A DNA stretch of 64,000 bases from Eubacteriales bacterium (lineage in GTDB: Bacteria; Bacillota; Clostridia; Lachnospirales; Lachnospiraceae): positions 361 to 64,360 of the forward strand of contig JAUNPS010000026.1 in the NCBI GenBank assembly GCA_030536575.1, written 5' to 3'. The position numbers and the translations under genes are program-made. Position 1 is the first letter of the stretch; each line of letters opens with the position of its first letter. The notes beneath the pieces were generated by a model. The model had not been told where the DNA came from and did no database searches. It was given only the letters and a program-made list of their open reading frames with translations. This document shows positions 1 through 64,000 of this stretch, one piece after another.

Positions 1-1
1 C

Positions 2-3000
2 GTGAAGCAAATCCAGGCGATGATTGACGTTCTCCCAGATGCGGCCAAAATTACCAAGGAAAATGCAGAGTCGGTGGCAGAGCAGCTTTCTGCAATCGAT
101 GCGGCCAGGGGAGAACTCACGGACGAGGAAATGGTCATGCTGGACTTCACGCGCTATGCGGAAGCGGCAGCAGCATTGAGTGCGCTGAACGGAGAGCCGG
201 ACGCGAACGAACCGGAACTGCTGGCGGTCGACGATCAAGCTCAGGTGAAGGATACAGATGAATTGGAATCGGCTCTGGAGAATGATGCGATTTCTACGAT
301 TGAAATTACAGAAAGTTTTGAATGGACTGGCACGCTTAATACAAGCAAAGAGATCGTTGTTATGCCTGGGGTTACATTTACGTGGTATGTCTTTGAGGAA
401 AGGATTCTGAAAACCGGAGAACTGACGATTGAAAGCGGAGCAACGATGAACATATCCGTTTATGACGGAGGCAAAGCAACGGTAGAAGGCGATGTGAAGA
501 ATAACGGAGCAATCATTATAAAGGCTGTGGCTACAGGATTCTGTTATTGGCAGGCGGATGCCCAAGGCTCGGGTGTTTTTACGGCAGTCTCCAATACGTA
601 TGTGAAATACGATAAGGTTCCGACGGACTGGACTATCAGCGGCAAGTATAAAGTCGATATCGCTGCCGACATAAGCGAGACATCTATGGTGACTCTCGTA
701 ACTTCCGAGGGTACTTCTCCGACGAAAATAAGCGTAGGAGATACGGTCAAAGCATCTGTTTCCAATGTAGCGGAAGATATTAATCCAGCAGATGTATTTG
801 CATATCAATGGGTCGACGCTTCCGGCAACGAATTGTCTACGGAAGTTTCGTACACTGTTGCCGAAACTCTGAAGGACGGACAGATTAAGTGCATCGTGTC
901 CCTAAAAGCCGATTATGTGATGTATAACAGTGTCAGTGGCGCGATAACCAGCCTGGAATCAGAACTGTACGACGTGGGCCTGACCAAGGTGGCGGAGGTG
1001 ACGATTGGCGGCGAGACGACGACGTACAGCTATAATGAGGACGGAACATCCACATATACGACGGCTCTTGAGGCGTTGGATAAAGCGTGGGATAGGGCGA
1101 ACGGAAATACGGCTGAGATTAAGTTGTTTGTAAGTGTGGATTTGGCAAGACAAGTGGGTTTGAGGGTGAACGCTGGAAGCGATATCACGCTGAAGATGGC
1201 GGAGGGTGTGACACTATCCAATAGTACGAATAACACTACGAACTTAGCTATTTTGGTGAGCAACGGGAAATTTACGCTCGAAAGCGGCAGCATCTCTAGT
1301 TCTACCGGAAGCGCTATCAGCGTAAATGGGGGAAGCCTTGAGATCAAAGGCGGGTGCGTGAAAGCGCCTGGAGCGTCGGGATATGGAATAAGTGCATCTA
1401 ATAATGTAGATATAGTAATCAGCGGTGGAACGATCGAGGGAGGTTGGCGTGGAGTAGATGCATCTAACTGTACGGTGACGATGACTGGAGGACAGATTAC
1501 CGCCGCCGGGGGCAACAATGCTTTGTACATGCGGAATGGGACAACGGCACAAATAAGTGGCGGAACGATTACCGCTCCATCAGCTATTTACCTGAGTGGA
1601 ACAGAAGGGGCGGAATCTGCTTTGACTATTGAAGAGAACGCTCAGATTATCAGTACAGGGACTAGTGAAAATAACTGTGCGGTACAGGCGAATTCGGCTA
1701 CTGTTACAATCAGCGGCGGAACGATCAAGAGCAGTAGTGTCGCTGTAAATGTGCTTGGCGCCATTAGCAGCCTGGAAATCAAAGATGGACTAATACTGAC
1801 TACTGCGGGAACCTTCGGAGCCGTGAAGGTACAGTCGAATGCCAAAGCAGAAATCAGCGGAGGAACCATTCAGGCAACGGGAATGGGTTTATTTATTTGG
1901 TCGAACGCTTCCGTTGTGATCAACGGCGGTAGAATCGAGAGTGGTACTTACGGCATTTATGTTAGTGATAAAAGTACGGCAACAATGTATGGCGGATCAG
2001 TTTCTGCAGGTTCAGTTCCAGCAGGTTCCTCCGGCGTATTCGTCGGAGGCTACGGAGATGGAAACGGCGGTACGTTCTTTATGAACGGCGGTACGGTAGA
2101 AGGAACAGGACCAATGGGAAGGGGAATAGAAAACAACAAGGTAGGCAGTATGACGCTGACAGGAGGCACCATCAGCGGCACAGGATGGAGTGTGTATACA
2201 GCAAAGTCAGGAGAGACGGTAACGGATTTTCTTGCCACAGGGTGTTCCTATTTCAAGGGTACGACAGTATCGGATGAGACGCTTCTTAAGGATGAAACGA
2301 TTCTTGCAAAACAATTTCTTTTCCAAGCAGACGGATACAACGTTGTTACTATAGGAAAAGTTATGCTGACGGAAATCACGGTTTCCGCAGAGCCAGAAAC
2401 AGTAGTATACGGCGACACACCGGTTCTAACGGCCAAAGTGACACCGGCAGACGGAGTAACGGATGAAATCACGTATCAATGGTATTTTGTGAAGGAAGAT
2501 GGCACCACCGAGGAAATCAGCGACGCACAAGGAAGTACATATAGTCCGTCCGCCCTTGGTTTGGGAACATACCAGTATTCCTGCAAGGCGACCTGCGGCG
2601 GCTATTCGATTACCAGCAGCCCGGCGACAGTAGAAGTAGAGAAAAAGACTCTGACCATCTCCGGGGCGACGGCGAGTGATAGAGTATATGATGGAACGGA
2701 TGCAGTAACGGTCACAGATGTGACGCTGACAGGTATTGTGGGGGCAGAGAAGGTGTCTGTGGATCTTTCCTCCGTCGCAGGAACGGTTCCCAGTTCCGAT
2801 GCAGGCAATTACGAGACTATTTCTCTGAAAGGTCTGGCTTTGACCGACGCAGACGCCGATAATTACACCATTGCCGCGGAAGCATCAAACGTCCTGACCA
2901 ATGTGACGATCTCGAAAGCAACTGGCCCATCTACACCGGAAGTAGCCGGAAGCTATGAACGAGACGGAGAATACTTTAAATATACAGTTAGCATCACGAA

Positions 3001-6000
3001 TGCGGCAGAGGGCGCAGTATATGAATACCGACTGGATGAAGACGGCAAGTGGCAGGAGAGCAACATATTCACAGGGCTTATGCCAAACACCAGCCATACC
3101 TTCTACGCACGGATTGCAGAAACGACCAACTACGAAGCGGGAACGGCAGGAACGGTAAGTGTGACATTACCGCGTCTGCCAGGCGCGGCTTCGGTGACCA
3201 TGGAAAACTGGACATACGGCGAGACAGCCAATGCCCCGATCCCGGTTTCAGGCACCAACGGCATGCAGAATGTAACGTATCAGTATAAAAAGCAAGGCGC
3301 AGATGACAGTATGTATACGGCAGATGTACCAACAGACGCAGGGGCATATACCGTTCGGGCAGATTTTGCCGCAACAAATGCATACGAAGCAGTACAGGCT
3401 ACAGCAGACTTTACAATTTTCCAGAAGGAGCTGGAACTGACGCTTTCCGGCACGGCAGAAAAGACATATGACGGAACAACGGATGTGAATGGAATTTCGA
3501 TATTCTGTTCAGGTATTCTGGAAAAAGACGCAGGGCAGGTGACGGCAAGCTTCACGATTGCATACGACAGCGCGAATGCTGGAAGCCAAACCATTTCCAT
3601 CAGCGAAAGTTCTCTCACCGGAGACCGGTCGGGCAACTACAAGCTGCCCGATCCATTGACAACCTTTACCGGAACGATAAATCCGCTCGACCTTTCTGAC
3701 AGCAAGTACAGCACAGAAATTATGCTGACAGACGGAACACTGATTTATAACGGCGAGACGCAGATCCAGGAAGTGAAAAGCGTCACGGTAAGTTGGGCCG
3801 ACGGACAGGATACAAAGACATTGACCTTAATCGCCGGGAAGGATTACGTAATCAGCGGAAATCAGAAGCTTGATGCTGGTGAATATGAACTGACGATTAC
3901 TGGCACGGGGACTGATACGAGCGGCAATTATATCGGCTCAGTAAGTGAAATCTGGAAGATCGCGAAACGTCCTGTGACGGTGACTCCAGAAAGTAATCAA
4001 AGCAAGGCCTATGGGGAAGCAGACTCGCCCTTGGCTTATACGATTACGGAGGGTGAGCTGGCAGGAAGCGACACGCTGAATGGCGCGCTTTCCAGGGATT
4101 CGGGTGAAAATGCAGGTATGTATCAGATTACGCAGGGCACCCTGACAAACGAAAACAATCCGAATTACGATATTACGTTTGCAGATTCTGTTTCGTTTAC
4201 GATTGCAGAGAAATCCCTTGCGGGCGCTCAGGTATCGGTCAGCGGAAGCTTTACGTATGACGGAACAGAGCAGAAGCCGGAGCCTGTCGTAACGCTGGAC
4301 GGCGCGGTACTTGTGAAGGATCGCGATTATACAGTGAGCTACACGGACAATGTGAATGCAGGCAATGCGACAGTCACAGTGACCGGTATCGGAAATTATA
4401 CCGAAACAGCAAGCACTGCCTTTGCGATTCAAAAAGCAATTATCACCGATATTTCCGGCACAACCAACAACGTAACAACCCCGGAAGCGCTGGCATCGTT
4501 ACAGAAGACAATCACAGACGGCAGCAATTATACGGCATCGATCACGTGGAAATGCGGCAGCGAGAGCTACGAAGCAGATACGTATGGCTTTGGAGCAGAG
4601 TATACGGCAGTATTGACGCTGACACCGGACAGTAACCACCGGTTCGCGAATGCGGACGAACTTGCCGGAATCGTCGGCTGTACTGTGACAGGAAATGGAA
4701 GCACGGGTGATTCGGAAGAAATTATTGCGCTGACATTGGAGCGTACCTTCCCGGCAACACGCCTTGAAAAGCTTGTGAGCGCTGCAACTCCGGGAGAGAC
4801 GGCGTCAGAGAGTGTAACGCTGGACGCGCATATGGCGGATGCGGATGCAGTCATCAAAACACTGCCAAGTACCGTGAAGATAACATTGGAAACAGGAATC
4901 ACCGTAGAGGTTTCTGTTACGTGGAGCTGTGACAATTATAGTACGGAGCCGAATGCAGAGAATACCTTTACCTGGACGGTTACGTCCAGTGCGATCGACG
5001 GATTGTATGATCAGAACGGAGTGCCCCTGACTGGAACCATCACCGTTACAAACTCGGATTCCCAGACTGTGACAATCACGGGAGAAGACCAGACGGTTGT
5101 TTACGACGGAAATGAGATTGATCTGAACGGCCTGTTTACAATTGATGAAAATGCCGGAGCAGCGACGTACCTTGTGGAAAACGGTTCCGGAGAAGGCATG
5201 CAGACCGGCAGCGGGAATACGCTGAAAGTTACAAAAGCAGGCACCTTTACGATCACCGTGCAGACAGACGCTGCAGGCATTTACGGAGCGGGAAAAGCAC
5301 AGATCATCCTGACTGTGCGTAAAGGAAATGGAAATGCATCGGTGACGATCAGCGGATGGACTTACGGAGAGGATGCACAGACACCAGTTTCCGAAAGCAG
5401 CACAAATGGCACGGATGCGGTAACTTATCTCTATGAGTCGACAGATGGCAAGGGATACAGCAGCGAGACGGCACCTGTCAATGCAGGCAGCTACAAGGTA
5501 ACGGCAACATTTGCAGCGACAGACCTATATGAGAGCTGTACAGCGGAAACGAATTTGGACGTAGCCCCAAGAGCAATCACCGTAACGGCAGATGACCAGA
5601 CGAAGGAAAGCGGCGATGTAGACCCGGCGTTCACGTACCAGATCACGGACGGAACACTGGCGGACGGCGATACGTTGACCGGAATCACATTCAGCCGCGA
5701 GACAGGCGAAGACGCAGGAGAGTATGCAATCACCGTTTCACAGGAAGACGGAGCGAATCCGAATTACGCGATCACATTCGTAAATGGAAAGCTGACAATC
5801 CAAGCGGCCGAAACAGATGAGACCGACGAAACCGATGAGCCAAGCAAAGCTGGCAGCTCCGACAAAAATTCCGGAGGCTCGAAGGGGAATTCTGATAAGA
5901 AGTCGGGCAATTCCGAAAAAACTTCCGACAAGAAGTCAGACGCTTCCGCAAAAACCGGCGACCCCACCAACCTGTGGCTGTGGGTTATGATGCTGGCCGT

Positions 6001-6061
6001 ATCCGGAAGCATTGCAGCCGGAATCACAGTTTTTGCGAGAAGAAGGAGAACACGTAAATAA
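2..6061 (+). CDS. Large cell-wall-anchored surface protein/putative adhesin (beta-helix-like GG-rich repeats, YDG and MBG-type repeats, LPXTG-like SAKTG anchor); probably 5'-truncated by the window edge
   Basis: 2019-aa ORF open from base 2. It has xISGG repeats, YDG motifs (DRVYDGT, EKTYDGT, FTYDGT), two WTYGE...AGxYxV repeats and MBG-like KAYGEAD / TKESGDVDP. C-terminus is SAKTGD + hydrophobic helix + RRRRTRK. Confidence 0.85.
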   Translation: MKQIQAMIDVLPDAAKITKENAESVAEQLSAIDAARGELTDEEMVMLDFTRYAEAAAALSALNGEPDANEPELLAVDDQAQVKDTDELESALENDAISTIEITESFEWTGTLNTSKEIVVMPGVTFTWYVFEERILKTGELTIESGATMNISVYDGGKATVEGDVKNNGAIIIKAVATGFCYWQADAQGSGVFTAVSNTYVKYDKVPTDWTISGKYKVDIAADISETSMVTLVTSEGTSPTKISVGDTVKASVSNVAEDINPADVFAYQWVDASGNELSTEVSYTVAETLKDGQIKCIVSLKADYVMYNSVSGAITSLESELYDVGLTKVAEVTIGGETTTYSYNEDGTSTYTTALEALDKAWDRANGNTAEIKLFVSVDLARQVGLRVNAGSDITLKMAEGVTLSNSTNNTTNLAILVSNGKFTLESGSISSSTGSAISVNGGSLEIKGGCVKAPGASGYGISASNNVDIVISGGTIEGGWRGVDASNCTVTMTGGQITAAGGNNALYMRNGTTAQISGGTITAPSAIYLSGTEGAESALTIEENAQIISTGTSENNCAVQANSATVTISGGTIKSSSVAVNVLGAISSLEIKDGLILTTAGTFGAVKVQSNAKAEISGGTIQATGMGLFIWSNASVVINGGRIESGTYGIYVSDKSTATMYGGSVSAGSVPAGSSGVFVGGYGDGNGGTFFMNGGTVEGTGPMGRGIENNKVGSMTLTGGTISGTGWSVYTAKSGETVTDFLATGCSYFKGTTVSDETLLKDETILAKQFLFQADGYNVVTIGKVMLTEITVSAEPETVVYGDTPVLTAKVTPADGVTDEITYQWYFVKEDGTTEEISDAQGSTYSPSALGLGTYQYSCKATCGGYSITSSPATVEVEKKTLTISGATASDRVYDGTDAVTVTDVTLTGIVGAEKVSVDLSSVAGTVPSSDAGNYETISLKGLALTDADADNYTIAAEASNVLTNVTISKATGPSTPEVAGSYERDGEYFKYTVSITNAAEGAVYEYRLDEDGKWQESNIFTGLMPNTSHTFYARIAETTNYEAGTAGTVSVTLPRLPGAASVTMENWTYGETANAPIPVSGTNGMQNVTYQYKKQGADDSMYTADVPTDAGAYTVRADFAATNAYEAVQATADFTIFQKELELTLSGTAEKTYDGTTDVNGISIFCSGILEKDAGQVTASFTIAYDSANAGSQTISISESSLTGDRSGNYKLPDPLTTFTGTINPLDLSDSKYSTEIMLTDGTLIYNGETQIQEVKSVTVSWADGQDTKTLTLIAGKDYVISGNQKLDAGEYELTITGTGTDTSGNYIGSVSEIWKIAKRPVTVTPESNQSKAYGEADSPLAYTITEGELAGSDTLNGALSRDSGENAGMYQITQGTLTNENNPNYDITFADSVSFTIAEKSLAGAQVSVSGSFTYDGTEQKPEPVVTLDGAVLVKDRDYTVSYTDNVNAGNATVTVTGIGNYTETASTAFAIQKAIITDISGTTNNVTTPEALASLQKTITDGSNYTASITWKCGSESYEADTYGFGAEYTAVLTLTPDSNHRFANADELAGIVGCTVTGNGSTGDSEEIIALTLERTFPATRLEKLVSAATPGETASESVTLDAHMADADAVIKTLPSTVKITLETGITVEVSVTWSCDNYSTEPNAENTFTWTVTSSAIDGLYDQNGVPLTGTITVTNSDSQTVTITGEDQTVVYDGNEIDLNGLFTIDENAGAATYLVENGSGEGMQTGSGNTLKVTKAGTFTITVQTDAAGIYGAGKAQIILTVRKGNGNASVTISGWTYGEDAQTPVSESSTNGTDAVTYLYESTDGKGYSSETAPVNAGSYKVTATFAATDLYESCTAETNLDVAPRAITVTADDQTKESGDVDPAFTYQITDGTLADGDTLTGITFSRETGEDAGEYAITVSQEDGANPNYAITFVNGKLTIQAAETDETDETDEPSKAGSSDKNSGGSKGNSDKKSGNSEKTSDKKSDASAKTGDPTNLWLWVMMLAVSGSIAAGITVFARRRRTRK

Positions 6062-6097
6062 TCGGAGTGATGAATAAACAAACTTCAATATAATGAA

Positions 6098-6164
6098 AAA
6101 TGCTCCCTTTCAGGCGGACAGTCTTATTTAACGGATTCGCCTCCAGGGGAGCATTTGTTTTTCT
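6098..6164. terminator. Long hairpin between convergent genes, probable bidirectional intrinsic terminator
   Basis: AAATGCTCCC (6098-6107) pairs with GGGAGCATTT (6147-6156), with inner AGGCGGA/TTCGCCT pairing; T-rich run after it and A-run before it. Confidence 0.65.
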
Positions 6165-6168
6165 ATTT

Positions 6169-7851
6169 TTAAATATCAAGCGCTTTTTTTACGAGACATC
6201 TCTTTTTGAAAAAGGAAATACCGAAACAGAGAACCTGTTCATACGTATCTTCCAATTCTTTTGCATACATTCTGTTATCAATCTGCCGGAGTGCTTCTAT
6301 GCAATCCTGTTCCAGATGGACAGCAGTTTTTGAATACTTTACTTCAAAGACTGCCGCCCGTCCGCCGCGGGAATCGATCACAACAACGTCGCTGCGGCCT
6401 TCGCCATGTTCTTTGTTGGATTGTACCATATAACCTGCGCCTGCGAAAATTCCAGCCAGGAACGCATGATAAAAATCTTCTTTATAATCATAATAGCTGA
6501 TGGTCATGCGCAGCAGAGCGTTCATCTCTTTTGTTATGGCTGAACTGTCGCCATTCCAGACGGCATCAAAAAGAGCTTTTCGGTTCCAGCTCCGTGCATT
6601 GTCCGAAAACCATGTCTGAACCGTGGTTTCGAAAATTTCACGGATTTCCGCATTGGGAATCCTTAAAGCTGTGATTCCTTCTGGCAGTGTTCCCGGTAAT
6701 TCCTGCTTCCGGACACAGGTTAAATACCCGGTCAGGTAGAGAATGCTCCAGAGATTATCTTCGGATGAATGCAGATAGTCATAGGTAAGGTTTTCCTCAA
6801 TTCGCTGGATGATATAACTTCCGGACATCAAAGCTTCTAATTTTCCTGTAATGCTGCCTCCGGCATAATCGATGAAGGAACGGATGATTGCGTTGTCACT
6901 GGTATTTTTCCAATAGCTTGCCGGTTTCGACTCAGGATTGTGCTGAAGGTCACGAAGATAATTCATCACATCCCAGGGGCAGTACACATCAAAATTCCCA
7001 AAGTGATAACCGTCATACCATGCTTTGATGCACTCCGCATGATCGGTAATATTTGCGTCCTGCAGAAGCTGATCGACTTCTTTTTGGGTAAAGCCGAAAT
7101 ATTCATTCAGTCCGGATGAGGTAATCGTATCAGAAATAAAATTGTTGGTTCCTGTGAAAATGCTTTCTTTTGCAATCTTCAGACAGCCAGTCAGAACGGC
7201 AAACTTGAGATCTGAGTTGTCTTTCAGCGCTGTACCCATCATTGTTTTAATTATTTCCAGCATTTCAGCATAGTAGCCGTGAGTGCTTGCTTTTGCAACG
7301 GGAACATCATACTCATCCAGCAGCAAAATGACCTGCTTTCCGTAGTGCAGCTTCATTGCCGCGATCAGCAGAGAAAGACTCTTTTTAAGGTCCGTCGCGG
7401 TGGCATTTCCACGGACAATACGCCAGATCGTTTCTTTATCGTAGGGATTGATTGCGTCGCTGTCCAGCAAATACAAGTGTTTTTTGTAGAGATCCGTTAC
7501 TGTTGCGGCCAGCATTCCGTATGCGCTTGTGAAATTCAGCCCGTCCACATCTTTAAAGGACAAAAAAATGGTGGGATACTGATTCATCCATTTCTCGCAA
7601 AGCTGAGGATCCTTGCTGATCTCCAGCCCATCAAACAATGGACTGCTGTTTTTCGTGATATCAAAAAAGCTTGCCAGCATACTCATACCCAATGTTTTTC
7701 CAAAACGGCGGGGGCGTGTGATTAAAGTGGCGGCTGTGGCTTCCGTTTTTAAAAGCTCTGCAATCATGCCGCTCTTATCGATATAATAATATTTATTTTT
7801 GCGGATTTGTTCAAAATCGGAAACACCTACCGGAATATTCAAATTTATCAC
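6169..7851 (-). CDS. AAA-ATPase-like domain + PD-(D/E)XK nuclease (PDDEXK_9-type) protein
   Basis: PVGVSDF..YYIDKS start, Walker A RPRRFGKT, Walker B LLLDEYD, C-terminal GRSDVVV...FEVKY nuclease motif; RBS GGAAAGGAG before the GTG. Confidence 0.9.
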   Translation of the reverse strand: MINLNIPVGVSDFEQIRKNKYYYIDKSGMIAELLKTEATAATLITRPRRFGKTLGMSMLASFFDITKNSSPLFDGLEISKDPQLCEKWMNQYPTIFLSFKDVDGLNFTSAYGMLAATVTDLYKKHLYLLDSDAINPYDKETIWRIVRGNATATDLKKSLSLLIAAMKLHYGKQVILLLDEYDVPVAKASTHGYYAEMLEIIKTMMGTALKDNSDLKFAVLTGCLKIAKESIFTGTNNFISDTITSSGLNEYFGFTQKEVDQLLQDANITDHAECIKAWYDGYHFGNFDVYCPWDVMNYLRDLQHNPESKPASYWKNTSDNAIIRSFIDYAGGSITGKLEALMSGSYIIQRIEENLTYDYLHSSEDNLWSILYLTGYLTCVRKQELPGTLPEGITALRIPNAEIREIFETTVQTWFSDNARSWNRKALFDAVWNGDSSAITKEMNALLRMTISYYDYKEDFYHAFLAGIFAGAGYMVQSNKEHGEGRSDVVVIDSRGGRAAVFEVKYSKTAVHLEQDCIEALRQIDNRMYAKELEDTYEQVLCFGISFFKKRCLVKKALDI

Positions 7852-7871
7852 GTCGGGTCACTCCTTTCCGT

Positions 7872-8507
7872 TCACTTTTTGCCAGAGCTGGCAAGCCGAT
7901 ACCTTCCTTTTCCAACTTTCACAATCGTACCTTTTTCCGTCAAATCCTTCAACACTCTCTGTAACTGCCTCCGGCTGCACCGCAGCTTCACCGCCACCTT
8001 CTCCACTCCCTGAAACCCCTCCGCCGGACACTCATACTCCAAATAAGAAAGCAGCTTCTCCTCAATCCCCGCAAAACCAGCCTCCGTCTGCGAAAACAGC
8101 GCCAGCTTGTGCGATACAGACCCCAACAAAAACCGCAAAAAAGCATTATCCTCCAAAAGCGTCTTCCGATATTCATACAGTGGCAGTTCCACACAAACGA
8201 CTTTCTTCACCACTTCCACCAAAAACGGCAGCGTCGTTTCCCCACAAAACTCCATATCCCCCAACAACGTAAATTCCTCCACCAAACAGAGTGGATACCT
8301 CCGCCCATCCTCCCGCAGCGAATAAATCTGCACGCTCCCCTCCACCATAAACAAAAGAAAGCTGGCAGAATCCCGGCTGTAATTCAGAATCTCGCCCTTC
8401 TCATATTGGCAGAGACGAAAAGGAAGCCCCTCTGTGTCAAAAATTTCGTCGATGCGATACCGTTTTACATAAGAATCTAACCGTTCTTTATCAGGAATCT
8501 GTTTCAT
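7872..8507 (-). CDS. Crp/Fnr-family cyclic-nucleotide-binding transcriptional regulator
   Basis: cNMP-binding-like segment (YEKGEIL...GSVQIY...LLGDMEF) and C-terminal HTH (CSRRQLQRVLKDL); start moved to MKQIPD at 8507. Confidence 0.8.
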   Translation of the reverse strand: MKQIPDKERLDSYVKRYRIDEIFDTEGLPFRLCQYEKGEILNYSRDSASFLLFMVEGSVQIYSLREDGRRYPLCLVEEFTLLGDMEFCGETTLPFLVEVVKKVVCVELPLYEYRKTLLEDNAFLRFLLGSVSHKLALFSQTEAGFAGIEEKLLSYLEYECPAEGFQGVEKVAVKLRCSRRQLQRVLKDLTEKGTIVKVGKGRYRLASSGKK

Positions 8508-8615
8508 AAAAGTCCCCGCAATGAAAAAATTTTCTTTTATTATGCCATATGTCACAATAAAAAACAAGCCAGTTTGTTATGATAATAGGGAAAGAAGGTT
8601 ACTGAGGTGGCAAAC

Positions 8616-9974
8616 ATGCAAAACGAATTATTTGAAAAAGCGCCCGTTCCCAAAGCTTATTTCAAACTTGCCCTGCCAGTCGTATTCAGCATGGTGGTTT
8701 CGCTGATTTACAATATGGTCGATACATATTTTATCGCCCAGACAGGCAACACCAATCTGGTAGCAGGCGTCTCCCTGAGCGCTCCCATTTTCACTTTAAT
8801 GATCGCCCTTGGCGACATTTTCGGCCTTGGCGGAAGTTCCGTCATTTCCCGGCTTTTCGGGCAGAAACAGGATGCGGACGGCAAATGTCTCAGCGTCTTC
8901 TGCTTCTACGCGGCAATCTTGTGCGGAGTGATCGTAGCGGCTGTTCTGATGCTGTTTCGAAATCCAGTCCTGCGCTTGCTGGGCGCCGACGAAGAAACCT
9001 TTACCTATGCTTCCCAATATTTTACATACATTGTGATCGGCGCGCCATTTATCATCGTATCTTATACGCCGTCGAACCTGCTCCGGACGGAAGGGTTCGC
9101 GACTGCTTCCATGACCGGAACCGTCTTAGGCGCTGTGGTCAATATGATTCTTGACCCGATTTTCATTTCCGGACTCCAATGGGGAGCGGCCGGCGCGGCC
9201 ATTGCAACCGTTATCGGAAACATCTGCACCGACATTTTTTTCGTATGGTTTTTACTGAAAAAGAGTAAACGGCTGTCCATCAACCCCAGGGAACTCCGCA
9301 TAAAAACGGCGGAACTTGGCCAGATTTTCGCGATCGGCATCCCGGCTTCGATTACCAACCTGATGCAGAGCCTCGGCACGGCCCTGACGAACCGTTTCCT
9401 GCTCCCCTATGGGAATGAGAAAGTGGCGGCGATGGGAATTGTGATGAAAATTAATATGATTGCCGTATTGATTTTAGTCGGGTTCGCATTTGGTGCGCAG
9501 CCATTGATCGGGTATAATTATGGGGCGAAAAATGATCTGCGTTTAAAGAAAATTCTGCGGTTCTGCTATGGATTTGAATGCGGTATCGCGCTGGTGCTTG
9601 CCGTGATTCTTTCGGCTGCGGCCCCTGGCCTGGTAGGAATGTTTATGCAGGATTCGGAAATGATTGCCACAGGAGTTCCGATGCTCCGAATGCAGCAGGT
9701 TGGAATGGTATTTGTTGCAATTGTGCTGGTGACAACCTGTACGTTTCAATCGGCGGGGAAAGCCGGAGGGGCGTTCCTGCTGTCGGTCAGCAGGCAGGGC
9801 GTGATTTTTGCGGCGGTGCTGCTGATTGCGTCGAAGGTGCTTGGCTATACGGGCGTCTTGCTGGCGCAGGCGGTTTCGGATTTCCTGACTGCAATCCTGG
9901 CGGTCGGCCTGTTTTATACGCTTGTCTGGAAAGAAATGCAGCCGGGCAAAATGCACAAAAGTACGGCGCCGTAA
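8616..9974 (+). CDS. MATE family efflux transporter (MepA-like)
   Basis: Multiple TM helices, LALPVVFSMVVSLIYNMVDTYF and NMILDPIFI...GAAGAAIATV MATE motifs; RBS GAGGTG before ATG 8616. Confidence 0.9.
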   Translation: MQNELFEKAPVPKAYFKLALPVVFSMVVSLIYNMVDTYFIAQTGNTNLVAGVSLSAPIFTLMIALGDIFGLGGSSVISRLFGQKQDADGKCLSVFCFYAAILCGVIVAAVLMLFRNPVLRLLGADEETFTYASQYFTYIVIGAPFIIVSYTPSNLLRTEGFATASMTGTVLGAVVNMILDPIFISGLQWGAAGAAIATVIGNICTDIFFVWFLLKKSKRLSINPRELRIKTAELGQIFAIGIPASITNLMQSLGTALTNRFLLPYGNEKVAAMGIVMKINMIAVLILVGFAFGAQPLIGYNYGAKNDLRLKKILRFCYGFECGIALVLAVILSAAAPGLVGMFMQDSEMIATGVPMLRMQQVGMVFVAIVLVTTCTFQSAGKAGGAFLLSVSRQGVIFAAVLLIASKVLGYTGVLLAQAVSDFLTAILAVGLFYTLVWKEMQPGKMHKSTAP

Positions 9975-9987
9975 TTCTGCGCAGCGT

Positions 9988-10126
9988 TTGTTACTGTACA
10001 CTCGTACCTCGTTCCAGTAACAATTCACAGGCTCATTTTAAGTTTTGCTTCGCAAAAGAGCCTGCTCACACCTGAATCACGTTCTTACGTACCTGAGCAG
10101 CTAAGTGCTCAGGTACTGTCTGACAG
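9988..10126. repeat. Cluster of four intergenic palindromes (REP/BIME-like candidate)
   Basis: TTGTTACTG/CAGTAACAA (9988-10023); AGGCTC..TTTTGC-TTC-GCAAAA..GAGCCT (10029-10063); perfect 11-bp GTACCTGAGCA/TGCTCAGGTAC (10089-10116); CTGTC-T-GACAG (10116-10126). Confidence 0.5.
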
Positions 10127-10212
10127 GTAACCAGCGTTTCACAGATTTGCGCCGCACCGGGAAAAAACGATTGTATTTGAAAGTTAAAAAGAATAAAATA
10201 GGAAATAAGAGC

Positions 10213-10244
10213 CTGGCAGGCTTTGCATGCTTGCCAGTTTTTTT
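10213..10244 (+). terminator. Intrinsic terminator downstream of the MATE gene
   Basis: CTGGCAGG...CTTGCCAG stem followed by TTTTTTT. Confidence 0.7.
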
Positions 10245-10334
10245 GTGCTTAATTTTAGACAATAAATGTCACTTTGCCACTGTCGGACGGCGAAGGGGGC
10301 ATTTATTTTTTTACGAAAAAAGGAGGAATGAAAA

Positions 10335-10805
10335 ATGCCAAAAACAAAATTTCAATCCGTCGTCTTTACGGCGGTAACCGCCTGGATTATGGTCTACATC
10401 ATGACCCTGTACAACACAGTCCTGGCAGCGGGAACCTTTACAAACGCGACCTTCCTGGCCGCCCTGAAAGGAATGTGGATCGAGTACATCATCATTTTCC
10501 TGTGCGCGTTCTTTATTTCCAGCCGTGTGGCAAAATACTTCGCCTTCCGCGTAGTACAGCCGGGAGACCGCCCAATCGCCATCATTTTCGCGATTCAGAT
10601 CTTCACCGTCGTGTCGCAGGTAGCGCTGGCAAGCATCCTTGGCGTCTACCATGGATACGGCTTCACAAGCCAGTTTCTCCCGAACTATCTTGTGACCTAC
10701 TGCAAAAATTTTGTCATGGCGCTGCCGGTACAGCTTTTTATCGCCGGGCCAATCGCGCGCGGGCTCTTCCGTTCGGTTTTCGGGCGGGACGGGAAAAGGA
10801 GTTGA
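10335..10805 (+). CDS. DUF2798-type small membrane protein
   Basis: 156 aa, hydrophobic; MPKTKFQSVVF..MVYIMTLYN and NFVMALPVQLFIAGPIARGLFR typical of this family; RBS AAGGAGG. Confidence 0.75.
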   Translation: MPKTKFQSVVFTAVTAWIMVYIMTLYNTVLAAGTFTNATFLAALKGMWIEYIIIFLCAFFISSRVAKYFAFRVVQPGDRPIAIIFAIQIFTVVSQVALASILGVYHGYGFTSQFLPNYLVTYCKNFVMALPVQLFIAGPIARGLFRSVFGRDGKRS

Positions 10806-10954
10806 CCGCTTATGAACGCGGCAATCGGGACGATACATGCCTAAGTGCGTGCAGACCGGGTCACGGGCGGGCTTTTTGCGGGATTGATTCTATTGGGAAA
10901 ATGTGTATAATAAAAGTAAGAATTTTACAATCTTACAATCAGGAGGAACAAAGA

Positions 10955-12439
10955 ATGGAACAAATTTTCAATCCCTATCTGCCCTTAACCGAATACGTCC
11001 CAGACGGCGAGCCTCACGTATTTGACGGAAGAGTATACATATACGGTTCCCACGACGTCCCGAACGGCATCCAATACTGCGAAGGCCATTACGTTACCTG
11101 GTCCGCCCCGGTAGACAACCTGAAAGACTGGCGCTATGAAGGCGTTATTTACCGCAGAAACCAGGATCCCTCGAACCAGAACGACCAGATGCAGCTCTGG
11201 GCCCCGGACGTGACCAAAGGCCCGGACGGCAGATACTACCTCTACTACTGCTTTTCCTTCTATCCGGAAATCGGTGTGGCAGTCAGCGATTCCCCGGCAG
11301 GCCCCTTTGAATTTTATGGCCATGTGAAGTATCCTGCGTCGATCCTGGGCGGAAAAACCCTCCAGGAACACATGCCGTTTGACCCGGCCGTGCTGACCGA
11401 TGACGACGGAAGAGTCTATTTATACTATGGGTTCGCTCCCGCCTGCGAAAAGGAAATGCATTTCCCGGAAATCAGCGAAGAAGAAATCAGCAAGCTTCCC
11501 AAAGAAAAACAGGGCATCATGCGCCTGCTGTCCACGATCCGCTTCGGCGAAAACGGCATGGCCGTCGAACTGGAACCGGATATGATTACGATGAAAACGG
11601 AGCCGAAGCCCTGCATTCCCGGCGGGCATCATACGGCCGGAACCGGTTTTGAAGGCCATGGATTCTTCGAAGCGTCCTCCATCCGGAAAGTGGGGAGTAA
11701 ATATTATTTCGTTTATTCCAGCCACAAGAGCCATGAGCTGTGCTATGCGGTCAGCGACCATCCGATAGAGGGCTACCGGTACGGCGGCACCATTGTTTCG
11801 AACGGCGATATCGGCTATCAGGGCCGGGAAAATCCGGTCAATACCCTGGGGAATAACCACGGCGGCATGATTCAGATCGGCGAAGACTGGTACATTTTCT
11901 ACCATCGGCAGACCAACGGCACCGAATTTTCCAGACAGGGCTGCGCCGAGAAAATCCAGATTCAGGAAGACGGCTCCATTGCGCAGGTGGAAATCACGAG
12001 CTGCGGCTTAAACGGCGGTCCTCTGAAAGCCTCCGGCATTTATCCGGCGGCTATCGCCTGCCATTTGACCAGCAAAGAAACGATGAAAAATATCGACTAC
12101 AATGCGCCTGTGATGAAGACGCAGACCCGTATCGTGGAGCATCAGAACAGCGTTTGGGTTACGGACGTGAAAGACGGCACAGTGCTGGGGTATAAGTATT
12201 TCGACAGTCAGGAAGCCGGGGAGATGTTCGTAGAATTAAGAGGGAGCTTTAACGGAAAGATTACCATTTCTACGGACGAGCAGGCGGCATGCGTGATCGG
12301 GGAAACCAATGTGGAAATCAGCCAGGAATGCTGGAAGAATGTGCGGATTCCGGTCAATGCGGTGGAAGAAGTGCATGCATTGTATTTCACGTTTGCCGGC
12401 AAAGGCACGCTGGAAGTAAAAACGATTCTTTTTGCATAA
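10955..12439 (+). CDS. Glycoside hydrolase family 43 (xylosidase/arabinosidase-like) with C-terminal CBM6-like domain
   Basis: NPYLP..EYVPDGEPHVFDGRVYIYGSHD, LWAPD, FDPAVLTDDDG, FFEASS and GNNHGG GH43 motifs; RBS AGGAGG before ATG 10955. The ORF-track start at 10274 is a read-through of non-coding frame. Confidence 0.9.
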   Translation: MEQIFNPYLPLTEYVPDGEPHVFDGRVYIYGSHDVPNGIQYCEGHYVTWSAPVDNLKDWRYEGVIYRRNQDPSNQNDQMQLWAPDVTKGPDGRYYLYYCFSFYPEIGVAVSDSPAGPFEFYGHVKYPASILGGKTLQEHMPFDPAVLTDDDGRVYLYYGFAPACEKEMHFPEISEEEISKLPKEKQGIMRLLSTIRFGENGMAVELEPDMITMKTEPKPCIPGGHHTAGTGFEGHGFFEASSIRKVGSKYYFVYSSHKSHELCYAVSDHPIEGYRYGGTIVSNGDIGYQGRENPVNTLGNNHGGMIQIGEDWYIFYHRQTNGTEFSRQGCAEKIQIQEDGSIAQVEITSCGLNGGPLKASGIYPAAIACHLTSKETMKNIDYNAPVMKTQTRIVEHQNSVWVTDVKDGTVLGYKYFDSQEAGEMFVELRGSFNGKITISTDEQAACVIGETNVEISQECWKNVRIPVNAVEEVHALYFTFAGKGTLEVKTILFA

Positions 12440-12451
12440 AGACAAGGAGCT

Positions 12452-12478
12452 GGGGCGGCATTGTGCCGTCCCGCTTTT
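12452..12478 (+). terminator. Intrinsic terminator after the GH43 gene
   Basis: GGGGCGGCA-TTG-TGCCGTCCC followed by GCTTTT. Confidence 0.55.
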
Positions 12479-12505
12479 CATCTCATGAGACGAAAGGAGA
12501 GGCGT

Positions 12506-13492
12506 ATGGAAACCTTTCAGGATTTAAAGAAAATTGATCTGCATTGCCATCTGGACGGTTCCTTATCGGAGGAAACGATCCGCCGTCTGGCGGGGAATGT
12601 GGGCGTGGAGCTTCCGGGAAAAGAAGCATTGCTCGAACAGCTCCAGGCCGGGGAAAAATGTGAAAATCTGGAACGCTATCTGGGCTGTTTCAAATGGCCG
12701 CTGGAGCTTCTGCATACGAAAGAGAATCTGGAGGAAGCGGTGAAAAGCGTTCTGGCGGATGCGGCGAAGGAGAATGTGGTTTATATGGAAATCCGTTTCG
12801 CGCCGCTGTCCTCCGTTGGAAAAGGCCTGACCTGCCGCCAGGTGATCGAGAGCGCGGTGAAGGGCCTGCGGGAGGGCGAGAAGCTGTCCGGCGTGCGCGG
12901 AAATCTGATTTTGTGTGGGATGCGTCATGTGCCGGCGGAGGAAAATATGGAAATTTTGCGGGAGGGGCGCGCGTTTTTGGGGAATGGCGTCTGTGCGGCG
13001 GATATGGCGGGCAATGAAGCGGCGTTTCCAATCCGGGGGCAGGCGGCCTTTTTTGAGGAGGCGAAGCGGCTGGGGATTCCGTTTACGATTCATGCCGGGG
13101 AGTGCGGGGAGGCCGGGAGTGTGCGGGATGCGATTGCGCTTGGGGCGGCGCGGATTGGCCACGGGATTGCGGCGTGGAAGGATGCCGGGCTTATGGAGCA
13201 ATGTGCGAAGAGCCGGATTCCCCTGGAAATGTGCCCGATCAGCAATTTGCAGACCAAGGCAGTTGCTTCCGCGGAAGAATATCCCTTCCGGAAATTCTAC
13301 GACGCCGGGCTGCGCATTACCGTGAATACGGATAACCGGATGGTGAGCAATACGACGCTGACAAAAGAATTCCAGTGGCTGGCGAAGCACTATGGGATTA
13401 CGAGGGAGGATGCGAGGGAGCTTACGAGGAATGCGGCGGAGGCGGCGTTTGTGGGGGAAGATGTGAAGCGGGAATTGTTAAAAATGGTTTGA
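12506..13492 (+). CDS. add: Adenosine deaminase
   Basis: DLHCHLDGS, HAGE, RIGHG, CPISN and NTDN metal/catalytic motifs; RBS AAGGAG. Confidence 0.9.
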   Translation: METFQDLKKIDLHCHLDGSLSEETIRRLAGNVGVELPGKEALLEQLQAGEKCENLERYLGCFKWPLELLHTKENLEEAVKSVLADAAKENVVYMEIRFAPLSSVGKGLTCRQVIESAVKGLREGEKLSGVRGNLILCGMRHVPAEENMEILREGRAFLGNGVCAADMAGNEAAFPIRGQAAFFEEAKRLGIPFTIHAGECGEAGSVRDAIALGAARIGHGIAAWKDAGLMEQCAKSRIPLEMCPISNLQTKAVASAEEYPFRKFYDAGLRITVNTDNRMVSNTTLTKEFQWLAKHYGITREDARELTRNAAEAAFVGEDVKRELLKMV

Positions 13493-13551
13493 AATTTTCC
13501 GATAGTCCTTGCGAACTTCGGTCTTTTTCAGTAAAATGAAAACAAAGGAAG

Positions 13552-15138
13552 GTGAAGACAATGGGCGTATATTTAAATCCGGGAAATGAGCCGTTTCAAA
13601 TGGCTGTAAATTCGAAAATCTATGTCGATAAGACGGGGCTAATTTCCTATACAAATTCTGTGATAAAGACGGAGCAGCGTTTTTTATGTGTAAATCGTCC
13701 GCGGCGTTTTGGAAAGTCTATGGCGGCCAATATGTTGGCTGCATATTACAGTAAAAATGCGGATTCAGAAATATTATTTCGGAATCTGGAGATTTCAAAG
13801 GACCCTTCTTTTCACCAGCATTTGAACAAATATAATGTGATTTTCCTGAATATACAAGATTTTTTAAGCCGTACACATGAGATTACAAAAATGCGGACGT
13901 TGATTGAAAGAGCCGTACTGCGCGATTTGCTGAAAGCCTATCCGGACATAGATTATTTGGATCGGAACGATTTAAGCGGTGTGCTTCTGGATATTTATGG
14001 AGAAACCTCGGATACGTTTCTTTTTATTATTGACGAGTGGGACTGCATTTTCAGGGAGTATCAGACCGATACCAATGCACAGAAATTTTATTTGGATTTT
14101 ATCAGAAATCTTCTAAAAGACCGGAGTTACGTTGCACTGGCCTATATGACGGGGATTCTCCCTATAAAAAAGTACGGTTCTCATTCAGCGCTGAATATGT
14201 TCGATGAATTTTCGATGGCAAATCCTGGGCCGTTGTCGACTTTTGTCGGCTTTACGGAATCAGAAGTAAAGGCCTTATGCGCCGATTATTCCATGGATTT
14301 TGAAGAGATGAAGCGTTGGTATGACGGATATTGTTTTGAGGGGACAACGCATATTTATAGCCCGAAGTCTGTGGTCAGCTCTTTGCTTACCCGAACCTAT
14401 GATAACTTTTGGAATAAAACCGAGACCTTCGAAGCTTTACGGGACTATATTGTTCTGAATTATAAAGGGCTGAAGGATATGGTGATTGAACTGTTGGCGG
14501 GGAATCGGAAAAGGATTAATGTTCATACATTTTCCAATGATATGACGACGTTTCAGTCGGCGGATGATATCCTGACGTTGTTGGTGCATCTTGGGTATTT
14601 GGGGTATGATTTTGGAACGAAGGAGGTGTTTATACCGAATTCGGAGATTGCGGCAGAGTTTTGCAATGCGGTGGAGTCGGCAGGATGGGAACGCGTGATA
14701 CAGTCAATTCGGGAATCGGAGACACTTTTGCAGGCGACATTACAAAAAAACGGCGATGCAGTTGCCAGGCAGCTTTCTGAAGTGCATATGGAAACGTCGC
14801 TTCTTACCTATAATGATGAGAATGCACTTTCCTGCACGATTGCGTTGGCCTATTACAGCGCCAGGGAATATTATCAGGCGTTTCGGGAGCTCCCTTCCGG
14901 GAAAGGATTTGCAGATATTGTATACATTCCACGGAAAAATCATTTCGAAAACCCGGCCTTAGTTGTGGAATTAAAATGGAACCACTCTGTAGAAGGTGCA
15001 ATTTCGCAAATTAAACAAAAAAAATATGTGAAGTCTCTGGAAGATTATACGGGGAATCTGCTTCTTGTTGGAATAAATTATGATAAGAAAAAGAAAGAGC
15101 ATCAATGTATGATTGAAGAGTATAGAAAGAATGACTGA
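13552..15138 (+). CDS. Second AAA-ATPase-like + PD-(D/E)XK nuclease protein
   Basis: MGVYLNPGN..IYVDKTG, Walker A RPRRFGKS, Walker B FIIDEWD, C-terminal GFADIVYI...VELKW; own promoter TTGCGA-17-TAAAAT just upstream. Confidence 0.9.
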   Translation: MKTMGVYLNPGNEPFQMAVNSKIYVDKTGLISYTNSVIKTEQRFLCVNRPRRFGKSMAANMLAAYYSKNADSEILFRNLEISKDPSFHQHLNKYNVIFLNIQDFLSRTHEITKMRTLIERAVLRDLLKAYPDIDYLDRNDLSGVLLDIYGETSDTFLFIIDEWDCIFREYQTDTNAQKFYLDFIRNLLKDRSYVALAYMTGILPIKKYGSHSALNMFDEFSMANPGPLSTFVGFTESEVKALCADYSMDFEEMKRWYDGYCFEGTTHIYSPKSVVSSLLTRTYDNFWNKTETFEALRDYIVLNYKGLKDMVIELLAGNRKRINVHTFSNDMTTFQSADDILTLLVHLGYLGYDFGTKEVFIPNSEIAAEFCNAVESAGWERVIQSIRESETLLQATLQKNGDAVARQLSEVHMETSLLTYNDENALSCTIALAYYSAREYYQAFRELPSGKGFADIVYIPRKNHFENPALVVELKWNHSVEGAISQIKQKKYVKSLEDYTGNLLLVGINYDKKKKEHQCMIEEYRKND

Positions 15139-15148
15139 TAAGGAAAAA

Positions 15149-15172
15149 GGGGGCGTGAAATTTCACGTCCCC
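15149..15172 (-). terminator. Hairpin terminator overlapping the EamA stop codon
   Basis: GGGGCGTGAA...TTCACGTCCCC stem, with a T-run on the minus strand. Confidence 0.5.
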
Positions 15173-16056
15173 GCATGCGTTTTATTGGGGGACAGCCCGA
15201 AAAACATCCCCGCCAGCGTCAAAACAGTTCCAATTCCAGACATCACCGTAATTTTTTCACCTAAAACGACCGCCGAAGTCACTACCGTAATCACCGGAAC
15301 CAGATAAATATAAATACTCGTCTTTACCGCCCCTAAAATTTTCACCGCCGTATTCCAGGTCACAAAGCACAGCGCCGACGCTCCCAGCCCCAGGAAAAGC
15401 AGGTTCCCCAGAGAAACCGGGTTTGCAAACCGTTCGATTCCGAGACGGCAGTCAAACAGGAAAAGTGCGGGGATCATAAACAGGATTCCATAAGCGAACA
15501 CCCGCCTGGTCGTCTGGACGGTCTGATATCCGAAATCGCTGATTTTCCGGGTCAGGACGGAATAGCAGGCCCAGACGGCCGCCGCGCCCAGGGCCAGCAG
15601 GTCGCCAAGGGGATTTATCTGCATACGTGTGCCGCTGAAGCTAATCAGGCAGATGCCCGCCATCGCGACAAGGAATCCGAGAAAGAACTTCGCATGCAGC
15701 TTCTCTTTCCCTTTTGAGAGAACATAGGTGAGAAACGCGGTGAAAAAGGGTGCGACCGAAATGATCACGCCCACATTCGAAGCGAGGGTGTAGGTGAGGG
15801 CAATGTTTTCCAGCAGATAATACAGGCATACGCCGCACAGCCCCGCTGCCGCAAAAGTAATCTCCTGCCGCCGCGTTGTCCCCCTCATCCGGTGCGGGCA
15901 GGCGAGAAGCAGCGTCAGAAATCCCAGCACAAACCGGAAAAACAGGATTTCTACCGGTTCAAAATCTACCAGCAGAATTTTCGTGGAAATAAAAGTGGTT
16001 CCCCAAATCAGGATTGTAAGCAGCGCTGCCAGATGCCCGGATACCGTTTTATTCAT
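15163..16056 (-). CDS. EamA/DMT family transporter
   Basis: Ten-TM pattern, LIWGTTFISTK, EPVEILFFRF; start MNKTVSG at 16056 overlaps the AraC stop. Confidence 0.88.
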   Translation of the reverse strand: MNKTVSGHLAALLTILIWGTTFISTKILLVDFEPVEILFFRFVLGFLTLLLACPHRMRGTTRRQEITFAAAGLCGVCLYYLLENIALTYTLASNVGVIISVAPFFTAFLTYVLSKGKEKLHAKFFLGFLVAMAGICLISFSGTRMQINPLGDLLALGAAAVWACYSVLTRKISDFGYQTVQTTRRVFAYGILFMIPALFLFDCRLGIERFANPVSLGNLLFLGLGASALCFVTWNTAVKILGAVKTSIYIYLVPVITVVTSAVVLGEKITVMSGIGTVLTLAGMFFGLSPNKTHAGT

Positions 16057-16897
16057 GTCGTGGAGCCTCCTTCTTCTCGGATTCCTTTTCGGAAAAAATG
16101 TCGCGGTAAAGGCCGGGAGCCAGCCCGATAAAGCGGCTGAAATAATTCGTAAAATGGCTCTGGTCGGAAAAGCCGGTCTGCATGGCCGCGTCGATGGGCG
16201 CAATGCCTTTCTCCAGCAGTTTCTTCGCCTCGCCAATGCGCACATTTTCGAGATAGCGGTAGGGCGTGACGCCTTTGGATTTGGTAAAGGCCCGAAGGAG
16301 GGCGGATTTTCCAAGGCCCGCGTGACGGCAGATCTGGTCTAAAGAAATTCGTTCTGAAAAGTGCTGCTCCACAAATGCACAGGCCTTTTCGATCTCTTCC
16401 CGGCATTCCGGTATACCGTATTCAAAGGGTTGTCCGTATCGTACAAGCAGCAGGGAAAGGAGGAGCAGGAGCGCTTCGTCTTTTCCAAATTCAACGGAAC
16501 CGTTCATAACCAGCTTATGCAGAGAATGCAGGCAGCAGGCAATTTCTTCGTCGGAAATGACGGTGCGGGAAAAGCCGGGCAGCTTTCGGATGCCGGTAAT
16601 TTCTTCGGTCAAGTCCAGCATCACGTCTTTGGAAATGTTAAAGCCGCGGTAGTCCAGCGTGCCGTCGTCGGACTGGATGCAGGCGTGGTTATCGCCGGGA
16701 TGAAAGAGGAGGATATCGCCCCTGCCGATGGCGTATTTCCGGTTTTTGCAGGAAAGGGTGCGCTGGCCTTTTTCAATGAATCCAATGACGTAATATTCAT
16801 GAAAATGGTTCGGGAATGGCTGGACGATGCCTTCGAAACGGTAGGCTTCGATGCGCAGGTCTTCGTCGTAAACAATGGTTTTGGTTTCTTTTTTCAT
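16049..16897 (-). CDS. AraC family transcriptional regulator (cupin + HTH)
   Basis: FPNHFHEYYVIG cupin motif and FTKSKGVTPYRY...GFSDQSHFTNYF HTH. Confidence 0.92.
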   Translation of the reverse strand: MKKETKTIVYDEDLRIEAYRFEGIVQPFPNHFHEYYVIGFIEKGQRTLSCKNRKYAIGRGDILLFHPGDNHACIQSDDGTLDYRGFNISKDVMLDLTEEITGIRKLPGFSRTVISDEEIACCLHSLHKLVMNGSVEFGKDEALLLLLSLLLVRYGQPFEYGIPECREEIEKACAFVEQHFSERISLDQICRHAGLGKSALLRAFTKSKGVTPYRYLENVRIGEAKKLLEKGIAPIDAAMQTGFSDQSHFTNYFSRFIGLAPGLYRDIFSEKESEKKEAPRHE

Positions 16898-17084
16898 GGG
16901 CGTTTCCTCCTCGATGCGGTTCATTGTAGCATGTTTGGATGGAAAAGGCTTGTAAAATATCTTCTTTTATTTCTGCGGGCAGCGAGCCAGGCAGCCGCAT
17001 TTGTGCGGATATTTGGCAATGCCGTGTGCCTGTGGCACATGTTTAGCACCAACTGCAGCGGAGTGTAGATGTTGCGCTGCTTGA

Positions 17085-17930
17085 TTACTGGCAGAAGGTT
17101 TCCAGCTCCTTAATGCGCTTCAAGGCGTCTTTTCGGCCCAGCTTGTAGACGGCTTTCAGTTTTTCAGGGTCTTTTTCTCTTGCGCCCACTTCCAGGGCTT
17201 TGCTGGGGCGCATCACCAGAATTTCTCCGGTGCGTTCTCTTGCGGCTATGTAATCCAGCGTTTCATTGTAGCGAATATGGCGGTCGGCTACGGCCTGGAC
17301 GGCTTTCGGATAGCTGCGCAGGGCGGCACGGATGATGGGGAGCATGGAATTTTTCTGTTTTACGAAGCCTTTGGGCTGGGTCAGGATCACGATGTTGTGG
17401 GTATATCCGAGGCTTTCGAAATAGCGGATGGGGATGGAATCGGCAATGCCGCCGTCTAAAAGGGCATAATTGCCGATGTGCACGATGCGGGAGACAACGG
17501 GCATGGAGGCGGATGCGCGCATCCATTGTAAGTCTTCCGGGCCGCCGGTTTCGCATTTGTGATAAACGGGTTTTCCTGTCCGGATGTCCGTACAAGTAAC
17601 GTAAAATTCCATCGGGGAATTTTGAAAGGTGACGGTGTCGAAGGGGTCGAGGGTTTCGGGAATGTCGTGGTAGCAGAACTGTTCGCCGTAGAGGTCGCCT
17701 GTTTTGATAAGGGAGCGGAAGCTGGCGTAGCGGGGGTCGCGGCAGAAGCGGAGGTTGTAGCGAATGGTTCTGCCGGGTTGGTGGGATTTGTAGTTGCAGC
17801 CGAAGACGGCGCCGGCGGATACGCCGATGGCGCCGTCTACTTTGAGATTGTGTTCCATCATAACGTCGGTGACGCCGGCGGTGTATAAACCGCGCATGGC
17901 GCCGCCTTCCATAATTAAACCGGTCTTCAT
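17085..17930 (-). CDS. Patatin-like phospholipase family protein
   Basis: EGGAMRG oxyanion hole, GVSAG nucleophile elbow, LDGG catalytic Asp; promoter TTGCAT-17-TACAAT upstream. Confidence 0.92.
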   Translation of the reverse strand: MKTGLIMEGGAMRGLYTAGVTDVMMEHNLKVDGAIGVSAGAVFGCNYKSHQPGRTIRYNLRFCRDPRYASFRSLIKTGDLYGEQFCYHDIPETLDPFDTVTFQNSPMEFYVTCTDIRTGKPVYHKCETGGPEDLQWMRASASMPVVSRIVHIGNYALLDGGIADSIPIRYFESLGYTHNIVILTQPKGFVKQKNSMLPIIRAALRSYPKAVQAVADRHIRYNETLDYIAARERTGEILVMRPSKALEVGAREKDPEKLKAVYKLGRKDALKRIKELETFCQ

Positions 17931-18158
17931 TGATGACTCCTTTTGCCTTGGGGCATGTTTTGTGATGGAATGATTGTAGCACCGGAATGGATGGAATGCA
18001 AGCTTCCGGTGTTTGGGCGCTGTGCGGATTCATCCGAGGCGGGAATTTGGCATTCTATTCCAACGCAGCATTCATTCGTATGGATTCATTCTGTAAGCAT
18101 TACTCTGTTAAATTGCCGAGCTTGATTAAAAAAATATAAATTTAAGCAAAAAAGTATA

Positions 18159-18187
18159 TTGCAAAATGGAGACGCATATGCTATAAT
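18159..18187 (+). promoter_or_regulatory. Sigma70 promoter of antitoxin RNA 1 (repeated at 18572-18600 and 18979-19007)
   Basis: TTGCAA-17 nt-TATAAT with extended TG, conserved in all three units. Confidence 0.85.
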
Positions 18188-18193
18188 GTCAAC

Positions 18194-18270
18194 TGACAAT
18201 GAAGGAAAAGATAAGAATTACTCCATGTAGACAACAGTGAAAACCCCGGAGCCGACACTCTGGGGTTTTC
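18194..18270 (+). ncRNA. Predicted antitoxin sRNA 1 (RNAII-like)
   Basis: Short promoter-to-terminator unit with no plausible ORF. Carries ATGAAGGAAA and TACTCCATGTAGACA blocks that recur in the toxin-1 start region. The 5' end is estimated from promoter spacing. Confidence 0.7.
18240..18269. terminator. Bidirectional terminator shared by toxin mRNA and antitoxin (also 18647-18676, 19054-19083)
   Basis: AAAACCCCGGAG-loop-CTC(T/C)GGGGTTTT, with A4 and T4 flanks on both sides. Confidence 0.88.
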
Positions 18271-18323
18271 TATGCCTAATTTTTGGAAACGGAAAGGCGT
18301 TGGTTCCGCAGGCTGGTTACCGA

Positions 18324-18410
18324 TCAGTTATCGCCGTCCAGCCATTTGCTGATGAGATGACATATCACACCCGCCGCAACAGCGATTATGAAGGAAACAA
18401 TGTACTCCAT
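18324..18410 (-). CDS. Type I TA toxin, Fst/Ldr-like membrane peptide MEYIVSFIIAVAAGVICHLISKWLDGDN (28 aa)
   Basis: Translated by hand; single hydrophobic helix with AxxG motif, KWLD and charged tail; strong RBS AAGGAAGGGGGTG. Confidence 0.85.
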   Translation of the reverse strand: MEYIVSFIIAVAAGVICHLISKWLDGDN

Positions 18411-18606
18411 ATAGACACCCCCTTCCTTTTACCAGGTATCGGAGGCGGTAACAGGTAAATTATATCATATCATTCGTCAAAATTCTATATATTTTTTGTT
18501 AAAGCAAATTTTAAAATTGCATAAGAAGTGCGACTTGAGAAAATTATTAGAAATTTAAGCAAAAAAGTATATTGCAAAATGGAGATGCATATGCTATAAT
18601 GCCATT

Positions 18607-18677
18607 AGGCAAAAGGATACCAACAGTCCATATAATACGACAAATGAAAACCCCGGAGCTGGCACTCCGGGGTTTTC
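18607..18677 (+). ncRNA. Predicted antitoxin sRNA 2
   Basis: Promoter 18572-18600, terminator 18647-18676; AAAGGATACCAA and TCCATATAA blocks match the toxin-2 start region. Confidence 0.7.
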
Positions 18678-18730
18678 TATGCCTAATTTTCGGAAACGGA
18701 AAGGCGTTAGGTCCGCAGGCTGGTTACCGA

Positions 18731-18817
18731 CTACTTATCGCCGTCCAACCGTTTGCTAATGAGGTGGCAAACCACACCCGCCGCGACAGCGACAAGAAAG
18801 GATACCAAAGTATCCAT
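18731..18817 (-). CDS. Type I TA toxin, Fst/Ldr-like peptide MDTLVSFLVAVAAGVVCHLISKRLDGDK (28 aa)
   Basis: Translated by hand; same architecture as copy 1; RBS GGAAAGGGGGTG. Confidence 0.85.
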   Translation of the reverse strand: MDTLVSFLVAVAAGVVCHLISKRLDGDK

Positions 18818-19013
18818 ATAACACACCCCCTTTCCGTACCAAGTATCGGGGGCGGTAACAGGTAAATTATATCATATCATTCGTCAAATTTCTATATATT
18901 TTTTGTTAAAGCAAATTTTAAAATTGCATAAGAATCACGACTTAAGAAAATTATTAGAAATTTAAGCAAAAAGGCATATTGCAAAATGGAGATGCATATG
19001 CTATAATGCCATT

Positions 19014-19084
19014 AGGCAAAAGGATACCAACAGTCCATATAATACGACAAATGAAAACCCCGGAGCTGGCACTCCGGGGTTTTC
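19014..19084 (+). ncRNA. Predicted antitoxin sRNA 3
   Basis: Identical to antitoxin 2, shifted by 407 bp. Confidence 0.7.
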
Positions 19085-19137
19085 TATGCCTAATTTTCGG
19101 AAACGGAAAGGCGTTAGGTCCGCAGGCTGGTTACCGA

Positions 19138-19224
19138 CTACTTATCGCCGTCCAACCGTTTGCTAATGAGGTGGCAAACCACACCCGCCGCGACAGCGAC
19201 AAGAAAGGATACCAAAGTATCCAT
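19138..19224 (-). CDS. Type I TA toxin copy 3, identical peptide to copy 2
   Basis: Same 87-nt ORF as 18731-18817. Confidence 0.85.
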   Translation of the reverse strand: MDTLVSFLVAVAAGVVCHLISKRLDGDK

Positions 19225-27986: not shown

Positions 27987-30767
27987 TCAAGCTTTCGGCG
28001 TAGGAAGCTCCGACTCCTTGCGAATCCGAATCTCCAGAATCTCCAGCCCGTCGGCTCCATAATAGAGCCTGATAAAATGCACCAACCCGAAGACCCCGCC
28101 AAGCATCCGCTGCTCCCGCATAACCGCACCCTCTGTCCCCCGCGCGGCAATCTGCGCAGCCAGCCCATCATCAAAGAAAACCGAAACCGGAAGCTGGGCC
28201 AGCGGATTTAAGGCAGACCGGAACGTCAGCGTAATACTGTAAACGCCAAAACTGGCCACCCGGATACCAAACGCGTCCGTATTCCCGGCCTTGGGATTTA
28301 AGCAGGAGCCGTCCAGGACGATTTCGTCCGCGCCGTCCGCCTGGAAATAGCGCAGATCCGCCGGAGAAAAATCATTGTCCCCCTTGGCGTTCATCACCGC
28401 CAGCTCTTCCGGCGCAATGCGTCCGGTTTTATGAAGGATGGCCGGGCTTTTCAGAAGGAATCCAAGGATATTTTTGGCATTCCGCTGCAATTCCGCACGG
28501 GTGAGATAGCCCTTCTTTAACATTTTCGGCACGTCGCCCTTTTCCGCGTCGGATTCCGGCTTGGAGATGACCATATAAAGGTCATTCTGGGCGGCCAGCA
28601 TCGGCGCTTTTACAGCCCGGTCGGCTTTTTGCCCCTCATAATTGGACGCGGCCCACCAGTCCGTCATAACAATGCCGTCAAATCCCCATTCCCCGCGCAG
28701 AATCGTCGTGCACAGGTCATAGCTTCCCGCCGTCCAAAGGCCGTTCACAGAACCGTAGGAGGTCATGACGGAACGGGCCTTTCCTTCCCGGACAGCGATC
28801 TCGAAGCCTTTCAGATAGATTTCCCGCAGGGCGCGTTCGGAGATTTCCGAGTCGGCAGCCATCCGCGCGCTCTCCTGATTATTGCCGCAGAAATGCTTGA
28901 TCGTACTTCCGATTCCGGATTTTGCCATGCCGCGGATCTGGGCCGCGCAGATTTTTCCGGTCAGATGAGGATCTTCGGAAATATACTCGAAGTTCCGCCC
29001 GTTTAACGGGTGGCGGTGGATGTTCATGCCGGGGCCAAGCAGAGAATCGACTTTATTCAGGCGAAGCTCCTGGCCTTCCAGTTCGAACAGGGCTTCCACA
29101 AGCGGTACATTGAAGGTACAGCCTAAAGCGGTGCCGATCGGCAGGGAAAAGGCTTTTGTGCCGCAGGACATGCGGATGCCGGAGGGGCCGTCCGCCGTGC
29201 AGGCCGCCGGGATTCCGAAATCTTCCAGACGCTTTGTGACGCCGCCAAAGGCGGAAGCGGTTCCGGGCGTCACGCGCATGCTGCACATGCCCTCGCCAAA
29301 GGAGAGGTCAATGAGATCCTGGTCGGAAAGCTGCGCCACAAAGGTATCCATGGATATTTTCTGATCCAATACGTCGGCCAGCCGATGGCCCTGATCACCG
29401 GTGTAGGGAATTTCGGCCGGGTGGTTTTCGAGCAGGCGTTTGCGGGGATCGACGGTACGTACCGGGACGGTTTCCCAGCCGATGGCGTAGGTTCCGTCTG
29501 CATTTTCATGGGGCTTCATCCGTTCGAAATGCAGAGTTGGCGCGTAGGCTTCCGTAAGCGTTTCGAGTACGGTAAAGGCTTCGGAAAAGCTTCCGATGGA
29601 CTGCGCATTGCGTACACTATTCCCGGCAAAAAGCTCATAAAGGCCCTCTTCCAGAACATAACAGGATTTCCGGCCGGTTGCTCCGCTGTCGTCATAGGAA
29701 GCAAACGTATTTTTCGGAATGGTCAGTTCGAGCTGTTCCGATTCGCCCGGCTCAAGAAGCCGTGTTTTGGCAAAGCTGACGAGTTTCCGCGCCGGGTTCC
29801 CAAGCTTGCCCTGGGGCACTTTCACATAGAGTTGAACGACTTCTTTTCCGGAAACGGTTCCCGTATTGGTCACAGAAACTTCTGCCAGAAGTGTGTCTCC
29901 GGCAGATTCTTTCAGTCGGCCTGCTATAGAAAACGTGGTGTAGGACAGGCCGTAGCCGAAGGGGTACAGAACCTTTTCGGGCGCGAAGGTTTCAAAATAG
30001 CGGTAGCCTACATAGACGTCTTCCTGATAAAAATTCCGTTCCAAATCCCCGAAATTTTTGTCGGACGGATAGTCGGAAATTTTACGGGCAATGGTATCGG
30101 TGAGCTTTCCGCAGGGCGTTACCCGTCCGGTCAGCACATCGAGCACGCCGTTTCCGCCCTCCTGGCCGCCCTGCCACACATACAGGACTGCTTCGGGATG
30201 ATAGGCCTCCACCCAGCTCATGTCAAGGATGTTTCCGGTGTTCAGGAGCACAATGGTTCTTTTGGATGCCTGGCAGACTTTGGCAAGCAGTTCTTCTTCG
30301 ACAGCGGTCAGGCGATAGCTTCCCGGCGTGTCCGAACTGTCCTGGTCTTCCCCGGCGGTACGGCCGAGAATGAGAACCGACGCATCCGCTTCTTTGGCGC
30401 AGGCGAGCATTTCCTCCGTAACCGGCATTTCCTGCTGGAAACATGGAACCTTGCCCCAGCCTTTTCCGGCGTCGTAAGGATGGTCTTTCAGCCATTCTTC
30501 GTAGATTTCCAGAAGCCGATCATCCAGGGAAAGGTCTTCGCAGGCTTTCAGGGCGTCTAAAATGCTGACCACGTAGCGGGTATTGACCTGGCCGCCAGAG
30601 CCAAGGCCGCTTTTATAGTAGTTGAAGGCGGCGCGGCCGTAGACGGCGATCCGTTCGCCTTTTTTCAGGGGAAGCGCATTGCCTGCATTTTCCAGGAGTA
30701 CGCATCCTTCTGCCGCCGCCTGTCTGGCGAGAGCGGCGTAAGTTTCAAGGTTTAATTCGTAATTCAT
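27987..30767 (-). CDS. GH3 beta-glucosidase/xylosidase with permuted domain order (C-domain and Fn3 first, TIM-barrel second)
   Basis: N-half EGCVLLEN, GRTAGED, VYVGYRYF, PFGYGLSYT, GKEVVQLY; C-half ADGPSG, GPGMNIHR, EDP, IKHF..NNQE, VMTDWW nucleophile. Start MNYELNL at 30767 has RBS GGAGG. Confidence 0.9.
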   Translation of the reverse strand: MNYELNLETYAALARQAAAEGCVLLENAGNALPLKKGERIAVYGRAAFNYYKSGLGSGGQVNTRYVVSILDALKACEDLSLDDRLLEIYEEWLKDHPYDAGKGWGKVPCFQQEMPVTEEMLACAKEADASVLILGRTAGEDQDSSDTPGSYRLTAVEEELLAKVCQASKRTIVLLNTGNILDMSWVEAYHPEAVLYVWQGGQEGGNGVLDVLTGRVTPCGKLTDTIARKISDYPSDKNFGDLERNFYQEDVYVGYRYFETFAPEKVLYPFGYGLSYTTFSIAGRLKESAGDTLLAEVSVTNTGTVSGKEVVQLYVKVPQGKLGNPARKLVSFAKTRLLEPGESEQLELTIPKNTFASYDDSGATGRKSCYVLEEGLYELFAGNSVRNAQSIGSFSEAFTVLETLTEAYAPTLHFERMKPHENADGTYAIGWETVPVRTVDPRKRLLENHPAEIPYTGDQGHRLADVLDQKISMDTFVAQLSDQDLIDLSFGEGMCSMRVTPGTASAFGGVTKRLEDFGIPAACTADGPSGIRMSCGTKAFSLPIGTALGCTFNVPLVEALFELEGQELRLNKVDSLLGPGMNIHRHPLNGRNFEYISEDPHLTGKICAAQIRGMAKSGIGSTIKHFCGNNQESARMAADSEISERALREIYLKGFEIAVREGKARSVMTSYGSVNGLWTAGSYDLCTTILRGEWGFDGIVMTDWWAASNYEGQKADRAVKAPMLAAQNDLYMVISKPESDAEKGDVPKMLKKGYLTRAELQRNAKNILGFLLKSPAILHKTGRIAPEELAVMNAKGDNDFSPADLRYFQADGADEIVLDGSCLNPKAGNTDAFGIRVASFGVYSITLTFRSALNPLAQLPVSVFFDDGLAAQIAARGTEGAVMREQRMLGGVFGLVHFIRLYYGADGLEILEIRIRKESELPTPKA

Positions 30768-30786
30768 TTGAGTTTCCTCCATCATT

Positions 30787-32109
30787 TCAGCAAAATTCTT
30801 TAATGCCTGCACTATCCGCGTCGCAGGGTTCCCAGGTTTCCAGGCCGTCCCCATTGGGATTTCCGTATTTCATGAAATTCGTCCAGTAATCCAGCATTTC
30901 GCTGCTTAACCGGTAATCCCGCTCTTCCATGGGCCGCCAGCATCTTCCGAGGGTTCCGAACATGTACCAGAGTTCCGAAGAATGGAAGGCCCCGGAGTCA
31001 TCGCCCGGCAGATCCCGCGTAAAATAATAGACCCAGGTGGGACTGCTTCCCTGATGTTGCCGTTGTCCGGCCCATGCAATGCAGCCTTTGTACAGGGCGC
31101 TGAATTCGTTCTTCTCCTGCATTTCTTTTGTAACCATCAAATCGTCTTTCGTAGTACCCAGCATGAGCGGGATATCCGGGAGCATTCCCTGGGCAATGGC
31201 TTCGTCATAGCCGCAGTCCAGTACATAGCCGTCCTGAACGGGAACCAGGAATAATCCCTTCGACAGAGGGAACACTTTTTCAAAAAACGGCCCCATAAGT
31301 TCCAGGATACGTTCTGCGGGAAGGGCCCGCAGCTCGGAAAGGGAGGAAGCCCCGGCCAATTCGGCAAAGATTTCCCCGTAGGATTCCTGGGTGCGCAGGG
31401 GCATGTCCCGGCTCAGGCCGCCCTGATAAGCGCCGCCGCTTTGCAGAATAGCTTTTGCAATGTTTCCCTTCGCGAGCTTAGAAGTCAGGAGCGTCTGGGT
31501 ACTCATAGCGCCCGCACTCTGGCCGAATACCGTGATATTTTTCGGATCTCCGCCGAAAGCTGCGATATTTTCAGCGACCCAGTCAAGCGCGGCGATCTGA
31601 TCCAGGATGCCATAGTTTCCGGAGATGCCGCGTTCATTTTCCTGGCTGAGCCAGGGGTGGGCCAGGAACCCGAAGAGATTACAGCGGTATTCCACCGATA
31701 CGAGGATGACGCCCCGCTTTGCGTATTCCGCGCCGTCGAATTCCAGTTCTGTGGCATAGCCATGCAGGAATGCGCCGCCGTGAATCCAGAATGCTACCGG
31801 GAAAGGGTGCTCGCCGGGTTCTTTTGGCGTCCAGATATTCAGATACAGGCAGTCTTCGGAAGGAATCCGGTTAAAGTCCGGATTTTCGTAGAATTCTTTC
31901 CGATAGAGAGAGTCCTGCTGGGGCGGCTGCATGCAGCAGGGAGGATAGGTGTCGGCATGACGGACGCCTTCCCAGGGTTTCGGGGGCTGGGGGGCTTTCC
32001 AGCGGAGCTCGCCGATGGGCGGCTGGGCATATGGGACGCCGCGGTATTCCAGGTAAGAGCCGTGGTCGATGCCGGTGAGTTTTCCATAGGTCGTTTGAAT
32101 TGGGTTCAT
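30787..32109 (-). CDS. Type B carboxylesterase (para-nitrobenzyl esterase-like)
   Basis: GVPYAQPPIGELRW, SEDCLYLNIW, HGGAF, GQSAG nucleophile, FHSSEL. Confidence 0.93.
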   Translation of the reverse strand: MNPIQTTYGKLTGIDHGSYLEYRGVPYAQPPIGELRWKAPQPPKPWEGVRHADTYPPCCMQPPQQDSLYRKEFYENPDFNRIPSEDCLYLNIWTPKEPGEHPFPVAFWIHGGAFLHGYATELEFDGAEYAKRGVILVSVEYRCNLFGFLAHPWLSQENERGISGNYGILDQIAALDWVAENIAAFGGDPKNITVFGQSAGAMSTQTLLTSKLAKGNIAKAILQSGGAYQGGLSRDMPLRTQESYGEIFAELAGASSLSELRALPAERILELMGPFFEKVFPLSKGLFLVPVQDGYVLDCGYDEAIAQGMLPDIPLMLGTTKDDLMVTKEMQEKNEFSALYKGCIAWAGQRQHQGSSPTWVYYFTRDLPGDDSGAFHSSELWYMFGTLGRCWRPMEERDYRLSSEMLDYWTNFMKYGNPNGDGLETWEPCDADSAGIKEFC

Positions 32110-32123
32110 GTTCTGTTCCTCCT

Positions 32124-33029
32124 TTAGCCTTTGATCGAACCGACCATAACGCCGGATTCAAAATATTTCATAACAAACGGGTACACGATAATGATCGGTG
32201 CGCTGGATACAATGATGGTACAATATTTGACAAGCTGCTTGTAGACATCCATATTTGCGGTGGCATTTGCGGCCGAGGTAGCAGCGGCGGCTGTAGAGGT
32301 CGTATCATTGATGATCAGGATTTCCCGGAGGACGAGCTGCAGGGGATAGAGTTCCCGGTCCTGCAGATACATGGATGCCTGGAACCATTCATTCCAGTGG
32401 CCGATGATATAGTAAAGAGCGACGGTTGCCACGGTAGCTTTTACCAGTGGGAGAAGTACCTGGAAGATGACGACCAGATCCCCGGCCCCGTCCAGGCGCG
32501 CGGACTCCTCCAACTCCTTCGGAACGGCGGAAAAGCCTGTCCGCATAAGAATCAGATTAAAGGTGGATACACAGGAAGGCAGGATTACAGCCCAGCGCGT
32601 ATTCAAAAGATGCAGCTTCTGCATAACGATGTAAGAGGGCACGATACCGCCGGAAAAGAGCATGGTAAAGGAAATCAGGAGCATAATCGTATTTCCCCAC
32701 AGGAGGTCTCTCCGGGAAAGGACGTAAGCGCCGATGACGGTGATCAGCAGTCCGAGGACAGTAGAAGCGCCTACGTAAAGAAAGGTGTTCAGGTATCCGC
32801 GGATGAGCTGCGCATTGGAAAAGACCAGCCGGTAGCCTTCCAGGTTAAAGCCTTTTGGCCACAGGATCAGGCCGGACTTGGTATTCAGCCAATTCGGATC
32901 GCTGAAGGAAGCGAAGAGTACGTGGAGCATTGGCAGCAGGCAGATGATGGCGAAAAGGGTTAAAATTATATAATTGACGATATTGAATGCGGTTCTTGCT
33001 TTGCTTGTTTTGATTTTTGTATTGCGCAT
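32124..33029 (-). CDS. Carbohydrate ABC transporter permease
   Basis: EAA motif ELEESARLDGA; FSGGIVP; YPFVMKYF. Confidence 0.92.
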   Translation of the reverse strand: MRNTKIKTSKARTAFNIVNYIILTLFAIICLLPMLHVLFASFSDPNWLNTKSGLILWPKGFNLEGYRLVFSNAQLIRGYLNTFLYVGASTVLGLLITVIGAYVLSRRDLLWGNTIMLLISFTMLFSGGIVPSYIVMQKLHLLNTRWAVILPSCVSTFNLILMRTGFSAVPKELEESARLDGAGDLVVIFQVLLPLVKATVATVALYYIIGHWNEWFQASMYLQDRELYPLQLVLREILIINDTTSTAAAATSAANATANMDVYKQLVKYCTIIVSSAPIIIVYPFVMKYFESGVMVGSIKG

Positions 33030-33041
33030 GGCTTTCTCCTC

Positions 33042-33980
33042 CTAGAACAGGCTGGTTTCAGTATACTTTTTGCTGATTTTGTTTGTAATCGTCAAAAGAG
33101 CCAGATTAATGACGGAGTTAAACAGGCCCACCGCTGTGGAAAAGCTGTAGTCCCCGTCCAGGAGACCCTTCCGGTACACATAACTTGCGATAATATCCGC
33201 GGTTTCGTAGATCTGGGAATTGTACATCAGGATCGTCTTTTCGTAGCTCGATGCCATCAGCATTCCTACCTGGAGGATTAAGGTGATCACGATCGTAGGA
33301 CGGATGCCCGGAAGCGTCACATGCCACATCTGTTTTAAATAGCCCGCACCGTCGATCTGGGCGGCTTCATAAAGCGTCTGATCCACGCCAGAGAGAGCGG
33401 CGATATAGAGAATTGTACCAAAACCAAGGCCCTGCCACAAGCCGGAACCGATGTAAATCGTCCGCCAATAGCCTGCCACGCCGAGAAGATTCTGGGTCTT
33501 TCCGGTAATGGCTGTCATCAGGGTTCCCAAAAGCCCGGTGGATTTACAGAAGTCCACGACGATTCCGCAGACCACCACCATGGAAATGAAATAGGGCAGA
33601 TAGCTGATCGTCTGAACGGTCTTTTTAAAGAGTTTGTTTCCCACTTCGTTGATCAGCAGCGCGACAAGGATCGTAAGAGGGAAGGAAATCAGAAGATTCA
33701 GGCCGTTTAAGATAATCGTATTTTTGAGCAGGCGTCCGAAATAAAAGGACTGGAAGAAGTCCGTGAAATTCTGAAATCCCACAAACCGGTTTACCAGGCT
33801 CCCGAAGATCCCAAGCTTTGGCTTATAGTCGCAGAAAGCCATGACGATTCCGCCCATTGGCAGATAGCTGAATACGATAAAATAGAGAATCAGAGGAAGG
33901 AGCAAAAGATAGCGCTTTTTGTTCTTCCTCCAGTCTTTTACGATTGCGGTTCTCGTAAATTTTTTTTGTTTTGTTCCCAT
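33042..33980 (-). CDS. Carbohydrate ABC transporter permease (LplB-like)
   Basis: LYEAAQIDGA EAA motif; YSFSTAVGLFNSVIN. Confidence 0.92.
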   Translation of the reverse strand: MGTKQKKFTRTAIVKDWRKNKKRYLLLLPLILYFIVFSYLPMGGIVMAFCDYKPKLGIFGSLVNRFVGFQNFTDFFQSFYFGRLLKNTIILNGLNLLISFPLTILVALLINEVGNKLFKKTVQTISYLPYFISMVVVCGIVVDFCKSTGLLGTLMTAITGKTQNLLGVAGYWRTIYIGSGLWQGLGFGTILYIAALSGVDQTLYEAAQIDGAGYLKQMWHVTLPGIRPTIVITLILQVGMLMASSYEKTILMYNSQIYETADIIASYVYRKGLLDGDYSFSTAVGLFNSVINLALLTITNKISKKYTETSLF

Positions 33981-34107
33981 GTTTACCTCTCCTTTTCCGT
34001 TTTTCTGCTATTTTACCGGTCAGGAGAGGGAGGGGAAAGATTCAGAATTTCAGGTTGTCTCCGAAATTTGCGGTTTGGGACGCCCTTTTTTTGATATCGC
34101 GGCCCAT

Positions 34108-36360
34108 TTATTGTCCTTTATGGAGTTCCTTATACTTTCCAGGCGTGATTCCTTCATATCGTTTGAAGGCTCTCGTCAGCGCTTTGGCATCCAGATAGCC
34201 CACAGATACGGCCGCTTCGGTTACATTTTTCCCGTTCAAAAGCTGGTGCTTGGATTCTTCCACCCGCAGAAACTGGATATATTCCAGGACACCCTTTCCC
34301 GTACAGCTTTTAAAGGTTCTGCTCAGGTGGGGGACGCTGATCCAGAATTTTTCCGCTACGGCCCCTACGGTCAGGTTCGGGTCCCGGAAATTTTCCTGCA
34401 AATAGCGCAGAACGCCGGAAAGCCATCCGGGTTCGTCCGGTTTTTCCTTCCGGGAATTCTGGTCAATGATCTTCGCAAAAAGTTCTTTGCTCACGGACAT
34501 CAGTTCCTCGACGCTTCCGGCATTCAGCAGAAGCTCTTCATAGGACGGGCTTTCCGGGGATTCCTGCGCGGTTTTGTCCCCCTGCGTTCCAATGGATGTG
34601 GTGAGCATAGCGGCAAGGCCGTACATCCGGTATTGGTTGTATTTCAGATACTTGCGCTCCCTGGAAAAGGTTTTGCTGAAAATGTAATCCAATGTTTCGT
34701 AGGCTTCCATGTATTCCCCGGCGTCCAGAAAATTTAGAAGCTTTCGGGATGCGTTGGTATAGTCCTCCAGGCTTGTGGACGGCCAATTGGCGGATTCCGG
34801 CTTCTGTATCCACAGACGGCCGCGGGAAGCGTCGTCCATCCAGAAAATGCGGTATTTCATTTCATCCTGGAGGGTTTCCCATACGGAGGCTGTTGCTTCA
34901 AACCCGGTAATCGGTTCTCCGACGACCACATGGATGCCAATGTGGAGGGTGCTGCCATAAAAATCCATCAAATACTGTAGTTTTTCGAGAATCCGCTCGG
35001 AATCCTCGTCGCTTTTCTGTTCAATGCAAAGAAGGTATCGCTCATTCTGCCAGAAAATATTTCCGTGGTATTCGGTAAAAAAGAGTTCGTCTGCAATGTT
35101 TTTCAGTACGAAAGAACGAAGATCCAGCCCATCCTGGGTGATTTGGGGAGAGGCGCCGTCAAGGGACGCTTTCTGTTCGACAGGGATATCGACTACGGCC
35201 ATAACCCAGGTACGATCTTCGCGGATTCCGGTGAGCTTTGTCATGATCTTGGAAATGAGCTTTGTTTCGGTTACTTCGCCGCTTAGGACCTGGTTGATCT
35301 GATGATTATCCAGGAAAATTTGGGAGGTTTTGGCTGTTTTGCGTAAATTCCGCAGTTTGTCCGAAAGCATTGCATACGTTTCCTGGTATTTTAAATCCGT
35401 TTGCGCATCCAGAAGCTTTAGAAGGTCTTCCAGGGGTTGATAAAGCCGTTTGGTGGCGCGCCAGGAAAGGAAAAGCATCAAAAAGACACAGCCGATGACT
35501 TCCCCGGCCAGTACATACCAAAAAATCCGCAGGCCTTGCATAAGCGGCTCTTTTGAGAGGCCGACAAAACATTCCCAGCCCATACTGCTGATTTTGGTGG
35601 GGACAAAAAAGTAGCCATCCTTTTCAAAATAGGTATCCGTGGCGCTTCCAAGTTCCGGAAAATCGGCAAGATGCTCTTCCGGAATGTTATCGGAAAAAAG
35701 CGTCTGTTCTCCGGCCAGGATAGCCAGGGCGCTTCCTTCCAGTTTGGAGACCGCGAAGTCCCGGATGTTGGCTTCCATGATCAGGATCGCTTTCTTCTCA
35801 TAATAGCTGTCAAAGACCGGGCTCATGAGCCAGACTTTTCCATTTCCGAGGATGGAGACCGCGGAACGTCCGCGGAAATCGATGATTTCCTGAAATTCTT
35901 TTTCCGTCATACCGTAGCTTTTATAAAAAAGTTCCATCATGGAAGTATTGTATCGTCTTTCCTGGGCAAGCAGGATTGAATCACTCTCGAAAAAGTAAAG
36001 CAGTGTGGAAACGCGGGAATCATCCTTTGTGGCTTCGATGATTTCAGAACGCAGTTTGTTGATGACAGGGACGTTTTTTGATAATTCTTCATCGGTATAG
36101 TCAAGCGTTTCCTGGACAACGTGGTTTGTGGTGAGCATAGACAGGGAGGACTGAATTCCCTGGAAACCGTTTTCGATCTCCGATGCGGTCTGGACGGCCT
36201 GCTGCCGGGTGATCGTCACCATTTGCTTTTTTAAAAGCCGATAGTAGTTCCCGTATCCGATTCCGGTCGCACAAAGCAGGATCAGGCAAATTGCCAGATA
36301 GGAAAGAAAAATAGTGGTAAATGCCGGTGAAATACGTCCTTTCTTTTTCAAATGATTCAA
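34108..36360 (-). CDS. Membrane-anchored 750-aa AraC family regulator (two TM helices, extracellular sensor region, C-terminal HTH)
   Basis: TM at N-terminus and near residue 290; C-terminal YLQENFRDPNL...VGYLDAKALTRAFKRYEGITPGKY. Confidence 0.85.
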   Translation of the reverse strand: MNHLKKKGRISPAFTTIFLSYLAICLILLCATGIGYGNYYRLLKKQMVTITRQQAVQTASEIENGFQGIQSSLSMLTTNHVVQETLDYTDEELSKNVPVINKLRSEIIEATKDDSRVSTLLYFFESDSILLAQERRYNTSMMELFYKSYGMTEKEFQEIIDFRGRSAVSILGNGKVWLMSPVFDSYYEKKAILIMEANIRDFAVSKLEGSALAILAGEQTLFSDNIPEEHLADFPELGSATDTYFEKDGYFFVPTKISSMGWECFVGLSKEPLMQGLRIFWYVLAGEVIGCVFLMLFLSWRATKRLYQPLEDLLKLLDAQTDLKYQETYAMLSDKLRNLRKTAKTSQIFLDNHQINQVLSGEVTETKLISKIMTKLTGIREDRTWVMAVVDIPVEQKASLDGASPQITQDGLDLRSFVLKNIADELFFTEYHGNIFWQNERYLLCIEQKSDEDSERILEKLQYLMDFYGSTLHIGIHVVVGEPITGFEATASVWETLQDEMKYRIFWMDDASRGRLWIQKPESANWPSTSLEDYTNASRKLLNFLDAGEYMEAYETLDYIFSKTFSRERKYLKYNQYRMYGLAAMLTTSIGTQGDKTAQESPESPSYEELLLNAGSVEELMSVSKELFAKIIDQNSRKEKPDEPGWLSGVLRYLQENFRDPNLTVGAVAEKFWISVPHLSRTFKSCTGKGVLEYIQFLRVEESKHQLLNGKNVTEAAVSVGYLDAKALTRAFKRYEGITPGKYKELHKGQ

Positions 36361-36521
36361 CCTCCGAACTCTTTATTCTTTTCTTATTTTAACATAAAAT
36401 ATTATTACGTTCTATCCTGAATCGGCATGGAAAATCAATTCATTGCCCTGTATATCAAAATTTGGCCCACCCGTTTTCCGCAGAAAAATCAAAAAAGAAC
36501 GGCTTTTTAAAATATCCGGCC

Positions 36522-36550
36522 TTGAGCGGCCAAAGCTCCCACCCTATAAT
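36522..36550 (+). promoter_or_regulatory. Sigma70 promoter of the solute-binding protein gene
   Basis: TTGAGC-17-TATAAT. Confidence 0.6.
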
Positions 36551-36581
36551 CAAGGCATCACAGGAAAGGAAGGTATTTCGT

Positions 36582-38171
36582 ATGAAAAACAAACGGTATC
36601 TCACAATCGCGCTGACGGCAGCACTTATGGCAGGAACGCTTCCAGGATCTGCGGCCCTTGCAGCGGAGGAGGGCGGATTCACAGAGGTTTCCCTCCCGCT
36701 GACGGAGGAGAAGGAAACGCTGACGGTCTGGGTAAAAAATGATGTTACATTGATGAACGCCTGCGGCGGCGACCTGAACAATACGCCCTTTTTCCAGGAG
36801 CTGGAGGAGCGGACGAATGTTCATATTGAATGGATCGTCCCGGCCTCCGGAACGGAACAGGAACAGTTTAACCTGCTGATGAGCTCCGGAAAGCTCCCGG
36901 ATATTATGTATACGTATCCAAATCAGGTATACTATCCGGACGGCCTGGATGCGGCGGTTGAAGACGGCTATTTTCTGGATCTGACGGATCTGCTTCCACA
37001 ATATGCCCCGAATTATCTGGCGGCCATAGAAAAAAGCGACGAAGATACGAAGCAGGGCGTGAAAACGGACGCGGGAAGAAGCGTGCTGATGTACTCGGTC
37101 ATGCAGGAAGAGCAGCCGACGTTTTACGGTTATGTTGTCAGACAGGACTGGCTTGACGAGCTTGGGCTTTCTGTACCGGTCACTTATGACGATTGGGAAG
37201 AAATGCTGACGCAGTTTAAGGAAACGTATAATGCAGCGGCTCCCCTTTCGATCAATTCGAGATTTTTCTGGAATCTGGGCATTGGGATGGGCGCTTACGC
37301 ACCGAACGATTTTTATCAGGAAGACGGGGTTGTACATAATGCGCTCCTGGATGATACGGAGGCTGTGCGGGAATTCCTGACTTTGATGAACCGATGGTAT
37401 CAGAATGGATTGATCGATCCGGACTTTGCTTCCAGCACCGCGTTCTGGGGAGATTCTGTCCTGGTGACCAATAATAATACCGGCGCGTTCCTTACAATGT
37501 ATACGTTTCCGTCCGCGATTTTCCTGCCGTCTATGGAGGAGGGCGCTTCCTTTACTGCTGTAAAAACTCCGGTGAAAGAAGAGGGAGATACGTTGGAGTA
37601 TGGCACGCCTGTACCGTCTACGACGTCGGCCTATGCGGTTACGACGGACTGTGAAAATCCGGAGCTTGCCGTTTCCTGGATTGACTATCTGTTTTCAGAG
37701 GAAGGCGCAATGCTGGCAAATTACGGAGTGGAAGGGGAAACCTATACGCTGGATGCGGACGGAACTCCTGTCTTTACGGAGACGATTACGGCAAATCCGG
37801 ATGGACTGACCTATGACGAGGCAATGCGTACTTATCTGATGGCGCCCTCTTTCCCGGTAAGCTACTATGACTGGAAGAGAGAACTTCAGTTCATTTCGGA
37901 GGATGATTTTAATATGTGCTATATCTGGGATGATGTGAACCATGAGAAATATTATTCCAGCTATGCCGCGATGACCGTAGAAGAAAATGCGGAATATTCG
38001 AATCTGTTTGCGGATATCGACACCTATATTTCGGAAAATGCGCTTTCCTTTATCACCGGTGCGAAGAGCCTTGACGAATTTGACAGCTTTATCGAGACGG
38101 TAAAGGGAATGGGCCTGCCGCGCTGTGTGGAACTGAAGCAGGCAGCTCTGGACCGCTATAACGCAAGATAA
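36582..38171 (+). CDS. Extracellular solute-binding protein (family 1, oligosaccharide ABC)
   Basis: ELEERTNVHIEW, EQFNLLMSSGKLPDI, VRQDWLDELGL, NGLIDPDF; RBS AAGGAAGG before ATG 36582. Confidence 0.9.
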   Translation: MKNKRYLTIALTAALMAGTLPGSAALAAEEGGFTEVSLPLTEEKETLTVWVKNDVTLMNACGGDLNNTPFFQELEERTNVHIEWIVPASGTEQEQFNLLMSSGKLPDIMYTYPNQVYYPDGLDAAVEDGYFLDLTDLLPQYAPNYLAAIEKSDEDTKQGVKTDAGRSVLMYSVMQEEQPTFYGYVVRQDWLDELGLSVPVTYDDWEEMLTQFKETYNAAAPLSINSRFFWNLGIGMGAYAPNDFYQEDGVVHNALLDDTEAVREFLTLMNRWYQNGLIDPDFASSTAFWGDSVLVTNNNTGAFLTMYTFPSAIFLPSMEEGASFTAVKTPVKEEGDTLEYGTPVPSTTSAYAVTTDCENPELAVSWIDYLFSEEGAMLANYGVEGETYTLDADGTPVFTETITANPDGLTYDEAMRTYLMAPSFPVSYYDWKRELQFISEDDFNMCYIWDDVNHEKYYSSYAAMTVEENAEYSNLFADIDTYISENALSFITGAKSLDEFDSFIETVKGMGLPRCVELKQAALDRYNAR

Positions 38172-38279
38172 GCTCCACCTTTTCTTTTTTCGAAAAACGT
38201 GCTATGATACCTCTGAAAAAGAAAGAACCGCCGCCCGTAGTCAGGCCCGGCGGTTCGGAGCATGACAGGAGGTTTTCAT

Positions 38280-38717
38280 ATGGATTTAGAAACATTGAGA
38301 AAAGACATGGTTGCGGCCATGAAAGCAAAGGATAAACCCAGAAAAGAAGCGATCTCATCCCTGATCTCCGCGGTGAAAAAGGTCGGAATCGACGCCGGAT
38401 GCCGGGAGGATATCCCCGCAGATATGGTAGACCAGACCATTTTGAAGGAATTAAAAACCGTGAAGGAGCAGATCGATACCTGCCCGGCTGAGCGCACGGA
38501 TTTGCTGGAAGAATATAAATTCCGCTATGAGGTGATTCAGGCTTATGCGCCGGTACAGATGTCCGCAGAGGAAATTAAGGCCTACATTCTGGAGAAATTT
38601 GCGGACGTCGCCGCCACGAAGAACAAGGGGCAGATCATGAAAGCCGTGATGGGCGACCTGAAAGGAAAAGCAGACGGCAAATTAATCAATCAGGTGGTAG
38701 CCGGGCTTTGCGAATAG
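38280..38717 (+). CDS. GatB/YqeY domain protein
   Basis: LRKDMVAAMKAKDK...KGQIMKAVM..LKGKADGKLINQVV. Confidence 0.9.
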   Translation: MDLETLRKDMVAAMKAKDKPRKEAISSLISAVKKVGIDAGCREDIPADMVDQTILKELKTVKEQIDTCPAERTDLLEEYKFRYEVIQAYAPVQMSAEEIKAYILEKFADVAATKNKGQIMKAVMGDLKGKADGKLINQVVAGLCE

Positions 38718-39673
38718 AGGAGAATACAGGACAGCGGACGCAGGCAGATGTGTCCGCTGATTCTTTCCGGAGCCGTTATGAGCGCTGTACGCTGTGCCCC
38801 AGGGCGTGCGGCGTGAACCGGAATGCCGGAAAAACGGGATTCTGCCGGATGGATGCCAGGATGTTCGGGGCGCGGGCGGCGCTCCATATGTGGGAGGAGC
38901 CGTGCATTTCCGGGGAGACCGGTTCGGGGACGGTCTTTTTTTCGGGGTGTACGCTGGGATGTATCTATTGTCAGAATTATGAGATTGCCAGGGCGCAGGT
39001 CGGGAGGGAAGTGACGGTGCCGCGGCTGGCGGAAATTTTCCTGGAATTGCAGGAGAAGAAGGCGGTGAATGTGAATCTGGTGACGCCGACGCATTATGCG
39101 CCGTCGATTCTGGAGGCACTGAAGCTTGCGCGGAAGCAGGGGCTTGTGATTCCGGCGGTTTACAACTGCAGCGGGTATGAGAGCGTGGAGGCCCTGCGGA
39201 TGCTGGACGGCTGGATTGATATTTATCTGACGGATTTTAAGTATATGGAACCGGAGCTGGCGGCGCGGTATTCCAGGGCGGCGGATTATCCGGAGAGGGC
39301 GAAGGAGGCGCTGGCGGAGATGGTGCGCCAGACCGGGGAGGCGGTTTTTGAGGAAAATGGGATGATGAGGCGGGGGACGATTGTCCGGCATTTGCTGCTT
39401 CCGGGGCATGTGAGGAATGCGAAAGAGGTCGTGAAGTATGTTTTTGAGACTTATGGGAACCGGGTGTGGATTAGTCTGATGAATCAGTATACGCCGGTGG
39501 AGAAGGCGGAGCGGCTGAGGGAGGCGCCGGAGTTGAAGCGGAAGGTGACGAAGAGGGAGTATGAGGCGCTGGTGGATTATGCGGTGGAGATTGGGGTGGA
39601 GAATGGATTTATTCAGGAGGGGGAGACGGCGGAGGAGAGCTTTATTCCGGCGTTTGATTTTGAGGGATTGTGA
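38708..39673 (+). CDS. Radical SAM protein, PflX-like (PFL-activating enzyme family)
   Basis: CTLCPRACGVNR, HMWEEPCISG, CTLGCIYCQN (CxxxCxxC), VRHLLLPG, SLMNQYTP. Confidence 0.88.
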   Translation: MRIEENTGQRTQADVSADSFRSRYERCTLCPRACGVNRNAGKTGFCRMDARMFGARAALHMWEEPCISGETGSGTVFFSGCTLGCIYCQNYEIARAQVGREVTVPRLAEIFLELQEKKAVNVNLVTPTHYAPSILEALKLARKQGLVIPAVYNCSGYESVEALRMLDGWIDIYLTDFKYMEPELAARYSRAADYPERAKEALAEMVRQTGEAVFEENGMMRRGTIVRHLLLPGHVRNAKEVVKYVFETYGNRVWISLMNQYTPVEKAERLREAPELKRKVTKREYEALVDYAVEIGVENGFIQEGETAEESFIPAFDFEGL

Positions 39674-39688
39674 GAGGGCTTCGCGCGG

Positions 39689-39720
39689 GGCGGTGTGCGG
39701 ATACACACCGCCTATTTTAT
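39689..39720 (+). terminator. Intrinsic terminator after the radical SAM gene
   Basis: GGCGGTGTG-CGGATA-CACACCGCC followed by TATTTT. Confidence 0.7.
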
Positions 39721-39850
39721 GGACTTTGGCCTGTTGAGCACGGCAGAGTTTTTTGTGTCCTGAAATTGGGGGAAATGCGGATCAGATAATGGATCAGTTC
39801 CCTACCTCGCGCCCGCGTCGTAGGCATTGACAATTTCGGACACAGTTATT

Positions 39851-40153
39851 TTAGAAATTACTCGGCGTATAACGTACTGTGACAATATGCACCTCTTTCT
39901 TTGGTTTCAGCACACGGTAAATAATAACATAATTTTTCACGAACAACTGGCGATAATTCCTGTTTGCATAAGATCCCACGCGTCGGATCGCTCCGCGCTC
40001 CGGTAACTGCTCCAAACTGAAAATCGCGGTTTCCAATTCGTCAATCATACTTAAAGCGGTGCCGGGTTCTGACAGATTTTCTGCGATATAGGTATAGATA
40101 TCCTCTAAGTCCCGGTAAGCGCGGGCATAAAGTTTGACAACGTATTTATCCAA
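39851..40153 (-). CDS. Type II TA toxin, RelE/ParE family
   Basis: 100 aa from a TTG overlapping the antitoxin stop; YVVKLYARAYRDLEDIYTYIA...YRQLFVKNYVIIYRV. Confidence 0.88.
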   Translation of the reverse strand: MDKYVVKLYARAYRDLEDIYTYIAENLSEPGTALSMIDELETAIFSLEQLPERGAIRRVGSYANRNYRQLFVKNYVIIYRVLKPKKEVHIVTVRYTPSNF

Positions 40154-40409
40154 AGTGTTTCCTCCGCAAAGAGGAAAGAGATTCCCTCGCATCCAGAAGT
40201 ACGCCATCAGCAACGTATTCCCTTTCCGCTTCGGTGATTGCTGCGTCTGTACGCGCTGTTTCTATCATTTCCTCGTATGTTTCGATGCTCATAATCACTA
40301 AATCCCCGTAACCGTTCTTTGTGATAAAAAGCGGTTCGCGTCTTGCATGGCAAAGCTCGGAAATTTCTGTGGTATTTCTAAGATCTGTAATCGGTCGAAT
40401 CTGCGGCAT
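40146..40409 (-). CDS. Type II TA antitoxin, Phd/YefM family
   Basis: MPQIRPITDLRN...PLFITKNGYGDLVIMSIETYE; RBS AAGGAG; promoter TTGTAT-17-TATAAT at 40464-40436 inside a CTTGTAT/ATACAAG inverted repeat. Confidence 0.9.
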   Translation of the reverse strand: MPQIRPITDLRNTTEISELCHARREPLFITKNGYGDLVIMSIETYEEMIETARTDAAITEAEREYVADGVLLDARESLSSLRRKHFG

Positions 40410-40660
40410 ATTATGCATCTCCTTTCTTGTATATTATTATAGCGGAATTATGCTCAAAATACAAGCCCGCCTTGTTACTTTTCGCTGTTTCGCATTTTCC
40501 TCGTACCGATGCAGATGGCGGGCATTTCAACCAGGTCAGATTAGATTTTGTGGGAATTGTGCAGAGCATCGAGATTGCCGGAAAAGGGGAGTATGCTGGA
40601 CGGCTCCCAGGATGTTTATGGTGCGGGCGAAGGAGTGTGTCAGGCCGGGGCCTGCGTATT

Positions 40661-41896
40661 TCAGTACGCAGGCTCCGCATAAATTTCATAAACCTCATCC
40701 AGCTCATTTAACGCAAGCGCGGTTTCCCGGCTCATATGAGCGGCAAACCCATAAACGATAAGCCCATGTTCCTCCACGTACTCTGCGGCATTCCGGAATT
40801 CCTCCGGATTCTGTCCCATCATCTCCAAAAAGGCGGTCTGCTTGGCCATGTAGCGAAGCATGCTTGTGAAATGCGTTTTCATAAACGCTTCGTCTTTCAT
40901 GCTTTCTTCCAACACATCCGGGTCGTCTTCGGATTGCCAAAGCAGCAGATTCGGATACGTCTCATTGTCCCAGTTTAACGAGGTGGAAGTCAGGAGGTCA
41001 CATTGGAAACCAAGGTTGTCTGTCAGAAACAGGCTCTCCGGGTAGGCGCTGGTACGGACGGCACACCAAATCGAAGCAAAGCCTTCCTTCCCATCCAGAA
41101 ATTCCATGAATTCTTTATAAGTCATCAGAGAATCCAGAGAAACATAACAAATATATTTGGCGTTCGGGTCCAGATTTTCCAATGTCTCAGCAGCCTGTAC
41201 CGGGTCTCCGGCGGCACAGTGGAGCAGGCCGTCGTTTTCCTGAGACTGTTCGGTCAGAGATTTCGTTGAATTGGAGGAGGACTGGAACCATGCGAAACAG
41301 TTCCCGGTAGGACGTTTCAGCAGGTTCATATCATAAAGCAAAAGCTTATTTTTTCGGATTTTCCCGGATACATTGGTAAAATTACCATTTAAGCTGGTGG
41401 TTTGGTGGAGGAAAATGTCATAGTCGCCGTAGCCGTTCTGATCAACCGTGACAGAATCTCCGAAATAACCCGGCACGGCCAGTTCTGTGTAAACCGCCAG
41501 ATCCAGGCTGATCTGATTCGTATGTTCCGCGATTTCTTTCCCTGGATTATAGTAAAAAGCTGAGACAATCCGCGGCAGGGCAAACTGGACGAACAATGTA
41601 AAGGCCAGCGCCAGCGCCAGAACGGCCGCTCCCAGTTTCAAAAAGGCGCGGCGGATGGAACGGTTGACCAGCCGGACAAAATCGGCTTCCGAGCGATTGG
41701 AGGGAATGTCCTTTTCAGAAGAATGGCCATCCGATTGCCCCAAAATCTCATCAAGTCCCGGAACCGTCTCTTCCGCATACAGAAATTCGCTGATCGCTTC
41801 CTGTTTTTCAATGTCCGCTTCAACCTGGGCTTCCTGCTGGCCGTTTAGTTTTCCTTCCTTGTAGAGCTTTAACAATTCACGATAAGTCATAACCAT
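40661..41896 (-). CDS. Membrane-bound anti-sigma factor (sigma-factor regulator N/C domain type)
   Basis: MTYRELLKLYKEGKL N-terminus, single TM, large extracytoplasmic part; overlaps the ECF sigma stop. Confidence 0.75.
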   Translation of the reverse strand: MVMTYRELLKLYKEGKLNGQQEAQVEADIEKQEAISEFLYAEETVPGLDEILGQSDGHSSEKDIPSNRSEADFVRLVNRSIRRAFLKLGAAVLALALAFTLFVQFALPRIVSAFYYNPGKEIAEHTNQISLDLAVYTELAVPGYFGDSVTVDQNGYGDYDIFLHQTTSLNGNFTNVSGKIRKNKLLLYDMNLLKRPTGNCFAWFQSSSNSTKSLTEQSQENDGLLHCAAGDPVQAAETLENLDPNAKYICYVSLDSLMTYKEFMEFLDGKEGFASIWCAVRTSAYPESLFLTDNLGFQCDLLTSTSLNWDNETYPNLLLWQSEDDPDVLEESMKDEAFMKTHFTSMLRYMAKQTAFLEMMGQNPEEFRNAAEYVEEHGLIVYGFAAHMSRETALALNELDEVYEIYAEPAY

Positions 41897-42383
41897 TCAC
41901 CTCCATAGAATGTTTGAGTTCCTTTTTCGCCCGGAATGCGAGTACCCGGACATTTTCCGGCGTAATCTGCAAAACGGCGGCGATTTCTTTCTGCGTCATT
42001 TGGCTCCAATACTGCATGATCAGAATTTCCCGTTTACGCGGCTCCAGGTGTTTCATTGCCTCGAAAAGCGCTTTTTTTCGCTCGTCCTGGATGAAGCGGT
42101 TCAGAGGATCGTCTTGGGAAGAGAAATCCGGGGGCGGTTCGGCCTGCTCCATGGAAACCGCCCGGCCTGCTTTTTTCAGGCTGTTCAGGCAGAGGTTTCG
42201 GGCGACCAGGTAGAGCCAGGCACGCATGTTCGGGTGGTGGTCGCCAAGGGAGAGGATGGCCTTTAAGAAGGTTTCCTGAAGGAGATCTTCGGCCAGGGGA
42301 TGGCTTTGGCACAGGGAGTAGAGATATAGATAGAGCTCCCGGTGGTAGCGGTTATACAATTCGAGTAATATTTGATGATCCAT
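41877..42383 (-). CDS. ECF RNA polymerase sigma factor
   Basis: AEDLLQETFLKA (region 2), AWLYLVARN, MTQKEIAAVLQITPENVRVLAFRA (region 4). Confidence 0.93.
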   Translation of the reverse strand: MDHQILLELYNRYHRELYLYLYSLCQSHPLAEDLLQETFLKAILSLGDHHPNMRAWLYLVARNLCLNSLKKAGRAVSMEQAEPPPDFSSQDDPLNRFIQDERKKALFEAMKHLEPRKREILIMQYWSQMTQKEIAAVLQITPENVRVLAFRAKKELKHSMEVNGYDLS

Positions 42384-42640
42384 CCCCTCACCTCCCCTTT
42401 TTGGTTTCTTTTATTATATAACAATCTGGCTGAGAAAATGTTACAGGCTCTTTACGTTGGAAAACAGCCATGCTATACTAAATGAAAAGTCCGCGGAAGC
42501 CATTGCCATTTCCTTTTTCCGGGCAAAGTAAAACGGAGAGTTCGGGAGAGCGGCATACCACGGGCCGTTTCATAGAGAATGACGCCCGCATACAGGGCGC
42601 GGAGATTGAAACAGAGAAATTTTATCCTGGAGGAACCAAC

Positions 42641-43921
42641 ATGAGTAATTACCGTATCGAAACAAAATGCCTGCACTCCGGCTACAAACCAGGCAAAGGC
42701 GAACCCCGCCAGCTTCCCATCTACCAGAGCACAACCTTCAAATACGACACCACCGACGAAATGGGAAAGCTCTTCGACCTGGAAGAAGAAGGCTATTTCT
42801 ATACCAGACTGCAAAACCCCACCAACGACGCAGTAGCCGCCAAAATCGCCGACCTAGAAGGCGGCGTCGGTGCTATCCTGACCTCATCCGGCCAGGCTGC
42901 AACCTTCTATTCCATCTTTAACATCTGCGAAGCAGGCGACCACGTGGTCTGTTCCTCCACCGTTTACGGCGGAACCTTTAACCTGCTGGGCGTTACCATG
43001 AAAAAACTGGGAATCGAAAGCACCTTCGTCGATCCGGACGCCCCGGTGGAAGAACTGAACAAAGCCTTCCGCCCGAATACGAAAGCAGTCTTTGCGGAAA
43101 CCATTGCAAATCCGGCGCTGGTGGTTCTGGATATCGAAAAATTTGCGAAAATTGCACACGAACACGAAGTACCGTTAATCGTTGACAATACGTTCGCCAC
43201 GCCGGTAAACTGCCGTCCCTTCGAATGGGGCGCGGATATCGTGACCCATTCCACGACAAAATATATGGATGGCCACGCGGCGCAGGTCGGCGGCGTTATC
43301 GTTGACAGCGGAAACTTCGACTGGGCGAAATACGGTGACAAATACCATGGCCTTACCACGCCCGACGAGTCCTATCACGGCATCGTTTACACGGAACGTT
43401 TCGGAAAACTGGCCTACATCACAAAGGCGACCTCCCAGCTCATGCGCGACCTGGGTTCGATCCCGTCCCCGCAGAACTGCTTCATTTTGAATCTGGGGCT
43501 GGAGAGTCTTCCCCTGCGCGTGGAACGCCATTGCTACAATGCGCAGAAAGTCGCAGAATACTTAAACGCCCACGAAAAAGTATCCCACGTAAATTTCGCC
43601 GGACTTCCGGGTGACAAATACCACGAGCTGGCGAAAAAATACATGCCGAAAGGAACCTGCGGCGTCATTTCCTTCGAGCTGACCGGCGGCAGGGAAGCGG
43701 CCGTGCGGTTCATGGACAGCCTGAAGCTGGCCACCATCGCCACCCATGTGGCGGATGCGAAGACCTGCGTGCTGCACCCGGCCAGCCACACGCACCGGCA
43801 GATGAATGATGAAGAGCTGGCGGCGGCAGGGGTATCGCCGGGCATGATCCGGTTCTCGGTGGGAATTGAGAATGCGGAGGATATTATTGAAGATTTAGAG
43901 CAGGCGCTTGCGAATGCGTGA
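42641..43921 (+). CDS. metY: O-acetylhomoserine aminocarboxypropyltransferase / cysteine synthase family PLP enzyme
   Basis: PIYQSTTF, YTRLQNPT, SSGQAA, VDNTFATP, HSTTK PLP lysine, HPASHTHRQ, RFSVGIE. Confidence 0.93.
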   Translation: MSNYRIETKCLHSGYKPGKGEPRQLPIYQSTTFKYDTTDEMGKLFDLEEEGYFYTRLQNPTNDAVAAKIADLEGGVGAILTSSGQAATFYSIFNICEAGDHVVCSSTVYGGTFNLLGVTMKKLGIESTFVDPDAPVEELNKAFRPNTKAVFAETIANPALVVLDIEKFAKIAHEHEVPLIVDNTFATPVNCRPFEWGADIVTHSTTKYMDGHAAQVGGVIVDSGNFDWAKYGDKYHGLTTPDESYHGIVYTERFGKLAYITKATSQLMRDLGSIPSPQNCFILNLGLESLPLRVERHCYNAQKVAEYLNAHEKVSHVNFAGLPGDKYHELAKKYMPKGTCGVISFELTGGREAAVRFMDSLKLATIATHVADAKTCVLHPASHTHRQMNDEELAAAGVSPGMIRFSVGIENAEDIIEDLEQALANA

Positions 43922-43929
43922 GCGGTTGG

Positions 43930-43961
43930 CGGCGGTGTCACTTGGGGGCACCGCCGTTTTT
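43930..43961 (+). terminator. Intrinsic terminator after metY
   Basis: CGGCGGTGTC-ACTTGGG-GGCACCGCCG followed by TTTTT. Confidence 0.8.
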
Positions 43962-44041
43962 GCTGTTCGGGCATGGCCTGGTCGTCTGTTAAAAAAATAA
44001 CCGAATTATTTGAAAAAACGTCCAATATTCAGAAAATTTTA

Positions 44042-44070
44042 TTGTAATTTTCCCCCGAATCCTGTATAAT
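44042..44070 (+). promoter_or_regulatory. Sigma70 promoter of the formate dehydrogenase operon
   Basis: TTGTAA-17-TATAAT with extended TG. Confidence 0.7.
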
Positions 44071-44134
44071 AAATCTGTTAAAAATCGAGAAAACATGTGT
44101 GGTTTGCATAAAAAACAAAGGAGGTATGTTTCAA

Positions 44135-44617
44135 ATGCTTGATCAGTCGTATTACGCAAAAGCGGATGAAATCATTGCGCGTTACGGCAAAAAGCCAGGC
44201 TCTCTGATCCCGATTATGCAGGATATCCAGGAGGAGTACCGCTACCTGCCCGGAGAGCTCTTGTCCTACGCCGCAAGCCAGATCGGCGTCACCGAAGCGA
44301 AAGCCTGCAGCGTGGCGACCTTTTACGAGAACTTTTCCTTCGACGAAAAAGGAAAATACGTGATTAAGGTCTGCGACGGCACCGCCTGCCACGTCCGCAA
44401 ATCCATGCCGGTACTGGAAGCCCTGTATAAAAAACTGGGCCTGAGCAAAACCAAAAAGACCACGGACGACATGCTGTTCACCGTCGAAACCGTATCCTGC
44501 CTGGGCGCCTGCGGCCTGGCCCCGACCATGATGGTAAATGAAGAAGTCCACCCCCGCATGACCCCCGAAAAAGCGGAAGCATTGATCGATCAACTGAGAG
44601 GAGGCGAACAGGTATGA
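44135..44617 (+). CDS. NuoE/HydC/HylC-like [2Fe-2S] subunit
   Basis: VCDGTACH...SCLGACG thioredoxin-like 2Fe-2S motifs; RBS AGGAGG. Confidence 0.92.
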   Translation: MLDQSYYAKADEIIARYGKKPGSLIPIMQDIQEEYRYLPGELLSYAASQIGVTEAKACSVATFYENFSFDEKGKYVIKVCDGTACHVRKSMPVLEALYKKLGLSKTKKTTDDMLFTVETVSCLGACGLAPTMMVNEEVHPRMTPEKAEALIDQLRGGEQV

Positions 44618-46491
44618 TCCGAAGCAGAGAAGCATTGCAGCAGATGAGAGAAGAAGCGGAGAAAGCCTTGCATTCCTACGATTGCCGAATCCTTGTCTGT
44701 TCCGGAACTGGCTGTATCGCCACCGGTTCCCATAAGATCTATGACAAATTTTTAGAGATTGCCAAAGACGCCCCCGGCGTCACCATCGAATTTGGCCCCC
44801 ACGACGAAAAAGCCCACGTGGGCGTGAAGAAAACCGGCTGCCAGGGCGTCTGCGAACTGGGCCCCCTCGTCCGCATCCAGAAAGGCGACGACGTGATCCA
44901 GTACACGAAGGTGCAGTTGGACGACTGCCAGGAAATTTTCGAAAAGAGCGTCCAGGGCAATGAAGTGATCGAACGCCTCCTCTACCAGAAAGGCGGAAAA
45001 GTCAGCAAAGGCCCCGACGACATTCCCTTTATCGCCAAGCAGACCCGTATCGTCCTGAAAAACTGCGGAAAATTCGACGCGGAATCCCTGGAAGAATACA
45101 TCGCCAGCGGCGGTTTCCAGGCTCTCACAAAAGCCATGTACGAAATGGACCCCGACCTGGTAGTGGATGAAGTGGATAAGTCCGGCATCCGCGGACGCGG
45201 CGGCGGCGGCTTCCCGGCCGGCCAGAAGTGGAAACAGGTAGCCCGCCAGGCCGACCCGGTGCACTACGTGGTCTGTAACGGAGATGAAGGCGATCCCGGC
45301 GCATTCATGGACGGTTCCGTTATGGAAGGCGATCCTTACCGCCTGATCGAAGGTATGATGCTGGCCGCCTATGCAGTTCGGGCACAGCACGGCTATATTT
45401 ACGTGCGTGCAGAGTATCCGAACTCCGTTGCACGCCTGAAACACGCCATCAAGGTGCTGGAAGAAGCCGGACTTTTGGGGGACAATATCCTCGGCACCGA
45501 CTTCAGTTTCCACATGCACATTAACCGCGGCGCCGGCGCTTTCGTCTGCGGCGAAGGAAGCGCCCTGACGGCCTCCATCGAAGGAAGCCGCGGCATGCCC
45601 CGCGTAAAACCGCCCCGAACCGTCGAACAGGGCCTCTGGGCGAAACCTACGGTTTTAAATAATGTTGAAACCTACGCGAACATTCCGGAAATTATCCTGA
45701 AAGGAGCAGACTGGTATCGCAGCATCGGCACCGAAGGTTCTCCGGGAACGAAAACCTTCTCCCTGACCGGAAGCATCGAAAACACCGGCCTGATCGAAGT
45801 CCCTATGGGAACCACCCTCCGGGAAATCATTTTCGATATCGGCGGCGGCTTAAAATCCGGCGCGGCCTTTAAGGCGGTACAGATCGGCGGCCCCTCCGGC
45901 GGCTGTCTGACCGAAGCGCACCTGGATGTGCCCCTGGATTTCGACTCCGTAAAGAAATACGGCGCGATCGTGGGTTCCGGCGGACTGGTTGTTATGGATG
46001 AACATACCTGCATGGTCGAAGTCGCCCGGTTCTTCATGGGCTTCACCCAGCGGGAATCCTGCGGAAAATGCGGCCCCTGCCGGATCGGCACGAAGCGGAT
46101 GCTGGAAATCCTCGAAAAGATCGTGGCAGGAAACGGCGAGATGGAAGACCTGGAAAAACTGGAGCACCTGGGCCGTTTCGTCAAAGACCGCTCCCTGTGC
46201 GGCCTTGGCAAGAGCGCACCCCTTCCGGTGCTTTCCACCCTGCAGAATTTCCGGGATGAATACATCGAACACATTGTGGATAAAAAATGCGCGGCTCACG
46301 TCTGTAAATCCATGCGTACTTATGTCATTGATCCTGAAAAATGTAAAGGCTGTACGAAATGCGCAAGGAACTGTCCGGTCAGCGCGATCACCGGAAACAA
46401 AAAAGAACCGCATACAATTGATACCTCCAAATGCATTAAGTGCGGAACGTGTCAGGATAACTGCCCATTTGGCGCAATCTACGTGAACTAA
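44614..46491 (+). CDS. NuoF/HydB/HylB-like FMN, NAD(P)-binding subunit of an electron-bifurcating-type complex
   Basis: N-terminal 2Fe-2S (CSGTGC..CQGVC), GRGGGGFP, NGDEGDPGAFMD, SLBB domain, ESCGKCGPC..CGLG, EH..KKC..HVC and two C-terminal 4Fe-4S. Confidence 0.92.
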   Translation: MIRSREALQQMREEAEKALHSYDCRILVCSGTGCIATGSHKIYDKFLEIAKDAPGVTIEFGPHDEKAHVGVKKTGCQGVCELGPLVRIQKGDDVIQYTKVQLDDCQEIFEKSVQGNEVIERLLYQKGGKVSKGPDDIPFIAKQTRIVLKNCGKFDAESLEEYIASGGFQALTKAMYEMDPDLVVDEVDKSGIRGRGGGGFPAGQKWKQVARQADPVHYVVCNGDEGDPGAFMDGSVMEGDPYRLIEGMMLAAYAVRAQHGYIYVRAEYPNSVARLKHAIKVLEEAGLLGDNILGTDFSFHMHINRGAGAFVCGEGSALTASIEGSRGMPRVKPPRTVEQGLWAKPTVLNNVETYANIPEIILKGADWYRSIGTEGSPGTKTFSLTGSIENTGLIEVPMGTTLREIIFDIGGGLKSGAAFKAVQIGGPSGGCLTEAHLDVPLDFDSVKKYGAIVGSGGLVVMDEHTCMVEVARFFMGFTQRESCGKCGPCRIGTKRMLEILEKIVAGNGEMEDLEKLEHLGRFVKDRSLCGLGKSAPLPVLSTLQNFRDEYIEHIVDKKCAAHVCKSMRTYVIDPEKCKGCTKCARNCPVSAITGNKKEPHTIDTSKCIKCGTCQDNCPFGAIYVN

Positions 46492-46497
46492 GGAGGG

Positions 46498-64000: not shown

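Follow-up and report, generated by a model that had tools for sequence, protein, structure and literature searches.

Three predicted par/Fst-type type I toxin-antitoxin modules with two putative antisense specificities, arranged in tandem in a gut Lachnospiraceae genome

INTRODUCTION

The window analysed here, a 64,000-nt stretch of contig JAUNPS010000026.1 from a Eubacteriales bacterium of the Lachnospiraceae, raises the question of whether antisense-controlled toxin genes lying side by side can be kept apart by the pairing specificity of their RNAs. An initial annotation had proposed that three small toxin-antitoxin units in this DNA form two insulated specificity classes, A (unit 1) and B (units 2 and 3), with antitoxin and toxin start having changed together by compensatory evolution. 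Our analysis makes it likely that positions 18121-19347 hold three par/Fst-type type I toxin-antitoxin modules in which the translation-blocking pairing is predicted to be class-specific.

RESULTS

Layout of the array

The anatomy of the locus can be read directly from the DNA. Three head-to-tail units of ~410 bp each lie between two protein-coding genes:

17085-17930, minus strand: patatin-like phospholipase gene, one flank of the array
18121-19347: three-unit tandem array
18121-18533: unit 1
18534-18940: unit 2
18941-19347: unit 3
19368-20357, plus strand: EamA transporter gene, other flank of the array

In each unit a promoter on the plus strand is predicted to drive an RNA of ~75 nt, a convergent mRNA from the minus strand encodes a hydrophobic peptide of 28 aa, and a bidirectional terminator is present. 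Neither the toxins nor the RNAs are annotated, and these three copies are the only ones in the source genome, which is ~91% complete. In the closest genome of the same genus the identical two flanking genes are ~400 bp apart and lack the module, so the array is a recent gain or expansion here. A synteny comparison with this site found no flanking genes in common with other family loci.

The cores of units 2 and 3 are identical save one base, and these units are a recent duplicate pair (class B), with unit 1 as class A. The spacer that follows toxin 2 resembles the one that follows toxin 1, and the core of unit 2 resembles that of unit 3, a pattern for which a single tandem duplication, of 'spacer 1 + class-B unit', accounts.

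Two plus-strand ORFs of 97 aa (18572-18865 and 18979-19272) also appear in the open-reading-frame listing, and could be taken as the real genes, with the minus-strand peptides spurious. This frame, however, is broken in unit 1 (23 + 73 aa) and crosses the terminator hairpin, and conservation in the family tracks the minus-strand peptide with its KWLD motif; we find this reading hardly credible.

Antitoxin RNAs, convergent promoters and the shared terminator

The elements of the antitoxin transcription units, and the toxin promoter recognized by its match to consensus, are as follows:

18159-18187, plus strand: antitoxin-1 promoter, TTGCAA, 17 nt, TATAAT with TG extension, 10/12 match
18572-18600, plus strand: antitoxin-2 promoter, a repeat of the antitoxin-1 promoter
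18979-19007, plus strand: antitoxin-3 promoter, a repeat of the antitoxin-1 promoter
18194-18274, plus strand: predicted antitoxin RNA 1, ~80 nt with an inferred 5' end, consisting of a 5' part and the terminator hairpin
18607-18681, plus strand: predicted antitoxin RNA 2 (DRa 18612-18623, DRb 18627-18638, terminator 18646-18677)
19014-19088, plus strand: predicted antitoxin RNA 3, same sequence as antitoxin 2 (DRa 19019-19030, DRb 19034-19045, terminator 19053-19084)
18239-18270, both strands: bidirectional intrinsic terminator of unit 1, 13-bp stem, loop CCGACA, common to antitoxin and toxin transcripts
18866-18894, minus strand: toxin-2 promoter, TAGAAA, 17 nt, TATAAT with TG

Convergent promoters, as in the par family, were identified by consensus matches alone on the plus strand in all three units and on the minus strand in unit 2; the extended -10 boxes of toxins 1 and 3 were read off the sequence. 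The antitoxin promoter is kept in homologous loci. Directly 3' of every antitoxin -10 there is a near-invariant inverted repeat, GCCnnTAGGC, which might be a shared control site co-regulating all antitoxins of a cell.

The terminators (18239-18270, 18646-18677 and 19053-19084) are GC-rich hairpins of 13-14 bp with U runs on both strands. As in par, the terminator is the sole overlap of the predicted toxin mRNA and antitoxin RNA, and upstream of it the ~45-nt 5' part of the antitoxin is predicted to fold as single-stranded. Terminators of the two classes differ at 4 of 33 positions (88% identical). Inspection by eye found no U-turn (YUNR) in the toxin terminator loops UGUCGG and UGCCAG, while the antitoxin-2 loop, CUGGCA, contains CUGG. 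Because the U-turn motif is missing from some par homologues (PMC7472228), YUNR is not strictly defining for the family.

Architecture of the toxin mRNA

Upstream of each toxin ORF there is a G-rich Shine-Dalgarno (SD) sequence, then ~40 nt, and an extended -10 box further upstream. For toxin 1 the elements are:

18459-18467, minus strand: extended -10, TGATATAAT
18446-18452, minus strand: predicted mRNA 5' end, GUUACCG
18418-18426, minus strand: SD, GGAAGGGGG, predicted to pair with the upstream CGCCUCC tract
18316-18322, minus strand: CGGUAAC, 1 nt past the stop codon, complementary to the 5' end GUUACCG

The first 7-8 nt of the mRNA are complementary to the stop-codon site. Across the family this 5'-3' helix occurs in at least seven compensatory variants (for example GUUACCG/CGGUAAC, GCUACCA/UGGUAGC, GUUGUCC/GGACAAC and GUUGCUC/GAGCAAC), and six or more consecutive Watson-Crick pairs are found in 80% of cognate pairs versus 11.5% of non-cognate controls. 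In predicted minimum free energy folds, 83-84% of SD nucleotides are paired, mostly with the upstream C-rich tract. The helix and the SD pairing resemble the 5'-UH and 5'-SL, respectively, of par RNA I (PMC7472228). An RNAalifold consensus on all 88 toxin mRNAs was uninformative, since the set combined two subfamilies whose 3' parts differ, and directed complementarity tests took its place.

Searches of sequencing runs for the stretch itself returned no match. Evidence on transcription came from a mouse-gut relative (locus L071), where metatranscriptome contigs (4192-4364 and 4301-4367) correspond to the predicted toxin mRNA from 5' end to terminator; one of the runs covered it deeply. The antitoxin contigs at this locus take in promoter DNA and sum many paralogues, and so are no proof of a small RNA; it is from the DNA that we infer a small RNA with these ends.

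The toxin peptides

18324-18410, minus strand: toxin 1 ORF, 28 aa, MEYIVSFIIAVAAGVICHLISKWLDGDN (family profile A2)
18731-18817, minus strand: toxin 2 ORF, 28 aa, MDTLVSFLVAVAAGVVCHLISKRLDGDK, with DRa copy at 18797-18808 and DRb copy at 18813-18824
19138-19224, minus strand: toxin 3 ORF, same peptide as toxin 2 (MDTLVSFLVAVAAGVVCHLISKRLDGDK), with DRa copy at 19204-19215 and DRb copy at 19220-19231

The peptides carry a hydrophobic helix, a Trp (in KWL, with R in toxins 2 and 3) and a D/K-rich tail. Their motif A-V-A-A-G-V-x-C has Ala where the PXXXG(C) motif of Fst has Pro. Matches to curated models were all below cut-off: PF13955 (Fst_toxin) gave 16.3 bits against a cut-off of 36, with any match at all in 2 of 58 family members; NF033608 (type_I_tox_Fst) gave 12.1 bits against 26, with weak matches in 7 of the 58; and NF047374 (C. 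difficile type I toxins) gave weak matches in 13 of the 58, the best with E = 2.7e-4. A profile search returned no relevant match among solved structures, and the toxins were not found in a 15-billion protein collection.

At the RNA level, the toxin mRNAs of all three units cover the Rfam model RF02442 (SpF66) over its full length (1-239), with 24.6-26.2 bits against a gathering score of 42 and E = 8e-4 to 2e-3. The SpF66 consensus encodes MSLILELVLTIIADVIAGIILYFVCKWLDGKE, ending CKWLDGKE, and in an hhalign comparison this peptide aligned to the profile of the Lachnospiraceae toxins (probability 97.8%). Judged by sequence, the RNA-level design is that by which par is defined, and the peptide appears to be a distant KWLD-type relative of Fst, beyond the reach of the curated models.

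Toxicity of the peptide is a prediction, and the shortfall against the curated Fst models leaves room for another reading, in which antisense RNA controls a small membrane protein that does no harm and the units form a regulatory gene family, not an addiction or stress module. In keeping with this, the sole known phenotype of Fst/Ldr deletions is loss of plasmid stability for plasmid-encoded systems (PMC7472228). We consider such a role improbable, however. The predicted translation-blocking design, with SD sequestration, a 5'-3' helix and, from a near-consensus promoter, an antisense RNA over the AUG, is typical of genes with toxic products, and in a genome of the same genus (locus L008) the antitoxin has been retained beside a toxin that lacks SD and start. 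Related modules also reside on cryptic plasmids of ~5 kb, such as that of Waltera intestinalis (LC817946), where they are unannotated, a location that fits a par-like stabilizing role for at least some members. Moreover, the Fst-B homologue of S. pneumoniae is toxic in E. coli (PMC2887945).

Antitoxin blocks recur at the toxin start

The initial annotation had likened the locus to par, and the locus indeed has convergent promoters, a bidirectional terminator common to both RNAs, and a pair of direct repeats that are read in opposite directions. The repeats, which in all units span the toxin start codon and codons 4-8, are:

18199-18208, plus strand: DRa, antitoxin-1 copy, ATGAAGGAAA, with a 7-nt insertion, TGAAGGA, relative to units 2 and 3
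18388-18397, minus strand: DRa, toxin-1 copy, ATGAAGGAAA, identical to the antitoxin copy, codons 5-8 of toxin 1
18219-18233, plus strand: DRb, antitoxin-1 copy, TACTCCATGTAGACA
18403-18417, minus strand: DRb, toxin-1 copy, TACTCCATATAGACA, covering the start codon, the 6 nt that precede it and codons 2-3
18612-18623, 18797-18808, 19019-19030 and 19204-19215: class-B DRa, AAAGGATACCAA, all four identical
18627-18638, 19034-19045 and 19220-19231: class-B DRb, TCCATATAATAC, identical, so that the toxin-3 copy is perfect
18813-18824: DRb, toxin-2 copy, TCCATATAACAC, one T/C difference from TCCATATAATAC
18408-18410, 18815-18817 and 19222-19224: toxin start codons (CAT on the plus strand), inside the second block

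The recurrence of the antitoxin-1 blocks across the toxin-1 start, as first annotated, was recovered at every coordinate, as was that of the class-B blocks at the starts of toxins 2 and 3, with the full 12 nt in copy 3. An alignment of the units bears out that the blocks differ between the families and match inside each module. The two copies of DRb in unit 1, TACTCCATGTAGACA and TACTCCATATAGACA, match at 14 of 15 positions; the antitoxin has G where the plus strand has A, that is, U in the minus-strand toxin mRNA, and the difference therefore gives the G-U pair that had been proposed. The T/C difference in the toxin-2 copy likewise gives a U-G wobble.

The predicted pairing footprint spans -6 to +9 and +14 to +23 on toxin 1, and -7 to +5 and +10 to +21 on toxins 2 and 3, placing the pairing over the AUG and the first codons. 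Duplex energies between the antitoxin 5' part and the toxin initiation region were -35.7 and -37.5 kcal/mol, compared with means of -17.2 and -19.4 kcal/mol (sd 3.3) for 2000 dinucleotide shuffles of the antitoxin 5' part. None of the 2000 shuffles was as strong as the observed duplex (z ~ -5.5).

Cognate pairing is maintained across the family

DNA searches found relatives with the same architecture and other block sequences, and paired DRa/DRb repeats are present in 134 homologous loci as well as in all three units here. Two samples were collected. For the first, the conserved antitoxin promoter/leader pattern identified 120 stretches in public genomes, nearly all Lachnospiraceae, which were parsed to 89 distinct complete modules. 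The second consisted of 45 further loci found through the toxin peptide and thus carried no bias from the RNA. The results were:

Sample 1 (n = 89): mean duplex energy -35.9 kcal/mol (sd 4.1) for cognate and -17.6 (sd 5.0) for non-cognate pairs; cognate toxin ranked first for 78 of 89 antitoxins and among the top three for all 89
Sample 2 (n = 45): mean duplex energy -33.8 kcal/mol for cognate and -18.0 for non-cognate pairs; cognate toxin the best partner for 38 of 45

Since both samples follow one rule, the covariation is real: within each module the antitoxin stays matched to the start region of that module's toxin. The initial annotation had called for a covariation analysis on homologous loci and had placed the pairing over the start codon; the former is supplied by these means, of -36 and -34 versus -18 kcal/mol, and the latter holds across the 89 loci of the first sample, more than 85% of which have the footprint at -7 to +5 and, past a short gap, at +10 to +21. 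Co-resident paralogues in other genomes are mismatched like random pairs, with a mean of -18 kcal/mol.

It could be asked whether the repeats are a passive by-product of duplication or gene conversion within each unit, with no RNA-RNA function. Lying ~185 bp apart in the same orientation, they could permit short-patch conversion, and the 7-nt insertion that generates DRa in antitoxin 1 matches the toxin-side sequence exactly. But the repeats persist across 134 loci that otherwise have unrelated block sequences, the footprint over the start codon is constant, and the rare differences are wobble-compatible transitions. We regard an origin as mere by-product as very improbable; conversion may be the mutational route and complementarity the retained outcome.

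A third candidate interaction, between the conserved GGCAAA in the antitoxin and UUUGCC of the Val-Cys-His codons, had no support beyond chance. Unit 1 has a matched G-to-A/C-to-U change at this position; the pairing was dropped because TGC is the preferred Cys codon throughout and two loci with TGT retain GGCAAA.

Specificity within the array

Within the window, cognate and non-cognate energies, the comparison suggested in the initial annotation, are about two-fold apart:

Antitoxin 1 with toxin 1: -34.8 kcal/mol between antitoxin 5' part and toxin initiation region; net cofold energy of the 5' parts after self-structure -25.4
Antitoxin 2 with toxin 2 and antitoxin 3 with toxin 3: -34.0 kcal/mol; net after self-structure -20.8 and -21.5
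Either cross pair between unit 1 and units 2/3: -19.1 kcal/mol; net -8.8 to -9.9

Divergence between units 1 and 2 is focused on the segments that interact: they are 43% identical over the 5' part of the antitoxin and 55% over the start region of the toxin, compared with 77-95% elsewhere (odds ratio 6.9, p = 1.3e-11). Because toxin start and antitoxin have changed together in unit 1, this unit has probably lost cross-reaction with copies 2 and 3.

The proposal of compensatory evolution holds in that the blocks have changed in both partners. It needs amending as to the route, since the change is in part the 7-nt insertion in antitoxin 1 and not point-for-point covariation. The insertion, TGAAGGA, has the same letters as the toxin-side sequence, and adjoining it is a now-unpaired stretch, AAGATAAGAA, that resembles the first block of other family members. 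A tentative reading, to which we attach rather little weight, is that the array has been caught in a specificity switch, with new 'addresses' arising from short templated patches of the toxin gene instead of paired point mutations.

Not every contact between the RNAs would discriminate. The terminator, ~32 nt, is nearly alike in both classes, and the TCCAT core over the start codon is common to both. In par the terminator loop is the site of first contact, by loop-loop kissing (PMC7472228). Full-length cofolding gave terminator duplexes of 35-38 bp in every antitoxin/toxin combination; with terminators that are 88% identical, first contact is unlikely to discriminate between the classes. As a measure of specificity, full-length cofolding was set aside: it finds the terminator duplex only and is blind to the initiation region, since a structure with both the terminator and the DR pairings would be a pseudoknot, which the program cannot represent.

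These features bear on the alternative that the loci are genuine par-like modules whose classes are not insulated, the divergence of the blocks being drift tolerated by a redundant array. The shared terminator, the TCCAT stretch and tolerance of G-U pairs would then let antitoxins 2 and 3, the product of two gene copies, repress toxin 1, or let antitoxin 1 repress toxins 2 and 3. A precedent exists in SprG/SprF, where paralogous type I systems reportedly cross-regulate each other. The terminator duplexes form in all combinations, and a cross duplex of -19.1 kcal/mol at the initiation region, extending over the common TCCAT/AUG core, could give partial cross-repression. However, -19 kcal/mol equals the mean for unrelated family pairs and for shuffles and is thus background, and the divergence is significantly focused on the interacting segments. 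In addition, DRa and DRb of par are poorly conserved, and RNA II of pAD1 gives no protection against RNA I of its chromosomal paralogue EF0409 (PMC7472228). On balance, we think it unlikely, though deserving of some weight, that the classes are not insulated, and prefer class-specific pairing. The class-specific step in our model is start-codon occlusion only, and the lack of cross-protection between the classes is its prediction.

DISCUSSION

Proposed mode of action

In the model that we favour, the minus strand of each unit would give an mRNA of ~215 nt, encoding a membrane peptide of 28 aa that has a single helix and a charged tail of the KWLD type. Pairing of the mRNA 5' end with the stop-codon site, and of the SD with the C-rich tract, would make this message stable and poorly translated. 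A stronger, convergent promoter on the plus strand would produce the ~75-80-nt antisense RNA, which would share only the terminator with the mRNA. Since the blocks in the single-stranded 5' part of the antitoxin repeat the toxin initiation region, they are predicted to pair with the mRNA in two stretches, one over the start codon (about -7 to +5/+9) and one further on (about +10/+14 to +21/+23), and by analogy with RNA I and RNA II of par this pairing would deny access to the ribosome. Classes A and B have different blocks in both partners, and the translation-blocking pairing is accordingly predicted to be class-specific.

Although gut Lachnospiraceae and their small plasmids commonly carry the family, it falls below every curated model, which leaves a gap in annotation. 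It also provides an unusually clean data set of intermolecular covariation. Two adjacent classes with focused divergence amount to a natural experiment and a simple test of insulation at the RNA level. If the reading of a switch in progress is true, more than 130 cognate-specific pairs would serve as a model for the diversification of RNA-RNA specificity, and the family as a library of orthogonal antisense pairs.

Comparison with known systems

Differences in the antisense recognition region separate the near-identical type I modules Ibs/Sib within one genome, and are said to tell the paralogues SprA1 and SprA2 apart. These are other toxin families with another pairing geometry: Sib overlaps the whole ORF, whereas the recognition blocks of the array sit outside the overlap region. 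The type I toxins of C. difficile (NF047374) are also clostridial small membrane toxins, though the matches to them are sub-threshold, and their antitoxins overlap the toxin transcripts in another way than in the array. The authors of T1TAdb reportedly did not recover most Fst/RNA II loci with the expected interaction.

Streptococcal SpF66 aligns end to end with the array mRNA, from the 5' GUUACCG through the SD and the KWLD-coding part to the terminator, although the array scores ~26 bits against the gathering score of 42 and the hosts belong to a different bacterial class. Fst-A and Fst-B of S. pneumoniae are tandem copies, like the units of the array, and a C. bolteae peptide is included in the Ldr/Fst alignment (Fozo, PMC2887945).

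The closest parallel in design is par of pAD1 (Fst RNA I/RNA II), with which the array shares convergent promoters, a common bidirectional terminator and DRa/DRb and, by prediction, a 5' structure that sequesters the SD and a helix that ties down the mRNA 5' end. The array peptides, like the Fst toxin of ~30 aa, combine a single hydrophobic helix with a conserved Trp and a tail that is charged. The array toxins differ from Fst in having AxxxG instead of PxxxG, in scoring below threshold in the Pfam and NCBIfam Fst models and, in their mRNAs, in terminator loops that lack a clear YUNR U-turn. Like pAD1 and par-EF0409, which are paralogues with different DRs and no cross-protection (PMC7472228), the two classes of the array are predicted not to cross-protect; in E. 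faecalis, however, the paralogues are divided between plasmid and chromosome, whereas here two specificity classes lie side by side in tandem, in a gut Lachnospiraceae host instead of Enterococcus faecalis. Both the insulation of paralogues by DR variation and the presence of Fst-like toxins in Clostridiales are already published. What the array represents is the known par mechanism in gut Lachnospiraceae, not a new kind of system.

Origin of the units and of the antitoxin 1 specificity block

The spacer following toxin 2 (18841-18940) is 95% identical to the toxin-1 spacer (18448-18533) and only 76% identical to the toxin-3 spacer (19255-19347), whereas the unit 2 core is the same as the unit 3 core. 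A single tandem duplication of 'spacer 1 plus class-B unit' (class B being the predicted pairing specificity of units 2 and 3) explains this pattern of spacers and cores.

Relative to units 2 and 3, antitoxin 1 carries a 7-nt insertion, TGAAGGA, within 18200-18218, which produces its DRa, one of the direct-repeat blocks predicted to pair with the toxin start region. Adjoining the insertion is an unpaired sequence, AAGATAAGAA, similar to the DRa of four related loci from other genomes (L034, L169, L171 and L122). AAGATAAGAA may be a leftover of an earlier specificity.

Features shared by the units

A 3+3 inverted repeat lies immediately 3' of each antitoxin -10:

18188-18197, + strand, inverted repeat of unit 1
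18601-18610, + strand, inverted repeat of unit 2
19008-19017, + strand, inverted repeat of unit 3

Its sequence is GCCATTAGGC in units 2 and 3, and GTCAACTGAC in unit 1. The GCC..GGC form was found in 52 of the 65 antitoxin leaders that were located via the toxin; the double change GTC..GAC occurs in three of these leaders (L147, L165 and unit 1 of the window), and wobble variants in another 3/65. Candidate roles for the repeat are those of 5' hairpin, operator and start-site context.

The 5' end of the toxin-1 mRNA (18446-18452) is complementary to 18316-18322, 1 nt past the stop codon, and units 2 and 3 are arranged alike. In a 32-aa toxin subfamily the partner of the mRNA 5' end is itself part of the sequence coding for the C-terminal tail (..KDNK), which ties the RNA structure to the protein tail in this subfamily.

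Protein databases and antisense reading frames

The toxin sequences encoded at 18324-18410 and 18731-18817 were both absent from a collection of 15 billion proteins; a related 32-aa toxin occurs in it, nameless in every source. Two 97-aa ORFs on the + strand, antisense to the toxins (18572-18865 and 18979-19272), were rejected as mechanical artefacts, since their frame is interrupted in unit 1 and crosses the terminator hairpin.

Related loci

In the closest same-genus genome (G006), the syntenic patatin-EamA intergenic region (L220, 1830-2190; ∼400 bp) is without a TA module, and its sequence gave no alignment with that of the window. A second genome of the genus (G001) carries a degenerate module (L008, 1520-1790). 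Its antitoxin side has an undamaged promoter, blocks and terminator, and the DRa match is kept, while a hairpin and T run replace the SD and start codon of the toxin. A module of the same family as in the window, with the toxin MSIFSSFLLSVLASVVAYYICKWLDGDK, is present without annotation on a 5.6-kb circular plasmid of Waltera intestinalis (LC817946; L225, 870-1125), and contigs of ∼5 kb from three other Lachnospiraceae (L026, L029 and L096) carry it as well.

Follow-up and report, generated by a model that had tools for sequence, protein, structure and literature searches.

A hydrogenase-free hydC-hydB-fdhA operon from a Lachnospiraceae bacterium as a candidate NADP(H)- and ferredoxin-linked formate dehydrogenase

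Electron transfer between species in the gut relies mainly on two carriers, formate and H2, and the reduction of CO2 to formate is the energetically hardest step along the Wood-Ljungdahl pathway's methyl branch. The locus described here raises the question of whether a flavin subunit of the HydB type, encoded beside a formate dehydrogenase (FDH), links formate and CO2 to NADP(H) and ferredoxin. It lies in a stretch of 64,000 nt (the window) from a gut Eubacteriales bacterium of the Lachnospiraceae (GCA_030536575.1, contig JAUNPS010000026.1, positions 361-64,360, forward strand) and comprises three intact ORFs on the (+) strand, in the order hydC-hydB-fdhA (Table 1). From the sequence we believe, with a probability of roughly 0.6, that these genes encode a cytoplasmic, hydrogenase-free, three-subunit NADP(H)/ferredoxin-linked FDH or CO2 reductase of the Bfu family, a 'Type 1 Fdh-Bfu'. 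The nucleotide pocket of HydB carries the residues found in two NADP-using enzymes of the family, and thus formate/CO2 is probably linked to NADPH and ferredoxin.

Table 1. Features of the fdh locus and its surroundings (window coordinates)
Feature	Position	Strand	Basis or remark
Terminator-like hairpin	43928..43958	+	12-bp stem, 8 GC pairs, then T run; closes upstream Cys/Met-PLP gene
Promoter-like site TTGTAA-17-TATAAT, 5' of hydC	44042..44070	+	10/12 consensus positions; consensus match only
hydC/bfuC-like, 160 aa, NuoE-type thioredoxin-like [2Fe-2S] subunit	44135..44617	+	Pfam 2Fe-2S_thioredx, E=3.8e-49
hydB/bfuB-like, 625 aa, flavoprotein with FMN and NAD(P)H site, five metal sites	44614..46491	+	Pfam, PDB matches
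HydB N-terminal [2Fe-2S] ligands C29, C34, C76, C80	44698..44853	+	Kept in T. kivui, A. woodii, A. mobile
NGDEGDPGAFMDG loop, aa 222-234, A-F-M triad of bifurcating type	45277..45315	+	HydB translation
GAGAFVCGEGSAL, aa 306-318, GAGAF with bifurcating-type Phe, and CGEGSAL	45529..45567	+	HydB translation
PPRT, aa 333-336, R335 for the aromatic of PP[F/Y]P	45610..45621	+	R335 codon CGA 45616-45618
GGPSG, SLBB region, aa 425-429	45886..45900	+	Marker proposed for bifurcating beta subunits
HydB NuoF-type [4Fe-4S] ligands C483, C486, C489, C529	46060..46200	+	Alignment; Pfam NADH_4Fe-4S
HydB C-terminal ferredoxin-like domain, two CxxCxxCxxxC (aa 577-587, 607-617)	46342..46464	+	
fdhA, 905 aa	46498..49215	+	NuoG/HydA-like N-terminus fused to Mo/W-bisPGD formate dehydrogenase domain
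CARVCHS active-site motif, metal-ligand Cys358 and His359	47557..47577	+	Aligns to R. capsulatus FdsA CARVCHS
MOSC-domain ORF directly 3' of fdhA	49188..49715	+	Pfam MOSC, 5e-9
IS110-family transposase, between fdh and Moco genes	49808..51118	-	Pfam DEDD_Tnp_IS110, Transposase_20; context only
Cofactor supply island	51352..62455	.	Pfam; matches checked up to 61385
FdhD	58237-59280	-	Pfam

With the hairpin closing the upstream Cys/Met-PLP gene, the fdh operon stands apart as a transcription unit of its own, and the promoter-like site is the top consensus match across 43.7-51.5 kb. We place the hydC start at the ATG at 44135, 10 nt past a GGAGG, the longest ORF opening at a GTG at 44099. The hydB ATG overlaps the hydC stop in an ATGA (translational coupling) and its frame translates to the full protein without stops; fdhA begins 6 nt past the hydB stop and is preceded by AAGGAGGG.

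The two flanking subunits supply the partners expected of such a complex: a BfuC (NuoE-like [2Fe-2S]) and a BfuA-type N-terminal Fe-S domain are both encoded beside HydB. HydC has its Cys ligands within CDGTAC and CLGAC, and C subunits from bifurcating enzymes head its list of PDB matches (7t2r_C, 1e-43; 8a6t_C, 2e-42; 7p5h_C, 7e-41). FdhA matches the Pfam families Fer2_4, NADH-G_4Fe-4S_3, Fer4_Nqo3, Molybdop_Fe4S4, Molybdopterin (7e-80) and Molydop_binding, its N-terminal NuoG/HydA-like domain holding one [2Fe-2S] and several [4Fe-4S] clusters. It scores 834 bits against NCBIfam TIGR01591 Fdh-alpha (cut-off 666), and its top PDB match, over the full length, is R. capsulatus FdsA (6tg9_A, E=1e-221), to which the conserved Arg in NPLRGQNNVQG (nt 48142-48174) aligns as well. 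FdhA is of the Cys type, with no in-frame TGA; the pterin domain is fused to the NuoG-like domain in this single protein, and the operon has no further catalytic subunit.

HydB matches Complex1_51K (1e-44), NADH_4Fe-4S (1.7e-33), SLBB, a Fer4 pair and, weakly at the N-terminus, 2Fe-2S_thioredx in Pfam, and thus contains a NuoF core of the BfuB type (FMN/NAD(P)H fold and [4Fe-4S]). Its top PDB match is T. kivui HydB (8a6t_B, E=3e-236), and it is 57.4%, 56.9% and 57.9% identical to the HydB of T. kivui, A. woodii and A. mobile, respectively. Every metal ligand is kept relative to these three solved bifurcating HydB, including the C..H..C..C (Cys3His) site formed by C466, H553, C559 and C564. In T. 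kivui HydABC, ferredoxin reduction has been proposed to take place at the HydB C-terminus (PMC10021017, Fig. 2 legend). Losey et al. (PMC7311640) proposed that bifurcating beta subunits have Ala/Glu and Met in the A-F-M triad, Phe in GAGAF, and GGPSG, non-bifurcating homologues having T/S-x-K/S/A for A-F-M and Tyr for Phe. All three markers are present here: AFM at aa 230-232, GAGAF at aa 306-310, and GGPSG. According to a passage in Schut et al. (PMC9304861), non-bifurcating BfuB homologues are without clusters B2-B5. The claims of the earlier note that all Fe-S sites of HydB are kept (2Fe-2S, C..H..C..C and two C-terminal 4Fe-4S) and that the subunit has the extra clusters and motifs of bifurcating HydB could therefore be upheld by alignment. 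By sequence HydB is of the bifurcating type; that it bifurcates electrons is a prediction.

We next turn to the nucleotide pocket. CGEGSAL occupies aa 312-318 (nt 45547-45567), where Gly315 (codon GGA, 45556-45558) stands in for the second Glu of CGEE and Ser316 for the Thr, and R335 falls, in a gap-free alignment with an offset of +5, on Arg340 of T. kivui HydB. The cryo-EM paper on that enzyme names Arg340, a contact of NADP+, and Phe205 as nucleotide-stabilising (PMC10021017, Fig. 4 legend); the paper states that Arg340 stabilises the nucleotide and does not explicitly state a 2'-phosphate contact. The alignment to HydB and HytB proposed in the earlier note gave CGESTAL/PPRT for T. kivui HydB, which is NADP-specific (PMC8578170, PMC10021017), and CGESTAL..KYIHT, with His at the Arg position, for AGY77002, which is very likely C. 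autoethanogenum HytB (NADP), judging by its length and by locus arithmetic without a stated accession. Four NAD enzymes do not have the motif, those of T. maritima, A. woodii, A. mobile and R. albus all having CGEETAL/PPFP. Thus the Glu and Arg/His pair sorts correctly all six biochemically characterised relatives in the literature covered (2 NADP, 4 NAD), the NADP side of the rule being anchored by T. kivui HydB and AGY77002/HytB only.

All three motifs read in the earlier note, CGEGSAL, PPRT and AFMDG (aa 230-234, nt 45301-45315), are found in the translation at the codons given, and its proposal of an NADP-type site through loss of the Glu and gain of an Arg fits the correspondence of R335 to Arg340, the sorting of the relatives and the co-variation described below. 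Its third substitution, AFMDR to AFMDG, did not hold as an NADP-type change: NADP-specific T. kivui HydB keeps the Arg, and G234 is a clade marker common to hydrogenase-linked loci (L006-L021). Nor is G223 of the NGDEGDPGAFMDG loop diagnostic of the cofactor. GDEGDPG, a published candidate determinant, was ruled out as a marker, as NAD-dependent T. maritima HydB also has NGDEGDPG.

Chance does not account for the substitutions in the HydB pocket. The second Glu is retained by 107 of 137 representatives of the family (clusters at 50% identity), and an Arg, His or Lys stands at the aromatic position in 26 of the 30 without it versus 4 of the 107 with it; in this sample the combination of EGS and PPR[TS] is found in a minority and is linked to lineage. 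In 80 genome loci, EGS goes with PPR[TS] and EET with PP[FY]P, the sole exception being L061 (EET/PPLT). The two-site change recurs on separate branches, and L076/L080 and L081 seem to have acquired the EGS/PPRS pairing independently of each other; a phylogenetically independent sign test of the coupling, underpowered with 8 supported pairs, gave a median p of 0.125. Enzymes other than this FDH carry the signature as well: EGS/PPRT is the common state in the HydABC hydrogenases of gut Clostridia, its clade includes T. kivui HydB by grouping, and the nearest relatives of our HydB are hydrogenase-linked, HydB and HydC being 70-79% identical to their counterparts in neighbouring HydCBA hydrogenase operons.

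Among known systems, the closest for the HydBC core is T. kivui HydABC (PDB 8a6t/8bew), an NADP+- and ferredoxin-dependent electron-bifurcating [FeFe] hydrogenase. Its HydB is 57% identical over the full length, with metal ligands, CGE[S/G][T/S]AL and PPRT in common, its HydC is homologous (8a6t_C, 2e-42), and so is its 8a6t_A to the N-terminal Fe-S domain of FdhA (3e-48). However, its catalytic module is an H-cluster hydrogenase instead of a Mo/W-bisPGD FDH, and it has AFMDR and RGGAGF where we find AFMDG and RGGGGF. Three-subunit Fdh-Bfu as a class was already predicted in 2022: in the relevant passages of Schut et al. (PMC9304861), Type 1 Fdh-Bfu is a sequence-based class, exemplified by Carboxydothermus hydrogenoformans (BfuB clade 49) and assumed to use NAD(H). 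The operon described here shares its three subunits, its pterin site fused to BfuA and its full BfuBC core; unlike here, where the motif is of the NADP type, NADP at the BfuB site is not discussed in those passages. In the literature searched we found no assay of an enzyme with the exact EGS/PPRT motif or of any Type 1 Fdh-Bfu.

C. autoethanogenum HytA-E/FdhA is NADP-specific and bifurcating, and acts on the substrates predicted here, formate/CO2, NADP(H) and ferredoxin. In its flavin subunit, too, the second Glu is missing and a basic residue takes the place of the aromatic (CGESTAL..YIHT), although with His for Arg and YI for the preceding PP; the complex differs further in its H-cluster hydrogenase, its extra HytD/E Fe-S subunits and its separate selenoprotein FDH. 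We rejected a hydrogenase-FDH of this type, as the window has no Fe_hyd_lg_C match and the sole genomic one is on contig C27. HylCBA-FdhF2 of Gottschalkia acidurici, an NAD+- and ferredoxin-dependent bifurcating FDH, is also hydrogenase-free with HydB- and HydC-type subunits, but it is NAD-linked and has four subunits, with an H-cluster-less HylA apart from the Sec-containing FdhF2; the single fused, Cys-type FdhA with no in-frame TGA excludes this type. FdsABG of R. capsulatus and Cupriavidus necator (PDB 6tg9, 6vw7), an NAD+-dependent non-bifurcating FDH that does not use ferredoxin, shares the alpha/beta/gamma three-subunit layout, full-length similarity of the alpha subunit and the CARVCHS Cys-His and Arg. 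Its FdsB, however, matches residues 135-548 of HydB only, without the N-terminal [2Fe-2S] and the ferredoxin-like domain at the C-terminus; with these extra domains, AFM and GAGAF in HydB, only the alpha subunit is FdsA-like, and this type was rejected as well. Moorella thermoacetica FdhF3/SfrA2/SfrB2 and Thermococcus onnurineus Fdh3 interconvert formate and CO2 with NADP(H), unlike HydB on a separate beta subunit (SfrB2; the NAD(P)-binding Fdh3B) and not on a NuoF-type FMN subunit. We take SfrB2 and Fdh3B to be GltD-like FAD proteins, and neither enzyme is known to bifurcate electrons.

In the enzyme as we picture it, FdhA would interconvert formate and CO2 at its Cys-ligated Mo/W-bisPGD site, and electrons would pass through the NuoG-like Fe-S chain to the HydBC core. 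There the FMN of HydB would pair with NADP(H) and not NAD(H), the ribose-reading acidic residue being gone (G315) and R335 taking the role of Arg340, and the second electron would be exchanged with ferredoxin by the C-terminal ferredoxin-like clusters. The net reaction, 2 formate + NADP+ + Fd(ox) <-> 2 CO2 + NADPH + Fd(red), would be reversible; NADP preference, ferredoxin coupling and physiological direction are all predictions. The CO2/formate potential (-432 mV) lies between those of cellular NADPH (-370 mV) and ferredoxin (-450 to -500 mV; PMC13040438), and C. autoethanogenum spends 0.5 NADPH and 0.5 Fd(red) per CO2 (PMC9431212).

Three other genomes and about 65 human-gut contigs have the order hydC-hydB(EGS/PPRT)-fdhA as well, and neither here nor in about 70 related loci are hydrogenase or extra Fe-S subunit genes adjacent. 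That the enzyme is hydrogenase-free, as had been claimed, agrees with the gene content: HydABC was not found in the genome, whose only [FeFe] hydrogenase is the monomeric type on contig C27, and the enzyme would fill the slot held by HydABC in relatives. The genome, which is 91% complete, encodes FTHFS, an RnfC2-MetV-MetF cluster and an NfnAB-like pair that, by likeness, could keep NADPH, NADH and ferredoxin in balance; no CODH/ACS turned up in it. Downstream, the MOSC protein, whose real start is probably later than 49188, may be a sulfur carrier for the cofactor; a homologue (57-67% identity) lies 3' of fdhA in about 14 human-gut contigs. Beyond the IS110 element, the supply island holds two MoeA, MobB, a MobA-like/HTH protein, a ModABC-type transporter, FdhD, a second MOSC and MoaA, the Moco genes being intact with promoter-like sites 5' of them; in L009, L015, L020, L164 and L165, moeA is directly 3' of fdhA. 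We count the conserved order, the promoter-like site, the coupling and the Moco/ModABC/FdhD neighbours as support for an operon that is probably real and functional.

Could the EGS/PPRT residues be lineage drift, or mean simply relaxed specificity? We consider this unlikely. The exact EGS variant has no characterised example, most gut fermenters, in which glycolysis yields mainly NADH as reductant, have the signature, published Blautia models have an NADH-linked HydABC, and the failure of the published determinant GDEGDPG indicates that motif rules in the HydB family can fail. E. coli NuoF E183 variants described by Morina et al. in 2011 reportedly gained NADPH activity and retained NADH activity, so dual specificity is possible. 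Against this stand the correct sorting of all six characterised enzymes, the identical two-site change on separate branches, the NADP dependence of T. kivui HydABC with its weak NAD activity, and an NfnAB-like pair to feed the NADPH pool.

Still less probable, in our view, is a simple non-bifurcating NADP+-dependent FDH, in which ferredoxin would be uninvolved and the additional clusters of HydB would be either a leftover of descent or plain wiring. Such an enzyme would be consistent with the proximity of NADPH (-370 mV) to CO2/formate and with the NADPH-only FDHs known in acetogens (PMC13040438), FdhA resembles most closely the alpha subunit of non-bifurcating FdsABG, and cluster content by itself is no proof of bifurcation (Losey et al., PMC7311640). 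HydB and HydC, however, are closest to proven bifurcating enzymes in the PDB and to the neighbouring hydrogenase operons, all ligands and the three Losey markers are retained, and subunits of the FdsB type look different: at L090, in the same family, an FdhA relative has as its partner a shorter NuoF-like subunit of this sort, with a TFKD motif and matched over residues 146-550 only. We regard it as very improbable that the three subunits make up only the centre of a bigger assembly, such as a Hyt/Fdh-like formate-hydrogen lyase with an [FeFe] hydrogenase, or that the operon is inactive through its separation from the Moco genes by the IS110 element. C. autoethanogenum FDH does operate in complex with hydrogenase, one [FeFe] hydrogenase is present on contig C27, and the element does lie between fdhA/MOSC and moeA; yet adjacent partner genes are absent throughout the related loci, the three ORFs are intact with the IS outside the structural genes, and the downstream Moco genes are intact too.

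If the NADP(H)/ferredoxin-linked reading is true, the CO2/formate potential would be reached by mixing NADPH (about -370 mV) and ferredoxin (about -500 mV), which would account for redox balance in these bacteria without HydABC, the predicted Type 1 Fdh-Bfu class would gain its first assayed member, and NADPH-driven CO2 reduction a candidate enzyme that is compact and free of selenium. More tentatively, at something short of even odds, NADP-type HydBC may be a plug-and-play module in human-gut Clostridia, with the [FeFe] hydrogenase swapped for a Mo/W CO2 reductase in one group of common gut Lachnospiraceae, so that NADPH and Fd(red) are vented as formate and not as H2, or low-potential ferredoxin is made from formate; this would be the first hydrogenase-free NADP-specific Bfu FDH.

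On a practical note, applying the residue rule (second Glu lost, Arg/His for the PP[F/Y]P aromatic) costs little. Many hydrogenases annotated as 'NADH', bifurcating ones of the gut among them, and including those of C. thermocellum (Cthe_0429) and Blautia with their HydB of EGS/PPRT type, would, if it is true, really be NADPH-linked, altering the stoichiometries that metabolic models use for gut and biofuel organisms. A valid rule would make most gut HydABC NADPH-linked, whereas current Blautia metabolic models treat HydABC as NADH-linked.

HydB, the flavin subunit encoded between hydC and fdhA, is read as a stop-free frame of 625 aa, and the motifs that the earlier note had listed for it, CGEGSAL, PPRT, AFMDG and GAGAF, are all present, with the GGA and CGA codons at the positions it gave. 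Pfam recognises a NuoF FMN domain, a NuoF [4Fe-4S] domain, an SLBB domain and a C-terminal pair of 4Fe-4S motifs, with a weak match to a thioredoxin-like 2Fe-2S domain at the N-terminus, and the extra clusters that had been claimed are borne out by the conservation of all metal-ligand cysteines and of the Cys3His site (C466, H553, C559, C564). The best solved relatives of HydB all belong to proven bifurcating enzymes, namely those of T. kivui (3e-236), A. mobile (NiFe-HydB, 8e-231), A. woodii (1e-211) and T. maritima (1e-203), with 57-58% identity to the first three, and the best matches of HydC are C subunits of bifurcating enzymes. HydB also carries all three markers, A-F-M, the Phe in GAGAF and GGPSG, that separate bifurcating from non-bifurcating beta subunits (Losey et al. 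2020, PMC7311640).

FdhA scores 834 bits against the NCBI Fdh-alpha equivalog model (cut-off 666) and is matched over its full length by R. capsulatus FdsA (6tg9_A, E=1e-221), whose catalytic Arg and CARVCHS Cys-His site it keeps in the alignment; with this Cys-His site retained, FdhA is thus of the Cys type and not a selenoprotein. The hydC stop and the hydB ATG overlap, 6 nt separate the hydB stop from the fdhA start, and AAGGAGGG precedes the latter. Upstream of the operon, a terminator-like hairpin closes a PLP-enzyme gene, and of the promoter-like sites in the region the one closest to consensus, TTGTAA-17-TATAAT, lies 5' of hydC; a search for public sequencing runs that would show transcription listed none. 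As described by Schut et al. (2022, PMC9304861), a Type 1 Fdh-Bfu has a BfuBC core, and its BfuA is fused to a pterin domain, a genome-based prediction exemplified by C. hydrogenoformans and uncharacterised in 2022; by this scheme, the predicted product of hydC-hydB-fdhA is a Type 1 Fdh-Bfu. In the later literature that we searched, only the enzymes of G. acidurici and C. autoethanogenum are described as known bifurcating formate dehydrogenases (FDHs). This predicted class and an NADP-type HydB, that of T. kivui, were both already known, and the enzyme encoded here appears to combine them. We put at about 0.6 the probability that it prefers NADP and is also coupled to ferredoxin.

Features of the operon and its surroundings (window positions)
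Feature	Position	Detail	Basis
hydC, NuoE/HydC-type [2Fe-2S] protein	best start ATG 44135; longest ORF from 44099	upstream of hydB	Pfam
hydB	44614-46491(+)		translation
CGEGSAL in HydB	aa 312-318	G315 codon GGA, 45556-45558	translation
PPRT in HydB	aa 333-336	R335 codon CGA, 45616-45618	translation
AFMDG in HydB	aa 230-234		translation
GAGAF in HydB	aa 306-310		translation
fdhA, 905 aa, NuoG-like Fe-S domain fused to molybdopterin formate dehydrogenase	46498-49215	downstream of hydB	Pfam
MOSC-domain ORF	49188-49715(+)	overlaps fdhA end	
Promoter-like TTGAAA-18-GATAAT (10/12)	51057-51086(+)	inside IS110 end, 5' of moeA	
moeA	51352		
Second MOSC gene	59359-59949		

The hydroxyls of the adenosine ribose are bound by the second Glu of CGEE, which is E183 in E. 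coli NuoF, and Morina et al. (2011) reportedly found that its replacement raised the efficiency with NADPH by up to about 200-fold. When HydB was aligned with HydB and HytB sequences, as the earlier note had suggested, its pocket sorted with the NADP enzymes, the Glu being absent and an Arg present, and the same motif occurred in none of the four NAD enzymes compared. One rule fits all six characterised enzymes compared: NAD enzymes have the Glu and an aromatic residue, NADP enzymes lack the Glu and have Arg or His. AGY77002, a C. autoethanogenum protein of 599 aa from the alignment of named sequences that accompanies Losey et al. 2020, is very likely HytB, an assignment made from its length and from accession and locus arithmetic rather than from a stated accession. 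T. kivui HydABC is dependent on NADP+ rather than on NAD+ (PMC8578170, PMC10021017), and according to the legend of Fig. 4 in PMC10021017 a Gly-rich loop, Phe205 and Arg340 stabilise nucleotides in its HydB. As the alignment is gap-free here, with an offset of +5, R335 of the window HydB corresponds to Arg340, and F200 is the counterpart of Phe205.

Nucleotide-pocket motifs of the window HydB and of the characterised comparators
Subunit	Nucleotide	Glu site	Aromatic site
T. kivui HydB (8a6t_B)	NADP (PMC8578170, PMC10021017)	CGESTAL	PPRT
C. autoethanogenum AGY77002, very likely HytB	NADP	CGESTAL	KYIHT
A. woodii HydB	NAD	CGEETAL	PPFP
A. mobile HydB	NAD	CGEETAL	PPFP
T. maritima HydB	NAD	CGEETAL	PPFP
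R. albus HydB	NAD	CGEETAL	PPFP
Window HydB	predicted NADP	CGEGSAL	PPRT

Other candidate determinants fared less well. GDEGDPG (including G223), proposed to mark NADP diaphorase subunits with ADEGDPG marking NAD ones (PMC9431212), was set aside as a diagnostic because the NAD-dependent T. maritima HydB (7p5h_B) reads NGDEGDPG. The change from AFMDR to AFMDG, which the earlier note had counted among the NADP-type substitutions, had to be dropped as well, since T. kivui keeps the Arg and the Gly marks a clade of 18 rows that are mostly hydrogenase-linked. Nor are the NADP-FDH of M. thermoacetica and Fdh3 of T. onnurineus close analogues, as their NADP(H) subunits, SfrB2 and Fdh3B, are not of the NuoF type; we take both to be GltD-like.

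Across 80 related genome loci, EGS (as in CGEGSAL) goes with PPRT or PPRS and EET (as in CGEETAL) with PPFP or PPYP, the sole exception being L061 (EET with PPLT). In the HydB tree, T. kivui joins a 61-row clade with EGS/PPRT (SH-aLRT 90) on a long branch, A. mobile and one EET locus fall outside this clade, and EGS/PPRS reappears within the EET part, in L076/L080 and in L081. In a family-wide set of 137 alignable representatives, taken from clusters at 50% identity, the second Glu is missing from 30 and the aromatic site holds Arg, His or Lys in 30, both changes occurring together in 26 with four discordant each way, and parsimony gives 17-18 changes per pocket trait. A strictly independent-pairs test of the coupling between the two sites points in the same direction but, with eight supported pairs, is underpowered (median p = 0.125). 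Homology to an NADP+-bound structure, the six comparators and this covariation thus support the NADP reading, which is still a prediction.

The pocket signature is present in the window FDH as the earlier note had described, but it is not peculiar to this FDH, being common in hydrogenase operons. Ordinary hydC-hydB-hydA operons with EGS/PPRT make up about 55 of the 80 closest genome loci, and named hydrogenase examples come from Blautia, C. magnum, C. thermocellum (Cthe_0429), C. lentocellum and C. autoethanogenum (AGY75800). Models usually treat such hydrogenases as dependent on NADH, but many would be NADPH-linked if the rule holds. Metagenome-assembled genomes labelled Roseburia and Agathobacter also carry HydCBA of this type, and CGEGSAL/PPRT is the majority form among the closest HydCBA operons of gut Clostridia.

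Besides the window, only three of the 80 closest genome loci have the FDH arrangement (L009, L015 and L020, with FdhA 78-85% identical to that of the window). In a metagenome scan with FdhA, about 65 of 80 contigs carried this operon, those named being from human-gut metagenomes, and on many of these operon contigs FdhA and HydB are 93% and 92% identical to the window proteins; the hydC-hydB-fdhA operon is common in the human gut. The window HydB shares up to 79% identity with hydrogenase-linked HydB and the N-terminal domain of FdhA only about 35% with its HydA counterpart, indicating that one HydBC module works with two catalytic partners that are very different. The unconstrained HydB tree requires at least two partner switches, and in a genome with both operons (G062) the FDH-linked HydB resembles the hydrogenase-linked paralogue of that genome (76.7%) more closely than it does the HydB of other FDH operons. 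Since a single clade of FDH-linked HydB was not rejected in an AU test (p = 0.17), independent recruitment of FdhA by separate HydBC lineages is not established.

Several loci depart from these arrangements. On a human-gut contig of about 3.8x coverage (L151:3-1199), a mosaic hydB lies 5' of an fdhA with 93% identity: identity to the window HydB is 85-98% over residues 387-625 and only 50-68% over residues 227-386, the nucleotide-binding part, which is of the NAD type (CGEETAL/PPYP/AFMDR). Either the domains were swapped in nature or the contig is a chimera of metagenome assembly. Within the family of the window's genome, L090 (G044:C218) and L091 (G032) encode FdhA homologues at 62% identity, partnered with a different NuoF-like subunit that matches only HydB residues 146-550; that of L090 has the non-bifurcating-type EGEPGTFKDK, yet CGENSAL..KPPHL, and may belong to a non-bifurcating NADP-type FDH. 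In L014, L016, L050, L054 and L064, the gene after hydB encodes a protein whose N-terminal Fe-S domain is HydA/FdhA-like, and the strongest hydrogenase match, 37-39% identical to the monomeric hydrogenase of the window's genome, lies at least about 1.7 kb further on (4.5 kb in L054), which suggests a different subunit arrangement.

We propose that electrons from formate would enter at the Mo/W site of FdhA and pass along its Fe-S chain to the HydBC core, which would split them between two acceptors, NADP+ at the FMN and ferredoxin at the C-terminal clusters of HydB, analogous to the split proposed for T. kivui HydABC (PMC10021017); in reverse, the complex would reduce CO2. With potentials of -432 mV for CO2/formate, -370 mV for cellular NADPH and -450 to -500 mV for ferredoxin (PMC13040438), the energetics fit the proposed split, since CO2/formate lies between the other two. 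The stoichiometry reported for C. autoethanogenum is 0.5 NADPH and 0.5 reduced ferredoxin per CO2 (PMC9431212). The failure to find a carbonyl branch in the window's genome leaves the direction in which the enzyme works in the cell uncertain.

This genome (4.8 Mb, 100 contigs) has FTHFS and an NfnAB-like pair, and CODH/ACS was not detected in its 91% complete assembly by Pfam search or by tblastn in which the query was a congener's whole ACS cluster. It has four Complex1_51K matches including the window HydB, of which the second is part of a methylene-THF reductase cluster, RnfC2-MetV-MetF, and the remaining two are in open frames of 446 and 458 aa, taken as RnfC-like from their size only. With a single [FeFe] hydrogenase, on a contig other than the window's, the genome has no HydABC; as the FDH-linked HydB is likewise the only one in two of the three other genomes with the FDH operon, the FDH complex appears to fill the place of HydABC in these organisms. 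Among seven congeners (G001-G007), ACS occurs in six, HydCBA in two and FdhA in none. The pattern is complementary, six congeners having CODH/ACS without FdhA and the window's genome FdhA, FTHFS and RnfC2-MetV-MetF without a detectable CODH/ACS cluster, and this genome exceeds its congeners by 1-2 Mb. A true difference in gene content could be the cause, or else a problem of binning or the 9% that the assembly lacks.

Downstream of fdhA follow, in order, a MOSC ORF, an IS110 transposase, two MoeA, MobB, a MobA-like/HTH protein, ModABC, FdhD, a second MOSC protein and MoaA; at gathering thresholds the whole window gave no Rfam match of any kind, and with it no Moco or other riboswitch. Homologues of the first MOSC protein (57-67% identity) are encoded 3' of fdhA in about 14 human-gut contigs, not in L009, L015 and L020, and both MOSC proteins may carry sulfur for the cofactor of the FDH, which is sulfurated. 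The promoter-like site in the IS110 end points outward, toward the Moco genes, and might restore their expression after insertion. In L009, L015, L020, L164 and L165, moeA lies directly 3' of fdhA, with no insertion sequence between them.
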